Positions 1 to 64,000 of a stretch of DNA of 64,000 bases are shown here, piece after piece. Each line of letters begins with the position of its first letter. Positions within the stretch are counted from its first letter, which is position 1. The translations under genes were made by a program, and so were the position numbers. Source of the stretch: Candidatus Dojkabacteria bacterium (GTDB lineage Bacteria; Patescibacteriota; Dojkabacteria; B142; OLB20); NCBI GenBank assembly GCA_030583785.1, contig CP129475.1, positions 95,559 to 159,558 of the forward strand. Direction: 5' to 3'. The notes beneath the pieces are model-generated. The model saw only the letters and a list, made by a program, of their open reading frames with translations. It was not told where the DNA came from and made no database searches.

Positions 1-56
1 ATTTTCTTTGATGTATAATCTCACCTGTAGTAAATATAATAGCAAAGAATAAAGCT

Positions 57-1091
57 GTGAAAAGTAGATACGACTCAATAATTTGCGGTGCTGGTCTGTC
101 GGGTTCACTTTTGGCTCACTGCCTAAGAATGAAAGGAGAGAAGGTATTGATTTACGATGCGCAAAAGTCCACCAGGCAACATATGACGGCGTGGTGGGCC
201 AAAGATTCTGATGCAATACTTACATCAAATTGGAAATGGAAAAATTTCGGGTTAATAGATGAAAAGGGTAGATATTACAATAAAACCCTGTCGCAATATG
301 TATACAAGGCAACATGGAACAATGATCTACTTGAGGAGTTAAAGAAGGGAAGTGATTTTGTGCAAAAGAATCTTTCAGACGATGATCTAATTCAACTATC
401 ACTTAGTAACACAGATGCGAAGTTGTTTGATGGTCGATATGTTCAACCCAAAGAAGATAAACATGAAATTAATCAGATTTTTTACGGACAGGTACTAGAG
501 TATGACCATGAACATGTATACCACGAACCGGTACTTTTTGACTTAAGGCCGGGGAAAGGAAAAGAACCCATTTTCTCTTATATACTTCCTCTCTCAAAAA
601 ACCGCTTATTTGTTGAACTTGTATCCTTTATAAAAGCAGATGTTAAGTCATTGCATCAGAAGTATCTGCAACAAAACAACTTAACAAACGGAAAGGTGGT
701 ATTTGTTGAATCTGGGTTAACCCCTTTGTTCCAATACAATCGCAAGATTGATAATAAGATAACTGAGATCGGAATCAGAGGTGGCATACTTAGACCAAGT
801 AACGGTTACGGAATGCCTTATTTCCTTAAAGATGCTCAGTCGTTGGCAAACTCAAGCCATTATCAACGGGGAAATCTAGCAAAAATTTTAGATGCAATCT
901 TCCTAAAGGCAATTAAGATAGAACCATCAGTTAATGTCGGGGTTCTGTCAGCGATGTCCGCAAAGTTTAGTGGTGATGAGATTTTTGCTTTTATGGACGA
1001 AAACTATTCTCTGAAAAGATTACTTAAGTTGCTTCTTTGTCTTAGACCTTTAAAAGTATTAAGATTTGTCCTCTTCAACATCCGTAACTAG
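57..1091 (+). CDS. FAD-binding lycopene-cyclase-family protein
   Basis: N-terminal dinucleotide-binding motif IICGAGLSGSLLA, followed by a TAWW segment resembling the CrtY-type lycopene cyclase family N-terminus. GTG start in the ORF track. Confidence 0.45.
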   Translation: MKSRYDSIICGAGLSGSLLAHCLRMKGEKVLIYDAQKSTRQHMTAWWAKDSDAILTSNWKWKNFGLIDEKGRYYNKTLSQYVYKATWNNDLLEELKKGSDFVQKNLSDDDLIQLSLSNTDAKLFDGRYVQPKEDKHEINQIFYGQVLEYDHEHVYHEPVLFDLRPGKGKEPIFSYILPLSKNRLFVELVSFIKADVKSLHQKYLQQNNLTNGKVVFVESGLTPLFQYNRKIDNKITEIGIRGGILRPSNGYGMPYFLKDAQSLANSSHYQRGNLAKILDAIFLKAIKIEPSVNVGVLSAMSAKFSGDEIFAFMDENYSLKRLLKLLLCLRPLKVLRFVLFNIRN

Positions 1092-1637
1092 TTTTAGCAG
1101 ATCATCTGAGTATCTTTTGGTTACTCGATACTTTGTAGTCACATCTCGAGCCTTTTCAACTATAGTATCTGTTTTTCGCTCTCTTCTCATAGCGTCGAAG
1201 AAGCGAACATGAATATTGTACTGAGCATCAAAACTATTTACGAAGTTAAGATCGTTTTCGTTGGGTGCATAGAACTGATCTTTAGATGCTTTGAATGCAT
1301 CTTCAACACGAGTAATTTGATCAGAAAGCAGATCAAGTGAGTATAAGATGTCAGCTTCTGAGTAGTTTTCTTCGTAATTGCTTCTAAGCTCTAAGAATCG
1401 TTCATTAAGTATATCTTGTTCAAAGCTACCTTTGGCAAGAGCGAATCTTGGAACTACCCTTTCTACTGATTCAAAGAACAAATCGAAATTAAATAAAATT
1501 GAACCAGGTTTTGCAGAATTTGTAAGATTTCTAAGTGTTGTCAGAACAACAATAATAACAACTAATGCGACCACCGCAGCTACAATAACCTTAACTTTTT
1601 TCTTGTCTAACTTGGGTTTGAGTTTGTTTATCTTCAT
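1059..1637 (-). CDS. membrane-anchored hypothetical protein (Lys-rich N-terminus plus one TM helix)
   Basis: 192-aa ORF. N-terminal KKKVKVIVAAVVALVVIIVVL looks like a signal-anchor. I recognise no family for the rest. Confidence 0.5.
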   Translation of the reverse strand: MKINKLKPKLDKKKVKVIVAAVVALVVIIVVLTTLRNLTNSAKPGSILFNFDLFFESVERVVPRFALAKGSFEQDILNERFLELRSNYEENYSEADILYSLDLLSDQITRVEDAFKASKDQFYAPNENDLNFVNSFDAQYNIHVRFFDAMRRERKTDTIVEKARDVTTKYRVTKRYSDDLLKLVTDVEEDKS

Positions 1638-1704
1638 GAGAGTAAATGCAAAATGGTTATTATTTTTGATATTATGCTAGACTTACAAAATATGCAACAA
1701 AAAA

Positions 1705-2379
1705 ATGAATGTTCGTCTGGAACAATCCTGGTTGGCACTGCTGAAGAACGAATTTGAAGCAGACTATTTTAAGTCGCTAGTTACATTTGTTCGAGAAGAA
1801 TACTCAAGTCAAACTGTTGCTCCAAAACCAAACCAAATATTTAGAGCTTTGGATTTATGCCCTGTAGATAAGGTTAAAGTTGTAGTTATCGGTCAAGATC
1901 CTTATCATACGCTTAAAGGTTATAGGGCAAACGGACTTGCCTTCTCTGTTAATGTGCAGGATCAAATTCCACCCTCTCTTCGAAATATATATACTGAACT
2001 AGAGAATGATCTTGGACAAAAACTGTCTAATTCTGGTGATTTAACAAGCTGGGCAGAACAAGGGGTTCTTTTACTTAATGCCACCTTAACTGTAAGGGCA
2101 GGGCAAGCTGGTTCCCATCAGAATAAAGGATGGGAACTTTTTACTGATGCCATTATTTCAAAATTATCAGAAGTAAAAGACCATCTAGTATTTATTCTGT
2201 GGGGATCTTACGCAAGGCGAAAATCCGGACTGATTGACAAAAATAAGCATAAAATAATCGAATCCGCACACCCGTCTCCTTTATCCGCGGCCAACGGATT
2301 CTTTGGAAGTAAGCCATTTAGTAAAACAAATAAATGGCTTGTAGAAAATAATTTAGAACCCATAAACTGGATAATATGA
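1705..2379 (+). CDS. ung: uracil-DNA glycosylase (family 1)
   Basis: UDG family 1 motifs GQDPYH (water-activating loop) and HPSPLS (C-terminal) are both present. Length 224 aa is typical. Confidence 0.9.
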   Translation: MNVRLEQSWLALLKNEFEADYFKSLVTFVREEYSSQTVAPKPNQIFRALDLCPVDKVKVVVIGQDPYHTLKGYRANGLAFSVNVQDQIPPSLRNIYTELENDLGQKLSNSGDLTSWAEQGVLLLNATLTVRAGQAGSHQNKGWELFTDAIISKLSEVKDHLVFILWGSYARRKSGLIDKNKHKIIESAHPSPLSAANGFFGSKPFSKTNKWLVENNLEPINWII

Positions 2380-3185
2380 AAACAACAAAAATTATTTCGT
2401 GGAATGTAAATGGTCTAAGATCAATACTTAATAAGGGGTTTAAAGATATTATTGCAGATCTTGATCCTGATATTATTTGTTTACAAGAAACAAGAACCTT
2501 ACCCGAACAAGTTATTCTTGATCTTACCGATTATGAAGAATTCTGGAACTCAGCTGAGAAAAAAGGCTATTCTGGAACTGCAATTTTTACTAAAAAGAAA
2601 CCTCTAAATGTAATTTACGATTTACCAGAAGATAACCAAGAATCTCTTCTTGACGGTAAAGGCGTTAATGTTAACAAAGAAGGAAGAGTTTTGACGCACG
2701 AGTACGAAAAATTCTATTTAGTGACTGTCTACACTCCTAATAGTAAAAGGGATTTATTTCGTCTTGATTTAAGATACGAAAGCTGGGATCCTAAATTTCT
2801 ACAATTTCTAATGCAATTAGAAGAAGAAAAACCAGTAATTTTTTGTGGAGATCTTAATGTGGCTCACAATCCTATCGATCTTGCCAGACCTGAACAGAAT
2901 AAAAACACGCATGGTTTTACAGAAAAAGAAAGAGAAGGATTTGATAACCTAGTCAAAGCAGGATTTATTGATACTTTTAGATATCTGCATCCACAAACAC
3001 AAAAATTTACTTGGTGGACTAATTGGGCAAGAGCAAGAGAGAGGAATATTGGTTGGAGAATTGATTATTTTTGTGTCTCCAATATTTTAAAAGATAAGAT
3101 TATCAAAGCAGAGATTTTAGATCATATACAGGGATCTGATCATTGCCCTGTATTAATAGAATTTAGCGAGTCCGATCTTTTCTAA
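2376..3185 (+). CDS. xth: exodeoxyribonuclease III / AP endonuclease
   Basis: N-terminal ISWNVNGLRS and the ExoIII/APE1 EEP-fold pattern (QETR, GDLNV, SDHCP) are present. The start overlaps the ung stop by 4 nt (ATGA). Confidence 0.9.
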   Translation: MKTTKIISWNVNGLRSILNKGFKDIIADLDPDIICLQETRTLPEQVILDLTDYEEFWNSAEKKGYSGTAIFTKKKPLNVIYDLPEDNQESLLDGKGVNVNKEGRVLTHEYEKFYLVTVYTPNSKRDLFRLDLRYESWDPKFLQFLMQLEEEKPVIFCGDLNVAHNPIDLARPEQNKNTHGFTEKEREGFDNLVKAGFIDTFRYLHPQTQKFTWWTNWARARERNIGWRIDYFCVSNILKDKIIKAEILDHIQGSDHCPVLIEFSESDLF

Positions 3186-3187
3186 GA

Positions 3188-4111
3188 ATGTTAAGTACAA
3201 ACATAAACTTTAAAAAAAAGATAAATAAGTTAATGCAGAATGCATACTTATTGCCAGTTTACACAGACAAGGAAGATTTTAAACTATTTACTGAAAAGAA
3301 AATTAAAACGCATTCCTTCGAGATAAATTATGCAGAAGCTGGTCAAGGAGAAACTCTTTTACTTGTTCATGGAATGTCAAATAACTGGACAGGTTGGATT
3401 CCGTTGGCAAAGATCTTGAAAGACTACTTCAGAGTTGTATTAATCGATTTACCTGGTTACGGAAAATCGCAACGATTAGAAAAGTATTCAGTTGAAATTC
3501 AGGCGCAGGCACTAGAAGAGTTTATTTCTAAACTTGATTTAAAAGTAACAAGCATTGTTGGTCTGTCCATGGGAAGCATAGTCATTGCAGAATTTTTATC
3601 TAATTATGCAGATAAGGTCGACAGTGCAGTTCTTTGCGGACCAATGTTCCACCTACGCAATGCAGAATGGGCATCTTGGATCTCGAATAAAGGTCTTTGG
3701 GCGGTCGATAAAACAAAAGGCGCCTCCACTGTATTAAAACGCCTTATCACTAACACTCTAGCCTCATATGTAATTACCAAGTATGTTAACATGCACAGAT
3801 TTGATCGAGAATTGGTTGATGCCTATGGACTCAGCGGTAGAAGATTAATGGATCCGAAAGCCTTTGTGCAAATGGGGATGAGCGTTACTACAAACATTGT
3901 AGAAGATGATCTAAAAGACTGTTCTGTTCCGGTCCAGTTCATTTTTGGGAGTGAAGATAAGATTACATCACCTGCCAGCGCAAAAAAGAAAATGCAGAAT
4001 GCAAAAGGAGATTTTAAATTTGCAGAGATTGCAAACGCAGGACATATAGTCACTCTCGAAAAACCAATGCAAGTAGCTGAAATTATTATCGAATTTCTTC
4101 GTAATATATAA
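3188..4111 (+). CDS. alpha/beta-fold hydrolase
   Basis: HGMSNNWTGW oxyanion region and GLSMGS nucleophile elbow (GxSxG). The C-terminal GHIV histidine motif is also present. Confidence 0.75.
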   Translation: MLSTNINFKKKINKLMQNAYLLPVYTDKEDFKLFTEKKIKTHSFEINYAEAGQGETLLLVHGMSNNWTGWIPLAKILKDYFRVVLIDLPGYGKSQRLEKYSVEIQAQALEEFISKLDLKVTSIVGLSMGSIVIAEFLSNYADKVDSAVLCGPMFHLRNAEWASWISNKGLWAVDKTKGASTVLKRLITNTLASYVITKYVNMHRFDRELVDAYGLSGRRLMDPKAFVQMGMSVTTNIVEDDLKDCSVPVQFIFGSEDKITSPASAKKKMQNAKGDFKFAEIANAGHIVTLEKPMQVAEIIIEFLRNI

Positions 4112-4129
4112 ATCATTAAGTACTAAACA

Positions 4130-5554
4130 ATGGATAAGATAAAAACATTGCTTTCTAACAATAAGAAACTTGTCGGGGCATTTTCGTTTATTTTATTAAT
4201 TCTTCTCGTTATTGCTTTTTCAACCGGTAATAATCAAAGTAACAATAAAGAAGAAACTGATACTACACCAGAAAATGAACAACAAAGTTATGCTTTGTTT
4301 CTTAATGACGGATCAACCGTTACAATCAGAGACTCAGAAACGGGTCGATTAAAGCAGGCAAGTGAAGAGTCCGGTTACAGCTTAAAAGATGTTATCAAGA
4401 CTGCGCAAGGTGCATACGCACTTCTATTAATCCCCGGTGAATCCTATGTGCTACTTCTACCTGAATCTGAAGTATATGTTGACTCAGCAACGGCTGAGGT
4501 ATTTCAAGTTAATGTTAGCGCTGGATCTGTTTGGATTAAAGCAACATCAGATTTGCAGATTAATTCAGATATTTCAGAAACAATCGGAAAAGGCCTTGCT
4601 GTAGTTAAGCATAATGATTTAACAAGTTTAGAGGTACTGTCAGGAATATTCTTTGCAAAGCCTGATATTTCTGAAAGAGAAGTCGAAGCCGAACGAGTTG
4701 TTGCCGATCAGGTGATAGAGATTGATGAAAAGAAACTCAACGACTATCTTGGAGGAGCATTATCAAAATATATTAAGAAAGCCGACCAAGCACTCCGTGA
4801 AAATGACTTGAGCTATGCTTTCGGTTTTTGCATCGATGACTACCTGTCTTCAATCACACTAAACAGCACAGACATCAATAACCTTTCAGTCAAGGAGGGA
4901 TTTAACGCATGTGTCAGCATTATTTCTGATGGTGAGGAGGCCGGATCAAAACAGTTATTGGATTTTAACAGAGTGGTTGGCGAATTTATCTCTAGTAATG
5001 AACTAAGATGTAGCTGGACTGCTCCTGAAGCTGAAGTTCAAGGCTATGCGTACTGGGTTGGAACTTCACCTAAGGCATTTGATGTTTTTGAAGAAGCATT
5101 TACAGATAAAACAGAGGTCACAATCAAACTTACACCAACATCTGGACTTAGTTATTTTTGCTCGGTAAGGGCTGTGTCTGCAGATGGTGTGGGCGAAGCA
5201 GTATCTGGCCCAATTGTTGCCAAGTCAGAAACAACTAATGTTATAAAAAATCAGATTCCAGCACTTGGTAAAGAGTTTACTGGACAGGTTAATGGAATAA
5301 TAAATATTTCCGGGTATAAACGCTCGGATTTGTTACTGCAGTATTCAATTCAGGCGCAGGACGGAAGGTATTTTGATTCTGATGCTTGGTCAACTACAAA
5401 ACTTTTTAACGAGATTGATATTAAGTCAGATTGGTCTTATAGCTTTACAATTGAAGAAGTTACCGACGAATTTGCTGGCTCAATCTTAAGGATTGAACTA
5501 CTTGATTCTGATAAAAAGTTATTAGCAGATTTTCAACAATTGTTGCAATTGTAA
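4130..5554 (+). CDS. membrane-anchored secreted protein with FN3-like domain
   Basis: N-terminal TM helix. Internal segment CSWTAPEAEVQGYAYWVGTSPK...YFCSVRAVSADGVGEAVSGP has the fibronectin type III pattern W..P...GY.Y.V......Y.F.V.AV. It is a paralog of the 7248-8780 ORF. Confidence 0.6.
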   Translation: MDKIKTLLSNNKKLVGAFSFILLILLVIAFSTGNNQSNNKEETDTTPENEQQSYALFLNDGSTVTIRDSETGRLKQASEESGYSLKDVIKTAQGAYALLLIPGESYVLLLPESEVYVDSATAEVFQVNVSAGSVWIKATSDLQINSDISETIGKGLAVVKHNDLTSLEVLSGIFFAKPDISEREVEAERVVADQVIEIDEKKLNDYLGGALSKYIKKADQALRENDLSYAFGFCIDDYLSSITLNSTDINNLSVKEGFNACVSIISDGEEAGSKQLLDFNRVVGEFISSNELRCSWTAPEAEVQGYAYWVGTSPKAFDVFEEAFTDKTEVTIKLTPTSGLSYFCSVRAVSADGVGEAVSGPIVAKSETTNVIKNQIPALGKEFTGQVNGIINISGYKRSDLLLQYSIQAQDGRYFDSDAWSTTKLFNEIDIKSDWSYSFTIEEVTDEFAGSILRIELLDSDKKLLADFQQLLQL

Positions 5555-5600
5555 AAAGATTTTCTCTTGTCATTGCTAGTCAGCATGTTTACAATATCTT

Positions 5601-6380
5601 ATGGCAAAATCAGAACAAGAGAATAAACAGAATCAACAGGAATCCAGCGAAGATTCTAAAAGAAAAGTTAAACAGTCAAACGAACGACTTCATCCATTAA
5701 AGTACAACATACTTAACAACCCCTTCTTTAAGTATTCTGAAGAAAAAAACACAATTCAAAGTTTAAAAAAGCTTCTGAATTTAGAGATAATGCTTACCTT
5801 AATCGCCATTGCGATGATGGTTTTACTTGTGGGACTTATCGTCAGGCTTCCCTCGCTACCTTCGGGCGAAGCTGTCGCTGTTGTAACTCCTACTACAGAT
5901 GTTATTGCTACACTCGAACCTACTCAGCAGGGAACAATAATTGTAGATGGAAAAGAAATCAAAGATAATCGTGACCTTGCAGATTCTGATAATGGTTCAG
6001 ATCAGGGTTCTTCTGTTGAAACACAACTTTATGCAAATACAGACTTAGGATTTACGGTCAGGTATCCAGTAACTTGGAAACTTGAAGAGCCGGTAGTTGA
6101 TGGTGTAAAAACCACCAAAATCTTTGATCCAGCTGCCAAGCAAGAGACATATATAACATTTACCAACCAAAGACCAGATGGTTCTGCCTTTGAATCCACT
6201 GGGACTGAGATAAAACGAGATCTTTTTACTGTAAGCAGTGTTTACCGTTCTACGGGTTATGTAAGATTTGGCAGAACAAACTGGGCTAGCATTACAGTAG
6301 ACCCAAATAAGTTCTATATAGTATTTGCAGGCGAAGTAGAAAAGGATATTATTCCTATTATGCTTACATTCAACTATTAA
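5601..6380 (+). CDS. membrane-anchored hypothetical protein (shared C-terminal GFTVxYPxxW domain)
   Basis: One TM helix and a low-complexity linker. The C-terminal domain begins LGFTVRYPVTWKLEE, and a similar domain recurs at 6388-7101 and 10476-11114. Confidence 0.55.
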   Translation: MAKSEQENKQNQQESSEDSKRKVKQSNERLHPLKYNILNNPFFKYSEEKNTIQSLKKLLNLEIMLTLIAIAMMVLLVGLIVRLPSLPSGEAVAVVTPTTDVIATLEPTQQGTIIVDGKEIKDNRDLADSDNGSDQGSSVETQLYANTDLGFTVRYPVTWKLEEPVVDGVKTTKIFDPAAKQETYITFTNQRPDGSAFESTGTEIKRDLFTVSSVYRSTGYVRFGRTNWASITVDPNKFYIVFAGEVEKDIIPIMLTFNY

Positions 6381-6387
6381 ACTGTAG

Positions 6388-7101
6388 TTACTCGAAAGTA
6401 ATTATTCCAAGAAGTGTGTTAAAAACATTTACATTACTGTTAAATGCTTCTGGAGCAGTTCTGTATTCTAAGACATATACTTTTCCTGAGTTCTCGATTA
6501 CTCCAATCTTTGCTTTTCTTGTACCAAATATTACTGAATCTTCTGATCCTTCAACGATAATCCATGAGTTTGGTCCGGCATCAAGTGATTCTTCAGTAGC
6601 CGAGTCAAGAGATGACTTAGTCGATGATACAACACTGCTTAGTGAACCACTTCTTTGGGTGATGGTGACTAGGCCTGCTGTTTCGCTTTCGGTTGGAATA
6701 GGTTCTGGGGCAATTCCTAGTGTAGATGCATTTCTTCTAAAGAACCAAGTGGAGGGTCTGTAGAATTTATAGCCGATTCCTTCAATTTCAATTTCTTTCC
6801 AATTTGCAGGAACCTCGACTGTAACATCTGTTTCTGATGATGTTGGTGTAACAGTGGCTGTTGGTGTTGCAATGCTTGTAACAGTGACAGTTGGGGTTAC
6901 CTCGGTTTCGGTATTTGTGTCCGAATTGTCGGCAGGATCGTTATCTGTTTGAGAATCTTGATTACCAGACTGCGAAATAAGGTATACGCTGGCCAGTGCT
7001 ATGACGGCAACGAGTAATACCATAGGAAGTACTTTAGAAACACCTCCGGAGCTTTCTGCTGCTCGTATATTTCTAATAGAAGGGGAACTAGAATCTTGCA
7101 T
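6388..7101 (-). CDS. membrane-anchored hypothetical protein with Thr/Pro-rich linker (paralog family)
   Basis: TM helix, then TPTVTVTSIATPTATVTPTSS linker, then a domain with GYKFYRPSTWFF resembling the neighbouring paralogs. Confidence 0.55.
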   Translation of the reverse strand: MQDSSSPSIRNIRAAESSGGVSKVLPMVLLVAVIALASVYLISQSGNQDSQTDNDPADNSDTNTETEVTPTVTVTSIATPTATVTPTSSETDVTVEVPANWKEIEIEGIGYKFYRPSTWFFRRNASTLGIAPEPIPTESETAGLVTITQRSGSLSSVVSSTKSSLDSATEESLDAGPNSWIIVEGSEDSVIFGTRKAKIGVIENSGKVYVLEYRTAPEAFNSNVNVFNTLLGIITFE

Positions 7102-7247
7102 AGTTGAGATACTAATAGATGATTAATCTAAATATAGGTTTTGATGATTATAAAGTCAATCTTTAGGGTAACATTCAGTTTTTCCTGTCGTATCTCAATG
7201 TACTATCTTTCCATAAAAGGGGGGATTTGATAGTATGAAATACACGC

Positions 7248-8780
7248 ATGATTATGAATAAAACAGATAAAATCAATCAGGTTTCAATGCCTGTTTTGTA
7301 CTTGCTAGTAATGGCAATCGTATCTGTAGTAATAATATCCACGGTTAATGCTCTTACTCCAAATCCTTCCGCCCCGAAATATGAAGAATCTGAAGATGCT
7401 AATACACTAGAACAAGATCCTGTTATATCAGATCAGGTTCACTTAAAAGTCCATAGTAGAGATTTAAATTCTCAAGTAATTAGAGAAAAAAAGAGTCTAC
7501 CGGTTTACAACGGAATGAATCTTTATTCAGAAGATAAGATAATTCAAGCTTCTGAAGATGAGTTGTACCTGCTTTCAGAAAACGGCATCTTGTTAATGCT
7601 CGAAAATGGATCAGAATTAAGAATCACAGATTTGACTGAAGATAGCATAAATCTTCAAGACACAACAGGTAGATTCTGGATTCGTATCGAAAAGAATAGC
7701 GATTATCGAGTTATCCTTCAAAATATTGATTTCACAGCAAGAAATACTTTGTTAATGATCGAAGATAGCAAACTTAATGTTATTGAAGGGCAAGTTAATA
7801 TCTCTGGAAAAGAAGTCGGCTCAGAAGAGTCAGTTGACATGATATCTTCGGGAGTAAATCAGTCGAGTATAATTAAAGATAAAAGATATTTATATCTTCT
7901 TTGTCTAGACGAAACACTTGTTACGGAGAATGTATTGCAACAGCCGTTTACCCAAGCTTTAGAGAGTGTTTCCAAAATCTTAAATGAATCAACAAAATGC
8001 TCAGCTATTCTTGGTGTAAGTACTTCAAATAACCAAAACCAAGCTCTCGAGACTTATCAATACATAAAACCTAAAGTAACAGTAAAACCATTGCCTACAA
8101 TCATTCCTACCAAACTAGAGAAAGCTGAATTACTATTTGCATACGATGATGATAAGGCGTTTTGTAAATGGGATTTATCCGGAGAACTTAAAGAGACTCA
8201 ACAGCTTTCGTTTTCACTATGGCAATATAACGAAGGAGTTAACGACACAACTTTAATTGATTGGACTGCAGTAGATTCAAAATCTAGAGAAGTTGAACTG
8301 ATCTTGGCACCAGATCTAAGTTTCACTAACCAGCAACCATACTATTGCATAGTGCAGATCGTTTCAGCTGAATCACAGCAATCAGTTAAATCAGACGATA
8401 CCTATTACGATATTTCTAGAGGTCATATGACCATCACCGAGCCTAGTGGATACTTTAGAGGAGAAATTGAAGGAGACGGCAGAGTCTACGATATGGATAT
8501 TAATAATGTTAAGATTCAGTATTCAATAAAACTAACTCAGTCTGGAGTTCCAGGTTCAGGCAGATACTGCTTAGGGAATGACAATTGGGGAACAATGGAA
8601 ACCTGGCTTGAAGCTCCGATTATTGTTAAAACAATCCACAACTTGTTTCTATTTAAAGATAATACTATCAGTTGCGTTTACGCCTCAAATTACGAGCAGG
8701 CATTGCTTCAGGTAAAAATGTACAACAAACTTACTGGAAAACTAATTTCTGAAACTGCTTTTCCTGTTGTTTTGAATTAA
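7248..8780 (+). CDS. membrane-anchored secreted protein with FN3-like domain (paralog of 4130-5554)
   Basis: N-terminal TM helix. The segment CKWDLSGELKETQQLSFSLWQYNEG...YYCIVQIVSAESQ is FN3-like. Overall architecture matches 4130-5554. Confidence 0.55.
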   Translation: MIMNKTDKINQVSMPVLYLLVMAIVSVVIISTVNALTPNPSAPKYEESEDANTLEQDPVISDQVHLKVHSRDLNSQVIREKKSLPVYNGMNLYSEDKIIQASEDELYLLSENGILLMLENGSELRITDLTEDSINLQDTTGRFWIRIEKNSDYRVILQNIDFTARNTLLMIEDSKLNVIEGQVNISGKEVGSEESVDMISSGVNQSSIIKDKRYLYLLCLDETLVTENVLQQPFTQALESVSKILNESTKCSAILGVSTSNNQNQALETYQYIKPKVTVKPLPTIIPTKLEKAELLFAYDDDKAFCKWDLSGELKETQQLSFSLWQYNEGVNDTTLIDWTAVDSKSREVELILAPDLSFTNQQPYYCIVQIVSAESQQSVKSDDTYYDISRGHMTITEPSGYFRGEIEGDGRVYDMDINNVKIQYSIKLTQSGVPGSGRYCLGNDNWGTMETWLEAPIIVKTIHNLFLFKDNTISCVYASNYEQALLQVKMYNKLTGKLISETAFPVVLN

Positions 8781-8837
8781 TATTTGTCTAATCTATCCTG
8801 CATATACTACAATGTGCCACCAGGTATTAGTATTATT

Positions 8838-9119
8838 ATGAACAACGAAGATACACTCGCAGATTTATCAAAAGCAGTAATGAAACTCAGGGACTCTAAA
8901 GAAGTTGCATCTTTTCTCAAAGATATATTAACCAGATCCGAGTTAGAGATAGTACTCCTTAGATGGAGAGTCGCAGGTCTATTAGATCAAGGCTTGCCAT
9001 ATACGCAGATCGAGCGAGAAACCGGAGCCAGTTCAGCAACAATAGCTAAGGTCAGTGAATTCTTAAAATATGGCTACGATGGCTACAGAATTGCTATAGA
9101 TAGAACAAAAAAACGCTAA
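8838..9119 (+). CDS. YerC/YecD (TrpR-like) family DNA-binding protein
   Basis: About 95 aa. The pattern LLTRSELEIVLLRWRVAGLLDQGLPYTQIERETGASSATIAKV matches the YerC/YecD Trp-repressor-like family. I placed the start at an internal ATG because family members are about 100 aa. Confidence 0.65.
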   Translation: MNNEDTLADLSKAVMKLRDSKEVASFLKDILTRSELEIVLLRWRVAGLLDQGLPYTQIERETGASSATIAKVSEFLKYGYDGYRIAIDRTKKR

Positions 9120-9124
9120 AACCT

Positions 9125-10420
9125 ATGAAAAACGCACAAACATTAAAAGGATTCAGAGACTTTATCGGCCAAGATTATAAACAACGAACAAACATTTTCA
9201 GACTATTTGAGGAGATATTTGGTAAGTATGGTTACGAAGGTATTCAAACTCCGGCACTAGAATATGCGCACATTCTTTTAGATAAATACGGAGAAGACGA
9301 AAAACTCGTCTACAAATTCGTTGACCATGGAGGTAGAGAAGTGGCAATGAGATATGACCTCACTGTTCCAACGGCAAGAGTTCTAGCGCAACATCGAGCC
9401 AAAATACAGTTGCCTTGGAAGCGCTATCAACTTCAGCCTGTTTGGAGAGCAGATAACACACAAAAAGGAAGATTCAGAGAATTCTATCAGTTAGACATCG
9501 ATGTTTTTGGCAGTAGTTCCTATCTAGTTGAAGTTGAGATGCTTCTTATTGGTTCGGAAGTATATTCAAGGCTAGGATTTGCAGATTATGCTGCCAGATT
9601 AAACTCCAGGCAGATTCTGAACGCAATTGTTGAGTACGCAGGCAGAAAAGATGATTTCAGCACAATTGTAACGATTATCGATAAATGGGATAAAAGAACA
9701 AAAGAAGAAACAAAGGCTGATCTATTAGATAAGCTAAGTAACAACGAGGAGGCTGTTGCCAAGATTATGCAATGTGTAGAACTTCAAGGAAGCAACTCTG
9801 AAAAAATATCGGCGCTTAAAGAAATACTCGGCAATATCATCGGTGCACAAGAGTCCTTAGCTGAAATCGAAAAGATAATTAGTTATTCCGAGAAACTCGG
9901 GAACAATAAAGTTATTTTTGATCCTACTATTGCCCGTGGACTTAGCTACTATACAGGTCCTGTTTGGGAATGGGAGATTAATGAAGGTAATGTTGGATCA
10001 GTTGGTTCTGGTGGAAGATACGACAATCTTGTTGCCTCAATCGGTGGAGAAGACACTCCTGCCTGTGGTCAATCTTTTGGTATAGAAAGGATATTAGAGG
10101 TCATGTCAGATAGGGGTATGCTTTCCAGTCAAATTCAAAGCGATTTAGTCCTAATCACCTTTCTAGATAATGAGGCAGAGGTTGTTTCTCTGGAAGTAAT
10201 GAAAGAACTGCAGGCAATCGATATAAGAACTGTAGTCTATACTGGAACAGACAAACTGCCGAAACGCTTTAAATATGCCGAAGATATTGGCGCTAGCTGG
10301 GTTGTGCTAATCGGTAGCAACGAGATTCAAGCAAATACACTTACAATAAAGAATTTAGTGAGCAAAGAGCAGGTAGAAATTCAGCGTTCAGAATTAGCAT
10401 CATATTTTGTTTCTAATTGA
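9125..10420 (+). CDS. hisS: histidyl-tRNA synthetase
   Basis: Class IIa motifs are present: KGFRDF, RYDLTVPTAR (motif 2 region), GGRYDNL (motif 3) and a C-terminal anticodon-binding domain. Length is 431 aa. Confidence 0.92.
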   Translation: MKNAQTLKGFRDFIGQDYKQRTNIFRLFEEIFGKYGYEGIQTPALEYAHILLDKYGEDEKLVYKFVDHGGREVAMRYDLTVPTARVLAQHRAKIQLPWKRYQLQPVWRADNTQKGRFREFYQLDIDVFGSSSYLVEVEMLLIGSEVYSRLGFADYAARLNSRQILNAIVEYAGRKDDFSTIVTIIDKWDKRTKEETKADLLDKLSNNEEAVAKIMQCVELQGSNSEKISALKEILGNIIGAQESLAEIEKIISYSEKLGNNKVIFDPTIARGLSYYTGPVWEWEINEGNVGSVGSGGRYDNLVASIGGEDTPACGQSFGIERILEVMSDRGMLSSQIQSDLVLITFLDNEAEVVSLEVMKELQAIDIRTVVYTGTDKLPKRFKYAEDIGASWVVLIGSNEIQANTLTIKNLVSKEQVEIQRSELASYFVSN

Positions 10421-10475
10421 CTAAGCTTTTCGTTTAGTCGATAATTTTATTTAATTTAATTAATTTTGAATAATT

Positions 10476-11114
10476 ATGAGTAAAAAAGTAGTTTTACTAG
10501 TAGTTGGTCTGTTACTCTTTTGTTGTCTTGTAAGTTGCTGTTTGATCTTCTCCTTACCGCTTCTATCTCCAGATCTTGCCAAACAGCTCAACATTGAAAC
10601 AACATTCGATTCAAATTTTGATCTAAGCGAATTCGGACTGGGTACAAACACGAACACAAACACAACCACTCCGAGTAATGAGGAGCAAAAGTTCACTCAT
10701 GCAACCTTGGGTTTTTCGATTATTGTTCCAAAAACATGGCAATTTGAAGAAGATTCAACTTCAGCTGTATTTTATTCGCCAGAAGAAGATGCGTTCATTA
10801 CTTTTGAGGCCTTCAGCGATGGTGAAACAACAGGCAGGGTTGATGTTAACCAAACATTCTGCGATGAATTTGGCGAGGGCTTTAGATCGGGTCTTCCAGC
10901 TGAAACAGAAGGAATTGGCTACTTTGATTTTAAATCCTTCAATCTAAACGGTAATGCAGGATGCAGAGCAGAGGGCGAAATCTTCGGACAAAGTCAGAAG
11001 TATTATGTATTCTACAATAACTCTAATTCAAAATATTACTCAATCTTTTACACGATTAGTTCGGAAGCTGATAAAGCAGCTGTATCAAAATATATGGATA
11101 CCTTGTCATTCTAG
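10476..11114 (+). CDS. secreted hypothetical protein (paralog family with GFSIIVPKTW domain)
   Basis: Signal/TM N-terminus, TNTNTNTTTP low-complexity linker, then LGFSIIVPKTWQFEE domain similar to 5601-6380 and 6388-7101. Confidence 0.55.
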   Translation: MSKKVVLLVVGLLLFCCLVSCCLIFSLPLLSPDLAKQLNIETTFDSNFDLSEFGLGTNTNTNTTTPSNEEQKFTHATLGFSIIVPKTWQFEEDSTSAVFYSPEEDAFITFEAFSDGETTGRVDVNQTFCDEFGEGFRSGLPAETEGIGYFDFKSFNLNGNAGCRAEGEIFGQSQKYYVFYNNSNSKYYSIFYTISSEADKAAVSKYMDTLSF

Positions 11115-11134
11115 TTATCAGGGTTAGTACTTTT

Positions 11135-11170
11135 GAAGCCCCGCCTTGAAAAGGCGGGGCTTCTTGTTAC
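11135..11170. terminator. hairpin between convergent genes (likely bidirectional terminator)
   Basis: GAAGCCCCGCC-ttgaaaa-GGCGGGGCTTC is a perfect 11-bp stem, followed by a T-rich tract on the plus strand. It lies between the 10476-11114 (+) ORF and mnmA (-). Confidence 0.6.
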
Positions 11171-12240
11171 TTTATTATGCCGCTTCCGAGACAGGTTTGT
11201 TGATCATAAAAGACAATGCTTTGACCTGATGCAATGCCTCTTTGAGGAGAATCGAAACGAAAATGCTCGTTATTTATAAATGTTCCCGATGCTGCCTTTT
11301 GTCTGTATCTAATAACAGCTTGAATATGACTTTCGGGTGTTATTGTCTCAGAGATATAATTTATATTTTCGAAATACACATCCTTGGCAAACAAAGCTGG
11401 ATGATCTTTACCCATAGCCACTAGAAGTTCGTTGTTTGGCACATCTTTATAAGCTACAAAGTAGGGTACTTTTGCTCCACCAATTTTTAAGCCCTCTCTT
11501 TGCCCGATAGTATAAAAGAACACCCCATCGTGCTCTCCGAGTATCTTTCCCGTATCAAAATCTTTTATCACGCCTTTTTGTTGTTTAATTTCTTTCCTAA
11601 GGAACTCTTTTACATTGATTTCACCAATAAAGCAGATTCCTTGGCTATCTGGTTTATTGGCAACGAGCAATTTATTATCATTGGCAATTTGTCGGATTTC
11701 TGGCTTAGTATATGATCCTATAGGAAAAAGGCTCTTAGATAACTGTTCTTGGGTAAGCTGGCATAGAAAGTAGCTTTGGTCTTTATTTTCGTCTACCCCT
11801 TTTTGAAGTTGATATAGGTTTTCCTGTTTTGTTACTCTCGCATAGTGTCCAGTTGCAATAAGATCTGCTCCCATGCTTATTGCTTTATCCAGAAATAATG
11901 AGAACTTGATCTCTTTATTACAGACAATATCCGGATTTGGAGTTCTTCCGGCTCTAATCTCGCTAAAGAAGTAATTTACAACCTTATCACGATATTCTTT
12001 TTCGAAATTAAAGGACATGAAAGGAATATCTAGTTGCCCACAAACTGCCTCAACATCTTTCTGATCTGTCTCCCAAGGGCAATCTGCCTGAAGACCATAG
12101 TCATCACCTGACCAGTTCTTCATAAATACCCCAGTAATGTTAAACCCTTGTTGTTTAAGGAGCAGTGCGGCAACAGAACTGTCGACACCACCGGACATGG
12201 CTACGAAAACTTTTGTTTTACTGTTATCTTGATTTTGCAT
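11167..12240 (-). CDS. mnmA: tRNA-specific 2-thiouridylase MnmA
   Basis: PP-loop VFVAMSGGVDSSVAA. The conserved MnmA core and the C-terminal cysteine (CFIGE) region are present. Confidence 0.9.
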   Translation of the reverse strand: MQNQDNSKTKVFVAMSGGVDSSVAALLLKQQGFNITGVFMKNWSGDDYGLQADCPWETDQKDVEAVCGQLDIPFMSFNFEKEYRDKVVNYFFSEIRAGRTPNPDIVCNKEIKFSLFLDKAISMGADLIATGHYARVTKQENLYQLQKGVDENKDQSYFLCQLTQEQLSKSLFPIGSYTKPEIRQIANDNKLLVANKPDSQGICFIGEINVKEFLRKEIKQQKGVIKDFDTGKILGEHDGVFFYTIGQREGLKIGGAKVPYFVAYKDVPNNELLVAMGKDHPALFAKDVYFENINYISETITPESHIQAVIRYRQKAASGTFINNEHFRFDSPQRGIASGQSIVFYDQQTCLGSGIIK

Positions 12241-12260
12241 TAGGCAATTATATCATGCCT

Positions 12261-13343
12261 TTAGAAGAGTCTAGTGTCGGGATAATGATCTGCCCATGTG
12301 TACCAGAAAGATGTAAATATTTGCACATCTGCGGTTGGTTCTGAATCAACTACTAGTGAGTAATAGCCCTCTTCTGCCTTAATGGTAAACAATTTCCCTC
12401 CGATTTTAATTGTTCTATTGCCGTCTTGTTCGATTATTGATGCAGGAACAGCATAGGCATTACCCGACACAATAAACCCGATAACAATATCTTTGTTGTT
12501 TATATCTTTTCTGCTATTGCCGACTGGACCGATGATGTCTGGAGCCTGGGCAAAGCCTTCGTAACGATCTCTTGAGTAGATGGCACTTCTACCGGTATCA
12601 AAAGAGATAAATTCTGCATCAGGAAAGATTGTTTTCGCTGCCGAATAGGTTCCCTGCCAATAATTTACTGATTTCAGTTCTGCTCCGGTTAGCTTTCCTA
12701 CCATGGCTTTACCGCTAAACACCGACCAGAGAGAATCTGTTTTGTTGTCAAAAATAAGATCTGTGTTTTTATATAACAGTCCGCTACCAGCAAAGTCGAG
12801 TATTTCGTTTTTATAGACCCTCTCAAAAACATGAAACGATTGAGAGAAACCACTAAAAATGACTGCAATCGGAGTCCCTTGCAGAGTGTCGTTGATAACT
12901 ACATGTCTATTTAGAATTCTTTGTGGATATATTCTAACCTTGTCATTAATTTTAACCGCTATAACTTCGTCTTTATCTGTCATGCAAAGATCTGCATCTG
13001 AGAAACTCATGTATTTTGTATCGATAACGGGTTGTATTTCATTAAGAAACCCTGGTTGTTGATATGTTTCATTCTCAATATCAATTCTGCTTATTTCGAA
13101 TAATGTATTTAGGTCCGTTTTATCGATTGGGCGAACTTGTTCTTTGTTTGTTAGGGTGCAATTGAAAGAGGATTGTTCTGCGAGTATTGATTCTTGCGGA
13201 CTTGTTGGCCTACCGCCCGCAGCTTGCAAAAGGATTGCTCCCATAGTAAACAGAGCAAGCAAAGTCCAGGCTCTGTTTGTTATCCCTAAAGCGCGCATTA
13301 TTCTACTTTGTTTCTTTTCTTTCAAGGCGTTATTATCTAACAT
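12261..13343 (-). CDS. secreted hypothetical protein
   Basis: 360 aa. N-terminal signal-like hydrophobic segment. I recognise no catalytic motifs. Confidence 0.5.
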   Translation of the reverse strand: MLDNNALKEKKQSRIMRALGITNRAWTLLALFTMGAILLQAAGGRPTSPQESILAEQSSFNCTLTNKEQVRPIDKTDLNTLFEISRIDIENETYQQPGFLNEIQPVIDTKYMSFSDADLCMTDKDEVIAVKINDKVRIYPQRILNRHVVINDTLQGTPIAVIFSGFSQSFHVFERVYKNEILDFAGSGLLYKNTDLIFDNKTDSLWSVFSGKAMVGKLTGAELKSVNYWQGTYSAAKTIFPDAEFISFDTGRSAIYSRDRYEGFAQAPDIIGPVGNSRKDINNKDIVIGFIVSGNAYAVPASIIEQDGNRTIKIGGKLFTIKAEEGYYSLVVDSEPTADVQIFTSFWYTWADHYPDTRLF

Positions 13344-13376
13344 AAATATAATATCACTTGGCTTTGTAACACTACA

Positions 13377-13805
13377 ATGAAAAGAATTAACCTGCTTTTG
13401 TTTGGGAAAATAAAATCTTCAGAATATATTAACCTGTTTAACTACTATTTAAAGCTATCGTCAAAATATTATTCTGTTAGCACAATTACAAAAAAAGATC
13501 CGAACAGGCCAATTCAACTGCAAGATATTCCGACTTATTCAAGCAGCGTTTACCTATTGACCGAGCAAGGTAAGCTCTATGACACCTTTCAATTTTCAAA
13601 TTTAGTCAACAATCAAGATTCAGGTAATGAATTGACCTTTATTATTGCATCGGCTTTTGGTTTTGATAGATTAGTTCTGGAGAGTAGATATCAATTACTA
13701 TCATTGTCGCCAATGACTTTTAACCACGAAATGGCGGCGGTGGTTCTAGTCGAGCAACTGTTTCGTGTCGGGAATTATGCAAACGGAGGTAGCTATCATA
13801 AGTAG
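13377..13805 (+). CDS. rlmH: 23S rRNA (pseudouridine1915-N3)-methyltransferase RlmH
   Basis: 142-aa SPOUT-fold protein. The C-terminal FGFDRLV...LSLSPMTFNHEMAAVVLVEQLFR matches the RlmH knot region. Confidence 0.8.
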   Translation: MKRINLLLFGKIKSSEYINLFNYYLKLSSKYYSVSTITKKDPNRPIQLQDIPTYSSSVYLLTEQGKLYDTFQFSNLVNNQDSGNELTFIIASAFGFDRLVLESRYQLLSLSPMTFNHEMAAVVLVEQLFRVGNYANGGSYHK

Positions 13806-14011
13806 GGCTTGCAAGATTCTTTGGCTTGAGTTAATATTCTCATAAGAGAGTAGCTCTATCGGTGCAAGGCTACAAAAAGAATAGGTGACATAATTAAATA
13901 TCTTATCCGAGTGTCTGTTGGCAAAGCTAACAGGAACAAAGGTGGTACCGCGCTTTTAGCGTCCTTCATATTATATGAATGGCGCTTTTTTTATTTTTTA
14001 GAAGTATCGTT
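13806..14011 (+). promoter_or_regulatory. T-box-like riboswitch leader upstream of aspS
   Basis: The leader contains AGAGAG (13844-13849, Stem I GA motif) and the T-box core AGGTGGTACCGCG (13939-13952). A terminator hairpin GCGTCCTTCATAT/ATATGAATGGCGC with a T7 run follows just before the ATG at 14012. Confidence 0.6.
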
Positions 14012-15799
14012 ATGGAAAGAATCCTTGCTAGTAATCTAAAGGAGAGAATTGGTGAAAAAATAAGTGTCAGAGGATGGCTGCAAAATTCGCGAATAATGGG
14101 TAAGCTTGCCTTTCTGGTTATCAGAGACAGAACTGGCCTTGCTCAGATCGTAATTGAGAATCAAGATACAATTAAAATGATCAGTCCGCTGCAACCTGGC
14201 TCTGTAATATATGTGTCTGGGGTTGTCAGCGAGAACGAAAAGTCTGGATTAGGAGTAGAGATTATTAATCCAGAGATTTCTATTGTCTCAAAAGTTACAG
14301 AATCCATGCCGTTAGAAGTGAATAAGGAGGATTTAAACGCACATATTGATACGATTCTTGACTATCGACCTCTTAGTCTCAGAAACCTAAAAATACAAGC
14401 TGTGTTCAAAATACAGGCAACTCTGGTGAGGGCGTATAGAGAGTATTTAACAAATCTTGGATTTACAGAATTCTTTGGTCCAAATATTATCGGAGCATCT
14501 TCCGAGGGTGGAGCAGAGTTATTTAAGGTTGACTATTTTGGATCAGATGCCATGCTTTCGCAGAGTGCTCAGCTATATAAACAGATAGCCGTAGGCGCTT
14601 ATGAGAGAGTTTTTGCGCTTATGAAATGTTATAGAGCAGAGAAGTCAAACACCAGAAGACACTTAACAGAAGCAACACAATTTGAATTTGAAATGGGTTT
14701 TATTGATGACTTCTCGGAGGTAATGGATATGCTTGAAGGAGTTGTTAAGTCTATGATCAGTGAAATTGCGACCAATAACGATCAAGAGTTAAAGTTGCTT
14801 GGCGTTAGCCTTGCCCTTGCTCCACAAGATATCGCATTCCCAAGGGTAACTTTTAAAGATGCTTTACAGATATTCTTTGAAAGAACGGGAATAGACGAGA
14901 GAGGCGAGATAGATCTTTCACCACAGGCAGAAAAGGAGTTGTGTGCATATGCCCGTGAGCAGTTCGGAACGGATTTTATCTTTGTAACTCATTTTCTCAG
15001 AAAGAAAACGGCCTTCTATGCTAAACCGAATGAAGATAATCCAGAAGTGACAAATTATTTCGATCTGCTCTGCAGGGAAATCGAGATTGTAAGCGGTGGT
15101 CAAAGAATTAACGATCATGATGAACTTGTTGAGTCATTAAAGCTAAAAGGTCTTAACCCAGACAGTTTCCAAGATTACTTGTCCATATTTAAATTCGGTA
15201 TGCCTCCACATGGAGGTTTTGGTATGGGTATGGAAAGATTCACAATGATGGCTCTAGGTCTAGATAATATCCGAATGGCGACTCTGTTCCCTTCAGACAC
15301 AAGAAGAATTGCTAGCGTTAAGAGGCAAGAAAAAATTTATATAGGTGCAGAACTGGGAAGGAATATATTAAAAAGGCTTGATGCCTACAATACTACTTAT
15401 CGTGTGGTTGAACATGAGCCTGTTACTACTTCTGAAGAGGCGGCAAAGGTTAGAGGAACAAGTATTGAAGATGGTATTAAGGCCCTAATATTAAGGAATA
15501 AGAAAAGTGGTGAAAATATAATGGTTTGTATCCCCGCCAACGATAAGGTCGATTTTAATCAATTAGCAGTATTTACCGGTGCTAAATTCGAATTTGAAAG
15601 CAAAGAGGTTATTGCAAGTAAATACGCACTTGAAGCAGGCGGTATCCCACCATTTGGTAATCTGATGGGTTTAAGGGTCATTTTCTCAGATAAGATTAAG
15701 CAACTCGAAACGATTGCTTTTAATAACGGATCGTTGAGCTCTTCGGTCATTATGTCAGCAAAGGATCTGATAGATACGGTAGATCCTGAATTCTTCTAA
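14012..15799 (+). CDS. aspS: aspartyl-tRNA synthetase (archaeal/eukaryotic class IIb type) fused to a C-terminal YbaK/ProX-like aminoacyl-tRNA deacylase domain
   Basis: The synthetase part carries the N-terminal OB anticodon-binding domain, QSAQLYKQ, motif 2 YRAEKSNTRRHLTEATQFEFEM and motif 3 GGFGMGMERF. The C-terminal 150 aa (YRVVEHEPVTTSEEAAK...GGIPPFG...) align to YbaK-type deacylases. I moved the start to the ATG at 14012 because the upstream ATG lies inside the terminator hairpin. Confidence 0.8.
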   Translation: MERILASNLKERIGEKISVRGWLQNSRIMGKLAFLVIRDRTGLAQIVIENQDTIKMISPLQPGSVIYVSGVVSENEKSGLGVEIINPEISIVSKVTESMPLEVNKEDLNAHIDTILDYRPLSLRNLKIQAVFKIQATLVRAYREYLTNLGFTEFFGPNIIGASSEGGAELFKVDYFGSDAMLSQSAQLYKQIAVGAYERVFALMKCYRAEKSNTRRHLTEATQFEFEMGFIDDFSEVMDMLEGVVKSMISEIATNNDQELKLLGVSLALAPQDIAFPRVTFKDALQIFFERTGIDERGEIDLSPQAEKELCAYAREQFGTDFIFVTHFLRKKTAFYAKPNEDNPEVTNYFDLLCREIEIVSGGQRINDHDELVESLKLKGLNPDSFQDYLSIFKFGMPPHGGFGMGMERFTMMALGLDNIRMATLFPSDTRRIASVKRQEKIYIGAELGRNILKRLDAYNTTYRVVEHEPVTTSEEAAKVRGTSIEDGIKALILRNKKSGENIMVCIPANDKVDFNQLAVFTGAKFEFESKEVIASKYALEAGGIPPFGNLMGLRVIFSDKIKQLETIAFNNGSLSSSVIMSAKDLIDTVDPEFF

Positions 15800-15820
15800 T
15801 TCGAACTTCTGGTTAGTTTA

Positions 15821-15848
15821 AGGAGAGCGTAGGCTCTCCTTTTTTTTG
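15821..15848 (+). terminator. rho-independent terminator after aspS
   Basis: AGGAGAGC-gta-GGCTCTCCT hairpin followed by TTTTTTTT. Confidence 0.7.
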
Positions 15849-15896
15849 CATATTTTTGTTGGTTTTTTTTCCTATATACTTGCAGTCGTATCGTAT

Positions 15897-15942
15897 GTGG
15901 GGTATAGTGGTTATAGGTGGTGAGCATAGGTGAAACTTGACA
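15897..15942 (+). promoter_or_regulatory. putative MraZ operator (phased GTGG direct repeats) plus -35 element of the dcw promoter
   Basis: GTGG occurs at 15897, 15907 and 15917, exactly 10 bp apart, with a related GGTG at 15928. Immediately downstream are TTGACA (15937-15942), a 17-nt spacer and TATTTT. The mraZ start is at 16053. Confidence 0.55.
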
Positions 15943-16052
15943 ATTAATGCACTATTAAGTATTTTAACCCTAATGCTCCATCCGAAAGTTTCGGATAATG
16001 CCCCAAAAACTACGAGTAAAACTCAACAATTTTACCTAGTTCACCACCAAAA

Positions 16053-16493
16053 ATGATAATAGGAGAATATGAAGGCAAGTTGACAGATAAAAATCGACTT
16101 GCTGTACCGGCAAAAATCAGATCAGAATTCAAATCCGAGCTGATTGTTTGCAGAGGGTACGAAGGTTGTTTACTGCTCTTTGACGGTAAAAGATGGAAAG
16201 ATTTAATCAAAGTATTAAGTCAAAAACCACTTTTACAAATGAATATTAGAGATACAAAAAGATTCTTAGTTGGAGGAGCTCATGAACTAGATCTAGATCA
16301 ACAAGGTAGATTTGTTGTTCCTCAACAGCTTAAGTCTTATGCATCATTGAATAACGAAGTTGTCTTTGTAGCAATTCTAGATTGGGTTGAAATTTGGGAC
16401 AAAAACAACTGGGATCGAAAGTTAGCTGAGCTTACCGAATCAGCAGGAGATATTGCCGATAGATTAGTACAAGAATATGAAAACAAAACATAA
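16053..16493 (+). CDS. mraZ: transcriptional regulator MraZ
   Basis: MIIGEYEGKLTDKNRLAVPAKIRSEF is the canonical MraZ N-terminus. Two DXXXR-containing repeats are present. 146 aa. Confidence 0.9.
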   Translation: MIIGEYEGKLTDKNRLAVPAKIRSEFKSELIVCRGYEGCLLLFDGKRWKDLIKVLSQKPLLQMNIRDTKRFLVGGAHELDLDQQGRFVVPQQLKSYASLNNEVVFVAILDWVEIWDKNNWDRKLAELTESAGDIADRLVQEYENKT

Positions 16494-17433
16494 ACCGGTT
16501 CTACTAAAAGAATTGATAGACAGTCTTAATGTGAAGCCTCAGGGCTTCTATCTTGACGCCACTCTTGGTGGAGGAGGACATTCGATGGCAATAATTTACA
16601 GATTGGAAGAGAACGGATTGCTTGTATGTATTGACCAAGACGAAAACGCTATTCGCGAGTTTGCAAAAGTATTAATTAGCAAGGGCTTTACTGAAGAAGA
16701 AAACACATTCACGAAAAGCGATTTGAAGGTTGTTTTGCATAGATCCAATTTTGCAAATCTTAAACAAGTCTTAGCTAGCAAAGGATCTGTTGAATTCGAT
16801 GGAATTATTGCAGACCTTGGGATGTCAACTGATCAACTTCATTCTGGAAAGGGATTTAGTTTTCGCAATAACGAAAAACTAGACATGCGAATGTCTACTG
16901 AAAACCAAGTAACTGCTGCAAATCTTCTAAATGTACTTTACAAGAAGGAGCTTCAAGAATTATTTGAAAAGTACGGAGATCTTAGTTATGCAAACAGGTT
17001 AGCTAACGAAATTATCAATTATAGAAGATCAAAACCTTTCGAAACAGTTGATGATTTGCGCTTTGTAATTAATAAAGTCGTTCCAATGCATACCAGAACA
17101 TCTAACTTTCGATTGCCTGAAGCTAGAGTGTTTCAATCTTTAAGAATTGCAGTTAATTCAGAGATGCAAGTATTAGAATCGTTCTTACCAGATGCCTTTG
17201 GTCTACTTAAGAATGAAGGGGTAATGGGGATCATTACATTTCATTCCGGAGAAGATCGAATAGTAAAAAACTTTATCAAAGATCTGAGGTCAAGAAATTT
17301 AACAAATATTGAAAAAATTATTAAACCAACTATTAAAGAAGTCGAGGCTAATCCTCAAAGTCGAAGTGCCAAACTTCGAATTATTAAAAAATTAATTACT
17401 GCCCAAAATGAAAGAAAAAATACAAAACCTTAG
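16477..17433 (+). CDS. rsmH: 16S rRNA (cytosine1402-N4)-methyltransferase RsmH
   Basis: HKPVLLKE...YLDATLGGGGHS SAM-binding N-terminus, and position directly after mraZ. Confidence 0.9.
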   Translation: MKTKHKPVLLKELIDSLNVKPQGFYLDATLGGGGHSMAIIYRLEENGLLVCIDQDENAIREFAKVLISKGFTEEENTFTKSDLKVVLHRSNFANLKQVLASKGSVEFDGIIADLGMSTDQLHSGKGFSFRNNEKLDMRMSTENQVTAANLLNVLYKKELQELFEKYGDLSYANRLANEIINYRRSKPFETVDDLRFVINKVVPMHTRTSNFRLPEARVFQSLRIAVNSEMQVLESFLPDAFGLLKNEGVMGIITFHSGEDRIVKNFIKDLRSRNLTNIEKIIKPTIKEVEANPQSRSAKLRIIKKLITAQNERKNTKP

Positions 17434-17719
17434 TAAATCTGGAAGCTTAGCTACCAGATTAATATTCACACTCGTAGCCCTGTTTATAATTATTCAGCTC
17501 TATGTTCTATCTTCTGTGGGAACACAGGGAGAAAAAGTGAAGTACCTTAGAGATATGCAAGCTCAAGTAAAAATCGAAAACGAGATACTTAGAGCCAGTA
17601 TTGCTAACCTACAATCATCACAAGAAATAAGCAAAACTGCCAGCGAGCATTTGCGCATGCAACCTGCACAAGTAGTGTATATTGATTTAGGTCAATATAA
17701 TATTTCTGCTCAGAGGTAA
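17408..17719 (+). CDS. ftsL: FtsL-like cell division protein
   Basis: 103-aa single-TM protein sitting between rsmH and ftsI, as in dcw clusters. The call rests on position and topology only. Confidence 0.5.
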   Translation: MKEKIQNLSKSGSLATRLIFTLVALFIIIQLYVLSSVGTQGEKVKYLRDMQAQVKIENEILRASIANLQSSQEISKTASEHLRMQPAQVVYIDLGQYNISAQR

Positions 17720-19527
17720 TGAATTTCGGAAAAGTTCATAATACAAAGCTAAAACTAATAAGTTTGGTATTTTTTCTTACGGCTATTGGAGTAGTTATAC
17801 TCGGTGTTAAATGGCAATTCCTAGATAATGATCAATTTGTCGCTATTGCTAACGAACGCTTCAAAGATATAAGAATTCCAGCTCTTCGAGGAAACATTTT
17901 AGCTTCTGATGGTACAACTCTTGCCTTCAGCGAGCCACGCTTTGATGTTTATGTTTGGTTACCAGAGCTGACTCGTGCAGAACAAAGAGGATATCAAACT
18001 CATGAGGAGTTCTTATCTATTCTTGCAGAGGCCTTAAAAGCTGATCCCGAAGAAATTGATAAAAATCTTAAAAGTGGTCCCTGGTGGATCAAAATTGCTT
18101 CTCAAATTGATGTTGAAACAAAAAATTACCTAGAGTATGTCAAGGTAACAAGTAGTAATAGACCTTTACAAGGTCTTCAGTTTGAATATGTTAATAAAAG
18201 AGTATATCCGGAAGGTCGACTAGCTAGCCAGATTATCGGTTTCATGGGTTCAAATGCTTTAGGCGATTTTGTCGGAACTGGAGGACTTGAACAATTCTGG
18301 GAAGGGAGTCTTAAGCCACAAGAAGGATTTGATTCAGGCGAATTCGATAGCTTTGGAAATCCAATAACGATTGGAAGAAATTCACCGCTAGAACCAAAAC
18401 CAGGAATGACCATACAGACAACCATTAATAAAAATTTACAATCGATACTTGAGAAGAATCTTAAAATTGGCCTGAATGAATACCAGGCCGAATCTGCAAC
18501 CGGTATTATCCTAGATCCAAAGACAGGTGCCATCTTAGCAATGGCAAATATGCCTGACTATAATCCAAATGAATACTTTCTAGAGACCAACGCTTCGGTA
18601 TTTGGTAATTTAGCAATATCTGTACCTTACGAAATAGGCTCTGTTGGAAAAGTTTTAACAATTGCAGCCGCACTTGATTTGGAGACTCTAGAGCCTTACT
18701 CTAAATTGCTACCCGATGGACATCAGGGATGCGAGATTATCTCTCCAAGTCCACCAGCAGATGCGTCTTGCGATAAGATTACTGACAAATTCGATTGTAT
18801 TTGTACCTATAATAGGCAGCCAATTAACAGATTGATCACACCTGCATCTGCGTTGATTGATTCAGACAATATTGGATTTCGCCATATAGCTCTCACAATG
18901 AGTTACGATGAACTTAGAACTTATCTTTATAAATTCGGGATTGGTAGTTCAACAAAAGTAGAGCTGTCTGGAGAATCCACCGGTTTACTTAAAGAGTCAG
19001 AATACTGGAATTATGCTGATCAGGCAGTATATTCTTACGGACATGGATACCAAGCCACACCTCTACAAACGATCTCGGCAATTGCAACGGTTGCCAACGA
19101 AGGAATGAGAATGCAACCATATCTTGTGCAAAAGGTTACCGATTCTGAAGGAAGAACAACAAATTTTAATCCTCGTGTTGTCGATCAAGTGATTAAACCT
19201 GTCACAGCTCAAGCTGTCAGTGATATCATGCATCAGGTATACCTAGGCAATATTCCTGAAAGGCAATACAAAGATCTGGCTGATTATTACATTGGTTTAA
19301 AATCTGGAACAGCGCTTATCCCAAACAAAGATAGAGCTGGTTATTCAAGCAAAATTAACGCTACATATATCGGTTACGATGCATCACCTTCGCGAACCTT
19401 TGTACTGCTTATCAAGCTTGAAGATCCAAAAGTTGGAGACTTATCATTTTACAATGCTAGAATTGTTTGGCTAAACACATTTATGGATATTAAAGACTAT
19501 CTGGGTGTAAAAAAATACGCCAGATAG
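17719..19527 (+). CDS. ftsI: peptidoglycan D,D-transpeptidase (class B PBP, FtsI-like)
   Basis: N-terminal TM helix, PBP dimerisation region and transpeptidase motifs SVGK (SxxK), SDN and KSGT. Confidence 0.85.
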   Translation: MNFGKVHNTKLKLISLVFFLTAIGVVILGVKWQFLDNDQFVAIANERFKDIRIPALRGNILASDGTTLAFSEPRFDVYVWLPELTRAEQRGYQTHEEFLSILAEALKADPEEIDKNLKSGPWWIKIASQIDVETKNYLEYVKVTSSNRPLQGLQFEYVNKRVYPEGRLASQIIGFMGSNALGDFVGTGGLEQFWEGSLKPQEGFDSGEFDSFGNPITIGRNSPLEPKPGMTIQTTINKNLQSILEKNLKIGLNEYQAESATGIILDPKTGAILAMANMPDYNPNEYFLETNASVFGNLAISVPYEIGSVGKVLTIAAALDLETLEPYSKLLPDGHQGCEIISPSPPADASCDKITDKFDCICTYNRQPINRLITPASALIDSDNIGFRHIALTMSYDELRTYLYKFGIGSSTKVELSGESTGLLKESEYWNYADQAVYSYGHGYQATPLQTISAIATVANEGMRMQPYLVQKVTDSEGRTTNFNPRVVDQVIKPVTAQAVSDIMHQVYLGNIPERQYKDLADYYIGLKSGTALIPNKDRAGYSSKINATYIGYDASPSRTFVLLIKLEDPKVGDLSFYNARIVWLNTFMDIKDYLGVKKYAR

Positions 19528-19587
19528 TTGCAATATTCAGCTAGATATTGCGTTTGAAGATATGTTATCTACTTAATAATTCATCAT

Positions 19588-20868
19588 ATGTCGTCATATA
19601 TCATTACAGGTGGTAAACCACTTAAAGGAAGAATTAAACCGGGTGGCAACAAGAATGCTGCCTTGCCAATTATCGCAGCAAGTCTGCTCACAAATCAAAA
19701 GGTAACTTTGCATAATGTACCTAATATTTCTGATGTTGCAGTTCAGTTGAAGATTTTAAAGAAACTGGGTGCAGAAGTTAAAAGAAACATTGTGAACAAT
19801 ACGGTAGAAATTGAAGCAAAAAATATCACTTCGCATAAACTCAGCAAAGACGATGTTATGAAAACAAGGGGTTCTATTCTCTTTCTTGGCGCTCTTGCTG
19901 GGCGATCTAAAGAAGTAGAGATGTGGTCTCCTGGTGGATGTAATCTTGGTAAAAGACCTGTAGACAGTTATTTGGTAGCTTTAGAAAAACTACATGCACA
20001 AATTGAAATCGAAGATACCTGCTTTAAAGTAAATGCCAAAAACATGAAAGGTTCCAGAGTTTGGTTAAGTGAAAAAGCCGTTACCGGAACAGAAAATGTA
20101 ATTATGGCAGCTGTCTTAACAGATGGAAACACAGAAATTATCAATGCAGCAAGTGAACCTCATGTTCAAGATTTATGCAACTTTCTTAATAAGATGGGTG
20201 CAAAAATTTCAGGAATCGGGAGCGATCATCTGTACATAGAAGGAGTAAATTCCTTAAACGGAACAGAGCATACTATTATGACTGACTTTATGGAGGTGGG
20301 TACATTCATAGCCGCGGCAGCTGTTACTGGTGGTGAAATTACAATCGAAAATGCGATACCCGAACACATGACACAAATAATCGATGAGTTTGCAAAGTTA
20401 GGCGTATCAGTTGAGATAAAAGGTAATGATATTATTGCCAAGCAAGGCGACATGAAAATCAGATCTTATCTAGATGGTTCAATGAACAAAATTGAATGTC
20501 TACCCTGGCCGGCTTTTCCCGCAGACTTGTTACAGTTCATGATCGTTGTTGCTACACAATCACAAGGTCGAATTCTGATTCATGACAAACTATATGAAGG
20601 CAGACTATTCTATACTTCAGAACTAGTAAAGATGGGTGCAGATATTTTCATGGCAGATCCACATAGAATAGTTGTTAATGGAAAAACTGCACTTAAAGGC
20701 AAAGTACTTACTTCACCTGATATTCGTGCAGGCATGTCTCTACTTATTGCTGCTCTTGCTGCAAAAGGTGAAAGTGTTATCGAAAGAGGTGAAATCATAG
20801 AACGAGGTTACGAAAACATTCAAGAAAAATTTTTGGCACTGGGTGCCACAATTAAGAGAATCGAATAA
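19588..20868 (+). CDS. murA: UDP-N-acetylglucosamine 1-carboxyvinyltransferase
   Basis: ITGGKPLKGRIKPGGNKNAALPIIAA N-terminus. The catalytic Cys loop (PGGCNLGKRPVD) is present. 426 aa. Confidence 0.9.
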   Translation: MSSYIITGGKPLKGRIKPGGNKNAALPIIAASLLTNQKVTLHNVPNISDVAVQLKILKKLGAEVKRNIVNNTVEIEAKNITSHKLSKDDVMKTRGSILFLGALAGRSKEVEMWSPGGCNLGKRPVDSYLVALEKLHAQIEIEDTCFKVNAKNMKGSRVWLSEKAVTGTENVIMAAVLTDGNTEIINAASEPHVQDLCNFLNKMGAKISGIGSDHLYIEGVNSLNGTEHTIMTDFMEVGTFIAAAAVTGGEITIENAIPEHMTQIIDEFAKLGVSVEIKGNDIIAKQGDMKIRSYLDGSMNKIECLPWPAFPADLLQFMIVVATQSQGRILIHDKLYEGRLFYTSELVKMGADIFMADPHRIVVNGKTALKGKVLTSPDIRAGMSLLIAALAAKGESVIERGEIIERGYENIQEKFLALGATIKRIE

Positions 20869-20870
20869 AT

Positions 20871-21671
20871 ATGAATCCATTTCGCAAGATATTAAGACTT
20901 ATACTGGGTTTTCTATCTTCGTATGCAATAAAAAAGCATAAAATCGAAGTTATTGTTGTTGCTGGTTGGTATGGTTCCGATATTGCTCGAGAGCTTTCCT
21001 ACACAATCTTAAACGATAACCTTAGAGTCAGAAGGAATACTCAAGAGATTTGGTGGGATTTTTCTATTCCTCTCGCAATCCTTGGTTATAAAGACAAACG
21101 AAGATCTACATATATGTGGTTATTACTTATTTTTAGAGCTTTCGTATATTTAATTATAAGTAAACCCAATCCGCATATACTTCTTCTTAATGCTAACTGT
21201 ACATTCGAGCATACAGCAAAATATTGGGCCTCTATTGTAAAACCAGATACATTAGTCATACTCAATAATAAAAAGGACTCAGTAATCGTTAAGGAACTAC
21301 TTAGATCAATGATTAAGAATAAAAAAGGAAAGTTGGTATATAATTTAAGCGCAATTGATTCGGTTACATTACAAGAACTAAGAAATAATCTCGATTTACA
21401 TACATTCTCGCTAGAAGCTGGCTCTAGTAAAGACATAATTGTCACAAGCAATAAGCAATACCATATAATCTTGTATGGCAAAAAGAAATATACAATTCCT
21501 AAATCAGAACTGCATGGTATAACACCAGAGGTATTAGCTGCTTCTTTGGCTCTTGCAAAATCGTATGGAGTAGATCTAGCAGAAGCATCATTTAGTTTGC
21601 TTAAATTTGAACTTCCGGCATCAATTATTGCTAAAATAAGGACTAATTTAGAAGTTAATAAAGTTCAATAG
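20871..21671 (+). CDS. hypothetical protein, possibly a degenerate Mur-ligase-like N-terminal/central domain
   Basis: HKIEVIVVAGWYGSDIARELSY resembles the Mur ligase P-loop context (VIAVTGTNGKTTT) but has lost the GKT residues. The assignment is weak. Confidence 0.4.
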   Translation: MNPFRKILRLILGFLSSYAIKKHKIEVIVVAGWYGSDIARELSYTILNDNLRVRRNTQEIWWDFSIPLAILGYKDKRRSTYMWLLLIFRAFVYLIISKPNPHILLLNANCTFEHTAKYWASIVKPDTLVILNNKKDSVIVKELLRSMIKNKKGKLVYNLSAIDSVTLQELRNNLDLHTFSLEAGSSKDIIVTSNKQYHIILYGKKKYTIPKSELHGITPEVLAASLALAKSYGVDLAEASFSLLKFELPASIIAKIRTNLEVNKVQ

Positions 21672-22234
21672 AAGAGCTTAACGATGCCGAACAAATTACG
21701 CTGTTTTCCAAAGAAAAGCTTGGCAAGCGAGATTTCTCGAAACTTTATAAGATATATCAGCGCAAGGTATACGAATTTATCCTTAAAAGAGTAAGTCACC
21801 CTCAAACAGCTGAAGATTTAACTGCAGATGTATTCGAGAAAATTCTGAAAAATATCAACGATTTTCAGTGGCAAGGAATAACTGTATCAGCATGGATCTT
21901 CAGAATTGCCAGAAATCATGTTATAGACTATTATCGAAAAAACAGTAAACGCAAAACTGACTCTTCTATTGAAGAAATCGGTCATCTATTAGCTTCGCAC
22001 TCTCCCACAGTCGATAGCGAAATCCAATCAGACGAGGCAGAAATTGGGCTTTATAATTCAATCAGAGAATTAAAAGAAGATGATCAATATTTAGTTTATT
22101 ACAAGTTCTTTGAAGAGTTGTCAAACAAGCAGATATCTGATATTACAGGGTTATCAGAAACAAATATCGGTACCAGACTTCATAGAATCAGAAAGAAGCT
22201 AAAATCATATTTAAGTAAACGGAATATATCATGA
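21662..22234 (+). CDS. ECF-type sigma-70 family sigma factor reading frame with no in-frame ATG/GTG start (possible frameshifted gene or assembly indel)
   Basis: An open frame of about 190 codons encodes sigma region 2 (LYKIYQRKVYEFILKRVSHPQTAEDLTADVFEKI...WIFRIARNHVIDYYRK) and a region 4 HTH (LSNKQISDITGLSETNIGTRLHRIRKKL). It was missed by the ORF track because the frame has no ATG, GTG or early TTG. The nearest ATG (21684) is in the adjacent frame. The stop overlaps the murE ATG. Confidence 0.55.
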   Translation, partial: SSIEELNDAEQITLFSKEKLGKRDFSKLYKIYQRKVYEFILKRVSHPQTAEDLTADVFEKILKNINDFQWQGITVSAWIFRIARNHVIDYYRKNSKRKTDSSIEEIGHLLASHSPTVDSEIQSDEAEIGLYNSIRELKEDDQYLVYYKFFEELSNKQISDITGLSETNIGTRLHRIRKKLKSYLSKRNIS

Positions 22235-23589
22235 CACAAGATCATATAATCCAAAAACTCAAGAATAGATATCACCTTTTACAATCATTGATTGCAAACT
22301 TAAAACACGGTTTTCCGGCAAGGGAACTTAAGGTCATTGCTGTTACAGGGACAGATGGCAAAACCACCACAACATCAATGATTTATCATGTTCTGAAAGA
22401 AGCAGGACTAAAAGTTGGCTACATTTCAACAATCGAAGCAAAAATTGCCGATGAAACACTCGATACTGGGCTTCATGTTACTACTCCAGATCCCTGGGAT
22501 GTTCCGTACTATCTCGACAAAATGAGACGCAAAGGCATAACACATGTGGTGCTTGAATCAACCAGTTCCGGTTTACAGCAAAATCGATTATTTGGAATAA
22601 AATTTGATGCCGCGACAATTACAAATATCAAAACAGATCATCTTGATTACCATGGAACATGGGAAAATTATGCAGCAGCAAAGTACTTAGTTGCCAAAAA
22701 ACTTAAAGAAAAAGGATTATTAGTCCTGAACGGCGACGATAAAAAGTCAGCAGAATGGCTTAAAGAAAAACTCATCGAAGATAAACTTGCAGATAAAATT
22801 CAAATTCAATGGTTCAGAAAAGATATGTTAAGTTCTCTTCAAGAGAAGGTAGATGGAATGTCATTTACCTTTAAGTCAGTTGCTTATCAGTTGCCTGTTA
22901 TCGGCAGCTACAATCAAGAAAATGCTCTTGCGGCAATTTCAATATGTTCCAGATATGTTTCTGAAGACAAGATAGTTAATGCCCTCAAAACTCTTCCGGT
23001 TCCAAAAGGAAGAATGGAAGTCATTCAAAAAGAACCTTATACAATAATAATTGATTTTGCTCATACAGGTCATGCCTTAGATCAAGCCTTAAAAGCGGTA
23101 AGTAATATCAAGCCTTTAAACTCGAATCTAATTACTGTATTTGGATGTGCCGGTCGTAGAGATAGGTCCAGACGAAGCATGGGCGAAATCGCTGCGAGAT
23201 ACTCTGATTCCATTGTTATTACTGCAGAAGATCCTCGTGATGAATCTTTAGCAGAAATAAATAGCGAGATAATCAAATATGCACAAAAGCATAGCGCTTT
23301 ACTAGTGACTCGATTCAAGGACTCAGAGGATTATCAACAAAGAAAAGGCAACTATATTCAAGATCAAAAAAAATCTAAATCTAAGATTTTAATGTACGCA
23401 TTTGATCAAGAAGCTGTCAACAGTCGATTTGATGCCATCGATTTTGCCTGTACCATCGCAGAAAAAGGGGATATAGTTTTTATTACCGGAAAAGCACATG
23501 AACAAAGTCTTGCTTTCGGAAACACTGAATATCCTTGGAGCGACCATGAAGCGGTTGCAAGGGTTATTGCCAATCATGAAAGCAAGTAA
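22231..23589 (+). CDS. murE: UDP-N-acetylmuramoyl-L-alanyl-D-glutamate--2,6-diaminopimelate (or L-lysine) ligase MurE
   Basis: Mur ligase P-loop VIAVTGTDGKTTTTSMI, DHLDYHGTWENYAAAK central-domain motif and a C-terminal domain. 452 aa. Confidence 0.8.
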   Translation: MTQDHIIQKLKNRYHLLQSLIANLKHGFPARELKVIAVTGTDGKTTTTSMIYHVLKEAGLKVGYISTIEAKIADETLDTGLHVTTPDPWDVPYYLDKMRRKGITHVVLESTSSGLQQNRLFGIKFDAATITNIKTDHLDYHGTWENYAAAKYLVAKKLKEKGLLVLNGDDKKSAEWLKEKLIEDKLADKIQIQWFRKDMLSSLQEKVDGMSFTFKSVAYQLPVIGSYNQENALAAISICSRYVSEDKIVNALKTLPVPKGRMEVIQKEPYTIIIDFAHTGHALDQALKAVSNIKPLNSNLITVFGCAGRRDRSRRSMGEIAARYSDSIVITAEDPRDESLAEINSEIIKYAQKHSALLVTRFKDSEDYQQRKGNYIQDQKKSKSKILMYAFDQEAVNSRFDAIDFACTIAEKGDIVFITGKAHEQSLAFGNTEYPWSDHEAVARVIANHESK

Positions 23590-24532
23590 GCAATCAATAC
23601 TCGCTGTAGTAGGTCCAACTGCATCAGGAAAGTCAGACTTCGCTTTAGAGTTAGCCGAAAAACTTCACGGAGAGATTATTAACCTAGACTCAAGACAAGT
23701 CTATAAGTATCTAGACATAGGCACCAACAAAGACCCCCTTTCAGACTCTGAAGAGTATATTGAAAAGAATGGTCACAAAATCTATTGTAAGTTGATTATG
23801 AACAAGCAGAAAGCTTGGTTATTTGATATCGTTACTCCAGATCAGAGTTTTACCTTATCAGATTACCTCGAGCTGGCACAAATTGTGATTGACGACTGCC
23901 TGCGCCGGAATGTTACACCAATCTTAGTAGGAGGGACTGGACTATATCTTGATGGGTTAATCAAAGGGTATAACTTAACAACAAAACCCGATATTCAATT
24001 AAGGCAGAAGTTAAACTCTTTATCAGTAGAAAAACTCTTTGAAATCTATAAGGAAAAGCATTTAGAAGATGCCCTTTCACTCAATAACAGCGATAAAAAA
24101 AACAAGGTAAGGCTTATTAGACTTATCGAGAAGGACGGTAAAGTCGAAAGTAACTCAGATTCAAAATATAATATTGTTATTTTATATCCGAAATTCATAA
24201 GGTCGGAATTATTTAATAAGATAGATGAGCGTTCGCGAAAAATGTATGAACAAGGTCTTATTACAGAGGTTACAAAGGCTATTGAAATGGGCTACAAACT
24301 GTCAAAACCGTTAATGGGTAATACCTATGCCGAGGCAATCAGATGTATAAAAAAAGAAATATCGATGGATGATGCAATTAGAATAACTGCTGTAAAACAT
24401 AGACAGTATGCAACTAGGCAAATTACTTGGTTTGAAGGGGAGGGAAGAGGATACAAATTAAATAAGTTAACTTTCTCGCCAGAATCAATCACAGAAGCAA
24501 TAGGTATTTGGGAAAAAGAAAAGAATCAGTAG
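23576..24532 (+). CDS. miaA: tRNA dimethylallyltransferase MiaA
   Basis: P-loop VVGPTASGKS plus DSRQVYKYLDIGTNK. I placed the start at the internal ATG (23576) because MiaA begins just before the P-loop. The overlap with murE is about 14 nt. Confidence 0.88.
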   Translation: MKASKQSILAVVGPTASGKSDFALELAEKLHGEIINLDSRQVYKYLDIGTNKDPLSDSEEYIEKNGHKIYCKLIMNKQKAWLFDIVTPDQSFTLSDYLELAQIVIDDCLRRNVTPILVGGTGLYLDGLIKGYNLTTKPDIQLRQKLNSLSVEKLFEIYKEKHLEDALSLNNSDKKNKVRLIRLIEKDGKVESNSDSKYNIVILYPKFIRSELFNKIDERSRKMYEQGLITEVTKAIEMGYKLSKPLMGNTYAEAIRCIKKEISMDDAIRITAVKHRQYATRQITWFEGEGRGYKLNKLTFSPESITEAIGIWEKEKNQ

Positions 24533-24571
24533 GCTTGAGCTCATTTTTTACCTGAAGTAAAATAGAAGCAA

Positions 24572-25489
24572 ATGAAATCATTCTCTAAATTCGCCTTCAT
24601 TGCTCTGTTTATAAGCGCAGGGGCTGTAGCTTTAGCGCTTGCATATTTCGTCTTTAACTTTCTCTCAAGCTTAAACAGCAAGCCAGAAAGGAATTTTATA
24701 AATAGTTTTCAAATTGAATCCTCAAGTTGTCTAGAAAATGAAGTATTCGACGAAGAATATAGAATTTGTTTACCCGTTTGCGATGATGGCTGCCCAAACA
24801 TTCAGAATAATATTGGTGATATGATAAGAATAGCCAATGACAATAAAGCAGAATTTTCAACAGATGGAAATGTCGCCAACAAAAGAAAGATTTCTTCATA
24901 TGTGATAGACAGCAATAATTTTGATCTTAGGTCACAAAGGCTGTATACAACACTTGAAAAGAAGAAAACTTCAATCGAACAGGTTGCGTCGCAAAGAAAT
25001 GCTTGGAAAAGGCTTAGCGAAATAATGTTACCATATCAAAGAAAGAGTATTGAAGAGTTGTATTTTTATCAAGAGAAGGCAGACCAAACAGCCTTATTAT
25101 TAGACAAGATTGATAAAGACAAGAACCAATTATGGCTGAATCATAATTTCTTAATTGATTTTGAAAACCGGATAGTCGAAGAAAATCTTGATGTAACAGT
25201 GATTAGCTTTACTGGATTATACTTAATGAATTACGATTATTATACGATTTTCTCTGAGATGTATCCCTATTCAACTGAAATTAAACCAGTAGAGTTTAAA
25301 GGGACATTTGTTTCAAGCAAAGCCAGAAACTCTGTACAAGCAGATTTCATAGATTCATTTACAAATTTTGTTTTGAGGAATAAGCCTTTAGGTGGATCAA
25401 TTGCAGACGAGAAGGTTAGATTTTTCTATGATTATCCAGAATTAATTAATTTACGAGACTACTTAAGAGGAAGGCTTTTCAATAAATGA
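24572..25489 (+). CDS. membrane-anchored hypothetical protein
   Basis: N-terminal TM helix and a Cys-containing extracellular region. I recognise no motifs. Confidence 0.5.
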   Translation: MKSFSKFAFIALFISAGAVALALAYFVFNFLSSLNSKPERNFINSFQIESSSCLENEVFDEEYRICLPVCDDGCPNIQNNIGDMIRIANDNKAEFSTDGNVANKRKISSYVIDSNNFDLRSQRLYTTLEKKKTSIEQVASQRNAWKRLSEIMLPYQRKSIEELYFYQEKADQTALLLDKIDKDKNQLWLNHNFLIDFENRIVEENLDVTVISFTGLYLMNYDYYTIFSEMYPYSTEIKPVEFKGTFVSSKARNSVQADFIDSFTNFVLRNKPLGGSIADEKVRFFYDYPELINLRDYLRGRLFNK

Positions 25490-25983
25490 TTGTTTTATTA
25501 CCGGGTTTCTCAGCTAAAAATAAAATATGGGCAGAACAGTTGCAGAATGATTTACAAGAAATGGGATTGAAGATCCAAGTTCAAAATTGGCGTCATTGGG
25601 ATGACAATTCTGAATCATTTAAAATAGAAGCAGAAACCGAGGCTTTTCTCGGTGCAGTTAATGATGAAGAGGTTATTGTTCTTGCAAAATCAATCGGTAC
25701 CAGATTGATTATCGAGTTACTTAGAAAGCATCCAGACAAGTTTAATGCCAAGCAGGTTATTCTTATGGGAATACCAGAAAAGCATGAGCACTATATCGAG
25801 GTTTTAAAATCAAAGAGTAATCTCTTTCAAATAATTCAGAATTATCAAGATCCATATCTTTCTTACGCTGATCTTGTCGAATGGCTCAAATCAAACAATA
25901 TTGATATAGATGTGATTAAAGGAGATAGAAATGACCACGATTATCCTTACCCCGAATTGCTATATGAGCTCTGCAAAAAGTAG
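25486..25983 (+). CDS. small alpha/beta-hydrolase-fold serine hydrolase (YdeN/RBBP9-like)
   Basis: 165 aa. VLLPGFSA start and AKSIGT nucleophile elbow, typical of short esterase-like hydrolases. Confidence 0.55.
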   Translation: MIVLLPGFSAKNKIWAEQLQNDLQEMGLKIQVQNWRHWDDNSESFKIEAETEAFLGAVNDEEVIVLAKSIGTRLIIELLRKHPDKFNAKQVILMGIPEKHEHYIEVLKSKSNLFQIIQNYQDPYLSYADLVEWLKSNNIDIDVIKGDRNDHDYPYPELLYELCKK

Positions 25984-26027
25984 GTGTAACCAAATTAGTC
26001 TAATATATTATTTATTAAGTAATTTAT

Positions 26028-26801
26028 ATGCCCCCATTTCTTCGTGAGTACATAAAGAGCCTAGTCACCTTTGTAAGTAAGTCGACTTATGTTTTTGTTC
26101 TTGTCTTACTTGTTGTCGTCTTTGCTTCAATGCAACTTAATACCTTGTATCAAGTTGAACAAGCCGGATTCTATCGTGTCACGGCGATGGCAAAACGAGA
26201 AGTCACTCCTGACATCATTAATGTGACAATCGGTAGCAAGGTTGAAGGAGACAACATAGTTGCTATTCAAGAGAAAGCAAATCAAAGTGTTAACAAAACA
26301 GTAGAGGCCATTAAGGCTCTTGGTATTAAAGAGGAGAATATAAAAACACTAAATTACAATGTCAATCCAGTTTACGACTACGAAAAAGGAACAATTAGAA
26401 CCTATTCTGTTGATGTTTCTGTAAATGTGAAGATCGAAGATGTAAAATCCGAAGATAACTTAGCAGGGGATGTTTTAAGGGTTGCTGCTGAAAACAATCT
26501 TAACGAGGTGCGTTCACTCTATTACGAGGTAAGCAATAGAGAAGAAATACTTGCAGAACTCAAACTAGAAGCAATTGCTAACGCCAAAGCAAAGAAAGAT
26601 CAAGAAGCAAAGGCCTCTGGAATCAGACTTGGAGAGCTCAAGAATGTTGAGGATGGTTATGCAAACTCACCATATCCATTTGAATACAGAGGAATAGATG
26701 CTGTTGCCTCTGTTTCTGAACAAGATTCGACTAAAGCTGTTGTCTCACCTGGCGAAACCGAACTTACATTTAGTGTAACTCTGGTCTACCAGATACTATA
26801 A
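26028..26801 (+). CDS. SIMPL/DUF541-family periplasmic protein
   Basis: TM anchor, a repeated beta-alpha pattern and the ELKLEAIANAKAKKDQEAKASGIRLGEL segment typical of SIMPL (26 kDa periplasmic immunogenic protein) family. Confidence 0.6.
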   Translation: MPPFLREYIKSLVTFVSKSTYVFVLVLLVVVFASMQLNTLYQVEQAGFYRVTAMAKREVTPDIINVTIGSKVEGDNIVAIQEKANQSVNKTVEAIKALGIKEENIKTLNYNVNPVYDYEKGTIRTYSVDVSVNVKIEDVKSEDNLAGDVLRVAAENNLNEVRSLYYEVSNREEILAELKLEAIANAKAKKDQEAKASGIRLGELKNVEDGYANSPYPFEYRGIDAVASVSEQDSTKAVVSPGETELTFSVTLVYQIL

Positions 26802-26818
26802 ACATAGATGACACAGTT

Positions 26819-26846
26819 AGCATGAGCCGCTATCGCGGCTCATGCT
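26819..26846. terminator. hairpin between convergent genes
   Basis: AGCATGAGCCGC-tat-GCGGCTCATGCT is a 12-bp perfect stem, partly overlapping the 3' end of the minus-strand exonuclease gene. Confidence 0.55.
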
Positions 26847-28209
26847 CTTTAATATCGAGATGCTTCATTTTCTTTAGAGCCATTTGCAATATTCTATATA
26901 TGTCAAAATCGAATCTTTTTTCGTATTCTGCCGTATTTGTTACAACATGAGCATTAATCTGTTTAGAACCGATTAGGCACCAATCATCAAAGGAATACTT
27001 ACAGGTGATCTCTTCTCGTTTCTCTGTGATGGTGATAGCTCCCTGCCAAGGCCAATTCTGCAATTTATATTGGGCAAAAACATTTTCAATAATATGATTA
27101 TGATCTGCAGCACTAATGTTTTGATTACATGCTCCATTACACTTGCCAAGTTTAAATGCAAAACAGCTACCTTTGCTTTTCTCAAGTCCCAAATATTTAT
27201 GACAAAGCATGTGCTCTTCAGCTTTCGTTCTTAGAAAGCGAAGAAGTTCGTTTTTTGAATAAAAAATCGCATATACAGAGTTTAAGTTATGGAAATCTAG
27301 GTCTGCGACTTCTTTAATTAACATCTGAATATACCCCATAGAATCGTATGACCTTTCTAGTATGTAGAAGCTTTCTTTTTTTCTGAGTAATTTATTATAA
27401 ACCGGGCGAAAGTTTTTTATGGCTAGGACTTCGTCAATTAATGCACTAAATTCACCAGCAGTCGGTAGTACTTCAATTTTATGCATAGCTTTAAGGATTC
27501 TATCATCTCCATTATGAAGGTGACTATTAATTCTTGATCTTAGGTTGATACTCTTGCCTACATAAACAGGGTAATTGTTTTCATCTCGAAAGATGTAAAT
27601 CCCGGGGCTTTGAGGGTATTTAAGATTTGAGTTAATATCACGACTCATAGAGTCAATTAGTGTTAAGACATATTCTTTTGTAAAGTCTTTGTACGCCTGA
27701 TCCAGAAAACTCTTTATAACAAGGGCATCATCAAGGGCACGGTGACGATTCTCAACTTGTATATTTAAACGACTCACTATGCTATCAAGTCCATGCTTTC
27801 TATAATTCGGGTAGAGTTTTCTCGACAGACGCACACTGCAAGCGTATGTTAACCTTCGCTGAACTTTTGATCTTGTAAGTTCTTGATTTAGAAAGGAGAT
27901 GTCGAAAAGTGCATTGTGTGCAATTAGTAAGTGGTCTCCAATAAAATCAGATACCTGATTGGCAATTTCAGAGAAAGTATTGGAGTTTTGAACATCAACT
28001 TCATTTATGCCCGTAAGTCCGCTGATGAACTCTGGAATTCTTTGTTCTGGATTTAATAAGGTTGAGAATTGGTCTTCGATCTTATTGTCAATTATCTTGA
28101 CCATTGCAATTTCAATTATGCGGTCTTTGTCTGCATTGACGCCGGTTGTTTCGATATCAAGAAGAATAATTGGTCTTTTCAAATTGTCTGATATTATATG
28201 ATTATGCAA
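26830..28209 (-). CDS. DEDDh 3'-5' exonuclease (DnaQ-like) fused to a GIY-YIG nuclease domain
   Basis: ILLDIETTG (Exo I), AHNALFDISFL (Exo III region with H), then GIYIFRDENNYPVYVGKSINLRSRINSH (GIY-YIG). The C-terminus is Cys-rich (CFAFKLGKCNGAC). Confidence 0.75.
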   Translation of the reverse strand: MHNHIISDNLKRPIILLDIETTGVNADKDRIIEIAMVKIIDNKIEDQFSTLLNPEQRIPEFISGLTGINEVDVQNSNTFSEIANQVSDFIGDHLLIAHNALFDISFLNQELTRSKVQRRLTYACSVRLSRKLYPNYRKHGLDSIVSRLNIQVENRHRALDDALVIKSFLDQAYKDFTKEYVLTLIDSMSRDINSNLKYPQSPGIYIFRDENNYPVYVGKSINLRSRINSHLHNGDDRILKAMHKIEVLPTAGEFSALIDEVLAIKNFRPVYNKLLRKKESFYILERSYDSMGYIQMLIKEVADLDFHNLNSVYAIFYSKNELLRFLRTKAEEHMLCHKYLGLEKSKGSCFAFKLGKCNGACNQNISAADHNHIIENVFAQYKLQNWPWQGAITITEKREEITCKYSFDDWCLIGSKQINAHVVTNTAEYEKRFDFDIYRILQMALKKMKHLDIKEHEPR

Positions 28210-29397
28210 AAGAAAAAGTCGTTTAAACTACCTGTTATTTTGATGTTTATCGTATTTGCGATAATTGGACTTCTGTTGTTTCTATCTCAGAATTATAACT
28301 CAAATGCTAACAATGAAAGCCTATTAGTTGAAAATTCTCAAAGTGAAGACAAAAACACTAGAGACGAGCCAAAAAGAAACGAAAGGATCTCAATAGGCGG
28401 ATGGATACCTCAATGGGCTTCTAAGAGTGGACTTGAGACACTTAGAAGACATGACTTCTGGACCGGAGTTTCACCTGTTTGGTACGAGCTTAACGACGAT
28501 GCAACCCTTGCACCAATGCTTCCAGAGAATTATAAGGAATTGCTAGCGTATGCAAATTCACAAAATATCGAAGTTATCCCCAGCATAGCAAATTTTGATC
28601 ATGTGCTATTCAGCAAAGTTGTCGAGAACGAACAAAAGCTACAAACACATATAGAAATGATAATAAAAGAGGTCGACTATTATGATTTTGCAGGAATAGA
28701 TCTTGATTACGAAGCAATTGCGCTCAAAGATAAAGAATCGTATTTCAAAATACTCGAATCTCTCTCCAGGCAGCTGAAAGCTAAGAATAAAAAGCTTAGT
28801 GTTACAGTCCTTTCCAAATGGGGAGACGATGTCAAGTATGGCTACTACCCAGAAACAAGAGAAGTTCAAGATTGGACCAGAATAGCACAATATGCTGACG
28901 AGGTTAGAGTCATGGCTTATGATTTTACATCACAGACGGCAACATATCCTGGCCCAATAGCACCAATGGACTGGTTTATTGAAGTGCTTGATTATGCGCT
29001 TACAAAGGTTCCAAAAGAAAAGCTAGTAATGGCAGTTCATACTTATGCCTACGAATGGTACGCAACAAGTTCGGCTGATAGTGAATCTTTATTGGCATTT
29101 GAACCAAATGGACTTGCTAACACATATTCCGGCAATAGGAATTCAAGGGCTTACACTTATGAAACGATTTCCGTTATACATCAAAAATATCCAGATGGAA
29201 ACCTTGTAGATTTTCAGAGTGAAATGATTTACAGGTATCAGGCACCAAAATCTTCGGGTGGCATCGAGAACCGCGTCGTAGTATATATTGATCAGGAGGG
29301 TATTTCAGAAAGAGCAGAGCTTGCAAAAAATCACGGGATAAAAGGAATCTATTTTTGGAGACTTGGAAATGATAGCGACCTATACTCACATCTATAG
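28198..29397 (+). CDS. secreted glycoside hydrolase family 18 (chitinase/peptidoglycan hydrolase-like)
   Basis: Signal/TM N-terminus and GH18 catalytic motif FAGIDLDYEAI (DxDxE). The TIM-barrel pattern continues to VMAYDF. Confidence 0.75.
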   Translation: MIMQKKKSFKLPVILMFIVFAIIGLLLFLSQNYNSNANNESLLVENSQSEDKNTRDEPKRNERISIGGWIPQWASKSGLETLRRHDFWTGVSPVWYELNDDATLAPMLPENYKELLAYANSQNIEVIPSIANFDHVLFSKVVENEQKLQTHIEMIIKEVDYYDFAGIDLDYEAIALKDKESYFKILESLSRQLKAKNKKLSVTVLSKWGDDVKYGYYPETREVQDWTRIAQYADEVRVMAYDFTSQTATYPGPIAPMDWFIEVLDYALTKVPKEKLVMAVHTYAYEWYATSSADSESLLAFEPNGLANTYSGNRNSRAYTYETISVIHQKYPDGNLVDFQSEMIYRYQAPKSSGGIENRVVVYIDQEGISERAELAKNHGIKGIYFWRLGNDSDLYSHL

Positions 29398-29435
29398 TCC
29401 TGCTACTATAGATAAGTATATATGAAAACTGAATT

Positions 29436-30167
29436 ATGCAATTAGTATTCTTTGGTTCTTTCGTCTTAGGTTTCTTAACTCGTACTATTGTTTTGTCCGA
29501 AAATATTAGTAAAGCAAAGTATAAATTTGACTCTAAAAATCTTGTTCTCGACCTAATATTTGCAACAATGCTAAGCCTAATTTCATATGGATTAATCGAA
29601 AGGATTGCGCAGTCCGAATATTTAGGTGGTTTCTTAGCATATCTGATCTTCGTTATAGTATTCATCGTGCTTTATCTGCTTTATTTTTTGGCTGTTTCTG
29701 ATTTGGTCTTCATGAGTGTTCCTGTACTTCCGTTATTTGTATTACTTGCAGTTCTCTTAACTGTTAATGTCGTAATGCTAATCTTTCTAGGCACAGGTGG
29801 TTTAAACCTTTGGGGCAATACCGTTATCTATCCGGTATCAAATATTACTGCCGGTCTAATTCTATCGTTTCTAGTATGGCTGATTGTAAAAGCAACACAC
29901 GAAAAAGGAATGGGGAGTGGTGACATTTATCTGGCGGGTGCAATGGGGCTGTTACTTGGTCTATCAATGAGTTTTGTTGCCTTCTACATTACTATACTAA
30001 CTGCTACAGGTGTCGGTTTAGGTTTTGCACTCTATAAGAAGAAGCTGAGAGGCGTTCCTATTCCATTTGTTCCATTTATTGTTGTTGGAATAATCACTAC
30101 CTTCCTTTTGTGGTCAGACTTATTGCCATTTGTGCAACAAAGTTTGAATCTAACTTTTTTAAGATAG
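29436..30167 (+). CDS. pilD: prepilin peptidase (A24 family, PilD-like)
   Basis: Polytopic membrane protein. MGSGDIYLAGAMGLLLG matches the conserved A24 aspartate-containing region. No N-terminal Zn-finger or methyltransferase domain is evident. Confidence 0.75.
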   Translation: MQLVFFGSFVLGFLTRTIVLSENISKAKYKFDSKNLVLDLIFATMLSLISYGLIERIAQSEYLGGFLAYLIFVIVFIVLYLLYFLAVSDLVFMSVPVLPLFVLLAVLLTVNVVMLIFLGTGGLNLWGNTVIYPVSNITAGLILSFLVWLIVKATHEKGMGSGDIYLAGAMGLLLGLSMSFVAFYITILTATGVGLGFALYKKKLRGVPIPFVPFIVVGIITTFLLWSDLLPFVQQSLNLTFLR

Positions 30168-30172
30168 AAAAA

Positions 30173-30556
30173 TTAGTCGACTAGAGTAGGGGGATTTGTA
30201 GAAATATCTACAGTTGATGTTTTTGTAATTGTTACATCTTCAAATACAGATGTAACCGATATTTGTCTTAAATTTCCACTTAAGTTGCTAATACTTGCCG
30301 AACAATTACCATCAGGATAGCTGTCCGGGAAAGGAAGAATTACTGAACCAGTGAAGAATGGATCAATCCTTAATCTGTATAGAGCCTCCTCTAAGCAAGA
30401 CCTTGATCTTAGCCCAGTGTAAAGAATCTGATTATAAGATCTTGTGGCCTTGGCAAGATCAGCAGATGTAATCAGTAGAGTGATTCCGCCGACAAGTAAT
30501 ATTGCGGTTACAATAATCAAGGTTGATAGTGCAATTAAGCCTTTTTTTCTCTGCAT
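30173..30556 (-). CDS. small pilin-like/minor-pilin candidate
   Basis: 127 aa. MQRKKGLIALSTLIIVTAILL has a positively charged start, a Gly, then a hydrophobic helix. It lacks E5. It is the last gene of the pilus operon. Confidence 0.4.
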   Translation of the reverse strand: MQRKKGLIALSTLIIVTAILLVGGITLLITSADLAKATRSYNQILYTGLRSRSCLEEALYRLRIDPFFTGSVILPFPDSYPDGNCSASISNLSGNLRQISVTSVFEDVTITKTSTVDISTNPPTLVD

Positions 30557-30560
30557 TATT

Positions 30561-31055
30561 TTAGTAGTTTAGAATAAAAGCTGTAGTATAAGTTCTACTA
30601 ACCTCGGGCATTTCTTCTGAACTTAAGGTTATGGTTACTCTCGCTCCTGTAAGTGATCCGTCAAGGTATTCAACTCTATCAAATCTTAACTGGTTAATGT
30701 CAATATTTGCCATGGTTAAATAGTTCTGAACACCATTTCTGTTGAATTGAACCCTTCCACTATTCAGTCTGTATTCATAATACTCTCCATTATCTGTAAG
30801 CCTTAAAACGCCATTGTCGTTAGCAAATTGCGATAGTGAAGCATTAATAGAAGTGGCCTCGGCAAAATTATCTTGAAAATGATTGGTAAGAAAAAGCACA
30901 TTGCGATCAATTTCGTTTCTAAGTGAACTTCTGCTGTTTGCTTCAGAGATTGAGAACATAAACTGTACGACTATTAAGAAAAGTACCCCAAATACTGCGA
31001 GGTAGATGATAGCCTCCACTAATGTTACTGCTTTTAATTTGATATTAAGGTTCAT
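30561..31055 (-). CDS. minor pilin/pseudopilin (class III signal, Ala at -1)
   Basis: MNLNIKLKAVTLVEAIIYLAVFGVLF has a K-A|VTLVE prepilin-like leader with E5. The ORF-track start at 31070 was trimmed to the ATG at 31055. Confidence 0.6.
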   Translation of the reverse strand: MNLNIKLKAVTLVEAIIYLAVFGVLFLIVVQFMFSISEANSRSSLRNEIDRNVLFLTNHFQDNFAEATSINASLSQFANDNGVLRLTDNGEYYEYRLNSGRVQFNRNGVQNYLTMANIDINQLRFDRVEYLDGSLTGARVTITLSSEEMPEVSRTYTTAFILNY

Positions 31056-32997
31056 AATTGATACGCACACTTTCTAGTATCGGCGTAAAGATTCTATCTG
31101 AAGTAAGAATGGCCTTATATTGAACATATCTTTTATTTTGAATTATCTGAGGCAGATACTCACCGTTATAGTTTGTAAAGAATGTCGAACTGGTGCCATC
31201 TGGACCTACAAAGGCAACTGAAGAGAGGTTACTGCTTGTCCCTGATCTGACCTGAAAAACAATGTCTGTGTTTTCGTTAAGCGTTTCACTCCAATTCAAT
31301 GAGTAATAATAGGTCGAACTTGAGCCGGTATCAAAAACACTAGAAACATATTCACCATAGCTAACATATTGACTACCCTGACCGCCTCCACCACCTCCAC
31401 CGAATTCTCCCCCCAAGATAACCATTAGCTCGGCACTACTGTTGTTTGTTAGCACATATGACCAAATATAGCCATTAGCATCGATAACTCCTTCAACACC
31501 AAGCAGCCCTTGGTTGTATTGCATTCCTCCACAACGAATAATATTGTTCTCGTCAGAGATATCTAATACTTGATATTCTTCGCCATTCTGACCAACTAGA
31601 ACTGCCCTTTGATCCTCTTCAATCACAGTTAGATCTCTGATAGTTGTCCCATTTGAGTTATAACTTCTAATTACCGGTCTAGAACCGTTCTTTGAGGAGG
31701 TATTAATAATGAAGAATTCGTCTTGGCTACTTGAATGGCTAGTGCCAAGGTATGCTCTGTTGCCATCAGCGCTTACATAGACAGCATTTGCGCCTTGACC
31801 ATTTACATCTGCAAAGCCTACGATTTGAGGGTTTGAGGGGTTGCTGACATCGATGATTTGCATTTCGATGCTAGAACCAGTTATTGCTACATAGGCATAA
31901 TTACCTCTAACTACAATATCAGAGCCTGTTCTTGCTAAGGTAACGCTACCTAGTTGTGATCTTGAACCAGTTTTTGATGATAAATCAAATGTTCGAAAAA
32001 CCTGACCTTGTGTCATATAACCTACATTGCCTTGCGCCCATACCGCAATACCATCGGTTGAACCAGAAGCATTGAAATAACCTACTAATTGATAATTTTG
32101 TGTACTAACATCGAATATACCAACTTCATTTCCATTATCATCTGATGTGACATAGACATAGTTGCCTTCACTATCTACAAAAACATCATTTACTTTGCTT
32201 AGAGCTGAACTTGTAGCAAGTTGTGTAATTATTGGCGGATTGTCGCTTGAAATAGCAACGCTATCAAGCCCTGGTCCGGAAGCATTGCCCCCTGTCGTCA
32301 TAAATGCTTTATTTGGAATTGCTGAGATAGCGGTTGGATTACCTTGTCTAATCAAGTTGTAGCTGGTAGCAGTTATTGTAGGTAGACACCAATCTGGTTC
32401 AATTTCGTCGTCAAGATCAAGTTCAATTGCGCCTCCACCGGTACTGGCAACTATGGTATCTGTTGTTGTACCGTCGTTAAAGTCAGCGGTTGTTGTTTCT
32501 GTCCAGATTGGCGTGTTCCAATTTGTCAAGTACATTACATTTTTACTTTCAACTGTTTGCGAAAAAACATCTTGCCAGGTGATTGTAAAGTTAATAATTC
32601 GACCGTTAATATCTTCTTGAAGATTATAGCCGTATGCAACATAGCCGTCAGTGTCTCTAAACAACCTGTCTATTGTAAAACTTATTTCATAATCACCATT
32701 TACTTTCTTTCCACTATTTATTTGATAGGTTTCATTTGTATAAGCAAGGTGTAGGTCTCCGTTTTCAGTATTATCTACTATTGATTTCCACAGACTTTGC
32801 TTGTTAATTAGTAACGCCTGCATTTCTTCTTGCATAATTGCCGCTGCGTTGGCTTGTGTTCTATTGGTGTCTGCAAAGACTTCTGCATCGATTGAGAAAA
32901 TATAGACGCTTGTAAAAATAAGTGCAGCTAATCCAACGACAATAACGATCTCAAGAATAGAGAATGCTTTTAATTTAGTCTGAAACATAATAGTCAA
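31045..32997 (-). CDS. giant pilin-like protein (650 aa) with type IV prepilin N-terminus and large repeat-rich C-terminal domain (putative tip adhesin)
   Basis: FQTKLKAFSILEIVIVVGLAALIF prepilin leader with E5. It is followed by about 600 aa with repeated G/S/N/D-rich beta-like segments and a GGGGGGQGSQ run. Confidence 0.6.
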   Translation of the reverse strand: MTIMFQTKLKAFSILEIVIVVGLAALIFTSVYIFSIDAEVFADTNRTQANAAAIMQEEMQALLINKQSLWKSIVDNTENGDLHLAYTNETYQINSGKKVNGDYEISFTIDRLFRDTDGYVAYGYNLQEDINGRIINFTITWQDVFSQTVESKNVMYLTNWNTPIWTETTTADFNDGTTTDTIVASTGGGAIELDLDDEIEPDWCLPTITATSYNLIRQGNPTAISAIPNKAFMTTGGNASGPGLDSVAISSDNPPIITQLATSSALSKVNDVFVDSEGNYVYVTSDDNGNEVGIFDVSTQNYQLVGYFNASGSTDGIAVWAQGNVGYMTQGQVFRTFDLSSKTGSRSQLGSVTLARTGSDIVVRGNYAYVAITGSSIEMQIIDVSNPSNPQIVGFADVNGQGANAVYVSADGNRAYLGTSHSSSQDEFFIINTSSKNGSRPVIRSYNSNGTTIRDLTVIEEDQRAVLVGQNGEEYQVLDISDENNIIRCGGMQYNQGLLGVEGVIDANGYIWSYVLTNNSSAELMVILGGEFGGGGGGGQGSQYVSYGEYVSSVFDTGSSSTYYYSLNWSETLNENTDIVFQVRSGTSSNLSSVAFVGPDGTSSTFFTNYNGEYLPQIIQNKRYVQYKAILTSDRIFTPILESVRINYEP

Positions 32998-33430
32998 TCA
33001 TTCCTTCAGAATTAATTTCCAGACGATAGATTTGATCACCGTCAGTGAGCGAAACACTGCCGTAGGCAACCGGTCTATAGTTGCCTTCTAGGAATACGAT
33101 TTCGTCCGTACCTCCAACTAAATCTGTTTGTTGCAGAGATAGTCTTGTTGGGTAAACAAGATCAACGGTATCAGTTGCAGCTATTAAGCTTGTTCCGGTG
33201 AAAAGGATTGCTTTCTCTTGTTCAAAAGCGATTCCGTGAGCACTCGAGTTTTTGCCAGAATACGAAGCAATCTGTTGATCAAATAATCTAGAAGATATGT
33301 CTTTAAGGTAGTTATTGGCATTTGTTTTTGTTATACCGCTAACTGTAATTGGAATAAGAATTAGTGCAATTGCCATAAGAATTGCTAATACTATTACAAT
33401 TTCAATCGTAGTATAGGCCTTTGTTCTCAT
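32975..33430 (-). CDS. minor pilin/pseudopilin
   Basis: MRTKAYTTIEIVIVLAILMAIALIL has a K-A|YTTIE leader with E5. 151 aa. Confidence 0.65.
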   Translation of the reverse strand: MRTKAYTTIEIVIVLAILMAIALILIPITVSGITKTNANNYLKDISSRLFDQQIASYSGKNSSAHGIAFEQEKAILFTGTSLIAATDTVDLVYPTRLSLQQTDLVGGTDEIVFLEGNYRPVAYGSVSLTDGDQIYRLEINSEGMIDYYVSD

Positions 33431-34437
33431 CTTGCTCTGATCGTTCCAGTAAGTTGATAAATCGGACCAATCACCATAATCGCCAATCCTCCTATCATTA
33501 CTCCGATAAAGACCAACATTATTGGTTCAAGAAGGGTTGTAAGATTGTTACTCATCTCTTGAACTTCTTCTGCATAGAAATCATAGAGGTAAGATAGGTT
33601 TTCCTCAAGAGATCCTGTGTTTTCTCCGACTTCAATCATCTTTGTGTATGTTGGAGGAAAAAGTTTTGGGTACTGACTTAGAGAGTCAGCAAGGTTGTGT
33701 CCACTCTTAATGCTTTCGTAAACATCCCTTAGAGCTTTCTCGTAGACATAGTTCCCAACTGTTTCTGATGATATCTTTAGAGCTGCTTGTATTGGCATAC
33801 CACTTTCGAGAAGGATTCCCAGAGTTCTAGAGAACTGAGTAAGAATATTGTTCTTGTTGAGTCTTTGCATTACGGGGAACTTTAGAGCCAGGTTGTCTTT
33901 AAAATGAATCCCGGGAGGTGTTTTAAGAATTCTGCTCATAATCAATGCAAACAGAACTATTGCTACAATAATTCCTACGCCGTTGTCCCGAACAAAACCA
34001 GCGATAGCAAGAACCGCAATAGTAAATTCACTTGTATTTTCGAATGCAGAGAAGAGTGATTCCAGCTTAGGCAGAATAAAGAAGATTACACCCAACATCT
34101 CTGCTAGAGTTATGAAAAGAACGATCATCGGGTATACAAGTGCGCCTTTGACTTTTCTTTGCAATTCATAATTCTTCTTAAGGTAATCTGCTAGAAATAG
34201 AAGATTTTTCTCCAGTGTTGCTCCTTGTTCCCCAATGCTGATAATCGATATGATAATTTCAGAAAAGATATCTTTATGCTTGCGCATTGCATCAGCTAAG
34301 TTAAGGCCGGATCTGACATCGAGTAGGATTTCGTTATATGCATCTTTAAGCTTTTCGTCTGGTGTCTGTTCGGCCATTACTTTAAGAGCATCTTCAATAG
34401 CCAAACCAGTTTTCAACATGATTGAAAGATGTCGCAA
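33427..34437 (-). CDS. pilC: type IV pilus platform protein PilC / GspF family
   Basis: Two GspF repeats with three TM segments. The C-terminal PIMLVFIGVMIGGLAIMVIGPIYQL matches the GspF family. 336 aa, shorter than typical. Confidence 0.8.
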   Translation of the reverse strand: MRHLSIMLKTGLAIEDALKVMAEQTPDEKLKDAYNEILLDVRSGLNLADAMRKHKDIFSEIIISIISIGEQGATLEKNLLFLADYLKKNYELQRKVKGALVYPMIVLFITLAEMLGVIFFILPKLESLFSAFENTSEFTIAVLAIAGFVRDNGVGIIVAIVLFALIMSRILKTPPGIHFKDNLALKFPVMQRLNKNNILTQFSRTLGILLESGMPIQAALKISSETVGNYVYEKALRDVYESIKSGHNLADSLSQYPKLFPPTYTKMIEVGENTGSLEENLSYLYDFYAEEVQEMSNNLTTLLEPIMLVFIGVMIGGLAIMVIGPIYQLTGTIRAR

Positions 34438-34500
34438 TATCTAAAGGAGAGACATTGTGCATCAAATAGAATTTTTTATCTTTTGTTAGTTGTATTACCA

Positions 34501-35832
34501 TTATTCTTTAAGTGCTGTTACTCTGATAAGTTCTGAAATACTTGTTACCCCGGCTACTAATTTTTTAACGCCATCTTCGACAATTAGAATTAGCCCGTTT
34601 TTTCGTGCTTGTTTATAAAGTTCGTCACTACTTGTTCCTTCAGATATTAGTATACGAATCGATTCATCAATTTCAAAAACTTCATAGAGTCCAAGTCTAC
34701 CTTTAAAACCTGAACCATCGCAGACAGTGCAACCAACTTCGTGGAATATTTTTTCTCCGCCTTTAAGCTGAGCGGCGATATCGGGTCTTATCTTTTTAAG
34801 CTCTTCCATGTCTTCTTTGGTGAGCGTAAATTGTTTTTTACATTCATCGCAGAGTTTTCTGGCAAGTCTTTGTGCAACAACAAGGTTTACGGTGGAGGCA
34901 ACTAGGAATCCTTCTATTCCCATGTCCATAAGTCTTGGTATAGCAGTGACAGCGTCGTTGGTGTGCAAAGTAGATAAAACAAGATGACCTGTAAGAGCTG
35001 CATTTGTAGCAATTCTGGCAGTTTCTGCATCCCGAATTTCTCCAACCATGATTATGTCGGGATCTTGTCTAAGAATCGATCTAAGACCTGTAGCAAATGT
35101 CAGGTTTGCTTTTGTGTTAATTTGAATATGGTTTACGCCAGGAAGGTCATATTCCACAGGGTCCTCTACTGTTGTAATATTAACTTCGCTGGAATTAAGG
35201 ATTTTTAAGATAGAGTAGAGAGTGGTTGTTTTTCCTGAACCAGTTGGACCCACCGCAAGAATCATTCCGTAGGGTTTGCTGTATGCTTTTTGAACGACTT
35301 CTAACTCGTTGTCTTTAAGACCAAGATCTTCGAGCTTAAATGAACGACCTTCGGAGGTTAGAAGCCTCATCACAACTTTTTCGCCCCTTGTAATTGGAAG
35401 AATTGATACACGAGTATCTAGTTTTTTTCCGTCAAAAATGAAACGAATTCTTCCGTCTTGAGGAGCAAAATGTTCGTCGGTTCGTAGTTTTGCAGATACT
35501 TTTATTTTAAAGATAAGCGCCTGTTCAAGATTTTTATCGATAGTTAGCATTTCTCGCATAATTCCATCGACTCTGTATCTAACAAGTAGCTGGTCTTCTT
35601 GGGGCTCAAGGTGAACATCTGATGCCTTACTTTTGAGGGCGTTAAAAACTATACTATCGAGAAGCTCTATAATGTTGATTGGCCCGCTACCAGAACGAGC
35701 GCCGATATGTTCCAACTCTCGTTTAGCAACGGTTTTGCCTTTAATGGCGGCTTCGTTAGGAGCCGACTCTTTTTTTTGTTGTGGGGCAGTCCCGGCAGAG
35801 CTACTTGGGACAGCATTTTTCTCTTCTGCCAT
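34501..35832 (-). CDS. pilB: type IV pilus assembly ATPase PilB (GspE family)
   Basis: Walker A VGPTGSGKTTT, Asp box, Walker B and His box. The tetracysteine motif CxxC...CxxC (CDECKKQ...CTVCDGSGFKGRLGLYE) is typical of GspE/PilB. Confidence 0.85.
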   Translation of the reverse strand: MAEEKNAVPSSSAGTAPQQKKESAPNEAAIKGKTVAKRELEHIGARSGSGPINIIELLDSIVFNALKSKASDVHLEPQEDQLLVRYRVDGIMREMLTIDKNLEQALIFKIKVSAKLRTDEHFAPQDGRIRFIFDGKKLDTRVSILPITRGEKVVMRLLTSEGRSFKLEDLGLKDNELEVVQKAYSKPYGMILAVGPTGSGKTTTLYSILKILNSSEVNITTVEDPVEYDLPGVNHIQINTKANLTFATGLRSILRQDPDIIMVGEIRDAETARIATNAALTGHLVLSTLHTNDAVTAIPRLMDMGIEGFLVASTVNLVVAQRLARKLCDECKKQFTLTKEDMEELKKIRPDIAAQLKGGEKIFHEVGCTVCDGSGFKGRLGLYEVFEIDESIRILISEGTSSDELYKQARKNGLILIVEDGVKKLVAGVTSISELIRVTALKE

Positions 35833-35883
35833 ATTTGATCAAATATATCTATATTTAATCCTAATTCGAAAGCTTTTGCAATG

Positions 35884-35910
35884 AAAAAAGGGGCGCACTA
35901 TGTGCGCCCC
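35884..35910 (-). terminator. intrinsic terminator immediately downstream of pilA (partial, permitting read-through to pilB)
   Basis: On the minus strand: GGGGCGCAC-ata-GTGCGCCCC hairpin followed by TTTTTT. It lies 17 nt after the pilA stop. Confidence 0.7.
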
Positions 35911-35927
35911 TTCAATGCTATATCAAG

Positions 35928-36371
35928 CTATCTTGATACAACAATTGTTGCACTCTCTGCACCAGGTGCTGAAACTGTTACACGACCTGAAGCTTCTTGA
36001 CAGATCTCGTAACCTGTATCTGCAGCTGTTCCACCTTGTGGATCTTCTGGAATGCTAACTAAGAATGTTGGCACTAAGTTTGCAGAAAGATCTACGCAAG
36101 CTGTTGATGTACCTACGCAAACTGTATCTGTGGTACAACCAGGAATTGTTCCAAGATCACCTAAGGCATTGCCTTGTTGTGCTGTGTATTGAGTTACAGC
36201 ATTAAGGATCTGGGTAACATCGGATGACCTTTGAGTATTTCTGGCATCCTGGAAGTTCTGCTGCGGATTGATGGCGATAATTGTGATTGCAGCAAGGATC
36301 GCAATAAGAGCGACTACAACAAGAATTTCAATAAGTGTGAAACCCTTGAGGTTTTTTTGGCTATTTCTCAT
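35928..36371 (-). CDS. pilA: type IV major pilin
   Basis: MRNSQKNLKGFTLIEILVVVALIAILAAITI is a textbook class III signal (G|FTLIE). 147 aa. C-terminal Cys residues could form a disulfide-bonded loop. Confidence 0.85.
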   Translation of the reverse strand: MRNSQKNLKGFTLIEILVVVALIAILAAITIIAINPQQNFQDARNTQRSSDVTQILNAVTQYTAQQGNALGDLGTIPGCTTDTVCVGTSTACVDLSANLVPTFLVSIPEDPQGGTAADTGYEICQEASGRVTVSAPGAESATIVVSR

Positions 36372-36653
36372 AGCTATTTTATAAATAATATAAATAAAAT
36401 TATTTTGATTATTTAAGATTGCAAGTCAAAAATAATCTGGACCAGCAAGTATTTATGCTGTACCTGTTTTAAAATTATCGGCAAACGCCGAATTTGAACT
36501 CAGAAGCTTACTGAGCCCAAATACGAAGTTCGAACGACTTGAAAAAAATAATCTATATGAGTTCTTACAATTTGTTTTTGACAAATTCATTTTGGCAGTT
36601 TTCTTCAATCTAAACACTTACTAAATCAAGTGTAGAAAAAGGGGATAGTCATG

Positions 36654-37172
36654 TCAAGAGATATCTTCGAATATTTGTTTGTAGGTTTTTTGATACCATG
36701 GGTTGAAAAGCACCAACATAACTGTTTCTATTGATTTGAATTTGTAATCTGAGATTACTTTCCTGGCAGTTTGCGCAGATACTTCTATGGGTACACGAAA
36801 CACTCCTGTTGAAATGCTTGGGAAAGCAATTGATTTACACTTGAGATTTTCTGCAATCAGAAGGCTATTATTGTAACAATCAGCAAGAAGAGAAATATCA
36901 TCTTGTTCATAAATGGGCCCAACAGTATGAATAATATATTTTGCATCAAGTTCGTAAGCTTTGGTTGCAACCGCTTGACCAGTTGGCAAGCCATCTTTGT
37001 AATTGCTATTTCTAAGTGAGAGACATTCTTCATATAACTTGGGGCCGGCGTACCGATGAATTGCTCCATCAACGCCTCCGCCACCAAGCAAGCTTGAATT
37101 GGCAGCATTAACAATGGCGTCTGCGGTGATTTCTGTAATATCGCCTTGTAGTATTTGTATTTTAGGCGTCAT
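36654..37172 (-). CDS. macro-domain protein (O-acetyl-ADP-ribose deacetylase-like)
   Basis: ILQGDITEITADAIVNAANSSLLGGGGVDGAIHRYAG is the canonical macro-domain N-terminus. The start was trimmed to the internal ATG at 37172 so that it does not overlap the tRNA. Confidence 0.8.
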   Translation of the reverse strand: MTPKIQILQGDITEITADAIVNAANSSLLGGGGVDGAIHRYAGPKLYEECLSLRNSNYKDGLPTGQAVATKAYELDAKYIIHTVGPIYEQDDISLLADCYNNSLLIAENLKCKSIAFPSISTGVFRVPIEVSAQTARKVISDYKFKSIETVMLVLFNPWYQKTYKQIFEDIS

Positions 37173-37187
37173 CTGTAGATATTTATA

Positions 37188-37268
37188 TGCCGAGGAGAGG
37201 AGTCGAACCTCCACATCCGAAGATACTGGTTCCTAAGACCAGCGCGTCTGCCATTCCGCCACCTCGGC
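37188..37268 (-). tRNA. tRNA-Leu (anticodon UAG), class II with long variable arm, no encoded CCA
   Basis: The reverse complement GCCGAGGTGGCGGAATGGCAGACGCG-CTGGT-CTTAGGA-ACCAG-(13-nt variable arm)-GGAGGTTCGACTCCTCT-CCTCGGC-A folds as a cloverleaf with a 7-bp acceptor stem, GTTCGA T-loop and anticodon TAG. Confidence 0.8.
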
Positions 37269-37381
37269 TTTTTCGCAAAACAATTGTAGCATAAAAACCG
37301 GTATTTGGAAGCAGATTATAACCAAAGCTGGAATATGACTATCTTGCATGATATTATTGCTTTGCATAGCTTTGATACTTT

Positions 37382-39979
37382 ATGTCAAGTTCTACACCAA
37401 TGATGGCTCAGTATAATGAGCTGAAGCAAAGGCATTCTGATTGTCTGCTTTTGTTTCGCATGGGTGATTTTTACGAAGGTTTCAATGAAGACGCCAGAAT
37501 ATTGTCAAAAGTGTTAGGAATCACTCTTACGGGAAGGGGGAAGGATGGAAATAGAACACCTATGGCAGGTATCCCATATCATGCGTTAAAGCAATATCTA
37601 CCAAAGCTCATTGAAGCTGGGCATAGGGTAGCCATTGCTGAACAGGCTTCTGAACCAAAACCGGGGCAAATTGTCGAAAGAAAAGTAGTCAGAATAGTAA
37701 CAGCAGGGACAATAATTGAAGATGAAATTCTAAGTTCCTCAGTTAATAACTACCTTGTAGCTTTGTCTAAAAACAAGCTGAAAAACAAATATTATGTTGG
37801 AATATCAATACTTGATTTAAGCACTGGTTTCTTTACCTGCTCAGAATTGGTATCGAACCAAGAAGTCTTGCCTAGAGTTCTGATTGAAGAGTTGTTTCGT
37901 GTCGGCCCCGCAGAAATTGTCATTGCCAAGCAAGATGAACATTTCTTTTCCACGATTAAACAGACATTTAAAGTATATTTGCAAGAAGATCATCTTGGTG
38001 TATCGCAGCCCGAAGCAGAAAGAGCGCTAATTGAATTTTTCAATACAAATTCTTTAAAAGGCTTTGGAATCGAAGATCAAAAAGCGGCGATACATGCCAG
38101 TGCTATGATCTTGAAATATTTAGAATATACCCAAAAGCAAATCCCAGAGCACATTACAAGCTTATCCTCATTTGTAATGGGACAATACATGCACCTTGAT
38201 CAAGCCACTATTAGAAATCTGGAAATTTTATATCCCTTACGAGCCGATGGTAAGGATAAGAATACTCTTTTTGGTTGTATAAATAAGTGTAAAACTAACA
38301 TGGGCCAAAGACTTCTTAGGTATTGGTTGTTAAGACCACTTATCGATGAAGCAGAAATTAATGAGAGACAAGAGTGTGTTCAATTCTTTTATGATGATAG
38401 CGTACTTTTAGCAAAGGTTGTCGACTTAATATCCAATATCCCCGATCTTGATCGAGTGGTTGGAAGAATCGGAAGTAAATCAGCAAATGCAAGAGATCTA
38501 ATCTTTCTTAAGAATGGCCTGATCAATTCAATACAGGCCATAGAACTAATCAGAAAACAGACGAAAAAGCCAAAGCTGTTAGATAAAGAATTTAGTCAAT
38601 TTAACAATCTCAAAGACGATGTTATCAGTTTGATTGAAGCTTCCATAGACGAAGATCCCCCGATGACCATTACAGAAGGGAATATTATTAAGAAAGGATA
38701 TTCAAGCGATCTTGATGAACTTAAGAATTTTGAACAAGATGGAAAAAACTATGTTCGCAATTTGCAAGCCAGAGAAATTGAAAGAACTGGAATTGCCTCG
38801 TTAAAAGTTAGATTTAACAAAGTCTTTGGATATTATATTGAGGTCAGCAAAAGTAATCTTGCAAAGGTGCCTGATAACTATATTCGTAAGCAGACTTTGG
38901 TTGGTGCAGAAAGATATATTACAGAAGAACTTAAGGAGTGGGAGGAAAAAATACTAAATGCCGAATCAAAATCAGCAGAAATGGAATACTCCATATTTGA
39001 AAAGATTAGAAGTGATGTTGTAGACAAAATTGAAATTATTAAAGAGCTATCTTCAGTTGTTGCCTCTATTGATGTTTTCAGTAATTTTGCAACTCTTGCG
39101 GTCTCTAGAAATTATAACCGTCCGTTAGTAAGTAATAATGGAAGCGAAACAATTATTATCAAAGGAAGGCATCCGGTAGTTGAAGAATCATTATCAGTTG
39201 ATTACATATCAAACGATACAAAGTTTGTGCAAGGTAAAGAAGATGTGCTTATTCTTACGGGTCCAAATATGTCGGGTAAGTCTACTTATATCAGACAGGT
39301 GGCAATCATATTTCTTATGTCTCAGATCGGCTCTTTTGTTCCAGCTGATTCTGCTGTGCTACCGATAGTAGATCGTGTTTTCACAAGAGTTGGCGCTTCC
39401 GACAACCTTGCCACCGGTGAATCAACATTCATGGTTGAAATGAACGAAACTGCTAACATCCTAAATAATGCCACGCAAAAGTCCTTGATAATTTTGGATG
39501 AAGTTGGCAGAGGAACAAGCACTTACGATGGAGTAGCAATCGCCTGGTCTATAGTAGAATTCATTGCTACTAAGCTTGGCGCTAGAACCTTGTTTGCTAC
39601 TCACTATCACGAACTAATTCAGCTAGAAGCATCTTTCGAAAATGTTATTAATTACAATGTTTATGTAAAGGAATACGAAGGCAAGATTTTATTTATGAGA
39701 GAAATTCGAAGGGGAGGCACAGATAAAAGTTATGGAATTCATGTAGCAAAGCTTGCAGGCGTTCCACCTGTTGTAATCAATAGAGCCAATGCTATCCTTA
39801 AGAGACTTGAAATAAGATCTCAAAGCAAGACAGGCAATACTCCGGAACAATTAACATTTGCGAGTAATGAAGTTAAGATATCTGATACGGATTCGCTGCT
39901 AGATGGAATTGATATAAACTCTATTACTCCAATTCAAGCATTGAATCTATTAAAAGAACTTAAAGATAAGCGTCGGTGA
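37382..39979 (+). CDS. mutS: DNA mismatch repair protein MutS
   Basis: N-terminal mismatch-binding TPMMAQY..FYEGF, Walker A GPNMSGKST, and the STFMVEM and DEVGRGTSTYDG motifs. 865 aa. Confidence 0.92.
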   Translation: MSSSTPMMAQYNELKQRHSDCLLLFRMGDFYEGFNEDARILSKVLGITLTGRGKDGNRTPMAGIPYHALKQYLPKLIEAGHRVAIAEQASEPKPGQIVERKVVRIVTAGTIIEDEILSSSVNNYLVALSKNKLKNKYYVGISILDLSTGFFTCSELVSNQEVLPRVLIEELFRVGPAEIVIAKQDEHFFSTIKQTFKVYLQEDHLGVSQPEAERALIEFFNTNSLKGFGIEDQKAAIHASAMILKYLEYTQKQIPEHITSLSSFVMGQYMHLDQATIRNLEILYPLRADGKDKNTLFGCINKCKTNMGQRLLRYWLLRPLIDEAEINERQECVQFFYDDSVLLAKVVDLISNIPDLDRVVGRIGSKSANARDLIFLKNGLINSIQAIELIRKQTKKPKLLDKEFSQFNNLKDDVISLIEASIDEDPPMTITEGNIIKKGYSSDLDELKNFEQDGKNYVRNLQAREIERTGIASLKVRFNKVFGYYIEVSKSNLAKVPDNYIRKQTLVGAERYITEELKEWEEKILNAESKSAEMEYSIFEKIRSDVVDKIEIIKELSSVVASIDVFSNFATLAVSRNYNRPLVSNNGSETIIIKGRHPVVEESLSVDYISNDTKFVQGKEDVLILTGPNMSGKSTYIRQVAIIFLMSQIGSFVPADSAVLPIVDRVFTRVGASDNLATGESTFMVEMNETANILNNATQKSLIILDEVGRGTSTYDGVAIAWSIVEFIATKLGARTLFATHYHELIQLEASFENVINYNVYVKEYEGKILFMREIRRGGTDKSYGIHVAKLAGVPPVVINRANAILKRLEIRSQSKTGNTPEQLTFASNEVKISDTDSLLDGIDINSITPIQALNLLKELKDKRR

Positions 39980-42543
39980 ATTATTACATCCCTTTCCAAA
40001 AACACGAAGCCTACCAGAAATTACTTGAAAGAATAAAAAGTATAGATTTTGAACGGATATCCATGCCAATAATCGAGATCAGTGGTATGCCTTTAGCTCT
40101 TCACGATGATTTAATTGGAAATCTGAACAGGGATATAAGACAATCGAATTTCTATGCTGAGAGAGACTCATTAGAGATTCGAAAATACTTTGATTCTATT
40201 CAAAGATTTAATTGTCTAGATACCGAATATTCAGAAATGCTTCAATACTGCATTAATCATAATTTAGAGCATTCAAGAAGAGTGAATCAGCCAGGAGAAT
40301 ATGCTAGGGTTGCTGATATGCTTCAAATCTGGCCTCCAGGGTATGAACATCCTCTTAGAATCAGTTATTTTGATGCAAGTCCTGAATCTGCCTATTTTTT
40401 TGATGAGATTTACGGAAAGCAACTCTCTGCCGTGGATGAATTCTTACTGGGAGACCTCAAATTAATTGAATCTCAAGCTTTGATGTCATCGTTACATATT
40501 GCTTCAGATTATCTAAATGTAGCGAGCAGTCTGCTACTTTTTGGAGGTGATAGTTTAGATAGTTATAATTCAAAAAGCCAAATACAGTTTGACTTCAATT
40601 ATCCTTCTTTGTATTTTCACAGATTTGATTTATTAGAAAAGGATTTAGCCAAGTACCAAAAAGAAGGTTACAAAATACAAATTCTTACAAAACATGCTGA
40701 TCTACTTCCAGAAGGTCTAGGACATTATGTTTCAAATGCAGATAACGAGCTTGATGCCGGTTATATCTCAGAAAGAATTAAGTCTCTAACACTAACCGAC
40801 AGAGAACTATTCGGAACAATCTTTATCAGCAAAAGAACCAAACAAATCTCTAATACACAGGCCAGAAAGCTACTAGCAGAGCTTGAGGGAGAAATTGAGA
40901 TCGGAAATTTTGTTGTGCATGAGGATCATGGAATAGGAGTTTACAAAGGCATCAAGCAAGAGGAATTTAAACAAAGAATACCTCTTGGTTTCAATGAATT
41001 TAAAGTTACAACAATTTACGAAGACTATTTACTAATTGCCTATGCTGAAGGCGATGAACTTTATGTTCCACTGAGTCAAATAGATAAGATAACCAAATAT
41101 ATTGGACCTGATGAGCAGACTCCGAGAGTAACAAGACTAGGTAAAACAGATTGGCATACAATAACTAAGAAGGTAAAAGCATCTTTGATCATTCTTGCCA
41201 GAGAGTTGGTCCAACATTATGCTCTTCGAAGTATAACCAAGACAGAAGCGGTTTCAACTGATGCTAGCAAGGGGTTTATTCAGTTTATGGAGGATTTCCC
41301 ATATCAGGAGACAGATGATCAGAAAAGAACTGAGAAAGAGATATATAAAGATTTAGAAAGCGGCATGCCAATGAATCGACTTTTAGTAGGGGATGTCGGG
41401 TTTGGAAAAACAGAAATGGCGATGAGAGCTGCATATAAGATTGCCGAATCTGGTAAACAGGTAGTCGTTTTGTGTCCAACAACAGTACTTGCAGCTCAAC
41501 ATCAAAAAGTTTTCACTGAAAGGTTCTCTGGAACCGGCTTTAAGATTGCCTCCCTATCAAGGTTCTCGGCTAAGAATTCTCAAGAGATCATTGACAATGT
41601 GGAGCAAGGAAAAATTGACATTCTCGTTGGAACACATCGACTACTTACCGGTAGAGTAAAGTTTAAAAACCTCGGTTTATTAATCATTGATGAAGAGCAA
41701 AAGTTTGGAGTGAAGCAAAAAGAGAAGCTTAAGCAGATGCAAATTGGAGTTCATGTTCTTTCGATGAGTGCTACGCCAATTCCTAGAACATTAAGCATGG
41801 CCTTATCCAGCATTCAAGACATTTCGCTTATCCAAACTCCACCAGAAGGACGAAAGGGAGTTAATACATTTGTTGCTAAGCTTGATTATCAAAAGATATC
41901 TGAGGCAATCAATAACGAAGTCAACAGAGGAGGACAAGTCTACTATCTTTACAATCGAGTTCGCACGATTAATTCTATTTTTGCTAAACTTTCAAAATTA
42001 ATGCCCAAGGTTCGATTTGCAATAGCGCATGGGCAGATGACAAGCACTTCGTTAGAGAAAACTATTAATGATTTCTATAATTACAGGTACGATGTACTTA
42101 TCTGTACTACAATCATTGAAAACGGGATTGATATGCAAAATGTTAATACAATAATCATTGAGCAAGCTCAAAATTTTGGACTCGGTCAGCTCTATCAGCT
42201 TAGAGGTCGTGTAGGAAGAGGAGATAAACAAGCATATGCGTATTTGTTTTACGAAGGAGAGGATATAAACAAGAAAGATAAGGTAGAAGATGAAGAAATC
42301 CTTGGAGAGAAATTACTAAAGCAAAAACGCCAACATCAAAAATATAAAGAGCGGTTGAAATCTATTGTTGATTTTCAAAATCTAGGCTCAGGTTTTAACT
42401 TAGCCAGCAGAGATCTAGAGATTCGGGGAGCTGGTAACCTCCTTGGTAAAGAGCAGCATGGAAATATTTCTCAGATTGGTTATGGTCTTTACATGCAACT
42501 GCTTGCTCAAGAAATAGAAAAGTTGAAGAATAATGAAGTATAA
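39976..42543 (+). CDS. mfd: transcription-repair coupling factor Mfd (N-terminally divergent/short)
   Basis: RNAP-interacting domain GNFVVHEDHGIGVYKG, SF2 helicase motifs (GDVGFGKTEMAMRAA, DEEQKFG, SATPIPRTL), the TRG motif region and QLRGRVGRG. The first 300 aa or so do not resemble the UvrB-homology module. GTG start overlapping the mutS stop. Confidence 0.8.
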   Translation: MNYYIPFQKHEAYQKLLERIKSIDFERISMPIIEISGMPLALHDDLIGNLNRDIRQSNFYAERDSLEIRKYFDSIQRFNCLDTEYSEMLQYCINHNLEHSRRVNQPGEYARVADMLQIWPPGYEHPLRISYFDASPESAYFFDEIYGKQLSAVDEFLLGDLKLIESQALMSSLHIASDYLNVASSLLLFGGDSLDSYNSKSQIQFDFNYPSLYFHRFDLLEKDLAKYQKEGYKIQILTKHADLLPEGLGHYVSNADNELDAGYISERIKSLTLTDRELFGTIFISKRTKQISNTQARKLLAELEGEIEIGNFVVHEDHGIGVYKGIKQEEFKQRIPLGFNEFKVTTIYEDYLLIAYAEGDELYVPLSQIDKITKYIGPDEQTPRVTRLGKTDWHTITKKVKASLIILARELVQHYALRSITKTEAVSTDASKGFIQFMEDFPYQETDDQKRTEKEIYKDLESGMPMNRLLVGDVGFGKTEMAMRAAYKIAESGKQVVVLCPTTVLAAQHQKVFTERFSGTGFKIASLSRFSAKNSQEIIDNVEQGKIDILVGTHRLLTGRVKFKNLGLLIIDEEQKFGVKQKEKLKQMQIGVHVLSMSATPIPRTLSMALSSIQDISLIQTPPEGRKGVNTFVAKLDYQKISEAINNEVNRGGQVYYLYNRVRTINSIFAKLSKLMPKVRFAIAHGQMTSTSLEKTINDFYNYRYDVLICTTIIENGIDMQNVNTIIIEQAQNFGLGQLYQLRGRVGRGDKQAYAYLFYEGEDINKKDKVEDEEILGEKLLKQKRQHQKYKERLKSIVDFQNLGSGFNLASRDLEIRGAGNLLGKEQHGNISQIGYGLYMQLLAQEIEKLKNNEV

Positions 42544-43223
42544 TGAATCGCATGAATAGTTATATTAACTGGAACGAAGTTCAGATTGATCCTACAAGTG
42601 ACGCAGAGATTAATGCGTTATATGATCAAGGATATGTTTTTGTGCGTATTGGAAAAAACATACTTCAGCAAACTAGATCGGTTAGGATTAAACTTGCCGA
42701 TTTCACTTTAAGTAGCGAAAACAGAAGAGTCTTAAGAAAAGTTGAAAACCTATCATTAGAACTAATTAAGCTACCAATATCACCCGATAATTACGACTGG
42801 CATATTCATAAACTGGGAAAAGACTTCTATAATAATAAATTCGGTCCGGGTATATTTACAGCCTCGAGAATTAAAACGATACTAACCACCCAAGAACTTA
42901 ATTTTAACTTTCTTCTGAAATACTCGATAATAGATCAAAACTGTGGTTATGCAATTGCTTACTCTAATAGTAGTATCATGCACTACGCCTATCCATTTTA
43001 TGATTTTGAGACATATCCAAGTAACTTAGGTATGGCGATGATGATTCAGGCAATACTACATGCTCAAAACGAAGGACGAGAGTATATCTATCTAGGCTCT
43101 GTAAGAAAAGCTTCAGATATCTACAAGCTTCAGTTCAAGGGAGTAGAGTATTATCAAAAAGATCAATGGAGTAACGACATTGCTGCACTCAAGCAAGAAG
43201 TGTTTGAAACCCCGAGTATCTAG
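42543..43223 (+). CDS. Ate1/Bpt-family aminoacyl-tRNA--protein transferase-like protein
   Basis: FTLSSENRRVLRK resembles the ATE_N SRSQRRxLRR segment. YAIAYSNSSIMHYAYPFYDFE...SNLGMAMMIQAILHAQNEGREYIYLGSV resembles ATE_C (AVY.FYDP..SLG...I..A...G..Y.YLGY). The N-terminal Cys cluster is absent. Confidence 0.45.
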   Translation: MNRMNSYINWNEVQIDPTSDAEINALYDQGYVFVRIGKNILQQTRSVRIKLADFTLSSENRRVLRKVENLSLELIKLPISPDNYDWHIHKLGKDFYNNKFGPGIFTASRIKTILTTQELNFNFLLKYSIIDQNCGYAIAYSNSSIMHYAYPFYDFETYPSNLGMAMMIQAILHAQNEGREYIYLGSVRKASDIYKLQFKGVEYYQKDQWSNDIAALKQEVFETPSI

Positions 43224-43290
43224 TTTAAATTCAGAAATATTTAACCAGCGCAAAGTATAGTTTATTAATTAATTTATTATTTTTAATTTA

Positions 43291-43608
43291 ATGAACTTAC
43301 AACAACTATTCCTTCTTGGTAGATCAACCCGAGATGCAGAGGTTCTAGAGAGTAAAGAAGGCAAGTCATATGCAAAGTTCTCGTTAGCAGTCAATGAATT
43401 CAGACAAACAGGTGCAGAACGAGAAACTTATACTCAGTATTACAATGTATTGGTATTTGGCAAACGATCAGGCCGTGCAGAAGCTATTAAAAAAGGCGAT
43501 TTGGTAATGGTAGATGGAAGACCAGATGTTGATGCGTATCTAAGCAACGATGGTGAGCCTAAAGCAAGCTTAATAGTATTTGCAGATAGATTTAGAATAA
43601 TGAAGTAA
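43291..43608 (+). CDS. ssb: single-stranded DNA-binding protein (short, no acidic C-terminal tail)
   Basis: 105-aa OB-fold pattern LLGRSTRDAEV....AKFSLAVNE......TYTQYYNVLVFGKRSGRAEAIKKGDLVMVDGRPDVDAY typical of bacterial SSB. It ends at RFRIMK with no DDDIPF-type tail. Confidence 0.6.
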   Translation: MNLQQLFLLGRSTRDAEVLESKEGKSYAKFSLAVNEFRQTGAERETYTQYYNVLVFGKRSGRAEAIKKGDLVMVDGRPDVDAYLSNDGEPKASLIVFADRFRIMK

Positions 43609-43640
43609 AAAAATAAGGCGCCCCTCTTTCGAGGGGCGCC
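43608..43640 (-). terminator. intrinsic terminator of the giant GLUG-repeat gene (also a hairpin after ssb)
   Basis: Minus strand: GGCGCCCCTC-gaaa-GAGGGGCGCC followed by TTATTTTTT. It starts 21 nt after the stop at 43661. Confidence 0.7.
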
Positions 43641-43660
43641 CATCAATAATTAACAAAATC

Positions 43661-46600
43661 TTATTTGTTATGTCTACCGCCAAATCCTGTCACTGGAGCA
43701 CCCAAATCACTAATACCATATCCTACAGGGTCAACAATGATTCCGTTCAATTCGTCATCTAAGTCAAGGCTACTGCCATCAGTAATACTGTATGTAACAA
43801 CATTAACAGGTTGACCATCTATTGTAGCTTGGCTAAAAGTTGCTTCAGATATTGTGGTAAAGCTATTATTATTTGTATTGTGCTTTCTCAGAACAAAATC
43901 GCTTCCAAGTTCCCCATAATGGTAAATCTTAATCTCCGCTGTGAATCCTGGAGTTCCACAGTCAATCGTAAAGTTCAAGAGCCCTGCTGGGTAGCTATAA
44001 CCGGAGTCACTTACTGATAATGAAGCTTCAGCTTGTGCAGTAACTGAGCTGATAGTGCATGTATTAGGTGCTTCCAACACACTATAAGCTGAAGACACTT
44101 CATTATAGAAGGAAGAAACATGTTCCTGTTCAGAATCTGGAGTGCCGTCATTATTTGCATCGCCACTATTTGGACCGTCGTTCTCAACTTGATCTAAAAT
44201 GCCATCGTTATCTGAATCTTGTGGTATTGCCCAAATAAAGAATGGATAACTATCGTTATATGCAGCATTTATTGCCCAGATATCTTCAAAGTCCCAACTA
44301 TTTGCGCCAAGTTCTGTCGTAAAGGTGGCTAGAGCTTTCATTTCTGTAGTGTTTTTTGCAACAGCATCACTTTCACAGTCAGTGTTGCCGCAGGCATCGG
44401 TTACATCTGCTGTTTGAATATCCCAGAAAGAGAACTCAATAACCTCATCTTCGTAACCACCAAAATATCCAGCGAAACCACCGAAGTCACTATCTCCGGT
44501 AACATTTCCAGTAGCGTATGATCGGGATACTGTTCCATCATCATCATTAAAACCGACTAAACCTCTGGCATGACTGTAAGAAGAGTCTTCGGCATATACA
44601 TTACCAGTTGCAAACGAGAGATCTACTAGTTTTTCGTTATAACCAACAAGACCTCCAACTATTTCTTCTCCGTAAACATCTGCTGACGATGAAGAATTCA
44701 ACACTGTACTACTATTATTACTGAAACTGCCTTGAATGAATCTTGTATTCCATTCTCGTAAATATGAAACATTAACTGGTGTGAATGGATATGTTTCAGG
44801 TGAGGTATAAGGATACTTTGACATACCTTTGAATGGCAATGGTTCAACAGTTTGTCCGTACGAACCGCTTTTCGCATGTTTATAAATTATCCAATTATAG
44901 AATATAAAACTTCGTTCTTTTCCATCTTCTACTGGGTTATACTCAAACTCCATATCAATTACATCTCCGTGGTGCATGATCACAAATTGATCGTTTGTAC
45001 TTGAAAGAAGTTGGGCTACATCTCCATATTTTGTAAACCATCCGAATTGAGGCGCGTATGGCTCAAGGGGTTGGTCAGACACATTGTTGTAATTATGATC
45101 CCAGTAGTATTCTCTGTTAACTTCAGAATAGCCACGGAAGCCAAGATTTGCAGTTTCTGGATGCAGTTCAGTCATCTCATAGGTTACAGGTGCAGAAGTA
45201 TCTACTGCAAAGTAATTAATTCTAGTTCGATCGTAACCTATGCGAACTTCGTAATTATCGCTCACAAATTTACCCGTAAGATCTATGGCTTGCAATCGCG
45301 GGGAACCTCCAAGCGAGGATATTTGAGATGAAGTATAGGCGTTAACCCATTCTCCAACAGAATTTTTAACTTGAACTAGTCTTAAGCTATCTGCATCTAG
45401 TGTGTAATCTATTGCACCTCTGAGGATCAACATTATTCTCGAAGCACCAGACAAGTCACCGAAATCTAGGTCCCAATAGTTAATGTTACTGTCATGTTTA
45501 TAGCTCCATTTATCATCATCACTTGCGAGATCATCTAAACAGTTATTTCCATATTTGTCTGTACAGGCTTGTAATGGATGAGATGGATTATCGGCAATAG
45601 AGATGAAGTTACCCTCGTTGTTTCTGATAGGTGTGGTTACGATGTTGTAACCCGGCTCATGATCGAAAGTTATAAGTTTAGCCTCATCGTAAAATGGAAT
45701 CTCGTTATATTCCTGTGCCATTTTTAGAGAATATTTCCCATCCTTTGGTTGAAGTTTAGATGAGTCAACTTGAACATAATCATCTCCTACAACATTTCTA
45801 GGCATTCCTCTGCCGACATCATGCATATATGTATAATCGCTTCCGTCCCATGTGTATAGAAGTACACTTGATGAGCCTGTACCTAGTGGTTCTGCGTGTT
45901 CTCCAACTAGTCCTCCAATATTATAATATCCTCTAATTTCTCCTGAAGAATGGACATTGTTCATTGTGCCACCAAGATATCCAACTGCGGCACCAACAGA
46001 ATCGTCTCCAACGATATTTACATTATCCAAAGTGAAATTTTGTAATTCTCCACCGTCTCCTAATACGCCGAACAATCCAATATAATCTGCACCGGGTCTA
46101 TTTATGGTGAGGTCCGAAATTGTATAGCCGTTTCCAAAAAACTTACCAAAAAATTGATCACTATTATTTCCGATAGGCTCAAAACCTGCACCAGCATTCC
46201 ACTCAAATGTTTCTGAACAATCGATGTCATTCAAAAGATAGACATTATCTTCGAGGTGTCCGTCTGAGATCGCTTGTAATTCTTCGCAGTCAGTTACATT
46301 GTATGTAGCAGGTGTATTCTTTACAGCAATTATTGTATAAGAGCCTCCTATGGTTACAGGGTCGCCATTATCATCATCTGCTGCATAGATCGCTAGATAT
46401 TTACCCTCTGCAGGATTCGGGATTGTATAGCTACCGTTTGTGACCAAAGTCCCCAAGTCCCATTCGCCTGGATCATCTGTAGGTAGGTCCGGAGTAGAAC
46501 AGTCATAGATTGAACAATCAGATACGAATATCTTGTAATGATCCCAATTCATATCCGTTACCGAGTCTGTTTCGTAAAGTTTCAGTGAAAGTGTATTCCC

Positions 46601-47296
46601 TGTATATATTTGCAAGTTAGACTGGGTTCCGCCAGGTGTGTTTAAAATACTTGTTCCAGATAATTCAACATCAATTTTGTTATAAGGATTTGATGAGCCG
46701 GCAAACAAAAGATATTGTCCATCACATGAAGTCCAGATAGCTTCGATTGGATTAGAATCAGCATAAGTGTCTGTATAACATAGTGACCAGCCATCTAAAT
46801 CATCAAAATCCACATTAAGTTGAGGACCTGAAGGATAGTAAGCAGGCAGAGTATTTGCATGATAAATATAGCGAGAGTGATCGGTGCTGTAATTTAAACC
46901 GTCCTCTTCGCCAAGCCTATATCCGCTATCAAGATACAAATCAGAACCAAATGTATATACATGCCAAGATAATCTGTATTCAGGATTGGTATTATTTACA
47001 TCTGCTGAATATAGTAAAACTGTGTCCCCAGCTTGAGCAAAACCAATCGATCCATAAGTTGTTTTATAGTACCATTCAGATCCGTTATGGTTTTTTGTAT
47101 TGTTATCTGTAGTTGTCTGCAAAATTACACTTCTTTCTCCTGCAGCTAGAAGCTTGATAACATTTTCGGGTTCAGGTGGTGGTGCAGCCTCTGCGACTTC
47201 TGGTGTAACAAAACTGAAAGGTATCTGTGCGAGTAGGAGACTTGTTGTTACTAATATGGATAAATAAAAATTAACTCTCTTGAAGAGAATCTTCAT
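43661..47296 (-). CDS. giant secreted surface protein (1211 aa) with GLUG-motif repeats and TSP3-like Ca-binding repeats
   Basis: Signal peptide MKILFKRVNFYLSILVTTSLLLAQ...AEAA. Two blocks of G-L-x-G repeats (IGLFGVLGDG, IGGLVGEH, VGGLVGYN, ARGLVGFND, FGGFAGYFGG). C-terminal DSDNDGILDQVENDGPNSGDANNDGTPD aspartate-rich repeats. Confidence 0.65.
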   Translation of the reverse strand: MKILFKRVNFYLSILVTTSLLLAQIPFSFVTPEVAEAAPPPEPENVIKLLAAGERSVILQTTTDNNTKNHNGSEWYYKTTYGSIGFAQAGDTVLLYSADVNNTNPEYRLSWHVYTFGSDLYLDSGYRLGEEDGLNYSTDHSRYIYHANTLPAYYPSGPQLNVDFDDLDGWSLCYTDTYADSNPIEAIWTSCDGQYLLFAGSSNPYNKIDVELSGTSILNTPGGTQSNLQIYTGNTLSLKLYETDSVTDMNWDHYKIFVSDCSIYDCSTPDLPTDDPGEWDLGTLVTNGSYTIPNPAEGKYLAIYAADDDNGDPVTIGGSYTIIAVKNTPATYNVTDCEELQAISDGHLEDNVYLLNDIDCSETFEWNAGAGFEPIGNNSDQFFGKFFGNGYTISDLTINRPGADYIGLFGVLGDGGELQNFTLDNVNIVGDDSVGAAVGYLGGTMNNVHSSGEIRGYYNIGGLVGEHAEPLGTGSSSVLLYTWDGSDYTYMHDVGRGMPRNVVGDDYVQVDSSKLQPKDGKYSLKMAQEYNEIPFYDEAKLITFDHEPGYNIVTTPIRNNEGNFISIADNPSHPLQACTDKYGNNCLDDLASDDDKWSYKHDSNINYWDLDFGDLSGASRIMLILRGAIDYTLDADSLRLVQVKNSVGEWVNAYTSSQISSLGGSPRLQAIDLTGKFVSDNYEVRIGYDRTRINYFAVDTSAPVTYEMTELHPETANLGFRGYSEVNREYYWDHNYNNVSDQPLEPYAPQFGWFTKYGDVAQLLSSTNDQFVIMHHGDVIDMEFEYNPVEDGKERSFIFYNWIIYKHAKSGSYGQTVEPLPFKGMSKYPYTSPETYPFTPVNVSYLREWNTRFIQGSFSNNSSTVLNSSSSADVYGEEIVGGLVGYNEKLVDLSFATGNVYAEDSSYSHARGLVGFNDDDGTVSRSYATGNVTGDSDFGGFAGYFGGYEDEVIEFSFWDIQTADVTDACGNTDCESDAVAKNTTEMKALATFTTELGANSWDFEDIWAINAAYNDSYPFFIWAIPQDSDNDGILDQVENDGPNSGDANNDGTPDSEQEHVSSFYNEVSSAYSVLEAPNTCTISSVTAQAEASLSVSDSGYSYPAGLLNFTIDCGTPGFTAEIKIYHYGELGSDFVLRKHNTNNNSFTTISEATFSQATIDGQPVNVVTYSITDGSSLDLDDELNGIIVDPVGYGISDLGAPVTGFGGRHNK

Positions 47297-47387
47297 AAAT
47301 GTAGTATTAACAAATTATTCTGAAACTAAATACAATTTACAAAATATTTGTTAAGAAATATACAAGAAAATTAATTTTTACTTCCAA

Positions 47388-48956
47388 TTAAATTATTGAT
47401 CTGAGTCTATTAATATATTTCTCTTTATCTTTTGCCACGGCATCTTTTAATAGCCAGCCTGCTTTTGGTCCGTGGTTTTTTCCGATTAATGAAATGTATA
47501 TTGCTGCAAATGCTTCTTTTGTCTGTATGCCTGTTGATTTTGCGAGTTCAAAAATGGCTTGTTGAAGCTCTTCGCCTTCAGCAAAGTCTTTCGTGCTTAA
47601 CATATCTGCTAGTAGACCTAAGAATCCAAGCTGGCTTTCAGAAAGTTCATTTACTTGAGTTGGCGTTTCTTCTGCTAAGTTAAACTTTTCGGTATCAGCA
47701 GCAAATCTCTCTAACCATAATTTTGCATAAACAACTCTTTCGTCTAATAATTCTATTTCTAGTGCACTTAAGCTAGATCCTTTTTCATTTGAGAAATGAT
47801 CCCGCAAGTTGACTGATGGCATTTGCACAAGTGTAGCAACTGTCCTAAATCTTGGTAAAAAAGTAGGTTCAATTTTGTCTTTGTTTATTTGTGCTGCTTG
47901 AAAATATCTGCCTTGATCAGTTTCGGTTCCTGTTTCAAAGAAAGCTTTGGCACAGCGGTCATATTCATCAAACAAATCCGGAATTGTGTTACTGATATTT
48001 GGGTCAAAGTTAATTGCTCGCTGATAAGGTGTTCTAACATGTAAGAATCGACCAATCTGAGGTGGAAGGATTTTTACAAACTCTGCAGCAGATGTGGCAT
48101 TACCTTTTGACGAAGACATTTTTGCTCCACCGATCAAAAGAAACTCGTGTAAAAATCCGAAAGGAGGATCAGTTTTAAATACATCTTTAATTACTTCGGC
48201 GGCAATGTATCTTGATCCGCCCTTGCTGAAATGGTCTTTGCCGGCGCCTTCGATTGAAATATTCATAGCTGCCCAATGTGCAGGCCAGTCTACTTTCCAC
48301 ATCAACTTACCTGTTCCGCCAAAAGGAGAAATTCTTCCTTTATGCCCACAGCCCTTTGTCCATTCAACTAAGTTTTCTTCGCAGCTGTATGTAACAAGTT
48401 CACCGTCCCAATCTGTGACAAGGCTTGTTCCTACCTTCCCGCACTGAGGACATATAACTTGGAACGGATACCAGCCTTCTGGTTTCGTTTGTCCTGCAAC
48501 TTTCTTGTAAATATTTCTTATTACTTCGACCTCATCGAGTGCCATGCGAATATATTTATCTATTTGTCCTTGTTTATAAAGATCAGAAGATTTGTGTATC
48601 TCTGGTTTAAACCCAAGTGTGTTAAAAGCAGAAATATATTCGTTCGCATAAAACATAGCAAAATTTTCTGCTTTACCATCAGGGGAAGGAATTGAGTTAA
48701 GAGGTTTTCCCATGTGCTGCTCGTACACAGTCTTATCTAGGTATACCGGAAGACCGTCCATAGGATCCATATCATTGATCACATATGTAAAATCAACATT
48801 ATAACCGGCATCTTTTAATGCTTCGTAGATCAGACCATGTGTAGCAATAGCTCTAAGCGATCCGGCATGTGCATGTCCGGATGGGGTTTTCATATCATCG
48901 ACTCGGTAATTATTTGATTTGTCGAAGTTCTCTAACAGTTTGTCAGCCCAGTACAT
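47388..48956 (-). CDS. lysK: class I lysyl-tRNA synthetase (archaeal type)
   Basis: HIGH-like TPSGHAHAGSLR and KMSKS variant KMSSSKG. Zn/Cys region (CPQCGKVGT...CGHKG). 522 aa. The architecture matches class I LysRS rather than class II. Confidence 0.8.
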   Translation of the reverse strand: MYWADKLLENFDKSNNYRVDDMKTPSGHAHAGSLRAIATHGLIYEALKDAGYNVDFTYVINDMDPMDGLPVYLDKTVYEQHMGKPLNSIPSPDGKAENFAMFYANEYISAFNTLGFKPEIHKSSDLYKQGQIDKYIRMALDEVEVIRNIYKKVAGQTKPEGWYPFQVICPQCGKVGTSLVTDWDGELVTYSCEENLVEWTKGCGHKGRISPFGGTGKLMWKVDWPAHWAAMNISIEGAGKDHFSKGGSRYIAAEVIKDVFKTDPPFGFLHEFLLIGGAKMSSSKGNATSAAEFVKILPPQIGRFLHVRTPYQRAINFDPNISNTIPDLFDEYDRCAKAFFETGTETDQGRYFQAAQINKDKIEPTFLPRFRTVATLVQMPSVNLRDHFSNEKGSSLSALEIELLDERVVYAKLWLERFAADTEKFNLAEETPTQVNELSESQLGFLGLLADMLSTKDFAEGEELQQAIFELAKSTGIQTKEAFAAIYISLIGKNHGPKAGWLLKDAVAKDKEKYINRLRSII

Positions 48957-49000
48957 TGTTGAATTATTAAGATTTTAAATAATAACATTTATTAACTATT

Positions 49001-50452
49001 TCAGAAATGCAGGTTGCTTATATCCGAACTGCCATATTGTAAGGCTTTATTCCATCCAGAAATTACCTCTGATCTTGAACAATTTACAAACACCAAATCG
49101 TATCCTTCTGGACTTGTGGCGTTCGGAAGCGGAATTATCCCTTTTCCTGTTCTTTTATCAAAAAGTATCCCATCATTATTAAGTGATGTTAATAATTTGG
49201 AAATATCTGCGTGTTTATACTTACCAAGATAGCCTACATTTGTGATGCTACTTACTTCGAATCCTGACCTCATTAACCAAGATGCGACAGATAATGTAAA
49301 TGCTGCAGCAGAAATTCTAAAGTTACCGTCATAGATCAAAAGTGGAATAATTTCGTCGTCAATAATTTCGTTCATACCATCAAAAAAAACACTACCTGCG
49401 TATCCTTGGTCTGCAAAGATCCTGCCAAGGTTAACTAACCGATCTCTTCCAATTTGATCAAGAATTTCAGCTTCTTCCGAAACATCAAGATGACTCCCAA
49501 CATAATATTGATCAGAGTAAAGTTGTGATGTTAGTGCAATAATACCAACTTCTCCTGATGGAATGATACTAAGACCAACTCCAAAGCTCTTTACGACATC
49601 TTCGGATTTGGGGGTTTCTACAAACCTTTGAATTAGTACAGGAATGTTTTCTTCCTCTCTGTTTGGATTTTGAAGCTTCTCTGCATTTTGTTGCCTCAGT
49701 TCAAGTAATGATTCTAGGTAGGATTCCTCTGTCAAAATCACATTCACTTCACTTCCGGCATCAACTGCTGATTTTATGACCACTTTTCTCCAATCAACAT
49801 TGTATTGTGTGCAAAATTCTTCCCATGAATCTGGAAGATCGTTTATCCTTGCTAGTCGTGTCTCAACATGTCTAGGAATTACTGCTATATGATTCTGCAC
49901 ACTTTCGTAGTAGACATCTTTTCTATTTAGTCTTCTTGTAAGTTCAGCAGATTGAGTAGTGAGATCAGGATCAATACTTAGTCTGGGATATGCCTGTTTT
50001 AACAGATGCAGGTTTTCTGCCATGTATACGGGAAGTTGATTGTTAGCTAGAGGAAACAAGGAATTAAGAATTCTTAATTGCTGATACGGTGTGTATAGCC
50101 TTTTTGTTTCATTTAGACATAACATGCCATTGCCATCCGTCACGGCATAAATCGGTCTTATCTCAGGTATCTCTAATCCCAGAAATGAAGCAAGCTCAGT
50201 TACGCGACGATTAGTATCTGAAATTCTGAGTTGAAGTTCGTAAATTTCTTCGACAGAACCTTCGTTAAGGATTGGTCTTAAGCCAATCATGCTTTGTGGT
50301 AATGCATTGCCTGTTGCATAATTTCGATTAAAACGCATATCATCGTTGCCACTTTCTAGATACAACCCGGAGTTGATATCGACCACCAAAGGTTTTACAC
50401 GCTCTCTGTATGCTGTTCCGGGAACTCTTTGTTGAAGTAAATCAGGATTCAT
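49001..50452 (-). CDS. hypothetical protein with ATP-grasp-like C-terminal half
   Basis: VVIKSAVDAGSEV, PVLIQRFVE and GSVFFDGMNEIIDDEIIPLLIYDGNFRISAAA resemble the ATP-grasp K-loop, hinge and Mg/ATP-binding E.N region. The N-terminal 200 aa or so are unassigned. Confidence 0.4.
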   Translation of the reverse strand: MNPDLLQQRVPGTAYRERVKPLVVDINSGLYLESGNDDMRFNRNYATGNALPQSMIGLRPILNEGSVEEIYELQLRISDTNRRVTELASFLGLEIPEIRPIYAVTDGNGMLCLNETKRLYTPYQQLRILNSLFPLANNQLPVYMAENLHLLKQAYPRLSIDPDLTTQSAELTRRLNRKDVYYESVQNHIAVIPRHVETRLARINDLPDSWEEFCTQYNVDWRKVVIKSAVDAGSEVNVILTEESYLESLLELRQQNAEKLQNPNREEENIPVLIQRFVETPKSEDVVKSFGVGLSIIPSGEVGIIALTSQLYSDQYYVGSHLDVSEEAEILDQIGRDRLVNLGRIFADQGYAGSVFFDGMNEIIDDEIIPLLIYDGNFRISAAAFTLSVASWLMRSGFEVSSITNVGYLGKYKHADISKLLTSLNNDGILFDKRTGKGIIPLPNATSPEGYDLVFVNCSRSEVISGWNKALQYGSSDISNLHF

Positions 50453-51521
50453 TTGTAGCCAATCTAACCATTAATCTATGCATTTCTTCAAGTTCAGTAA
50501 TCTTGATGCGTTCTTCAACTGTATGCGAAAATTCTGTGCCATCTGCGAGATTCATACAAAACAGACCTTTATCATTGAAGATATTTGCATCTGAAACTCC
50601 CCAAGGGTTGCTTTCATGAGCCTCGAGACCAATAGAAGTAATAAGCAGTCGAGTTCTTTCTACAAAATCTTTGGCTTCACTTTTAGTTAGGACATATGCT
50701 CCATTCTCCCTTACCCAAGAAAGCTTATAATCTGCAGTTAATGCTTTGGTAGCTTTTGAGACTACATTTTCAAAGTTGATTTTATGTTTGTTTAAAGCCT
50801 CTTCGTTAAAGCTTCTGATTTCACCTGAGCATTGAATCCTTCCAAGCACAGTATTTCTAACGGAACCGCCCGTAATTAGTCCAATATTAATTACCGTCTG
50901 CTCGTTTATTCTACCCATCGGAAAATCTTGAATAATTCTAGAAAGAATAGTAAGTGCGTTTATTCCTTCCTCAGGCCTAGACGCGTGTGCATCTTTACCC
51001 AATATCTCCAATTCAAATCTTTCGTAGGCAGGAGATGACATAACCATAGTGCCAACTGCCTGTGATGAATCAAAACAATATCCTTCTTTGGCCATTATTA
51101 GTGACTCATCAAGAGCAAGCGCACCGTAATTTCCGGTTTCCTCTGACCTCGTAAAGATAATCTCTAGAGGTCGATTTTGAATACTTCCTTCGGTAATTAC
51201 ATAAACCGTTTCGATAATCGCCGCAATTGCAGCTTTATTATCTGCTCCAAGTATTGTTTCACCTTTAGATACAAGGTACCCATCTTTAATAACTGCCATA
51301 ATGTTTCTTCCCGGTTCTACCGTATCCATGTGAGCAGAAAAGAATAATGGAACGCCTGTACCCTCTATCGATGCTATGATGTTCCCGTAATCATCGACTC
51401 GATAAGAAATGCCCACTTTCGAGATTAGCTTTTGTAAATACTGACTAATCTCATCTTCCTCACCACTTACAGAATCTATGCGAACAATGTCTTGAAAAGT
51501 TTGTATTAAGCGTTTATTCAT
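50442..51521 (-). CDS. M20-family metallopeptidase (DapE/ArgE/PepT-like)
   Basis: HMDTV metal-binding motif, GADNKAAIAAIIE (Asp ligand region), the general acid/base Glu pair in RSEETG, and a C-terminal His. Confidence 0.75.
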   Translation of the reverse strand: MNKRLIQTFQDIVRIDSVSGEEDEISQYLQKLISKVGISYRVDDYGNIIASIEGTGVPLFFSAHMDTVEPGRNIMAVIKDGYLVSKGETILGADNKAAIAAIIETVYVITEGSIQNRPLEIIFTRSEETGNYGALALDESLIMAKEGYCFDSSQAVGTMVMSSPAYERFELEILGKDAHASRPEEGINALTILSRIIQDFPMGRINEQTVINIGLITGGSVRNTVLGRIQCSGEIRSFNEEALNKHKINFENVVSKATKALTADYKLSWVRENGAYVLTKSEAKDFVERTRLLITSIGLEAHESNPWGVSDANIFNDKGLFCMNLADGTEFSHTVEERIKITELEEMHRLMVRLATNES

Positions 51522-51674
51522 ATTACTAAAAATAAAAAAACTCCCTATTATGGGAGCAAAAAAAACAATACGGAAGTCGCCCCCTTAGATAGAGAGTTTC
51601 TTAGCCTTATTGTTAAAGTAATTTAGATTCATGACTTGAGGATTATTGCTGATTTATAATAAATTGTCAACAGT

Positions 51675-51703
51675 TTGGCAGAGTAGATAACTTTAAGTAT
51701 AAT
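51675..51703 (+). promoter_or_regulatory. sigma70-like promoter giving a leaderless or near-leaderless transcript for the formyltransferase operon
   Basis: TTGGCA (51675-51680), 17-nt spacer, TATAAT (51698-51703). The ATG is at 51711, only 8 nt after the -10 box. Confidence 0.45.
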
Positions 51704-51710
51704 TTGCCCC

Positions 51711-52478
51711 ATGAAAGCAGTCATTTTAAGTCAAAACGATCCATTCTATACAAAATTCTTTTTTAAGGAATATATTAAAAGATATAGCGAGTCACCATTT
51801 GAGTTACAAGCTGTATATCTGCTCGACCCCATGAAGGATTCATTGTTTGGACTACTTAAACGAACACTATCTTTCTATGGACCATTTGATTTCCTTAGAA
51901 TGGGTATCAAATATGTTTTCGCAAAAATCCAAGAAAAAATTGGAGTAGGGGATTCACCGTTAACTCAACTTCAGAGACTTGGCATAACAGTTGAAAAAGT
52001 TAAAAATGTTAACGACAAAGCATTTGTTGATGTTATTCGATCGTATAAGACTGATTTTTTAATCTCAGTTTCCTGCCCACAGATATTTTCGAGAGACCTC
52101 TTAAGTACAGCAAAGATAGCACCAATCAATATCCATTCAGGGAAAATCCCTTTGTACAGAGGTTTCTTTCCAAACTTCTGGCAAATGCTTAATGGAGAAA
52201 AATTTGCAACCGTGACTATCCATAAAATGGAGCCAAAAGTTGATAAGGGAAATATCATTCTAGAAATGCCTATTGAGATAAAACCGAACATGACGCTACA
52301 AGAACTAATCAAACAAACCAAAGAAGTTGCAGTAGAAGGAGTATTTGAAGTCGTCAAAAGATATAAGCAGAAGAAAATTATATTGTTCGAAAATGAAGAT
52401 TTAAAAGATACTTATTATGGCTTTCCTTCCAGAAAAGATGTCCTTTTGTTCAAACAGAAAGGTTTAAAAATACTATGA
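51711..52478 (+). CDS. formyltransferase-family protein (Fmt/PurN/ArnA N-domain-like)
   Basis: NIHSGKIPLYRGFFPNFWQMLNGEKFATVTIHKMEPKVDKGNIIL matches the formyl-transferase catalytic core (N-H-D triad context: NIH...D). No C-terminal Fmt tRNA-binding domain. Confidence 0.7.
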   Translation: MKAVILSQNDPFYTKFFFKEYIKRYSESPFELQAVYLLDPMKDSLFGLLKRTLSFYGPFDFLRMGIKYVFAKIQEKIGVGDSPLTQLQRLGITVEKVKNVNDKAFVDVIRSYKTDFLISVSCPQIFSRDLLSTAKIAPINIHSGKIPLYRGFFPNFWQMLNGEKFATVTIHKMEPKVDKGNIILEMPIEIKPNMTLQELIKQTKEVAVEGVFEVVKRYKQKKIILFENEDLKDTYYGFPSRKDVLLFKQKGLKIL

Positions 52479-53341
52479 GCAAAAGTATTATCCTTACCTT
52501 TGATGTTGAAGAATGGTTTCATACAACCTTTATGTATGAATATCTTACTAGTAGAGACATAGCTCAAAGTAGAATTTATGAGAGCTTGCAGACTTGCCTA
52601 GATCTTCTGAATGAACACGACATTGCTGCTACTTTTTTTGTTCTAGCAGAACTTGCCGAAAAGAATCCGAAAATAATAAACATGATTACAGATGCCAATC
52701 TTCGGCACGAGATTGCATCACATTCATATAGCCACGATTTGCTCTATGAGAAAAAGGATTCACAGATTAAAAAGAATATTTATAATTCAAAAAAGATATT
52801 AGAGGATTTAAGCGGTAAGTCTGTAAAAGGATTTCGTGCGCCATATTTTTCGATTAATGACCATGCTATCGAGTGTTTAGTTAATGCAGGATATAAATAC
52901 GATTCCAGCCTTCATGATTTTAGATTGAACGGCCAATATGGAACTTTAACTCTGCCAATGAAGGCAACGGATTCACCAGGAATATTTACCTATAAAACTC
53001 TCACCGAAGTTACAATTCCGGTTAAAAGGTATTTTAATCTTTTAACGCTGCCATTCGGAGGCGGAGGATATTATAGATTGTATCCACTTGTTCTGCAGGA
53101 GTATTGGATAAGATCATTCTTAAAAACAAGCGACTATTTTATGATGTATCTTCATCCTTGGGAATTTGATTCAAATCAGCCTTACATCACAAAGGCTCCT
53201 TTCCTTAAAAGATTTCGTCATTATGTCGGCATTAAAAGTCATAAACAAAAAACTGACAGTCTTATTCGCAATCTTAAATCATCAAACTTTAAGTTCAAAA
53301 CGCTCTCAGAGTATTTATCAAACAAGAAATTGACAAAATAG
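52475..53341 (+). CDS. polysaccharide deacetylase family protein (NodB-homology, DUF3473-type)
   Basis: LTFDVEEWFH N-terminal motif typical of the FDVEDWF subfamily of NodB-like deacetylases. Further His residues (HSYSHD) are present. Confidence 0.65.
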   Translation: MSKSIILTFDVEEWFHTTFMYEYLTSRDIAQSRIYESLQTCLDLLNEHDIAATFFVLAELAEKNPKIINMITDANLRHEIASHSYSHDLLYEKKDSQIKKNIYNSKKILEDLSGKSVKGFRAPYFSINDHAIECLVNAGYKYDSSLHDFRLNGQYGTLTLPMKATDSPGIFTYKTLTEVTIPVKRYFNLLTLPFGGGGYYRLYPLVLQEYWIRSFLKTSDYFMMYLHPWEFDSNQPYITKAPFLKRFRHYVGIKSHKQKTDSLIRNLKSSNFKFKTLSEYLSNKKLTK

Positions 53342-53441
53342 TATAACTAATTATAATTTGAGCATGAATTATTTAAATAGGTCACAAAGTTGTTGTTGTA
53401 AATAGATTTATTTCTATTTTACGACTCTACCTATTTATTTA

Positions 53442-54158
53442 ATGAAAACTCAATATCTTCCAGACTTCAAATTTCCAAAAACTGTAAAATCAATACTCGT
53501 TTTCGTTGCTCATCCGGACGATGAAAGCGCCTTTACCTCAGGTTTAATTAATAAAGCAATACGAGAAAAATTAGATGTAAGAGTGATTGTCATGAGCAAA
53601 GGTGAAAACAGTACAAATAGATATAGACTAGATCCAAATATGGATCTAGCTTCGACTCGTGAATATGAGCTAATTAATGCATTGCAAAAGCTGGGAGTTA
53701 GTAACTATTCAATTGAAAATCTTCCCGATGGTGGACTTTCAAATTATACAGAAGAAATGCTGAAAATAATCGATTTCGAGAGAAATCAGAAAGCAACACA
53801 ACTTTTTGTTACTCTCGAACCTTCAGGGATCTATGGGCATCCTGATCATATCGCTCTGACTCAAACCGTAACGCAATACACAGATATATATAATCTACCC
53901 TTAATTTTTGCAACTATAAAACAGCAAATTATGCCAGCTCAAGATATGCTATCCATGGGTATTGATCCTGAATTAATCTCTCCTCTAGAACCATCACATA
54001 AAATTTCTTTAAACTTGGAAGCTCGCATAAGAAAATATTTAGCACTAAGAGCTCATCGCAGCCAATTTGAACATTCTTTGAAATGGACTTATGATTGGTA
54101 CAAGAAAGGACTATTTACTGAAGAATACTATACATTAAACTACGATTATGAAATCTGA
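53442..54158 (+). CDS. PIG-L/LmbE-family N-acetylglucosaminyl deacetylase
   Basis: ILVFVAHPDDESAF (AHPDDE zinc-binding motif) and a downstream HPDH motif. Confidence 0.7.
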   Translation: MKTQYLPDFKFPKTVKSILVFVAHPDDESAFTSGLINKAIREKLDVRVIVMSKGENSTNRYRLDPNMDLASTREYELINALQKLGVSNYSIENLPDGGLSNYTEEMLKIIDFERNQKATQLFVTLEPSGIYGHPDHIALTQTVTQYTDIYNLPLIFATIKQQIMPAQDMLSMGIDPELISPLEPSHKISLNLEARIRKYLALRAHRSQFEHSLKWTYDWYKKGLFTEEYYTLNYDYEI

Positions 54159-54450
54159 CAAGAAAACTGGTGAACATCCACTAATCAATTATCTAAAGAA
54201 GCATCAAGAAAAAACTATCGCCGGTAACAAAGAATACTATGAGATTCTATATTATCGAGATGGTCAATTTTATAACACTGGTGGGTCAACATATCCTTTA
54301 GAAGAAGAGTTCAATAATGAAATTTCTGAAGAAGCTGTGACAGATAAACTCATAAGCTATTATTTAGATAAATGTGATACATTCGCTCTAAAGAAACCTT
54401 CTACTACTCGAGAATGGGAAATCTTTCTTGAAGAGAACTGGCATATATAG
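54148..54450 (+). CDS. hypothetical protein
   Basis: 100-aa ORF overlapping the preceding gene's stop. I recognise no motifs. Confidence 0.4.
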   Translation: MKSDKKTGEHPLINYLKKHQEKTIAGNKEYYEILYYRDGQFYNTGGSTYPLEEEFNNEISEEAVTDKLISYYLDKCDTFALKKPSTTREWEIFLEENWHI

Positions 54451-55395
54451 CTATTTTGTGCTTTCAACTCTTATCCAACTAGTTACGAGCTTTTTAGGTG
54501 CAAAGAATTTCAAGCTATAGATGCGTATCCATAGTAGCAGTCGCATAGGGTAGAGAAGTAAAGACCAAAAGAATTCCTTGAGATTGCTTGCATATCTAAG
54601 AGGGAATAGAAACATTTTCAAATCATCGATTAATGTCCTTGCCCGTTTACTATTATCAACCAAGCCCATCTGCTTAAGTTGTATATAACCACCCGTAGAT
54701 CTAATTTTCTGCTTAAAATAGTCTGTCAAATGTTTAGGGTAGCTAACATAAGCAGCAGCTTCTGGATTATAGCCTAGAACTCCGCCATCCTTCGTAATCA
54801 TTAATGAAATGTAGGCATCATCAACTAATACTTCTGTAGGAATCGTAAAATTCAGAAGTTCAGTTCTAACTGCCATAATATAACCAGATAACGGGAAATA
54901 TTTTTGATTAGAATTTCCATTCATTTGTGCTATGCGACTGACATGAAGTGCCTCTGTAAATAAGTGACTAATATAGCCGAAATAATTGTTTTTTGTGTCT
55001 ATACTTATTTGCCTGCCTGAAACACCAACTAGGTGTGGATATCTTTCAAACTCATCTATAAGTATCTTTACAGAATTCTTTTTGAACGAAATATCTCCAT
55101 CCGTAAGAATAGTAATTGCTCCTTTAACTTCTTTTAAACATAGATTTAGTGCGGTTGGTTTTCCGTTGTTATCATCTTGAATAAATACACAGTCTTGATG
55201 TTTAAACTTTGTTACAGCAGTTTTTGCTGCTGATAATGTTGGCCTATCAGGGGCTGCAATAATTAGCTGAATTTCTCCAAAGAAGCCGGAGTATGTTCTA
55301 TCTAGTATTGAGGCAATTGTATTACCGATTGTTTTTGGCTCGTTGTAGGATGTAATTACAACCGAGATTCGCTTAGTCTGATTCTGTTTGTGCAT
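54451..55395 (-). CDS. family 2 glycosyltransferase
   Basis: RISVVITSYNEP near the N-terminus and a DGD (DxD) motif, both typical of GT2. I trimmed the start to the internal ATG at 55395. It still overlaps the HIT gene by about 22 nt. Confidence 0.75.
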   Translation of the reverse strand: MHKQNQTKRISVVITSYNEPKTIGNTIASILDRTYSGFFGEIQLIIAAPDRPTLSAAKTAVTKFKHQDCVFIQDDNNGKPTALNLCLKEVKGAITILTDGDISFKKNSVKILIDEFERYPHLVGVSGRQISIDTKNNYFGYISHLFTEALHVSRIAQMNGNSNQKYFPLSGYIMAVRTELLNFTIPTEVLVDDAYISLMITKDGGVLGYNPEAAAYVSYPKHLTDYFKQKIRSTGGYIQLKQMGLVDNSKRARTLIDDLKMFLFPLRYASNLKEFFWSLLLYPMRLLLWIRIYSLKFFAPKKLVTSWIRVESTK

Positions 55396-55774
55396 CAATT
55401 TCTTCTTGTAAAAGTTTTGCAATTTGCTCTCGAGATTGTTCAATCGGAGGTTGTTCATATCTGGGTACAATATGAAGATGGTAATGCATAATTACCTGTT
55501 TAGCTAAAGCCCCATTATTCTGAATTATATTGATTCCTTCTGCATGCATTGATTTCTTAATCGCAAGGGCAACTTTTTTTGCAAGAGGAAGAATCAATTC
55601 TGCTTGACTATCTTCAAGTTCAAAAATATTTTCTTTGTGATTTTTAGTTAGAATTAGGCAATGTCCAACTTCCTCTGGGTATGCGTCAAGAATGCAAAGT
55701 AAGTTGTCAGATTCAAAAACAATATTTGCTTTTACCTCTTTACTAACTATTTTGCAAAATATGCAATCTTTCAT
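55373..55774 (-). CDS. HIT-family (histidine triad) nucleotide hydrolase/transferase
   Basis: CIFCKIV N-terminus and histidine triad HYHLHIVPR. Confidence 0.8.
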   Translation of the reverse strand: MKDCIFCKIVSKEVKANIVFESDNLLCILDAYPEEVGHCLILTKNHKENIFELEDSQAELILPLAKKVALAIKKSMHAEGINIIQNNGALAKQVIMHYHLHIVPRYEQPPIEQSREQIAKLLQEEIDAQTESD

Positions 55775-55784
55775 GATTGTAGCT

Positions 55785-56138
55785 TTAAAATAAATCTAGT
55801 TGTGACTTTTTGGCTGTTAATACCTTCTTGTCTTTCTTTCCAAAAGTTATCTTACAAATTTGAGATAACTTCCACATAAATACCTTACCCTTGTTTTTTG
55901 TGTTCGGATAATCAGAAGCAAATGAGGCTGCAGCTTCAAGTTTAGCTCTGGGTAATTGCTTTGCTAGTTTAATGTATAGAGCTTTGTGTTTAAGATCGTT
56001 TAATTGATGTGCAAGTCGCAAACCAAAGTCTTGAAACTCTTCTGAGACATATTTATTTGCCTCACTATAACGATCTATGAAATCATTGTTTAAAAGTATG
56101 TCTTTTGCTGATTTAGGCTCTTTTCGTTTAGGAAGCAT
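55785..56138 (-). CDS. hypothetical basic protein
   Basis: 117 aa, Lys-rich. I recognise no family. Confidence 0.4.
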   Translation of the reverse strand: MLPKRKEPKSAKDILLNNDFIDRYSEANKYVSEEFQDFGLRLAHQLNDLKHKALYIKLAKQLPRAKLEAAASFASDYPNTKNKGKVFMWKLSQICKITFGKKDKKVLTAKKSQLDLF

Positions 56139-57564
56139 TATTCAAATTATTCTTAACTTGAACTATCATATTTCTAAATCCATGGCTACCCATAAAAGCA
56201 ATTACCGTATGATTCTTGTTATTAGATTTGTATTCGCTTATGAATTTTAGTAGCGTTTCGTCATCGGGTATAACTTGGATATCGTTGCCGTAGTTTTTAA
56301 GTTGCCTTGCTAAGTCGTCTTCGTCGATGTGCTTAAGATCACTTGCAGGAAGTTTTGTAAACCTCGGAAAAATAACCTTATCGGCTAGTATGAAGGCATC
56401 TTTATATGTAGAGATTGCTTCAGTTGTCCTACTTCCGGTATTTGGTTCATAGATAACAAGAATTTTTGAGCTTGGATATTCTTGTTTGATTGCAGATAAA
56501 GAGCCAATTACTTTTGCAGGTGAACTGGCAAAATCATCTATTAATACACATTTTGCATCTTCATAAACTTTTTCTAATCTTCTTTTTATACCCTTAAAGT
56601 CTTCGAGACCTTGTTGAATATATTCTTTTCTAACTCCAAGCGTTGAGCATAGGGCTGTTGCAGCAAGTATGTTTTCGAGATTGAATTCGCCTAGTACAGT
56701 AGTTTGAAATGGAATTATTTCTGTAGTATCCGTTTGCTTAACAAGTGTCATGAGTGGTTTAGATTCTTTAAGAAGATACCAGTCAGGTTTAATAAGTGAT
56801 TTTGACAAGTTACTTGAATAGTACACCTTCTTGTTAGATGATTCTTTAGCTAGCTTTACACAGTTCTTGTCGTTAGCGTTAATAACAAGTATGCCATGTT
56901 CTGGTAACTGACGAATAAGGCTTGCAAATACTTCTAAGTATTCATTTTCAGACTTGTAAATGTCTGTATGGTCCCATTTACAGGAAGTGAGAAGCAAGTG
57001 TGTTGGCTGATATTTGCTGAATTTTGGATTTCTATCTTGAAGCGAAATAATGTATTCGTCACCTTCTACTATGGAGTACTTTGTTTTGTCAGTTTTTGAT
57101 TTAATAGGCAAAATGCTGTTTGAACTGATGCCGCCAAACATCCAACTAATATTTTGATTGGCGGCAAGAAAAATGTTTACTAGCAAAGATGTTGTGGTTG
57201 TTTTACCGTAGGTTCCAGCCACTACGATTGAATTATCTTTATTAATGACATGTTCGGCAATTATGTCCGTGTAGTTAACAATCTGAATGTTGAGCTTCTT
57301 TGCTTCAATAACTTCTGGATTTGAATCACCTTTTAAACCTTGCATTAGAACAAATGTTGGGTGATTACCATTAGCATCCGTAAGCCTGTCTGCCTTATAG
57401 TTAGGTTTAAAATCAATTTTATGAGTTTTTAGAAAATCACTAATTGGAGGATAGAAACCTTTGTCGGATCCTGTAACTTTCCAACCTAAGTTTTTATACA
57501 TCAATGCCACTGCGGATGTTGTAACACCTGCTATACCAATGATATGAATCCACTTATTCTGCAT
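56128..57564 (-). CDS. MurC/Mpl-family Mur ligase (N-terminus more Mpl-like)
   Basis: IHIIGIAGVTTSAVALMYKNLGWKVTGSDKGFYPPIS resembles the Mpl N-terminus (HILGICGTFMG...TGSDANVYPPMS). Mur ligase P-loop VAGTYGKTTTTS and a C-terminal domain follow. Confidence 0.7.
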   Translation of the reverse strand: MQNKWIHIIGIAGVTTSAVALMYKNLGWKVTGSDKGFYPPISDFLKTHKIDFKPNYKADRLTDANGNHPTFVLMQGLKGDSNPEVIEAKKLNIQIVNYTDIIAEHVINKDNSIVVAGTYGKTTTTSLLVNIFLAANQNISWMFGGISSNSILPIKSKTDKTKYSIVEGDEYIISLQDRNPKFSKYQPTHLLLTSCKWDHTDIYKSENEYLEVFASLIRQLPEHGILVINANDKNCVKLAKESSNKKVYYSSNLSKSLIKPDWYLLKESKPLMTLVKQTDTTEIIPFQTTVLGEFNLENILAATALCSTLGVRKEYIQQGLEDFKGIKRRLEKVYEDAKCVLIDDFASSPAKVIGSLSAIKQEYPSSKILVIYEPNTGSRTTEAISTYKDAFILADKVIFPRFTKLPASDLKHIDEDDLARQLKNYGNDIQVIPDDETLLKFISEYKSNNKNHTVIAFMGSHGFRNMIVQVKNNLNNAS

Positions 57565-57755
57565 AACCTAATACTAGCACAAACTTGACCGCTCTCAACT
57601 TAGAAATAAAATAATTAAGGTTTTTTTGTAGGACAAAATTCATCATTTCTCTTAAAGTAATAGTCAGTAAAGAAAAACGAGAGAAAATAATATATACCAT
57701 TTAAATATCACTGTAGCTTGACAGTCACAATCGCTAGTTGTTATGTTTATTACGC

Positions 57756-57773
57756 ACCACAATAAATTGTGGT
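57756..57773 (+). promoter_or_regulatory. putative NrdR-box-like palindromic operator upstream of nrdR
   Basis: ACCACAAT-AA-ATTGTGGT is a perfect 8-bp inverted repeat. It resembles the NrdR box core CACwAT..ATwGTG. It sits about 30 nt upstream of the nrdR start. Confidence 0.5.
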
Positions 57774-57802
57774 CATATTAAATAAACATTACCTTGCACT
57801 TA

Positions 57803-58267
57803 ATGTTGTGTCCTTATTGCCATTCAAACAATTCCAAGGTCGTTGATAAAAGAGATAACAAAGAAACAGGCGTAACCAGAAGAAGAAGAGAGTGTTTGCA
57901 ATGCAAAAAAAGATTTACTACATACGAAAGAGTTGAAACAATAAGTCTTCATGTAGTAAAAAGAAGTGGTAAGTTAGAAGAATTTGATCGAGAGAAGCTC
58001 AAAAAAGGCATAGTAAAAGCTGTAAAGAAAAGACAAATCCCCGAAGCAGAGATTGATGATCTCATAGACGACATCGAACTCAAACTGCTCAATAGACAAA
58101 CTAAAGAGATTCGTTCCACAGAGATCGGAAAAATGGTACTTACAAGACTTAAAAAGTTAGATACTATCGGATATTTGCTGTTTGCATCTGTATACAGAGA
58201 TTTTAATAGTATCAAAGACTTTGAAGATGCGATTGCAGAATTAAAAGCTCCAAATAATATAGATTAA
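57803..58267 (+). CDS. nrdR: transcriptional repressor NrdR
   Basis: MLCPYCHSNNSKVVDKR...RRRECLQCKKRFTTYE Zn-ribbon followed by an ATP-cone. The ORF-track TTG start at 57794 was trimmed to the ATG at 57803. Confidence 0.9.
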   Translation: MLCPYCHSNNSKVVDKRDNKETGVTRRRRECLQCKKRFTTYERVETISLHVVKRSGKLEEFDREKLKKGIVKAVKKRQIPEAEIDDLIDDIELKLLNRQTKEIRSTEIGKMVLTRLKKLDTIGYLLFASVYRDFNSIKDFEDAIAELKAPNNID

Positions 58268-58282
58268 TATTCAAGCAAAACC

Positions 58283-60064
58283 ATGACTAAAAAAAGATTC
58301 TCCAAACAAGTCAACCTCACAGATAATGCTAATCTAATTGCAGAAAAAAGATATCTTAAGCTCGAAGCGGACGGATCTGTTAAAGAATCTGTCAACGAAA
58401 TGTTTACCAGAGTAGCTAGATTTATTGCAAGCGGAGATCTTGACCTCTCTGATAAATCAGAGAGCTATAAGAAACCTTCTCAAAGCGAACTAGAAGAAAT
58501 CGAAGACAGCTTCTATGAAATACAAGCTAATCTAGAATTTCTCTCTGGAATGTCGTTACTAGACAGGGGTAAACAAGATTTAGTTGCGGCGTGTTATGTA
58601 TTACCAATAAAAGACAGCATAGAGTCCATATATGGAACACTTGCCAATGCAGTTGTTTTGCACAGAAGAGGAGCTGGTATTGGCTATGATTTTTCAGAAA
58701 TAAGACCAGAAGGAGACATTGTGAATACAACGGGTAGAGAAGCCAGCGGTCCGATCTCTTTCATGAAGTTATACGACTATTCCTCTGAAGTTATAATGAA
58801 CAGAGGCGCCGTTAGGCATGCTGGTCATATGGGAATTTTGCGCATAGATCACCCAGATGTCAGAAAATTCCTGTCGGCCAAACAAGATAATACTCAACTA
58901 ACAAACTTCAATATATCTATTGCAATCACAGACGAGTTTATTGATGCTTTGGAGAAGAACACTGAATACGAGCTTAAACATGAAGGTAAAGTGTATGGAA
59001 AAATCCTTGCTAAAGAAATGCTTACAGAAATCGCAGAAAGTATTCATAAAAGCGGAGAACCTGGCTTTATCTTTGTAGACGAGATTAATAGACACAATCC
59101 AACATTGCATGTCGGGTTAATGACATCAACTAACCAATGTGGCGAACAACCATTGCTTCCTTACGAAGCGTGTAATCTTGGTTCGGTGGTACTCAATAAA
59201 TTTGTTATCAAAGGAACAGATAACAAGAAAACACATGATCGAATTGATTGGGATAGATTGGAATATGTTGTTAAAACTGCTGTGCATTTTCTGGATAACA
59301 CGATCACAGTGTCCAGGCATCTTCTTCCAGAGATTGAAAAATTGGTTAAACATGGGAACAGAAAAATTGGAGTCGGTGTCATGGGTTGGGCAGATATGCT
59401 TTACGAGCTCAATATCCCCTATAACTCTCAAGAAGCTCTCGACCTAGCTGAACAAATAATGGGCTTTATTAAAGAAAAGGGACATGAAAAATCACAAGAA
59501 CTTGGCAAACTCAAAGGTGACTTTGGTAACTTCAAAGGCTCAAAATGGCACAAAGAAGGATACACGAACATGCGCAACGCGACAGTTACAACCATTGCTC
59601 CCACAGGCACTACCAGCTTGCTAGCCAACTGTAATGGAGGTATAGAACCATTTTTTGCACTTGCTTATATTCGCAAGAATATGGAAACAATGGGTGACAC
59701 AGAAATGATTTATGTAAACGAACTACTTGAACAAAAACTTAAAGACGAATGGCTTTACGATAAAGAGCTCATGCGAAATATTGCCGAGAAAGGGACCTTA
59801 TCATCATTTAATCAAATTCCCGAACGAATTAGAAAAGTTTATGTTTGCTCATTTGACATCGAACCCGAGTGGCACATTAGAATGCAGGCAGCCTTTCAAA
59901 AATTCACAGATAATGCAGTTTCAAAAACAATAAATCTTCCTGAATCAGCTAGCACAGAAGATATTATTTCTGCATTCAAGCTGGCTGCAAAGCTAGGTCT
60001 AAAAGGACTGACAATTTATCGTGACAAAAGCAGAGACCAGCAAGTACTTAATTTAACTAAATAA
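58283..60064 (+). CDS. nrdJ: class II (adenosylcobalamin-dependent) ribonucleotide reductase NrdJ
   Basis: CYVLPIKDS...GAGIGYDFSEIRPEGD, ILRIDHPD, NQCGEQPLLPYEACNLGS (thiyl-radical Cys loop), and C-terminal SKTINLP...GLKGLTIYRD. 593 aa. Confidence 0.88.
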   Translation: MTKKRFSKQVNLTDNANLIAEKRYLKLEADGSVKESVNEMFTRVARFIASGDLDLSDKSESYKKPSQSELEEIEDSFYEIQANLEFLSGMSLLDRGKQDLVAACYVLPIKDSIESIYGTLANAVVLHRRGAGIGYDFSEIRPEGDIVNTTGREASGPISFMKLYDYSSEVIMNRGAVRHAGHMGILRIDHPDVRKFLSAKQDNTQLTNFNISIAITDEFIDALEKNTEYELKHEGKVYGKILAKEMLTEIAESIHKSGEPGFIFVDEINRHNPTLHVGLMTSTNQCGEQPLLPYEACNLGSVVLNKFVIKGTDNKKTHDRIDWDRLEYVVKTAVHFLDNTITVSRHLLPEIEKLVKHGNRKIGVGVMGWADMLYELNIPYNSQEALDLAEQIMGFIKEKGHEKSQELGKLKGDFGNFKGSKWHKEGYTNMRNATVTTIAPTGTTSLLANCNGGIEPFFALAYIRKNMETMGDTEMIYVNELLEQKLKDEWLYDKELMRNIAEKGTLSSFNQIPERIRKVYVCSFDIEPEWHIRMQAAFQKFTDNAVSKTINLPESASTEDIISAFKLAAKLGLKGLTIYRDKSRDQQVLNLTK

Positions 60065-60066
60065 TT

Positions 60067-60516
60067 ATGCAAGTGGGATTAGATACATTCAATATTTCAT
60101 ACAATGTCTTTATGAGTAAAGTCGGCAAAGACTTATCTGTAGGAGTTAGGATTAAAGCTTCAACAGATACCAAAAAAGATGTTGTTAGAGTATGGACAGA
60201 TACAAAAAATTGGCAGTTTAGTTTGGTGGGGCTCATAGACGAAGATGCAAACATTTCGATTGAAAGGGTAGAGATTCAATCGTTCGGTGATAGTCTTGCT
60301 TACTTAAAACTTATTGCTATTCACGAGAAGCCTTCGTTTAAGATAGATCTTCAAAAACTTGGTTCTGGATTTGCTGAACTTGCGCAAGTTTCTAACGATG
60401 AAGCACAAATCTTTCTAGATAATTATATGCAGTCATCTGTAAATTTAACATTAACGGAGCAACTGTTCTCTGATTATGCCAAAGACGAGAACACAAAAAG
60501 CTGGCTAACATTATGA
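60067..60516 (+). CDS. hypothetical protein
   Basis: 149 aa, located between nrdJ and the Nudix gene. I recognise no motifs. Confidence 0.45.
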   Translation: MQVGLDTFNISYNVFMSKVGKDLSVGVRIKASTDTKKDVVRVWTDTKNWQFSLVGLIDEDANISIERVEIQSFGDSLAYLKLIAIHEKPSFKIDLQKLGSGFAELAQVSNDEAQIFLDNYMQSSVNLTLTEQLFSDYAKDENTKSWLTL

Positions 60517-61382
60517 ACAATCTAACAATAAACACAATAGGTCTTGTCTATAACACAGAAGGGAAATTCCTGATTGGAAAAAGATCCTCAATAGAATTAC
60601 ACGAACCAGGTCTATATTCATATCTAGGAGGCAAACTTGATTACAATGGTGAATTGCAGGCTGGTAAATCGATGTTTCTTTTAGAAGAAAACCTTAAAAG
60701 AGAAATAAAAGAAGAAGCAGGAGTTGAAATTGAAGTCTCAGAATATCTTTCTAGTCATGCATTTGTTAAAGATAACGGAGATAAAGTTGTGGTCATCGCA
60801 TATTTAGCAGAGTATGTTTCAGGAATTCTAACTCCGCAACAAGATGAGGTTGAAGAATTAATTTGGATCACCCGAGAAAACCTAAAGGAAATAAACACCT
60901 TAGATATTATTAAAGAAGTCTATACTCAGGCTTTTGACAAAATTGAACAGAATAGACAAAGATTTACTATTGAACTGGCCGGAATCGTCTTAAATGATAA
61001 CGAAGAATTTTTATTAGTCAGAAAAAATAATAGCGCAGAAAAGTTTTCCCTTCCAAGCGGAGCTTTCAGCTCAAAAGCAGTTGGTAGCTGGGAAGTTATG
61101 GAAAGCTCCCTTGCAAAGATAATATTTCAGCAGACCGGAATAGAAATTGCAGATGGTCCGATTCCTTTTACAGATCAATTACTTATGGATAAAACTGAAG
61201 AGAAGTTACTTCAACTATTTATCTGCCGCTATAAATACGGAAATATCCAAATTAAATCTCCAGAAGAAATTGCCGAAGTAAAATGGATTCATATAAATGA
61301 CATTGAAAGAAAAGATCTGAACGAAAGGGACTACCTTATCCTTTACAAAGCATCAGATTTTATTTCAAAACTAAACGATTAA
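60513..61382 (+). CDS. tandem-Nudix-domain hydrolase
   Basis: First Nudix box GGKLDYNGELQAGKSMFLLEENLKREIKEEAGVEI (GX5EX7REUXEEXGU). The second half (LPSGAFSSKAVGSWEVMESSLAKIIFQQTGIEI) is a degenerate second Nudix fold. Confidence 0.7.
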   Translation: MNNLTINTIGLVYNTEGKFLIGKRSSIELHEPGLYSYLGGKLDYNGELQAGKSMFLLEENLKREIKEEAGVEIEVSEYLSSHAFVKDNGDKVVVIAYLAEYVSGILTPQQDEVEELIWITRENLKEINTLDIIKEVYTQAFDKIEQNRQRFTIELAGIVLNDNEEFLLVRKNNSAEKFSLPSGAFSSKAVGSWEVMESSLAKIIFQQTGIEIADGPIPFTDQLLMDKTEEKLLQLFICRYKYGNIQIKSPEEIAEVKWIHINDIERKDLNERDYLILYKASDFISKLND

Positions 61383-61402
61383 TTTATTCACATTATATTT
61401 AC

Positions 61403-64000
61403 ATGATGAACACAGCTAAAACAGACTTCTTTGACGATATTCTTGATACACCGGCAGATCTTTTTGATCCAAAAGTATCTGCCAATTCATTAGAGATCAT
61501 GAAAAAAAGACATCTCTTAAAAGACGAAAACGGTGATCTGCTTGAAGAGCCTAAAGATATGTTTTGGCGCGTTGCCAGAAGCATGGCACTTGAAGATGGT
61601 AAATATGTCAAAGGAGCTCAGGCCAGAAAAGAAAGAGTAATAATGAGAACGGCAAAAGAATTTTACGAACTTCTTGCACAAAACAGATTCTTACCCGGTT
61701 CTAGAGTTCTTTACGAGGCAGGAAACGAAATCGACGGAACAGGACAGCTTTCATCATGTTTTGTACTTCCAATAGAAGATAGCCTTGAATCAATTTTCGA
61801 AACAATGAAGGAAGCAGCTATTGTGCAAAAGAACAATGGTGGAACAGGCTTTAACTTCTCGCACATCAGACCAAAAGGAGATAGTGTTGGTGGCACCCCT
61901 AATGTTGCAGCAGGTCCAATACATTTTGTCAGAAGCTTTTCACAAGCCTTCGATCAGGTCCTGCAAGGCAAAAAACGAGGTGGTGGCAACATGGCTATAC
62001 TTAATGTTAATCATCCAGACATCATTGAATTTATAAACCTAAAAGGACAAGATTCTTCGATTCGCAACTTTAATATATCTGTTGGTATAACCGACGAGTT
62101 TATGCAAGCTGTCAAAGATGACGAAGAGTATGACTTAATTAATCCAAGAACAGGTAAATCCGTAGAGAAGAAAAAAGCCAGAGAAGTATTTAACCTTATT
62201 TGCCAAAAGGCATGGGAATGTGCAGACCCGGGATTGTTCTTTTTAGATACGACACAAAACGCAAATCCAACAAAGCCTTTAGGTATCATAGAAGCAACAA
62301 ATCCATGCGGAGAAGAACCTCTAAGAGCGTATGAATCATGTAATCTAGGCTCAATAGTACTTCCTTCGCATCTTATTAAAGTTGATGATCGCTACGAAAT
62401 CGACTGGGAACTTCTTAGGAAAACAACCAGATCAGCAATACACTTCCTGGACAACATGATAGATCTAAGCAAGTTTCCGCTTAAAAAGATTGAAGAACAG
62501 GTTGAAATGACACGCAAACTGGGACTTGGTGTCGTTGGATTGGCCTCAATGTTCTATCAAATGCGTATTGCTTACAATTCAACCGAAGGAACAGAGCTAG
62601 CAAGAAAAATAATTAGATTCGTACAAGATGAGTCAGTTAAAGAATCTGAATTGCTTGCCAAAGATCGTGGTGTATTCCCCGGATTTGCAGGCAGTAAATG
62701 GGACGAAATGGGTATAAAAGTTCGAAATGCAACTATGACATCAGTCGCACCAACTGGTACTTTAAGTCTTGTAGCAGATACTTCAAGTGGAATTGAGCCT
62801 GTATTTGCTTTGGTTTACAAACGAAACAGTTTTTATCAAGACGAAGCACAAGAAAATCGCAAGGGCTTGCTATATATTGACAGACACTTTGAAACTTATG
62901 CTAAAGAATCTGGATTCTATTCAGAAGAACTTATGGAACGAATTGCCGATAATCATGGTTCATTGCAGGGTTTAGATGAAGTTCCAGACGAAGCAAAAGA
63001 AGTATTTGTTGTAACGCACGACATATCACCAGAATGGCATGTGCGCATGCAAGCTTCAGCTCAAGAATCTGTCGATGCAGCTGTTTCTAAAACAATCAAT
63101 TTACCTTCTGATGCCACGATTGAAGATGTGAAAAGAGCCTATACTAATGCTTGGGAGCTTGGTTGTAAAGGCATAACAATTTATCGAGACGGAAGTAAAC
63201 AATATCAGGTACTTGAAAATGTTTCCAAAAAAGAAAAGGTTGAAAATATCGATGAACAATCGACTAAAGACGAGTCAGTTACAAGTTCCGAAACTGAAGA
63301 ACTAACAGAACATGCACTTACAGTTTTAGAAAAGAGGGCATTAAAAAAAGATTCAGCAGGAAATGTTATTGAATCGGCCGATGAACTTTGGATGAGAATT
63401 GCTTCGAAAGTTGCTGAAGCCGAGTCTTCTGAAAATCGCGAGATATTTACTAAAGAATTCTATCAAATCCTTTCTAAAAGAGAATTCCTTAGTGGCGGAA
63501 CACTTCTCTGGGCTGGTATGGGCGAAGAAACCATTCTTTCTAAATGCCTTGTACTCCCTGTAGGAGATTCAATAGATTCAATTTTCCAAACTCTAAACTG
63601 GAACATCCAATGTCTAAGAAGAGGTGTAGGAACAGGCTTTAATTTCTCAAATATTCGCTCAAGTTACGCCAAAGTAAAAACAACAGGTGAATTTGCTGCC
63701 GGACCTGTTGAATATTTACGAATGTATAACAGAGCACAAGACACAATTAGAGGACGAGGAGGCAGGGGACTTGGCTCAATGGCAATACTAAATGCGGATC
63801 ATCCCGATGTTGAGGCGTTTATTGAATGTAAAGATGATCTAAACGCAATTTCTCATTACAATATATCTGTTGGCATTAGCGATGCCTTTATGAGAGCTGT
63901 AAAATCAGATGCAGATTGGAATCTAGTTGATCCGAATGACGGACAGATTTATAAGACCGTCAAAGCAAGGGCGTTATTTGAGAAAATTGCGCAACACGCT
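61403..64000 (+). CDS. nrdJ: second class II ribonucleotide reductase that continues in frame into a third NrdJ-like module (tandem NrdJ-NrdJ fusion); 3' end outside window
   Basis: Manual translation from ATG 61403. Module 1 has CFVLPIEDS...GGTGFNFSHIRPKGD, ILNVNHPD, NPCGEEPLRAYESCNLGS and SKTINLPSDAT...GCKGITIYRD (ends near 63200). After an acidic Ser-rich linker, module 2 restarts with CLVLPVGDSIDSIF...GTGFNFSNIR...ILNADHPDVEAFIECK. I found no stop codon through to 64000. Confidence 0.8.
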   Translation, partial: MMNTAKTDFFDDILDTPADLFDPKVSANSLEIMKKRHLLKDENGDLLEEPKDMFWRVARSMALEDGKYVKGAQARKERVIMRTAKEFYELLAQNRFLPGSRVLYEAGNEIDGTGQLSSCFVLPIEDSLESIFETMKEAAIVQKNNGGTGFNFSHIRPKGDSVGGTPNVAAGPIHFVRSFSQAFDQVLQGKKRGGGNMAILNVNHPDIIEFINLKGQDSSIRNFNISVGITDEFMQAVKDDEEYDLINPRTGKSVEKKKAREVFNLICQKAWECADPGLFFLDTTQNANPTKPLGIIEATNPCGEEPLRAYESCNLGSIVLPSHLIKVDDRYEIDWELLRKTTRSAIHFLDNMIDLSKFPLKKIEEQVEMTRKLGLGVVGLASMFYQMRIAYNSTEGTELARKIIRFVQDESVKESELLAKDRGVFPGFAGSKWDEMGIKVRNATMTSVAPTGTLSLVADTSSGIEPVFALVYKRNSFYQDEAQENRKGLLYIDRHFETYAKESGFYSEELMERIADNHGSLQGLDEVPDEAKEVFVVTHDISPEWHVRMQASAQESVDAAVSKTINLPSDATIEDVKRAYTNAWELGCKGITIYRDGSKQYQVLENVSKKEKVENIDEQSTKDESVTSSETEELTEHALTVLEKRALKKDSAGNVIESADELWMRIASKVAEAESSENREIFTKEFYQILSKREFLSGGTLLWAGMGEETILSKCLVLPVGDSIDSIFQTLNWNIQCLRRGVGTGFNFSNIRSSYAKVKTTGEFAAGPVEYLRMYNRAQDTIRGRGGRGLGSMAILNADHPDVEAFIECKDDLNAISHYNISVGISDAFMRAVKSDADWNLVDPNDGQIYKTVKARALFEKIAQHA

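Follow-up and report, generated by a model that had tools for sequence, protein, structure and literature searches.

A predicted T-box leader of reduced design upstream of the aspartyl-tRNA synthetase gene aspS in Candidatus Dojkabacteria

The spacer between rlmH and aspS in a genome of Candidatus Dojkabacteria probably carries a transcription-attenuating T-box riboswitch which tunes the non-discriminating aspartyl-tRNA synthetase (AspRS) to the charging level of tRNA-Asp, a reading to which we assign a probability of roughly 0.7. Judged from its sequence, the leader is a genuine T-box of reduced design, in which the platform for the tRNA elbow and the 3' sensing domain were kept and the lower part of Stem I was lost. 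The sequence elements, their conservation and covariation, the mutually exclusive folds and the absence of conserved proximal pairing are directly supported by the data presented below.

The window, by which we mean the whole 64-kb stretch of DNA that was analysed, comes from a genome of Candidatus Dojkabacteria (WS6, CPR/Patescibacteria) whose G+C content is about 37%. The gene order is mnmA (reverse strand), a DUF3179 gene (reverse strand), rlmH (13377-13805, forward strand), the 206-nt spacer, aspS (14012-15799, forward strand), mraZ and rsmH. The rlmH stop codon occupies 13803-13805 and the ATG of aspS begins at 14012, which places the spacer at 13806-14011, exactly as delimited in the preliminary description of this DNA. 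All the features described below lie on the forward strand. The regulated gene, aspS, encodes an archaeal-type non-discriminating AspRS (amino acids 1-433) followed by a C-terminal tRNA_edit domain of the YbaK/ProX type (amino acids 468-588). Its product matches NF003483 with 499 bits as well as PF00152, PF01336 and PF04073, is named aspartate--tRNA(Asn) ligase in NCBIfam, and is 100% identical to a Candidatus Dojkabacteria protein. The host and the enzyme are therefore those that the preliminary description had suspected, that is, a CPR genome and an AspRS of archaeal type.

The T-box core AAGGUGGUACCGCG was found at its previously reported position, 13939-13952. Within the 64 kb of the window there is a single copy of the core 12-mer GGTGGTACCGCG, for a chance expectation of 0.02 even when one mismatch is allowed. 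The covariance-model search that had been proposed as a check of the T-box gave a mixed outcome. RF00230 matched positions 13816-13969 with E-values of 5.4e-8 on the local 401 nt and 8.6e-6 on the whole window, which are significant, and a score of 41.5 bits, which is far under the gathering score of 93. At that gathering score no T-box was reported in the whole window, and in a permissive search this match was the sole cis-regulatory match in the window. The Rfam alignment placed with high posterior probability the AG bulge, the distal helix and its loop, the AGUG string, Stem III and the T-box sequence with the antiterminator bulge, and it deleted or forced the K-turn, the AGUA/GAA S-turn, the lower Stem I helices and Stem II. 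When RF00230 was run on orthologous leaders, an E-value below 0.01 was obtained for 2 out of 7, at 31-36 bits, and the rest went undetected. The minimum-energy fold of the whole spacer was a misleading long-range fold (z = -1.9) and was discarded.

Orthologous loci were gathered through AspRS homologues from species-representative genomes, metagenomes and assemblies. Besides near-duplicates, 15 distinct leaders were recovered (those of the window, L001, L002, L003, L004, L009, L077, L081, L082, L090, L093, L129, L130, L132 and L133), all of them from Dojkabacteria, all directly upstream of an aspS gene encoding the AspRS-YbaK fusion and all with the same order of elements. The AspRS proteins of the T-box-bearing loci are 59-65% identical to the query, and the genes adjoining aspS vary from one locus to another. 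The leader was absent in the more distant Dojkabacteria loci L005, L083 and L085, whose AspRS is 51-57% identical, and from 73 loci of Chlamydiae and other phyla encoding the same fusion, for which our own model returned no match over 444 kb. Similarly, a contig scan with the AspRS alignment retrieved mostly Chlamydiae carrying the same fusion gene, none of them with the leader. A pattern scan of metagenomes retrieved 35 loci, mostly chance matches in coding DNA, and just 3 Dojkabacteria leaders, which were redundant.

The covariance model R1, built from six leaders, gave exactly one match per T-box-bearing locus when applied to 362 kb. It gave no match near the hisS, gltX, proS or second class IIb aminoacyl-tRNA synthetase genes of these loci, and within the window neither hisS (9125-10420) nor the class I lysS (47388-48956) is preceded by such a leader. 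No second T-box with a different codon at the specifier position was found in the sampled loci. One further candidate core, at position 15582 of L081, was rejected, this site being the start of the murA coding sequence.

The leaders were aligned with a covariance model (A5, A6) combined with per-sequence parsing, MAFFT alignments of the whole leaders having misaligned the Stem III and A2 3' arms. In the model-guided alignment of the 15 leaders, 91.3% of the cells were paired and compensatory changes were observed in 11 of the 13 pairs. The covariation score was 0.592 versus 0.255 in shuffled alignments, of which none out of 500 reached the observed value, and slid controls were 16-55% paired. 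The distal helix P1 and the discriminator helices were recovered independently by RNAalifold. The comparison of orthologous leaders that the preliminary description had called for thus yielded both the covariation it anticipated (11/13 pairs) and a GAY triplet at a fixed position in the 15 leaders.

At the level of its motifs, the 3' half of the leader is a textbook T-box discriminator, whose features, RRRxG-Stem III-AA followed by A1-UGGNACC-A2, are described in PMC7583486. The first part of the discriminator (13909-13936) comprises the purine string GAGUG at 13909-13, corresponding to RRRxG, Stem III, formed by 13914-22 and 13926-34, and AA at 13935-36. The purine string reads RRRxG in most leaders and YUGAG in the subgroup made of L001, L009 and L090. 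Stem III has 9 bp and an AAA loop in the window, and 13 of 14 leaders have a hairpin at the corresponding site, the summed dG being -117.7 versus -59.6 kcal/mol in shuffles. The antiterminator (13939-13966) pairs A1, AAGG at 13939-42, with CCUU at 13963-66, and A2, GCGCU at 13950-54, with AGCGU at 13958-62. Between A1 and A2 lies the 7-nt T-box bulge UGGUACC (13943-49). Over the 15 leaders, A1 is 100% paired and each of the 4 pairs of A2 shows compensatory changes. At the base of A2, next to the bulge, a conserved G-U wobble has been described that acts as steric sensor of the 3'-aminoacyl group; this pair is G13950-U13962 in the window and varies across the family (G-C in 5 leaders, A-C in 4, G-U in 3 and A-U in 3).

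The bulge begins with UGGC in 13 of the 15 leaders and with UGGU in the window and L081. UGGC is complementary to G73-C-C-A, G73 having been verified for E. coli tRNA-Asp alone, and the UGGU of the window would need a U-G wobble with G73. No tRNA-Asp gene was found in any of the fetched loci, those of Dojkabacteria included.

The intrinsic terminator (13958-13999) consists of a hairpin at 13958-13986, a U-tract at 13987-13992, an A and a further UUUUUU. Its arms, GCGTCCTTCATAT (13959-13971) and ATATGAATGGCGC (13973-13985), are followed by TTTTTTT (13986-13992). This hairpin with its T-run, initially reported directly after the core and overlapping the antiterminator, is thus recovered at 13959-13992. 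The terminator uses the 3' half of the antiterminator as its 5' arm and starts 5 nt before the 3' strand of A1. Both folds were computed, with the UGGU bulge in the antiterminator, and their mutual exclusion is as first proposed. The window terminator has an energy of -16.5 kcal/mol versus -5.4 kcal/mol for the enforced antiterminator and is therefore more stable by 11.1 kcal/mol. In all 10 leaders for which the calculation was made, the terminator is the minimum-energy fold and beats the antiterminator by 7-20 kcal/mol. On these calculated energies, the balance between terminator and antiterminator is that of a default-OFF logic.

The 5' half of the leader begins with a motif of the interdigitated double T-loop platform (IDTM), for which the consensus is AGAGA paired with UGxRA (PMC7583486). 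The AG T-loop AGAGA, the first half of this platform, is located at 13845-13849 and was aligned with the AGAGA of RF00230 with high posterior probability. Across all the leaders it reads AGAGA, AGCGA, AGCAA, AGUAA, AGGAA or AGUGA. The preliminary description had noticed AGAGAG and taken it for the GA motif at the base of Stem I. The hexamer does exist, one position further on than reported (13845-13850 instead of 13844-13849), and it is not a GA/K-turn motif: both the Rfam alignment and PMC7583486 identify it as the AG T-loop of the distal platform, that is, the top of Stem I. The distal Stem I helix P1 (13850-13873) follows, with GUAGCU at 13850-55 paired to GGCUAC at 13868-73 over 6 bp. The last bases of its 12-nt loop are the second T-loop, UGCAA (13863-67), and UGxRA is kept in all leaders. 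All 5 modelled pairs of P1 change on both sides across the 15 leaders, and the helix test gave 78 versus 49 +/- 3.4 in shuffles, none out of 500 reaching the observed value. The distal double T-loop platform for the tRNA elbow is thus present as far as primary sequence and secondary structure can tell.

Directly upstream of the platform, a putative promoter belonging to the leader itself could be recognised. It is formed by a -35 box TTGCAA (13809-13814), assigned from conservation, and, 17 nt further, a -10 box TAATAT (13832-13837), which predicts a start at about 13842-13845, at the AG motif, given the usual spacing of 6-8 nt after the -10 box. The pattern TTGnnn-17-TAnnnT, ending 6-9 nt before the AG motif, was observed in 10 of 14 leaders, to which L133 can be added. 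In controls, shuffled upstream regions gave 0.17 on average and 3 at most, and slid anchors gave 0-1. The four leaders devoid of a TTG -35 box exhibit an extended -10 box (TGnTAnnAT). A simple promoter scan missed the promoter of the window (scores 8/12). These promoter elements are the sole conserved features upstream of the AG motif and, since they end 6-9 nt before it, the RNA probably starts at the platform. In L082 and L132, the upstream gene is divergently transcribed, so that a promoter is required within the spacer.

A start further upstream, for instance by read-through from rlmH, would make the leader an ordinary full-length T-box with a proximal Stem I too diverged to be seen by alignment, which we regard as unlikely. 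The Rfam alignment of the window could be read in this way, as it extends over model positions 1-219 and has 13835-39 paired to 13878-82, a 6-bp UAUUCU/AGAAUA helix being possible in the window alone. Moreover, rlmH is co-oriented with aspS, no terminator was found between rlmH and the leader, and read-through transcripts could carry upstream RNA. However, this 6-bp pairing, which runs into the conserved -10 box and lacks conservation itself, was rejected as a lower stem; the Rfam 5' alignments of L003 and L004 disagree with each other; and L082 and L132 must use the promoter of the spacer, which sits at the AG motif. In addition, the complementarity that a lower stem would require does not stand out from shuffles in 14 leaders: between the 12 nt upstream and the linker that follows the platform hairpin it was 57 versus a shuffled mean of 62.3, between the 40 nt upstream and the linker 81 versus 78.7, and between the 40 nt upstream and the 25 nt after GAY 87 versus 90.6. 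Neither does RNAalifold predict a helix there.

Similarly, complementarity between the linker and the tract following GAY was 64 versus a shuffled mean of 64.3 in the 14 leaders, and neither RNAalifold nor the complementarity tests revealed any conserved helix enclosing or flanking GAY. At the base of Stem I we found no K-turn (GA motif), there being no 5' strand and no complementarity above chance, and the specifier was found neither in a Stem I side bulge with an S-turn nor in an apical loop with a stacking purine. As there is no conserved complementarity, the leader would have no K-turn, S-turn, specifier loop or lower stem, and the Asp codon would be presented from a single-stranded segment.

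The linker that leads from the platform hairpin to the specifier (13874-13884) is purine-rich and apparently single-stranded, with no predicted helix and no excess of complementarity. Its length across the family is 7-13 nt, counting the GU that precedes the specifier. Next comes GU-GAC-A (13885-13890), in which GAC (13887-13889) is the putative Asp specifier, identified by its conservation and matching the amino acid of the downstream gene. GUGA is invariant in the 15 leaders, and the next base is C in 13 of them and U in 2 (L003 and L133). GAC and GAU are both Asp codons and the variation of the triplet is thus synonymous only. We therefore assigned the specifier position from conservation, the candidate codon being GAY and AspRS being encoded downstream in all 15 cases. 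GAC had already been singled out as a candidate specifier, which the invariant GAY supports, but its coordinates are shifted by one from the initial 13886-13888 and its supposed location in the middle of Stem I did not hold: it sits 3' of the short platform hairpin and has no conserved pairing partner. Right after the specifier, at the position that would face U33 of the tRNA, 12 leaders have A, 2 have C and 1 has U, and the purine described as 'functionally critical' is thus not conserved. An A/U-rich tract, predicted to be single-stranded, then replaces Stem II and the IIA/B pseudoknot at 13891-13908 (family consensus ACAAUUAAAUA, with invariant A columns). Consistently, 40 model positions of Stem II were deleted in the Rfam alignment and RNAalifold predicted no helix in 13890-13908.

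Because the enzyme is non-discriminating and charges both tRNA-Asp and tRNA-Asn, we considered a second codon in this tract, AAY within ACAAY, 1-4 nt after GAC, by which the leader would respond also, or instead, to tRNA-Asn. A two-codon T-box is known on the operon of the tRNA-dependent Asn pathway in Clostridium acetobutylicum. The aspartate--tRNA(Asn) ligase name of the enzyme fits this proposal, as do the two invariant adenines of ACAAY and the presence of AAC or AAU at this site in about 10 of the 15 leaders. However, AAY is expected by chance because the tract is A-rich, only about two thirds of the leaders have U or C as the third base of this codon, L009, L090, L093 and L002 having A or G, the window itself reads AUAAU, and the flanks show no extended complementarity to the anticodon loop of tRNA-Asn. 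We thus judge a dual or alternative specifier very improbable.

In the T-box mechanism that we favour, with GAC as the specifier, the leader's own sigma-70 promoter (TTGCAA-17-TAATAT) would start the RNA at about 13844, right at the AG motif. The first 30 nt or so would fold into the 6-bp hairpin, whose 5' AGAGA and loop UGCAA would form the platform stacking on the tRNA elbow. GAC, 13 nt beyond the hairpin in the unpaired purine-rich linker, would pair with the GUC anticodon, and the invariant GU before it may extend this pairing to A37 and C38. With no 5' strand for a proximal Stem I, the RNA would lack a K-turn, an S-turn or specifier loop, and Stem II. The 3' GCCA end of an uncharged tRNA would pair with UGGU (UGGC in most relatives) and stabilise the weak antiterminator, so that the polymerase would read into aspS; otherwise the terminator (13958-86 and its U-tract), more stable by 11 kcal/mol, would form and transcription would stop. 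From the elements described above we infer where transcription starts, that the tRNA binds, that the codon is presented single-stranded and what the regulatory outcome is. The view put forward in the preliminary description, namely a T-box leader controlling aspS through mutually exclusive helices, is upheld by the significant though sub-threshold model match, the 15 covarying leaders, the invariant GAY and the UGGC bulge.

How the codon could be decoded outside a structured loop is suggested by its flanks. The sequence 5'-GUGAC-3' is complementary to nucleotides 34-38 (GUCAC) of E. coli tRNA-Asp, whose anticodon loop CUGUCAC was verified, and the complementarity would hold for the organism's own tRNA-Asp. 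By analogy with the E. coli tRNA, this suggests that GUGAC and nucleotides 34-38 of tRNA-Asp form an extended pairing which compensates for the lost scaffolding. Such a five-base pairing would be feasible because A37 of the tRNAs reading G-starting codons carries no bulky modification. With its 7-13 nt, the linker could plausibly reach the anticodon from the base of the 6-bp platform hairpin, a distance that in canonical leaders takes an estimated 18 nt or so of helical 3' strand. The conserved adenines next to the codon may also contribute to tRNA recognition. It is a more tentative idea, which we consider less likely than not, that the leader is the first natural T-box devoid of K-turn and specifier loop, in which the RNA begins at the elbow platform, the codon lies in an unstructured tail and the five-base GUGAC pairing compensates.

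The same absences could be the marks of decay. In that case, the discriminator and terminator would act as a constitutive attenuator or one that answers to another factor, anticodon reading would be lost and GUGAC would be kept for other reasons. The K-turn, the specifier loop, a conserved 3' purine and a conserved G-U sensor pair are all missing, though regarded as essential. The element is found on aspS alone and on none of the sampled hisS, lysS, gltX and proS genes, and the more distant Dojkabacteria L005, L083 and L085 have lost it altogether. However, in lineages where AspRS identity is down to 59-65%, the leaders still possess the platform motifs, GU-GAY, the purine string and the UGGNACC bulge as well as every helix, compensatory changes included, which argues for purifying selection on the whole tRNA-binding apparatus. 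Likewise, triplet substitutions are synonymous only and UGGC is specific for a tRNA with G73. A relic is thus an unlikely description of these leaders, and a working T-box remains our preferred reading.

Among the known T-boxes, the leader resembles those of the glyQS type, that is, class I leaders without Stem II found on glyQ or glyQS in Bacillus, Geobacillus and Oceanobacillus. Both act by terminator/antiterminator attenuation, both have the double T-loop platform (AGAGA and UGxRA), both lack Stem II and the IIA/B pseudoknot and have a single-stranded linker to Stem III, the feature by which this subclass is defined, and both have the canonical discriminator RRRxG-Stem III-AA, A1-UGGNACC-A2. 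They differ in Stem I. In glyQS it is long and two-stranded and rises from a basal K-turn, the specifier being displayed in an internal loop that also contains an S-turn and a stacking purine. In the Dojkabacteria leader, by contrast, the promoter takes the place of a 5' strand below the AG T-loop, so that this strand is missing; the codon would lie in an unpaired 3' tail, the purine 3' of the codon varies and an invariant GU precedes the codon. A reduced Stem I together with the same discriminator core is also found in the actinobacterial ileS translational T-box with a short or ultrashort Stem I (Sherwood et al. 2015; 6UFG, 6UFM), in the form in which PMC7583486 presents it, a natural case which demonstrates the modularity of Stem I. 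There the reduction is the opposite one. According to the same account, the ileS form has lost the distal platform but still has a K-turn, an apical specifier loop and Stem II, and its target is translation, whereas the Dojkabacteria form retains the platform without K-turn, specifier loop or Stem II and would act on transcription. With the canonical tyrS-type leader (RF00230) it shares the T-box sequence, the antiterminator bulge, Stem III, the AG bulge and the distal loop, but the positions of the K-turn, S-turn, lower Stem I and Stem II are deleted or forced in the alignment, and the score is 41.5 bits versus 93.

T-boxes have been reported in Firmicutes, Actinobacteria, Chloroflexi, Deinococcus-Thermus and a few Proteobacteria, and none in Chlamydiae (PMC2494555). 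Patescibacteria/CPR are not among the phyla listed there, and CPR lineages are not mentioned in the TBDB paper. In the literature searched, no paper linked T-boxes with CPR/Patescibacteria or with named CPR phyla, which is not a proof of absence.

The element described here is a T-box by its discriminator, its platform and its specifier, with no K-turn or specifier loop and a score under the Rfam threshold. It is a real T-box, found in a phylum new to this class, and its Stem I architecture is new as well, a reduced design not described before. As a mirror image of the actinobacterial reduction, with the platform kept and the decoding stem lost, it gives a sharper view of Stem I as a set of separable modules. 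It also places T-box regulation in CPR/Patescibacteria, whose minimal genomes have few known regulators. The Rfam gathering threshold misses the Dojkabacteria family entirely, and T-box censuses are therefore biased towards the Firmicute architecture. A minimal sensor made of a platform and a tail would serve the engineering of tRNA-responsive switches. If the leader indeed functions with no K-turn or specifier loop, tRNA sensing would require no more than a platform hairpin of some 30 nt, a 5-mer and the discriminator, and T-boxes, unseen by current models, would either be ancestral in Patescibacteria or have spread through them.

T-box-like leaders were also recovered from other loci. Three metagenomic ones, located in L098 (1102-1223, minus strand), L128 (3317-3394, plus strand) and L122 (3414-3510, minus strand), precede a gene for a 581-aa bacterial-type AspRS and were scored at 42-45 bits by R1, the covariance model built from six of the Dojkabacteria leaders. 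They share a perfect TTGACA-17-TATAAT promoter, and their GUGAC-A is preceded by just ~20 nt of RNA. The AG motif and the platform hairpin are both wholly absent from these three leaders. A possible UUUCG...CGAAA stem would leave the codon inside a large loop. Their discriminator is of the canonical form, its bulge being UGGC. A fourth leader, comprising GUGAC-A...UGGUACC and a terminator (L118, 2062-2188, minus strand; R1, 31 bits), lies upstream of a gene for a 450-aa archaeal-type Asp/AsnRS without YbaK domain.

According to the literature, the A2 pair adjoining the T-box bulge is conserved as a G-U wobble and serves as the sensor of the aminoacyl group. In A6, the model-guided alignment of 15 leaders, this pair (columns 135/186, corresponding to window positions 13950/13962) varies, being G-C in 5, A-C in 4, G-U in 3 and A-U in 3. 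Where it is A-C, the pair may be an isosteric wobble.

In the leader of WS6 OLB20 (L081, 9914-9982), Stem III is almost missing. The terminator 3' arm, CAGGUGGCGCU, is able to pair with the antiterminator 3' strand (9/10 pairs) and also with AGCGCCAUCUG upstream of the T-box in a perfect 11-bp helix which, if formed, can be expected to enclose the entire antiterminator. A comparable arrangement is seen in L098.

Two Dojkabacteria loci devoid of T-box, L083 (11797-13799) and L085 (11802-13597), encode right after aspS a second class IIb aaRS of ~430 aa, without YbaK domain; in L083, a tRNA-Asn(GUU) gene (12095-12166) is located between the two. No such second enzyme was seen beside aspS in the T-box-bearing lineages sampled. 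Within the window, no T-box-like leader was found at the genes of the class I (archaeal-type) LysRS (PF01921; 47388-48956, minus strand) or of HisRS (9125-10420, plus strand). A Trp_repressor-family gene occurs in the same neighbourhood in L081 and L129, and in L081 it is immediately upstream of hisS. At 11102-11202 on the plus strand, RF01770, the gammaproteobacterial rimP leader, gives a weak match (E = 0.71; 30.2 bits, the gathering score being 47). This match, which lies antisense to the 3' end of mnmA, is probably due to chance.

The product of the window aspS gene (14012-15799) combines an archaeal-type non-discriminating AspRS with a YbaK/ProX-type aminoacyl-tRNA editing domain fused at the C-terminus (PF04073, aa 468-588). 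Among loci L006-L076, the same fusion is also widespread, with 48-53% identity, both in environmental Chlamydiae and in MAGs that carry the labels of Legionella, Verrucomicrobia or further taxa. The enzyme that carries this editing domain makes Asp-tRNA(Asn) by design.

Follow-up and report, generated by a model that had tools for sequence, protein, structure and literature searches.

Editing domains are known on the Ile-, Leu-, Val-, Thr-, Ala-, Phe- and Pro-tRNA synthetases. Aspartyl-tRNA synthetase (AspRS), which belongs to class IIb together with LysRS, is to our knowledge regarded as accurate enough without an editing domain. According to a recent review, the members of the INS deacylase superfamily, with the exception of INS itself, are single-domain proteins (PMC11295145), and hydrolysis in this superfamily has been proposed to depend mainly on the positioning of the substrate by a conserved lysine and a GXXXP loop (PMC11286415, PMC10164551). 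One of these single-domain proteins, E. coli YeaK, is also known as ProXp-ST1 (PMC7603204); it edits Ser- and Thr-tRNAs produced by several synthetases, LysRS included (PMC7373986, PMC11295145), and its tRNA specificity is reported to be broad (PMC11295145). The gene analyzed here joins a deacylase domain of the YeaK clade to the C-terminus of an AspRS. Fusions of AspRS with a YeaK-clade deacylase seem to be unstudied, as no description of an AspRS-INS fusion was found in the full-text literature and reviews that were searched; an earlier mention is possible.

The AspRS and the deacylase are encoded by a single uninterrupted open reading frame at 14012-15799 of the 64-kb stretch of DNA under analysis (the window, to which all coordinates refer; all features are on the + strand), corresponding to 595 aa and a stop codon. 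The longest open reading frame spans 13979-15799 (+), with an in-frame ATG at 13979 that would add 11 more residues. The start at 14012 is backed by homologues and by an identical 595-aa database protein, whereas the start at 13979 has no homologue backing. This database protein (P0001, 100% identical) carries the NCBI name 'aspartate--tRNA(Asn) ligase [Candidatus Dojkabacteria bacterium]'. An identical protein, flanked by the same neighboring genes, is encoded on Logan contig L001 (run SRR24881069), and a protein search recovered more than 100 homologues that share the three-domain architecture at 50-65% identity. The linker region is continuous in an alignment of 42 fused sequences. In the window the neighbors of the fused gene are rlmH and mraZ, and in Chlamydiota the recurrent gene upstream of the fused genes reads by eye as polynucleotide phosphorylase; both contexts are uninformative on function.

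The AspRS body comprises an OB-fold anticodon-binding domain (residues 17-91, 14060-14284) and a class IIb catalytic core (residues 113-429, 14348-15298). These correspond to the Pfam families tRNA_anti-codon (PF01336, E = 1e-14) and tRNA-synt_2 (PF00152, E = 5e-79), all above their gathering cut-offs, and the OB domain was also delimited by alignment to 1b8a and 1n9w. No match to the GAD insertion (PF02938) was found in the fused protein by the Pfam search. The NCBIfam model NF003483, whose family name 'aspartate--tRNA(Asn) ligase' is no proof of tRNA specificity, scores 498.8 bits against a cut-off of 353, and TIGR00458 scores 403.2 bits against 368.4; by comparison, the fused protein falls under every cut-off of the AsnRS, bacterial AspRS and LysRS NCBIfam models. 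A residue check located all of the motifs quoted in the original prediction, namely QSAQLYKQ at residues 184-191 (14561-14584), motif 2, YRAEKSNTRRHLTE, at residues 207-220 (14630-14671) and motif 3, GGFGMGMERF, at residues 401-410 (15212-15241). The equivalog matches, the OB domain and core with motifs 2 and 3, and the lack of GAD place the protein among the archaeal/AspRS2-type class IIb AspRSs.

The nearest solved AspRS is T. thermophilus AspRS2 (1n9w/3kfu; E = 1e-107), which is aligned up to its residue 420 of 422, and this alignment stops at residue 433 of the fused protein. When the protein is aligned to 1b8a and 1n9w, Q24 and G79 stand where the discriminating AspRS of T. kodakarensis has W26 and K85, two residues whose role in discrimination was reportedly shown by Feng et al. 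2003. The core is followed by a flexible linker, some 15 residues long (430-445, 15299-15346), as indicated by the end of the AspRS2 alignment and by the full-length AF2 model, in which pLDDT falls below 50 at residues 432-439 and regular secondary structure is absent over 424-445. With this disordered linker and a pTM of 0.68, the relative placement of the domains in the full-length model is unreliable.

The remainder of the protein (residues 446-595, 15347-15796) is a deacylase domain of the INS superfamily, in which an N-terminal helix (446-458) precedes an alpha/beta domain. The Pfam family tRNA_edit (PF04073) matches residues 468-588 (15413-15775) with near-complete coverage of the profile (positions 1-122 of 123, E = 4e-21), scoring 75.8 bits with the whole protein and 79.7 bits with the domain only against a cut-off of 25.5; the C-terminal 152 aa by themselves match at E = 2.5e-22. 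The AF2 model of the domain (pLDDT 96) has an INS/YbaK-type fold. Foldseek gave 37 matches in the PDB at E <= 1e-3, every one of them to a member of the INS superfamily (TM 0.62-0.85), and those to 3op6, 1dbu, 2dxa, 1vki, 2cx5 and the ProRS INS domain reached a Foldseek probability of 1.0. Pfam, NCBIfam and fold comparison together confirm what had been proposed from the letters of the gene, that an archaeal-type class IIb AspRS carries a fused full-length deacylase from the YbaK/ProX (INS) superfamily.

The clade to which the domain was originally referred has to be revised. Among the INS families compared (YeaK, YbaK, ProRS INS, and solved ProXp-ala and ProXp-x), the appended domain belongs, as judged from its sequence, with E. 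coli YeaK (ProXp-ST1). More specifically, a subfamily profile HMM gives E. coli YeaK 121 bits (6e-39), YbaK 65 and INS 16, and the pairwise alignment to YeaK extends over the full length (28% identity, E = 5e-20). A neighbor-joining (NJ) tree nests YeaK among the family representatives and leaves YbaK peripheral, while the solved ProXp-ala and ProXp-x chains are matched by phmmer at E values of at least 0.002. The YbaK equivalog models remain far under their cut-offs, TIGR00011 with 47.8-51.9 bits against 153.25 and NF007951 with 18.6-22.3 bits against 243. These equivalog cut-offs, the profile scores and the tree rule out an identity as YbaK or ProXp-ala, and the name YbaK/ProX gives way to a grouping with YeaK. 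Nor does the role originally named as normal for the fold, the editing of mischarged tRNAPro, apply to the YeaK clade, whose characterized member edits Ser/Thr on several tRNAs.

The residues associated with catalysis in the superfamily are retained, as the original prediction had proposed to check. The conserved INS-superfamily lysine is K490 (15479-15481), which aligns with K46 of YbaK and has further counterparts in K279 of E. coli ProRS and K45 of ProXp-ala, where its role has been described (PMC10164551, PMC11286415). The GXXXP loop G543-G-I-P-P547 (15638-15652), with invariant G543 and P547, lies inside the motif GG[VI]PPFG and aligns with GGISP of YbaK. Both the lysine and the loop are invariant in 42 of 42 fused sequences, and K490, G543 and P547 are also invariant in 119 free-standing domains and in 26 domains counted as fused, which come from long proteins and, in those checked, are joined to AspRS. 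Conservation tables and alignments define two additional signatures of the subfamily. The first, H468...T473-S474...R481 ('HEPVTTSEEAAKVRGT', 15413-15454), is common to free-standing YeaK-like proteins and missing from YbaK and INS. The second, F570-N571-x-G573...S578 ('AFNNGSLSSS', 15716-15745), is invariant or nearly so in fused and free-standing domains, and has a counterpart in E. coli YeaK (AFNAG...KS) but none in YbaK. At every conserved position the 26 fused and 119 free-standing domains have the same residue at similar frequency, and no marker of a substrate shift between them was found at any of these positions. Because the conserved residues are alike in both groups, the predicted active site is neither degenerate nor remodeled. 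A mapping to the pocket of E. coli INS by ungapped spacing (T257, I263 and L266 to H468, S474 and A477) was dropped, the HMM aligning only from residue 272 onward.

The taxonomic distribution of the fusion is wide. Among the best 80 loci from species-representative genomes, AspRS is in frame with the domain in 75, and the carriers include Dojkabacteria, other Patescibacteria, Chlamydiota, Bdellovibrionota, Legionellaceae and Verrucomicrobiota. Most carriers are Chlamydiota, and many are symbionts or epibionts with reduced genomes. The survey of related genomes suggested at the outset has thus shown that the fusion recurs widely, in dozens of species from at least five phylum-level groups; its description as unusual holds for the searched literature but not for genomes. 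Three AspRS backbones carry the C-terminal YeaK-clade domain: the archaeal type, the bacterial type with GAD (P0146, P0189) and the bacterial type without GAD (P0128, P0147, L011). A synthetase partner other than AspRS was found in none of the 20 proteins scanned in a representative search.

Of four free-standing copies of the domain, two adjoin aspS. In L016 the free-standing deacylase and an unfused archaeal-type AspRS appear to share an operon, and in L055 the deacylase is convergent with a GAD-less bacterial AspRS. No aspS was seen near the free-standing relatives P0123 and P0126, which lie on short contigs. Because the domain is found on three backbones and because half of these free-standing copies lie beside aspS, the link between the domain and AspRS looks functional. 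Putative purifying selection on the fusion and its spread, as read from the fused majority of the species-level loci, are counted in favor as well.

The combination of AspRS, linker and an apparently active YeaK-clade domain is probably a tethered post-transfer proofreading module for AspRS products, a reading that is held with moderate confidence. We infer hydrolytic activity and action on tRNAAsp/tRNAAsn. The OB domain and catalytic core would bind tRNAAsp, and possibly tRNAAsn, and the aminoacylated CCA end would swing over to the deacylase pocket or arrive there after release and recapture. In the pocket, K490 would position the A76 phosphate and the backbone of the G543-P547 loop would stabilize the ester carbonyl; a wrong aminoacyl group would then be hydrolyzed, and correct Asp-tRNAAsp would be spared. 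The rejected amino acids that we infer from YeaK homology are small hydroxylated residues, for example Ser or Thr. Ser/Thr is thus the candidate substrate of the fused domain, its main rival being Asp-tRNAAsn. The idea in the original prediction that the domain proofreads mischarged tRNAAsp/tRNAAsn appears to be the most reasonable reading.

Several considerations temper this assignment. We know of no editing need of AspRS and of no misactivation of Ser or Thr by it. The specificity of YeaK may fail to transfer to the fused domain, because YeaK has K-C in place of the T473-S474 pair that is found in 90% of the family, the fused protein included. Moreover, the tRNA specificity of ProXp-ST1 is broad (PMC11295145), and therefore tethering to AspRS need not mean that the substrate is tRNAAsp or tRNAAsn.

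Alternatively, proofreading may operate at the level of the tRNA, with the domain hydrolyzing Asp-tRNAAsn made by a non-discriminating AspRS. This would either permit such an AspRS to coexist with AsnRS without mistranslation of Asn codons or clear the excess when amidotransferase is limiting. This explanation is considered unlikely, although it is the main rival. The AspRS body is of the AspRS2/non-discriminating family (NF003483, with the transamidosome AspRS2 as best PDB match) and has Q24/G79 instead of the discriminating W26/K85. In addition, Dojkabacteria relatives that bear this fusion possess a genuine AsnRS as well. On three independent Patescibacteria contigs (L016, L087 and L088) a genuine AsnRS and aspS(+deacylase) are found no more than 0.5-3 kb apart, and five AsnRS matches pair with fused-AspRS matches by contigs of equal size, one of these pairs (13,623 bp, L088) having been seen directly on the contig. 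Motifs of GatA, GatB and AsnRS were found neither in the window, which represents 5% of the 1.17-Mb genome, nor in the 80 loci, and an AsnRS from this genome is not among the 120 matches listed, all of which are at least 67% identical to the query. The premise of the original prediction, that the organism relies on a non-discriminating AspRS plus amidotransferase, is unsupported, given that fusion-bearing Dojkabacteria relatives encode AsnRS and that no GatCAB was seen in the sequences just named. A conceptual precedent for hydrolysis of this kind is provided by H. pylori GluRS2, which hydrolyzes excess Glu-tRNAGln (PMC3241645).

Other observations argue against Asp-tRNAAsn as the substrate. 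The active-site signature is that of the free-standing relatives, including E. coli YeaK, whose substrates are Ser/Thr in an organism that has no Asp-tRNAAsn problem, and the domain also occurs on bacterial-type AspRS. Chlamydiota make up most of the carriers, and in C. trachomatis Asp-tRNAAsn is an obligatory intermediate (Raczniak 2001, cited in PMC11580382), so that a tethered hydrolase acting on it would be counterproductive there. An Asp-tRNAAsn deacylase is also not described in the searchable literature. A more far-reaching proposal, likewise unlikely, holds that AspRS, the textbook case of a synthetase without need of editing, faces a real proofreading demand in many host-associated and episymbiotic bacteria. 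In its strongest form the proofreading acts on the tRNA rather than on the amino acid: the deacylase, by hydrolyzing Asp-tRNAAsn, would make an inherently non-discriminating AspRS act as a discriminating one beside AsnRS and without GatCAB. If this is true, one Asx-fidelity system would comprise both the clusters of aspS(+deacylase) with asnS and the separate fusions of an N-terminal INS domain to AsnRS that exist in Dojkabacteria.

It is distinctly improbable that the domain is a general trans-editing factor which is carried by AspRS and clears Ser/Thr (or other) mischarging by other synthetases, the fusion merely ensuring co-expression, stability or proximity to tRNA in small genomes. The lack of any distinction between fused and free-standing domains at conserved positions and the number of carriers that are reduced-genome symbionts or epibionts are consistent with such a factor. 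However, the partner is always AspRS, on three backbones, and aspS lies beside two of the four free-standing copies, a pattern that is hard to account for without a tie specific to AspRS.

Still less is to be said for a non-catalytic module that binds the acceptor end of tRNA or docks a partner such as the GatCAB transamidosome or EF-Tu, an explanation that is highly improbable. Appended domains do occur on other synthetases, as in D. radiodurans GlnRS-YqeY (PMC1865053) and the AspRS-GatC family NF009460, and the Thermus transamidosome (3kfu) contains the AspRS that is closest among those solved. Nevertheless, the lysine, the GXXXP loop and the other signature residues show exactly the conservation seen in the free-standing, presumably enzymatic relatives. 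A site that binds aminoacyl-A76 would moreover be expected to hydrolyze it, because positioning by these same elements has been proposed as the main basis of hydrolysis, and the AsnRS of related genomes argues against an obligatory transamidosome. The earlier suggestion of a co-opted tRNA-binding module is disfavored, as the signature is kept exactly as in free-standing members. Finally, the joining of adjacent genes by a frameshift, sequencing error or misassembly has a practically negligible probability, with no observation in its favor, and is excluded by the identical open reading frame on the Logan contig (SRR24881069), the more than 100 homologues of the same architecture, the 75 of 80 loci in frame and the continuous alignment of the linker.

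Because a conserved editing domain whose active site is intact is tethered to three AspRS scaffolds in several phyla, a recurrent and undescribed fidelity problem at tRNAAsp/tRNAAsn is implied. The fusion offers a ready experimental system, in which a single polypeptide can be compared with its K490A mutant and with a version cleanly lacking the domain; it could reveal both the errors made by AspRS and the substrates of the largely uncharacterized YeaK-like clade. Should the target be Asp-tRNAAsn, the fusion would represent a novel way for non-discriminating synthetases to coexist with a direct AsnRS; should it be Ser/Thr, the known reach of Ser/Thr mischarging would extend to AspRS. The analysis also corrects automated annotation, in which these proteins are now named only 'aspartate--tRNA(Asn) ligase'.

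Among described proteins, E. coli YeaK is of the same fold and clade as the appended domain, with homology over the full length and with H, RGT, GAKAL, G-x-I-P-P-F, AFN-x-G, KS and D in common at conserved positions; YeaK is, however, a single-domain protein that acts in trans, whereas the domain described here is covalently attached to AspRS. The best solved match to the domain, in sequence and in structure, is the uncharacterized free-standing INS-family protein lpg1207 of L. pneumophila (3OP6; phmmer E = 2e-14; Foldseek E = 9.5e-14, TM 0.77, 31% identity), which differs in being free-standing and in lacking the VRGT signature. On the synthetase side, T. thermophilus AspRS2 (1N9W; transamidosome 3KFU) resembles the fused protein in its OB domain and class IIb core without GAD, but it ends where the linker of the fused protein starts and has no editing domain. 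It also partners GatCAB, whereas the Dojkabacteria relatives have AsnRS, and no GatCAB was seen in the window or the 80 loci.

The AspRS-GatC family (NF009460) and D. radiodurans GlnRS-YqeY are likewise Asx/Glx-group synthetases that carry an additional domain at the C-terminus. Their appendages bind tRNA or serve in transamidation, in contrast to the hydrolytic editing fold appended here, and on NF009460, whose cut-off is 1379 bits, the fused protein reaches only 89. The ProRS INS domain and the N-terminal ProXp-ala-ProRS fusions of trypanosomatids and Plasmodium also place an INS-superfamily deacylase in a class II synthetase; they share the conserved lysine and the GXXXP loop and carry out post-transfer editing of the errors of their own synthetase (PMC11286415, PMC11295145). 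The ProRS INS domain is of a different subfamily, the E. coli representative reaching only 16 bits on the subfamily profile, and is situated between motifs 2 and 3, while ProXp-ala is at the N-terminus; neither arrangement holds for the AspRS fusion. In the latter, the partner is an AspRS, a synthetase without a known misactivation problem, and the domain is C-terminal, following motif 3 on a flexible linker.

The fused gene occupies a single open reading frame on the forward strand (13979-15799) in low-GC DNA (G+C of the window ~37%). Its second ATG, at 14012 (MERILAS...), is the start used by homologues and by the database entry and gives a product of 595 aa; an in-frame ATG lies 33 nt upstream of this likely start, at 13979, and initiation there would lengthen the protein by 11 residues (MALFLFFRSIV, 13979-14011). 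GC skew peaks in the 2-kb bin 14001-16000, which contains the fused gene (0.18 versus at most 0.13 in all other window bins). Three domains exceed the Pfam gathering thresholds: residues 17-91 form an OB anticodon-binding domain, residues 113-429 the catalytic core of the class II D/K/N type (E = 5e-79), and residues 468-588 match PF04073, an aminoacyl-tRNA editing domain, over 122 of 123 profile positions (E = 4e-21). The synthetase part scores 498.8 bits (cut-off 353) on the NCBIfam equivalog for the archaeal-type 'aspartate--tRNA(Asn) ligase', a name that is a family label rather than a demonstrated specificity, and the fused protein falls under every cut-off of the NCBIfam models for AsnRS, bacterial AspRS and LysRS. 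The alignment to the nearest solved synthetase, Thermus thermophilus AspRS2 (1N9W; 3KFU in the transamidosome; E = 1e-107), stops at residue 420 of 422, or residue 433 of the fused protein, and the remainder is therefore an appended extension. A full-length AlphaFold2 model built on 42 homologues (mean pLDDT 88, confident inside each domain) is disordered at 432-439 and continues with a helix (446-458) and an alpha/beta domain (463-590); the C-terminal 152 residues modelled alone reach a pLDDT of 96. Foldseek comparison of this domain with the PDB returned 37 significant matches (TM-scores 0.62-0.85), including lpg1207 (3OP6), YbaK, ProX, ProXp-ala, ProXp-x, the ProRS INS domain and SadB-type N-domains. 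All 37 belong to the INS superfamily, a group of aminoacyl-tRNA deacylases. The original prediction of an AspRS joined to a deacylase-fold domain is thus borne out by reading frame, Pfam, NCBIfam and modelled structure, and the motifs quoted for it are found in the protein where they had been placed.

An artefact caused by a frameshift or merged genes is ruled out by independent copies. An identical protein with identical neighbours (rlmH upstream, mraZ downstream) is encoded on a Logan contig from run SRR24881069, and 119 of the 120 highest-ranking homologues in the database (~595-646 aa; 50-65% identity) have the same three Pfam domains. The database entry identical to the 595-aa product (P0001, contig 1,172,464 bp) is named 'MAG: aspartate--tRNA(Asn) ligase [Candidatus Dojkabacteria bacterium]'. 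When one genome for each GTDB species was scanned with patterns from the C-terminal domain, at least 600 stretches emerged, at least 568 of them confirmed; the best 80 of these loci were extended in frame and compared with reference AspRS sequences. An archaeal-type AspRS is in frame with the domain at 75 of the 80 (64 full length, 9 cut by contig ends, 2 apparently interrupted); one Dojkabacteria locus (L011) joins the domain to a bacterial-type AspRS without the GAD insertion, and four carry it free-standing. At two chlamydial loci (L015, L062) the domain's reading frame is only 243 and 511 aa and covers part of the AspRS, which may reflect frameshifts, assembly errors or split genes. Judged by their record titles, the carriers are Dojkabacteria, other Patescibacteria ('Saccharibacteria'), many Chlamydiota (Parachlamydiaceae, Rhabdochlamydiaceae and others), Bdellovibrionota, Legionellaceae and other Gammaproteobacteria, and Verrucomicrobiota. 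The fused feature is real, conserved and widespread. The AspRS part in the window is 51-57% identical to chlamydial, Legionella-like and Bdellovibrionota versions, yet shares only 39-44% identity with some from Patescibacteria, which suggests that the fused gene has spread horizontally between host-associated and episymbiotic bacteria.

The label YbaK/ProX-type, first given to the domain, is correct for the superfamily but not for the family. YbaK identity fails the NCBIfam equivalog cut-offs by a wide margin; solved YbaK, ProXp-ala and ProXp-x are remote by sequence, and of the solved relatives only lpg1207, itself uncharacterised, is close. Against references from the annotated E. coli K-12 genome, the subfamily profile scores 121 bits for YeaK (E = 6e-39, full length), 65 bits for YbaK and 16 bits for the ProRS INS domain, and the window domain aligns pairwise to YeaK at 28% identity (E = 5e-20). 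A neighbour-joining tree of 149 domains places YeaK inside the family representatives and YbaK on a long peripheral branch. Among YeaK, YbaK and ProRS INS as references, the appended domain groups by sequence with YeaK, which is ProXp-ST1 (PMC7603204) and is annotated in K-12 as 'mischarged aminoacyl-tRNA deacylase'. YeaK edits the Ser/Thr-tRNAs that several synthetases produce, LysRS among them (PMC7373986, PMC11295145). The domain alone, searched exhaustively against 1.84 billion representatives, recovered 1,285 relatives, 256 with E <= 1e-10, mostly free-standing proteins of 150-165 aa; two (P0185, 448 aa; P0246, 491 aa) contain three tandem PF04073 domains.

The strictly conserved lysine and the GXXXP loop, which define the active site of the INS superfamily and whose parts in it have been described (PMC11286415, PMC10164551), are both present and invariant in the alignments as K490, aligned to YbaK K46, and G543-G-I-P-P547. 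When the domains of 26 long proteins (AspRS fusions wherever this was checked) were compared with 119 free-standing domains, residue identity was the same and frequency similar at every conserved position: H468, T473, S474, R481, K490, G543, P546-P547-F548-G549, D559 (Ser in the window protein), F570-N571-x-G573, S578 and D585. The same residues occur in E. coli YeaK, apart from K-C at T473-S474 and Ser at G549. Nothing in these alignments suggests degeneration of the site or a change of substrate upon fusion.

Domains of this clade are appended C-terminally to three AspRS scaffolds: archaeal-type AspRS (the window protein and database proteins P0122, P0125 and P0131), GAD-containing bacterial-type AspRS (P0146, 748 aa; P0189, 744 aa; NF001750 706-815 bits) and bacterial-type AspRS without GAD (P0128, P0147, L011). 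No synthetase partner other than AspRS occurred among 20 scanned proteins of the representative search. In the tree the fused domains form two or more distinct groups, the main clade and P0189/P0216/P0264; as the tree is neighbour-joining and the domain only 150 residues long, this weakly suggests that fusion happened more than once or that a domain was transferred. Of the four free-standing copies at the 80 best loci, two adjoin aspS. More specifically, a complete 1.19-Mb Patescibacteria chromosome (L016) has an unfused archaeal-type AspRS, an HDAC-family gene and the deacylase in that order, the deacylase start overlapping the preceding stop, and at L055 the deacylase gene and that of a bacterial AspRS lacking GAD are convergent. 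The intervening gene (L016:3048-3983) belongs to the histone-deacetylase family (PF00850, E = 4e-32). The third copy (L069) lies between RecJ and a D-Ala-D-Ala carboxypeptidase; the contig of the fused P0146 (L086) has a D-Ala-D-Ala carboxypeptidase immediately downstream and RecJ ~9 kb upstream. Fusion combined with gene neighbourhood is the classical signature of functional association, and the domain's link to AspRS is probably functional. Directly 5' of the fused aspS, on the same strand, 18 loci (labelled Chlamydiota, Verrucomicrobiota or unassigned) carry a ~700-aa gene (e.g. L026:554-2662, L027:541-2664) that reads by eye as polynucleotide phosphorylase.

Reliance on a non-discriminating AspRS plus amidotransferase, assumed at the outset, is not supported, since Dojkabacteria relatives with the fusion encode genuine AsnRS. 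The 64-kb window (~5% of the genome) contains neither AsnRS nor GatCAB; its genes include HisRS, a class I LysRS (47388-48956, reverse strand; PF01921, E = 1e-85), MnmA, RlmH, an mraZ-rsmH-ftsL-PBP-mur cluster, type IV pilus genes, MutS, Mfd and NrdR. A 226-aa reading frame directly downstream of mfd (42543-43223, forward) weakly matches PF04377, the C-terminus of arginine-tRNA-protein transferase (E = 8e-4, under the cut-off), and may encode an aminoacyl-tRNA-dependent transferase; frames of 1211 aa (43661-47296) and 483 aa (49001-50452), both reverse, have no Pfam match at E <= 1e-3. Genuine AsnRS is encoded 1.2 kb downstream of the fused aspS on the P0128 contig (NF003037 489 bits, cut-off 414), 1.3 kb beyond the deacylase at L016 (74% identical to the former) and 430 nt downstream, on the same strand, at L088, from a Dojkabacteria relative with a fused AspRS that shares 62% identity with the window's. 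Counting both fused aspS and unfused aspS accompanied by a separate deacylase, aspS and asnS cluster on the same strand within 0.5-3 kb on three independent Patescibacteria/Dojkabacteria contigs (L016:1700-7053, L087:6894-11343, L088:8949-12529), whereas in the window mraZ, not asnS, follows aspS. A database search with one of these AsnRS found the enzyme in many Dojkabacteria, and five matches pair with fused AspRS by equal size of the longest contig: P0313 with P0027 (13,623 bp), both directly observed on L088, and, resting on contig size, P0280 with P0064 (862,240 bp), P0323 with P0058 (584,792 bp), P0346 with P0072 (43,531 bp) and P0375 with P0065 (48,056 bp). The window's contig is absent among the 120 AsnRS matches listed, all at least 67% identical to the query; an AsnRS in its own genome is likely. 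Q24 and G79 align with W26 and K85 of the discriminating T. kodakarensis AspRS, residues whose role was reportedly described by Feng et al. in 2003, and are compatible with non-discrimination without being proof of it. Some Dojkabacteria AsnRS (P0381, at L089:6637-8523; P0349; P0378; NF003037 477-490 bits, over the cut-off) have an N-terminal INS-superfamily domain (residues ~4-155) of a different, more YbaK-like subfamily (TIGR00011 66-95 bits, YeaK-like profile only 48-67) without the H468, VRGT or FNxG signature; the phylum therefore has a second and independent case of an editing domain fused to an Asx synthetase.

The best-supported reading of the appended domain is that of a tethered post-transfer proofreading domain; the original interpretation is partly supported, in its proofreading role but not in its family label or its amidotransferase premise. 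The synthetase body would hold the tRNA, while the 15-residue tether would let the aminoacylated 3' end reach the deacylase pocket, or be recaptured after release; K490 and the GXXXP loop are predicted to position the ester for hydrolysis, and the rejected groups would, by homology, be Ser or Thr. For a ProXp-ala-ProRS fusion, the authors of a study expect the class II synthetase to release its product fast and editing to occur mainly in trans (PMC11286415). The main rival is hydrolysis of Asp-tRNAAsn, which would suit the non-discriminating type of scaffold and the recurrent aspS-asnS clustering and has a precedent in GluRS2, which hydrolyses excess Glu-tRNAGln (PMC3241645). However, the active-site signature is unchanged and common to E. 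coli YeaK, the domain is fused to bacterial-type AspRS as well, and the carriers are predominantly Chlamydiota, of which C. trachomatis, at least, requires Asp-tRNAAsn as an intermediate (Raczniak 2001, cited in PMC11580382). The repeated and exclusive pairing with AspRS speaks against a general editing factor that merely hitch-hikes, and the intact site against a non-catalytic docking module.

Databases label these fused proteins plain AspRS, and the searchable full texts and reviews make no mention of an AspRS fusion with an INS domain; the fusion, at first called unusual, is so in this literature but is not rare in genomes. According to a review, INS-superfamily proteins apart from INS itself consist of a single domain, and the only fusions it names are ProXp-ala-ProRS and a plant C-terminal domain (PMC11295145). 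The component families are already known, as is the placing of an editing domain on a class II synthetase; what is new within the reachable literature is the partner, the topology and the clade.

Follow-up and report, generated by a model that had tools for sequence, protein, structure and literature searches.

Gene row and operator

The locus examined here raises the question of how three class II ribonucleotide reductase (RNR) modules, a repressor gene and a Nudix gene belong together in one short row of a tiny genome. The analysed 64-kb stretch of DNA, referred to below as the window, derives from Dojkabacteria (candidate division WS6, Patescibacteria/CPR). A preceding sequence-only reading had reported nrdR with an upstream palindrome, a 593-aa nrdJ, a 149-aa open reading frame, a Nudix gene and an NrdJ-NrdJ fusion; all of them lie where it had placed them, and profile matches confirm the gene identities it had given. 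The genes, in the order nrdR, nrdJ-S, orf149, nudix and nrdJ-AB, are tightly packed, and we read the row as the front of a single operon. The order is the same in independent assemblies, the Nudix protein is identical in 15 contigs, and contig L001, which extends past the window end, differs from the window by 1 mismatch in 13,488 bases.

The first gene, nrdR (57803..58267, + strand), encodes a Zn-ribbon and ATP-cone repressor of 154 aa when read from ATG, the form that is also called in Logan contigs; a TTG at 57794 is an alternative start. The protein is a full-length equivalog match to TIGR00244 (170.3 bits, cut-off 124.65), with the domains PF22811 (64.5 bits) and PF03477 (71.3 bits). Upstream lies a predicted sigma-70-like promoter (57718..57747, + strand), composed of TTGACA at 57718-57723, an 18-nt spacer and TG-TATGTT (57742-57747), which matches 10/12 consensus positions in addition to the TG extension. 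The perfect 8+2+8 palindrome ACCACAAT-AA-ATTGTGGT at 57756-57773 had been proposed as an NrdR operator, and the proposal fits. Its core is predicted NrdR box 2 (CCACAATAAATTGTGG, 57757..57772, + strand), located just 3' of the -10 element and the sole site in the 64-kb window that departs from the generic NrdR consensus at no more than 3 positions (13/16). A search for further boxes had also been suggested, and a genuine second one is found: predicted box 1 (TCACAATCGCTAGTTG, 57725..57740, + strand) is a weaker half-palindrome inside the promoter spacer. Box 1 is the upstream member of the pair, with a 16-bp linker and box centres 32 bp apart.

The paired arrangement recurs in relatives. The best-scoring box pair is spaced 32 bp in most of 26 related loci, with the consensus ACACAAnnnnTnGTTG, and pairs 5' of nrdR reach a mean score of 23.8 versus 18.6 for shuffled sequence (shuffled maximum 23). 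A TTGAC-type -35 element immediately 5' of box 1 is also seen in L007, L008 and L009. Furthermore, the spacing agrees with the rule of a 15-16-bp linker as set out in published work on NrdR boxes (PMC13584703; 10.1101/2024.05.27.596032). These features predict an NrdR operator of two boxes, the palindrome forming the second, that overlaps a sigma-70-like promoter and is conserved in relatives. A candidate internal box at 61386-61404, also put forward in the sequence-only reading, matches the consensus at only 10/16 positions and is not conserved among orthologous loci; it was rejected.

The operon is probably repressed by NrdR: loaded with ATP plus dATP, the protein would bind both boxes and switch off the operon, its own gene included. 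The Zn-ribbon and ATP-cone repressor is that known from E. coli, Streptomyces, Listeria and other bacteria, and the two 16-bp partial palindromes, 16 bp apart and overlapping the promoter, as well as the autoregulatory layout, likewise resemble those of the three named genera. No notable difference was seen, and the system appears to be an ordinary member of this group in a CPR genome.

Three diverged class II barrels

The stand-alone barrel nrdJ-S (58283..60064, + strand) encodes a class II RNR of 593 aa that scores 587 bits against TIGR02504 (cut-off 400). In the fusion gene, module A (61403..63247, + strand; aa 1-615) is a complete but tail-less class II barrel, and is followed by an acidic inter-module linker (63248..63352, + strand; aa 616-650) and module B (63353..64000, + strand), which the window end cuts at aa 866 of 1465. 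Even this partial fusion reaches 833 bits against TIGR02504, at the same cut-off, and scores against the RTPR profile TIGR02505 are low (54-66 bits, cut-off 340). The full fusion (L001:10891-15288) comprises 1465 aa in the order A, linker, B and a TSCPD/six-cysteine redox domain (CRD). Fusions of this kind make up a large family in Patescibacteria: of the 120 best matches, almost all are double-module proteins of 1373-1668 aa. One related locus, L046, appears split, the cause being a masked run of N.

Pairwise, S, A and B share 39-41% amino-acid identity; nucleotide identity is just 62-71% even in the best-matching stretches, which are 56-74 nt in length, and the three modules lack long DNA repeats. 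They form three separate clades (neighbour-joining bootstrap 98-100 for S, 85-99 for B and 69-88 for A). In an alignment of 113 S, 116 A and 116 B sequences (T. maritima numbering), C134, N320, C322, E324 and C333 are present and 100% conserved, as are the effector-site residues D141, R171 and R207; at position 158, K or R predominates, with Q and W also occurring in A. The three classes have 79 conserved alignment columns in common, and class-specific substitutions number 11 in S and 1-2 in A and B. Because of the low identity, the three clades and the invariant catalytic residues, the modules represent ancient paralogy rather than an assembly artefact. At the level of sequence, S, A and B are thus shown to be anciently diverged class II (AdoCbl-type) paralogues with all catalytic residues kept. 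Recent duplication and ancient divergence had both been considered in the sequence-only reading, with near-identical modules as the sign of an assembly duplication, and the phylogeny and the identities decide for ancient divergence. The description of three modules in one locus as unusual stands against textbook RNRs only; in a large Patescibacteria family the arrangement is the conserved norm.

The best solved match for each of the three modules is the dimeric NrdJ of Thermotoga maritima (PDB 1XJE and related), whose ten-stranded barrel, C134/N320/C322/E324/C333, D141, R171 and APTG phosphate loop are conserved here. However, that enzyme is homodimeric and built from a single gene product, whereas the present locus has three diverged paralogues, two of them fused and each with its own loop 2. 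This loop is conserved within each class and differs between classes, reading [LM]RGAVRHAG in S, LQGKKRGGG in A and RRGG-RGLG, with one residue deleted, in B. The distinct loops may allow the barrels to share out substrate or effector specificity. Still, 7b9q, a solved class II enzyme, has KSGG, and the loop-2 glutamine is thus not universal among solved class II structures; since it varies even there, differences between the loops do not necessarily imply that specificity is divided.

A single redox domain

The CRD of the fusion spans ~240 aa, is TSCPD/IscU-like and ends in a six-cysteine tail, CxxC-x9-CxxCxxC-x4-C, which is present in 115/116 fusions and agrees with the CRD description in PMC5704485. 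If a CRD is defined as a C-terminal domain 150-220 aa long that closes with six conserved cysteines, it is found in the A-B fusion alone, judged on L001; S and module A have none. The C-terminus of NrdJ-S (...TIYRDKSRDQQVLNLTK) carries no redox domain, no cysteine pair and indeed no cysteine at all after the barrel. The observation that the 593-aa copy lacks a C-terminal Cys pair consequently extends to the redox tail as a whole, and S constitutes a conserved tail-less family. In species-representative genomes, an A(-B) gene follows S in 35/35 loci with downstream sequence, and it likewise follows S in every genomic context examined. S and A-B thus co-occur strictly, and for three barrels there is one redox-shuttle CRD, placed at the end of B. 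The earlier suggestion that S depends on a partner is in keeping with this pattern, S always standing alongside the fusion that bears the only CRD.

For the assembly of the modules we infer a mode from sequence. A and B would fold back together as a covalent heterodimer in place of the usual NrdJ homodimer, a pairing compatible with the predicted ~50-aa linker (median ~52 aa in 116 fusions). In the monomeric RTPR of Lactobacillus leichmannii one polypeptide gives both halves of the effector-site interface, a short insertion mimicking the helices of the partner. A single polypeptide would similarly supply both halves in the proposed A:B pair, but with a whole, catalytically intact barrel as the second half. 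In a larger complex, the CRD of A-B may then re-reduce the tail-less S; alternatively, S may dimerise alone and borrow that CRD. It cannot be taken for granted that S is supplied with the CRD in trans, since reconstitution of the CRD in trans failed for the NrdJd of Stackebrandtia nassauensis (PMC5704485).

That same enzyme (Loderer et al. 2017, PMC5704485) is close in that A-B, too, ends in a six-cysteine CRD, and the tails of the Ruegeria, Selenomonas and Brevibacillus NrdJ proteins match the A-B motif; however, those NrdJd systems have one CRD per barrel (PMC5704485), compared with one per three barrels here. The genomes of some Frankia and Alphaproteobacteria with two NrdJd (PMC5704485) likewise combine a tail-less NrdJ with a CRD-bearing one, but in the present family the CRD partner is a tandem double barrel, the genes stand side by side in one operon, and a large clade keeps this arrangement unchanged. 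Pseudomonas aeruginosa, in which NrdJa and NrdJb are split and the CRD is supplied on a separate chain (PMC5704485), also spreads NrdJ parts unconventionally over polypeptides; there, one barrel plus CRD has undergone fission, whereas here two complete barrels are fused.

The slot between S and A-B

Between the reductase genes lie orf149 (60067..60516, + strand) and the Nudix gene (60513-61382, + strand). The former starts 2 nt past the nrdJ-S stop, runs 4 nt into the Nudix gene and encodes a cysteine-free, lineage-restricted protein of 149 aa with no match in Pfam or NCBIfam. A word search returned 5 homologues and exhaustive HMMER 24 representatives, all stand-alone and ~150 aa long. Its AF2 model (pLDDT 66) gave no fold match. 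A relationship to the CRD was considered and rejected, the two being unrelated on comparison.

The Nudix protein has 289 aa in two domains, so the tandem arrangement reported earlier holds, but only the N-domain has the catalytic glutamates and the other domain is degenerate. The N-domain (60513..60947, + strand) is MutT/NudG-like and predicted to be catalytic, scoring 66 bits against PF00293 (cut-off 21); its profile is closest to MutT-related 3grn (2.7e-16), then to NudG 2rrk and MutT. Compared with the reference pattern GX5EX7REUXEEXGU, its Nudix box has 8-9 extra residues between the G...E part and an intact REIKEEAGV helix, and the E-x-x-E-E motif is invariant in orthologues. The C-domain (60948..61382, + strand) is a degenerate Nudix fold with weak MutT similarity (5e-5), in which FQQTG stands in place of REUxEE, the box region (AKIIFQQTGI) does not follow the pattern and an IPFTD motif is invariant; L013 and L020 keep this domain as a gene by itself. 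By profile, the protein resembles the MutT/NudG/NudI group and is a member of no such named equivalog, its scores falling short of the cut-offs for MutT (29.8 vs 148), NudG (33.9 vs 156) and NudI (24.7 vs 95). Among Nudix subfamilies, NADH hydrolysis goes with an SQPWPFPxS motif and ADP-ribose hydrolysis with a proline ~16 residues past the box. Neither follows the box in this protein, and the score against the NAD+ diphosphatase profile NF001299 is 39 bits (cut-off 158); the option of ADP-ribose hydrolysis, raised in the sequence-only reading, is not supported, as the ADP-ribose and NADH-type signatures are absent. The N-domain thus has its nearest relatives among MutT/NudG (d)NTP pyrophosphohydrolases, NudG being a CTP/dCTP pyrophosphohydrolase, with the REUxEExGU helix intact. 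It differs from them in scores far below every NCBIfam equivalog cut-off, the 8-9-aa insertion within the box and the fused second Nudix-like domain, predicted to be catalytically dead, with its IPFTD motif.

The Nudix gene occurs in 8 of ~36 related loci, the window counted. Since most loci with S and A-B lack it, the system does not require it. Elsewhere the slot or the A-B linker holds Ham1/ITPase, a gene of the dCTP-deaminase/dUTPase family or one resembling P-loop kinases; the Ham1/ITPase domain is inserted between A and B in sister lineages. The Nudix N-domain is found in 8 loci and Ham1 in 6, none having both, in lineages that are few and phylogenetically clustered. The N-domain may hydrolyse non-canonical or surplus (d)NTPs beside the site of their synthesis, and the Ham1/ITPase domain would take over this role in the sister lineages. 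The earlier proposal that the Nudix enzyme is coupled to nucleotide pools is supported by context, other nucleotide genes using the same slot; given the absence of the gene from most loci, its linkage to the reductase genes persists within some lineages only.

Alternative explanations

We lean towards an NrdR-repressed operon in which three catalytic class II barrels share one CRD and are accompanied by a MutT-like Nudix enzyme. That the three modules are an artefact of assembly or gene calling, such as a repeat that was collapsed or expanded, or the loss of a stop codon, is refuted by their divergence and the lack of long DNA repeats, together with the recurrence of the architecture in many independent assemblies and >100 distinct proteins. 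It is also very improbable that one barrel is a non-catalytic pseudo-enzyme with a regulatory or scaffolding role. Duplicated enzyme subunits often lose activity, and S has the most class-specific substitutions; however, the thiyl-radical cysteine, both redox cysteines, the Asn and the Glu are invariant in every class, at >110 sequences each, and the 79 common columns point the same way. A more serious alternative, which we consider possible but rather unlikely, is that the locus encodes two independent reductases, an S homodimer and a separate A-B enzyme, serving different conditions or substrate ranges, with S reduced directly by thioredoxin, a glutaredoxin-like protein or a small thiol instead of a CRD. 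About 30% of NrdJ sequences have no CRD, and it is on only one of the two NrdJd of some Frankia and Alphaproteobacteria (PMC5704485). Further examples are a 575-aa NrdJ of Haloarcula and an NrdJ without CRD from Peribacteria; moreover, S has kept those effector-site residues that a dimer should have. Yet the Haloarcula enzyme has a CVGEC tail, whereas S has no C-terminal cysteine pair of any kind; S was never found without an adjoining A-B (35/35 loci), and the three barrels stand in one operon under one operator.

Less likely still is the view that the Nudix gene and orf149 are passengers without a tie to ribonucleotide reduction, the Nudix protein being a general house-cleaning enzyme. Most S/A-B loci lack the Nudix gene and still more lack orf149, CPR genomes are dense with unrelated same-strand genes, and sequence does not assign the Nudix substrate. 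Conversely, the Nudix gene, where present, always lies between S and A-B, the reading frames overlapping or nearly touching, a Nudix of one domain takes this slot in Kerfeldbacteria, and other lineages fill slot or linker with the nucleotide-related genes named above.

No paper describing a three-barrel B12 RNR operon was found in the literature, and the class II RNR variant is apparently so far undescribed. It is a real and conserved variant, the layout of which is kept across many Patescibacteria.

Organization of the locus

Between 57.7 and 64.0 kb, five genes follow each other in close succession on the + strand: nrdR (57803–58267, with an in-frame TTG at 57794), nrdJ-S (58283–60064), which encodes a stand-alone, tail-less class II RNR barrel of 593 aa (S), orf149 (60067–60516), a Nudix gene (60513–61382, 289 aa), and a second nrdJ that starts at 61403 and whose reading frame is still open at 64000. 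The intergenic gaps are 15, 2, −4 and 20 nt in this order. The gene assignments of the sequence-only reading were confirmed by family models, with NrdR scoring 170 bits on TIGR00244 (cut-off 125), S and the partial second nrdJ scoring 587 and 833 bits, respectively, on TIGR02504 (cut-off 400), and the Nudix gene matching PF00293. No match was obtained for orf149 in Pfam and NCBIfam. Likewise, an Rfam search of 56000–64000 for a riboswitch or other RNA returned nothing credible, and thioredoxin and thioredoxin-reductase motifs were absent from the whole window. A Mur-ligase-family gene of 478 aa (56128–57564, − strand) is divergent from nrdR, a neighbourhood that is kept in approximately 20 related loci having both S and the fusion described below.

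In public assemblies, 15 contigs encode a Nudix protein identical to the one in the window. Among them is L001 (76.7 kb), which shows a single mismatch to the window over 13,488 shared bases and extends further downstream; here the second nrdJ is 1465 aa in full. In this fusion (A-B), an acidic linker joins module A (aa 1 to ~615) to module B (~aa 651–1225); a TSCPD/IscU-like domain follows, and the C-terminal end is a tail formed by the six-cysteine redox domain (CRD). In most dimeric class II RNRs the active site receives its electrons from thioredoxin by way of the CRD (Loderer et al., PMC5704485). The 593-aa protein had been noted to lack a C-terminal Cys pair, and indeed the S chain ends immediately after the barrel; module A passes directly into the linker, and consequently there is a single CRD for three barrels.

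The sole difference between the window and L001 in 13.5 kb is located at window position 61814 and exchanges Ala for Pro in module A (KEAAIV vs KEPAIV). Directly 3' of the fusion gene, just past the end of the window, a small conserved ORF of 63–66 aa (L001:15313–15504, L007:14380–14580 in a related contig) contains LPNLNVY...YRC.ILSM and one cysteine, with no family match; it is followed on the same strand by a DHO_dh-family gene, a cytidylyltransferase-like gene and recO.

The predicted NrdR operator

The palindrome ACCACAAT-AA-ATTGTGGT is found at 57756–57773, upstream of nrdR and exactly where it had been placed previously. Its core, CCACAATAAATTGTGG, is the sole site in the 64-kb window with at most three mismatches to the generic NrdR-box consensus. 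As one such match in 64 kb equals the chance expectation, the argument rests on position and conservation. A weaker box, TCACAATCGCTAGTTG (box 1, 57725–57740), is located exactly 32 bp upstream of box 2 (57757–57772), centre to centre; box 1 takes up the spacer of a predicted TTGACA-18-TATGTT promoter, and box 2 starts 10 bp past the −10 element. In the region before nrdR of 26 related loci, the top-scoring box pair averaged 23.8 of 32, as compared to shuffled sequence, which averaged 18.6 and never exceeded 23; in the majority of these loci the two boxes of that pair lay 32 bp apart. At the related locus L011 no nrdR was seen in a context lookup, and the boxes are likewise absent. According to two reports, NrdR operators consist of two 16-bp boxes 15–16 bp apart (PMC13584703; 10.1101/2024.05.27.596032), and the box pair in the window agrees with the two-box architecture as published there. 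A two-box operator, situated at the promoter and conserved in relatives, is thereby predicted.

Two further candidates were rejected. The best 16-mers in 61386–61404, previously put forward as an imperfect internal box, reach 10/16 against the NrdR consensus, lack a partner box and are not conserved before the fusion in six orthologous loci. A third box at 57796–57811 (GCACTTAATGTTGTGT, 12/16) is regarded as a by-product of the coding sequence, since it lies over the nrdR start and the conserved MLCPYC codons, 39 bp from box 2.

Three diverged barrels

The pairwise protein identity of S, A and B is 39–41%, which excludes the assembly duplication that near-identical modules would have indicated; at the DNA level, 62–71% identity is reached only in short stretches of 56–74 nt. 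With the fusion as query, nearly all of the 120 best matches were double-module proteins of 1373–1668 aa, from Dojkabacteria, Kerfeldbacteria, Parcubacteria and other Patescibacteria. Similarly, the S query retrieved a matching tail-less family of 573–618 aa, with many members on the same contigs as fusions.

When modules of the S (113), A (116) and B (116) classes were aligned to the T. maritima enzyme, C134, N320, C322, E324 and C333 (T. maritima numbering) proved invariant in each class, as did D141, R171 and R207. All three barrels are predicted to be catalytically intact. Loop 2 differs between the classes and is constant inside each, reading LQGKKRGGG in A, [LM]RGAVRHAG in S and RRGG-RGLG, with a one-residue deletion, in B. 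The column equivalent to T. maritima T500 holds Cys in 86% of S (C450 in the present protein, window 59630–59632) and 94% of B, and Thr in A; the V622-equivalent column holds Cys throughout B (100%) and in most A modules (85%), and Leu in S.

In quick neighbour-joining distance trees the three modules form separate clades, with bootstrap values of 98–100 for S, 85–99 for B and 69–88 for A, so that of the two histories considered in the sequence-only reading, recent duplication and ancient divergence, the latter applies. The branching order is less firm, the S+B grouping receiving a neighbour-joining bootstrap of only 52–73%. In the same type of tree S+A+B is non-monophyletic with respect to the single NrdJs of Peribacteria and Haloarcula, module A being the nearest of the three to these single-barrel enzymes. 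Judged from the sequences, the triplication is clearly older than the split of these Patescibacteria lineages.

The Peribacteria enzyme (L048:9677–11857) is a single NrdJ of 726 aa with an N-terminal ATP-cone and without a CRD. It resembles module A most closely (48% identity), represents a different solution within the CPR and is useful as an outgroup. The Haloarcula plasmid NrdJ (L051:1471–3198, 575 aa) carries a short CVGEC tail in place of the CRD, which shows another minimal route for re-reducing a class II barrel. Seemingly separate A and B genes in Doudnabacteria (L046) proved to be an artefact of a masked N-run.

Conservation of the locus and its intervening genes

Scanning species-representative genomes with an S profile yielded 38 loci. 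Wherever an S-type locus had any sequence past S (35 loci), the next RNR gene was the A(-B-CRD) fusion, usually adjoining; in two of the remaining loci the contig ends inside S, and the last (Peribacteria) encodes a different enzyme, the ATP-cone NrdJ. S and A-B thus co-occur strictly, and nrdR is immediately 5' of S in 27 loci.

The content between S and A-B is variable. Orf149 together with a two-domain Nudix gene is present in the window and six other loci, orf149 alone in one locus, and a single-domain Nudix gene in Kerfeldbacteria, while many loci have nothing in between; the linkage of the Nudix gene to the reductase therefore holds in part of the relatives. In L013 and L020 the intervening genes are orf149 and a degenerate Nudix C-domain only, and a Ham1/ITPase domain resides in the A-B linker (L013:12704–17710, L020:11585–16498). 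In L029–L032 a 205-aa P-loop protein separates S from a fusion that likewise bears Ham1 in the linker (e.g. L030:12500–17314). The Ham1 domains inserted in these sister lineages cover the full Pfam profile (PF01725) and exceed its threshold of 22.5 bits, with scores of 46.5 and 29.7. The putatively catalytic Nudix N-domain is absent from all six Ham1 loci, and Ham1 is absent from all eight loci with the N-domain.

The P-loop protein, which replaces orf149 and the Nudix gene (L011:7275–7892, identical to L030:11774–12391, and in L029, L031 and L032), shows a weak, sub-threshold match to dNMP kinase. In L011/L030 a dCTP-deaminase/dUTPase-family gene (L011:4904–5446) occupies the usual upstream place of nrdR, with no NrdR boxes there.

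The Nudix gene and orf149

The Nudix N-domain has kept the REIKEEAGV helix, with its glutamates invariant in orthologues, and contains an insertion of 8–9 residues within the Nudix-box loop. Its profile is nearest to a MutT-related protein (3grn, 2.7e-16), followed by NudG and MutT, and falls far under every curated equivalog cut-off. NADH and ADP-ribose signatures are absent from the Nudix protein sequence, which disfavours the ADP-ribose hydrolysis suggested earlier, and the N-domain is best described as a putative MutT-like (d)NTP pyrophosphohydrolase. The C-domain is still recognisable as Nudix-like, with QQ in place of the catalytic EE and an invariant IPFTD motif of its own. The protein is hence a tandem Nudix as originally described, albeit with one domain apparently live and the other apparently dead. 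The degenerate C-domain persists alone in Ham1-bearing lineages, which suggests that it serves some separate role; in L013:12225–12686 and L020:11118–11558 it forms a stand-alone gene with IPFTD, the N-domain having been lost.

Among 1.84 billion proteins, orf149 is found in only 24 representatives, all of them stand-alone and of ~150 aa. The family lacks a conserved cysteine and is unrelated to the CRD, and an AF2 model of moderate confidence gave no fold match. Given how tightly orf149 is coupled to S and to the Nudix gene, it may play an accessory role.

Proposed working of the three-barrel locus

The three-barrel gene row is a solid observation, and its mechanism is what we infer here. We favour, with moderate confidence, a composite model in which the genes form one operon that NrdR would repress together with ATP and dATP. 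A and B would pair inside one chain as a covalent heterodimer, which is feasible since the ~50-aa linker is long enough and tolerates the 230-aa Ham1 insertion. S would rely on the CRD of A-B, the divergence of loop 2 may reflect specificity divided among the barrels, and Nudix, or Ham1 in other lineages, would clean or trim the nucleotide pool beside the reductase. The chief alternative, in which S and A-B would act as independent enzymes, draws on the existence of NrdJs without a CRD and on the failure of a CRD supplied in trans to reconstitute one NrdJd; we consider it the less probable reading, though a serious one. Going beyond the composite model, S and A-B-CRD could constitute one obligate hetero-oligomer, in which the barrels split the four substrates and the effectors via loop 2, share one CRD, and have a pyrophosphatase docked or tethered to them (Nudix here, Ham1 in the linker elsewhere). 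This stronger version appears unlikely at present; if true, it would unite dNTP synthesis and pool sanitation in one machine of minimal-genome symbionts.

According to published descriptions, a class II RNR is built from one gene product, either as a homodimer or as a monomer. The parts of the present locus all come from established families (NrdR and its boxes, NrdJ, CRD, Nudix), and it is the combination that is unusual: two complete, diverged barrels in a tandem fusion, an obligate third barrel that lacks a tail, and a single CRD. Neither a tandem NrdJ fusion nor this CPR RNR arrangement was described in the literature searched in full text, papers on RNR evolution and the CRD included, and public annotations label S and the fusion proteins plain NrdJ. 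The nearest precedents, all different in kind, are genomes that encode two NrdJd, one with and one without a CRD, NrdJ in its split form NrdJa+b, and the monomeric RTPR, where the dimer is mimicked by an insertion.

RNR is an essential, drug-targeted enzyme family. If the composite model is true, a fused asymmetric double barrel and an obligate third barrel on one redox tail would represent a new quaternary design, and a ready system for studying half-site reactivity, specificity coding by loop 2, and a CRD serving more than one active site. That a pyrophosphatase, Nudix or Ham1, is repeatedly coupled to the reductase may point to pool sanitation as a built-in feature. The three-barrel arrangement appears to be the standard DNA-precursor route in many Patescibacteria, organisms of minimal metabolism that probably depend on scavenged cobalamin, and it thereby bears on how their dNTP supply is controlled.
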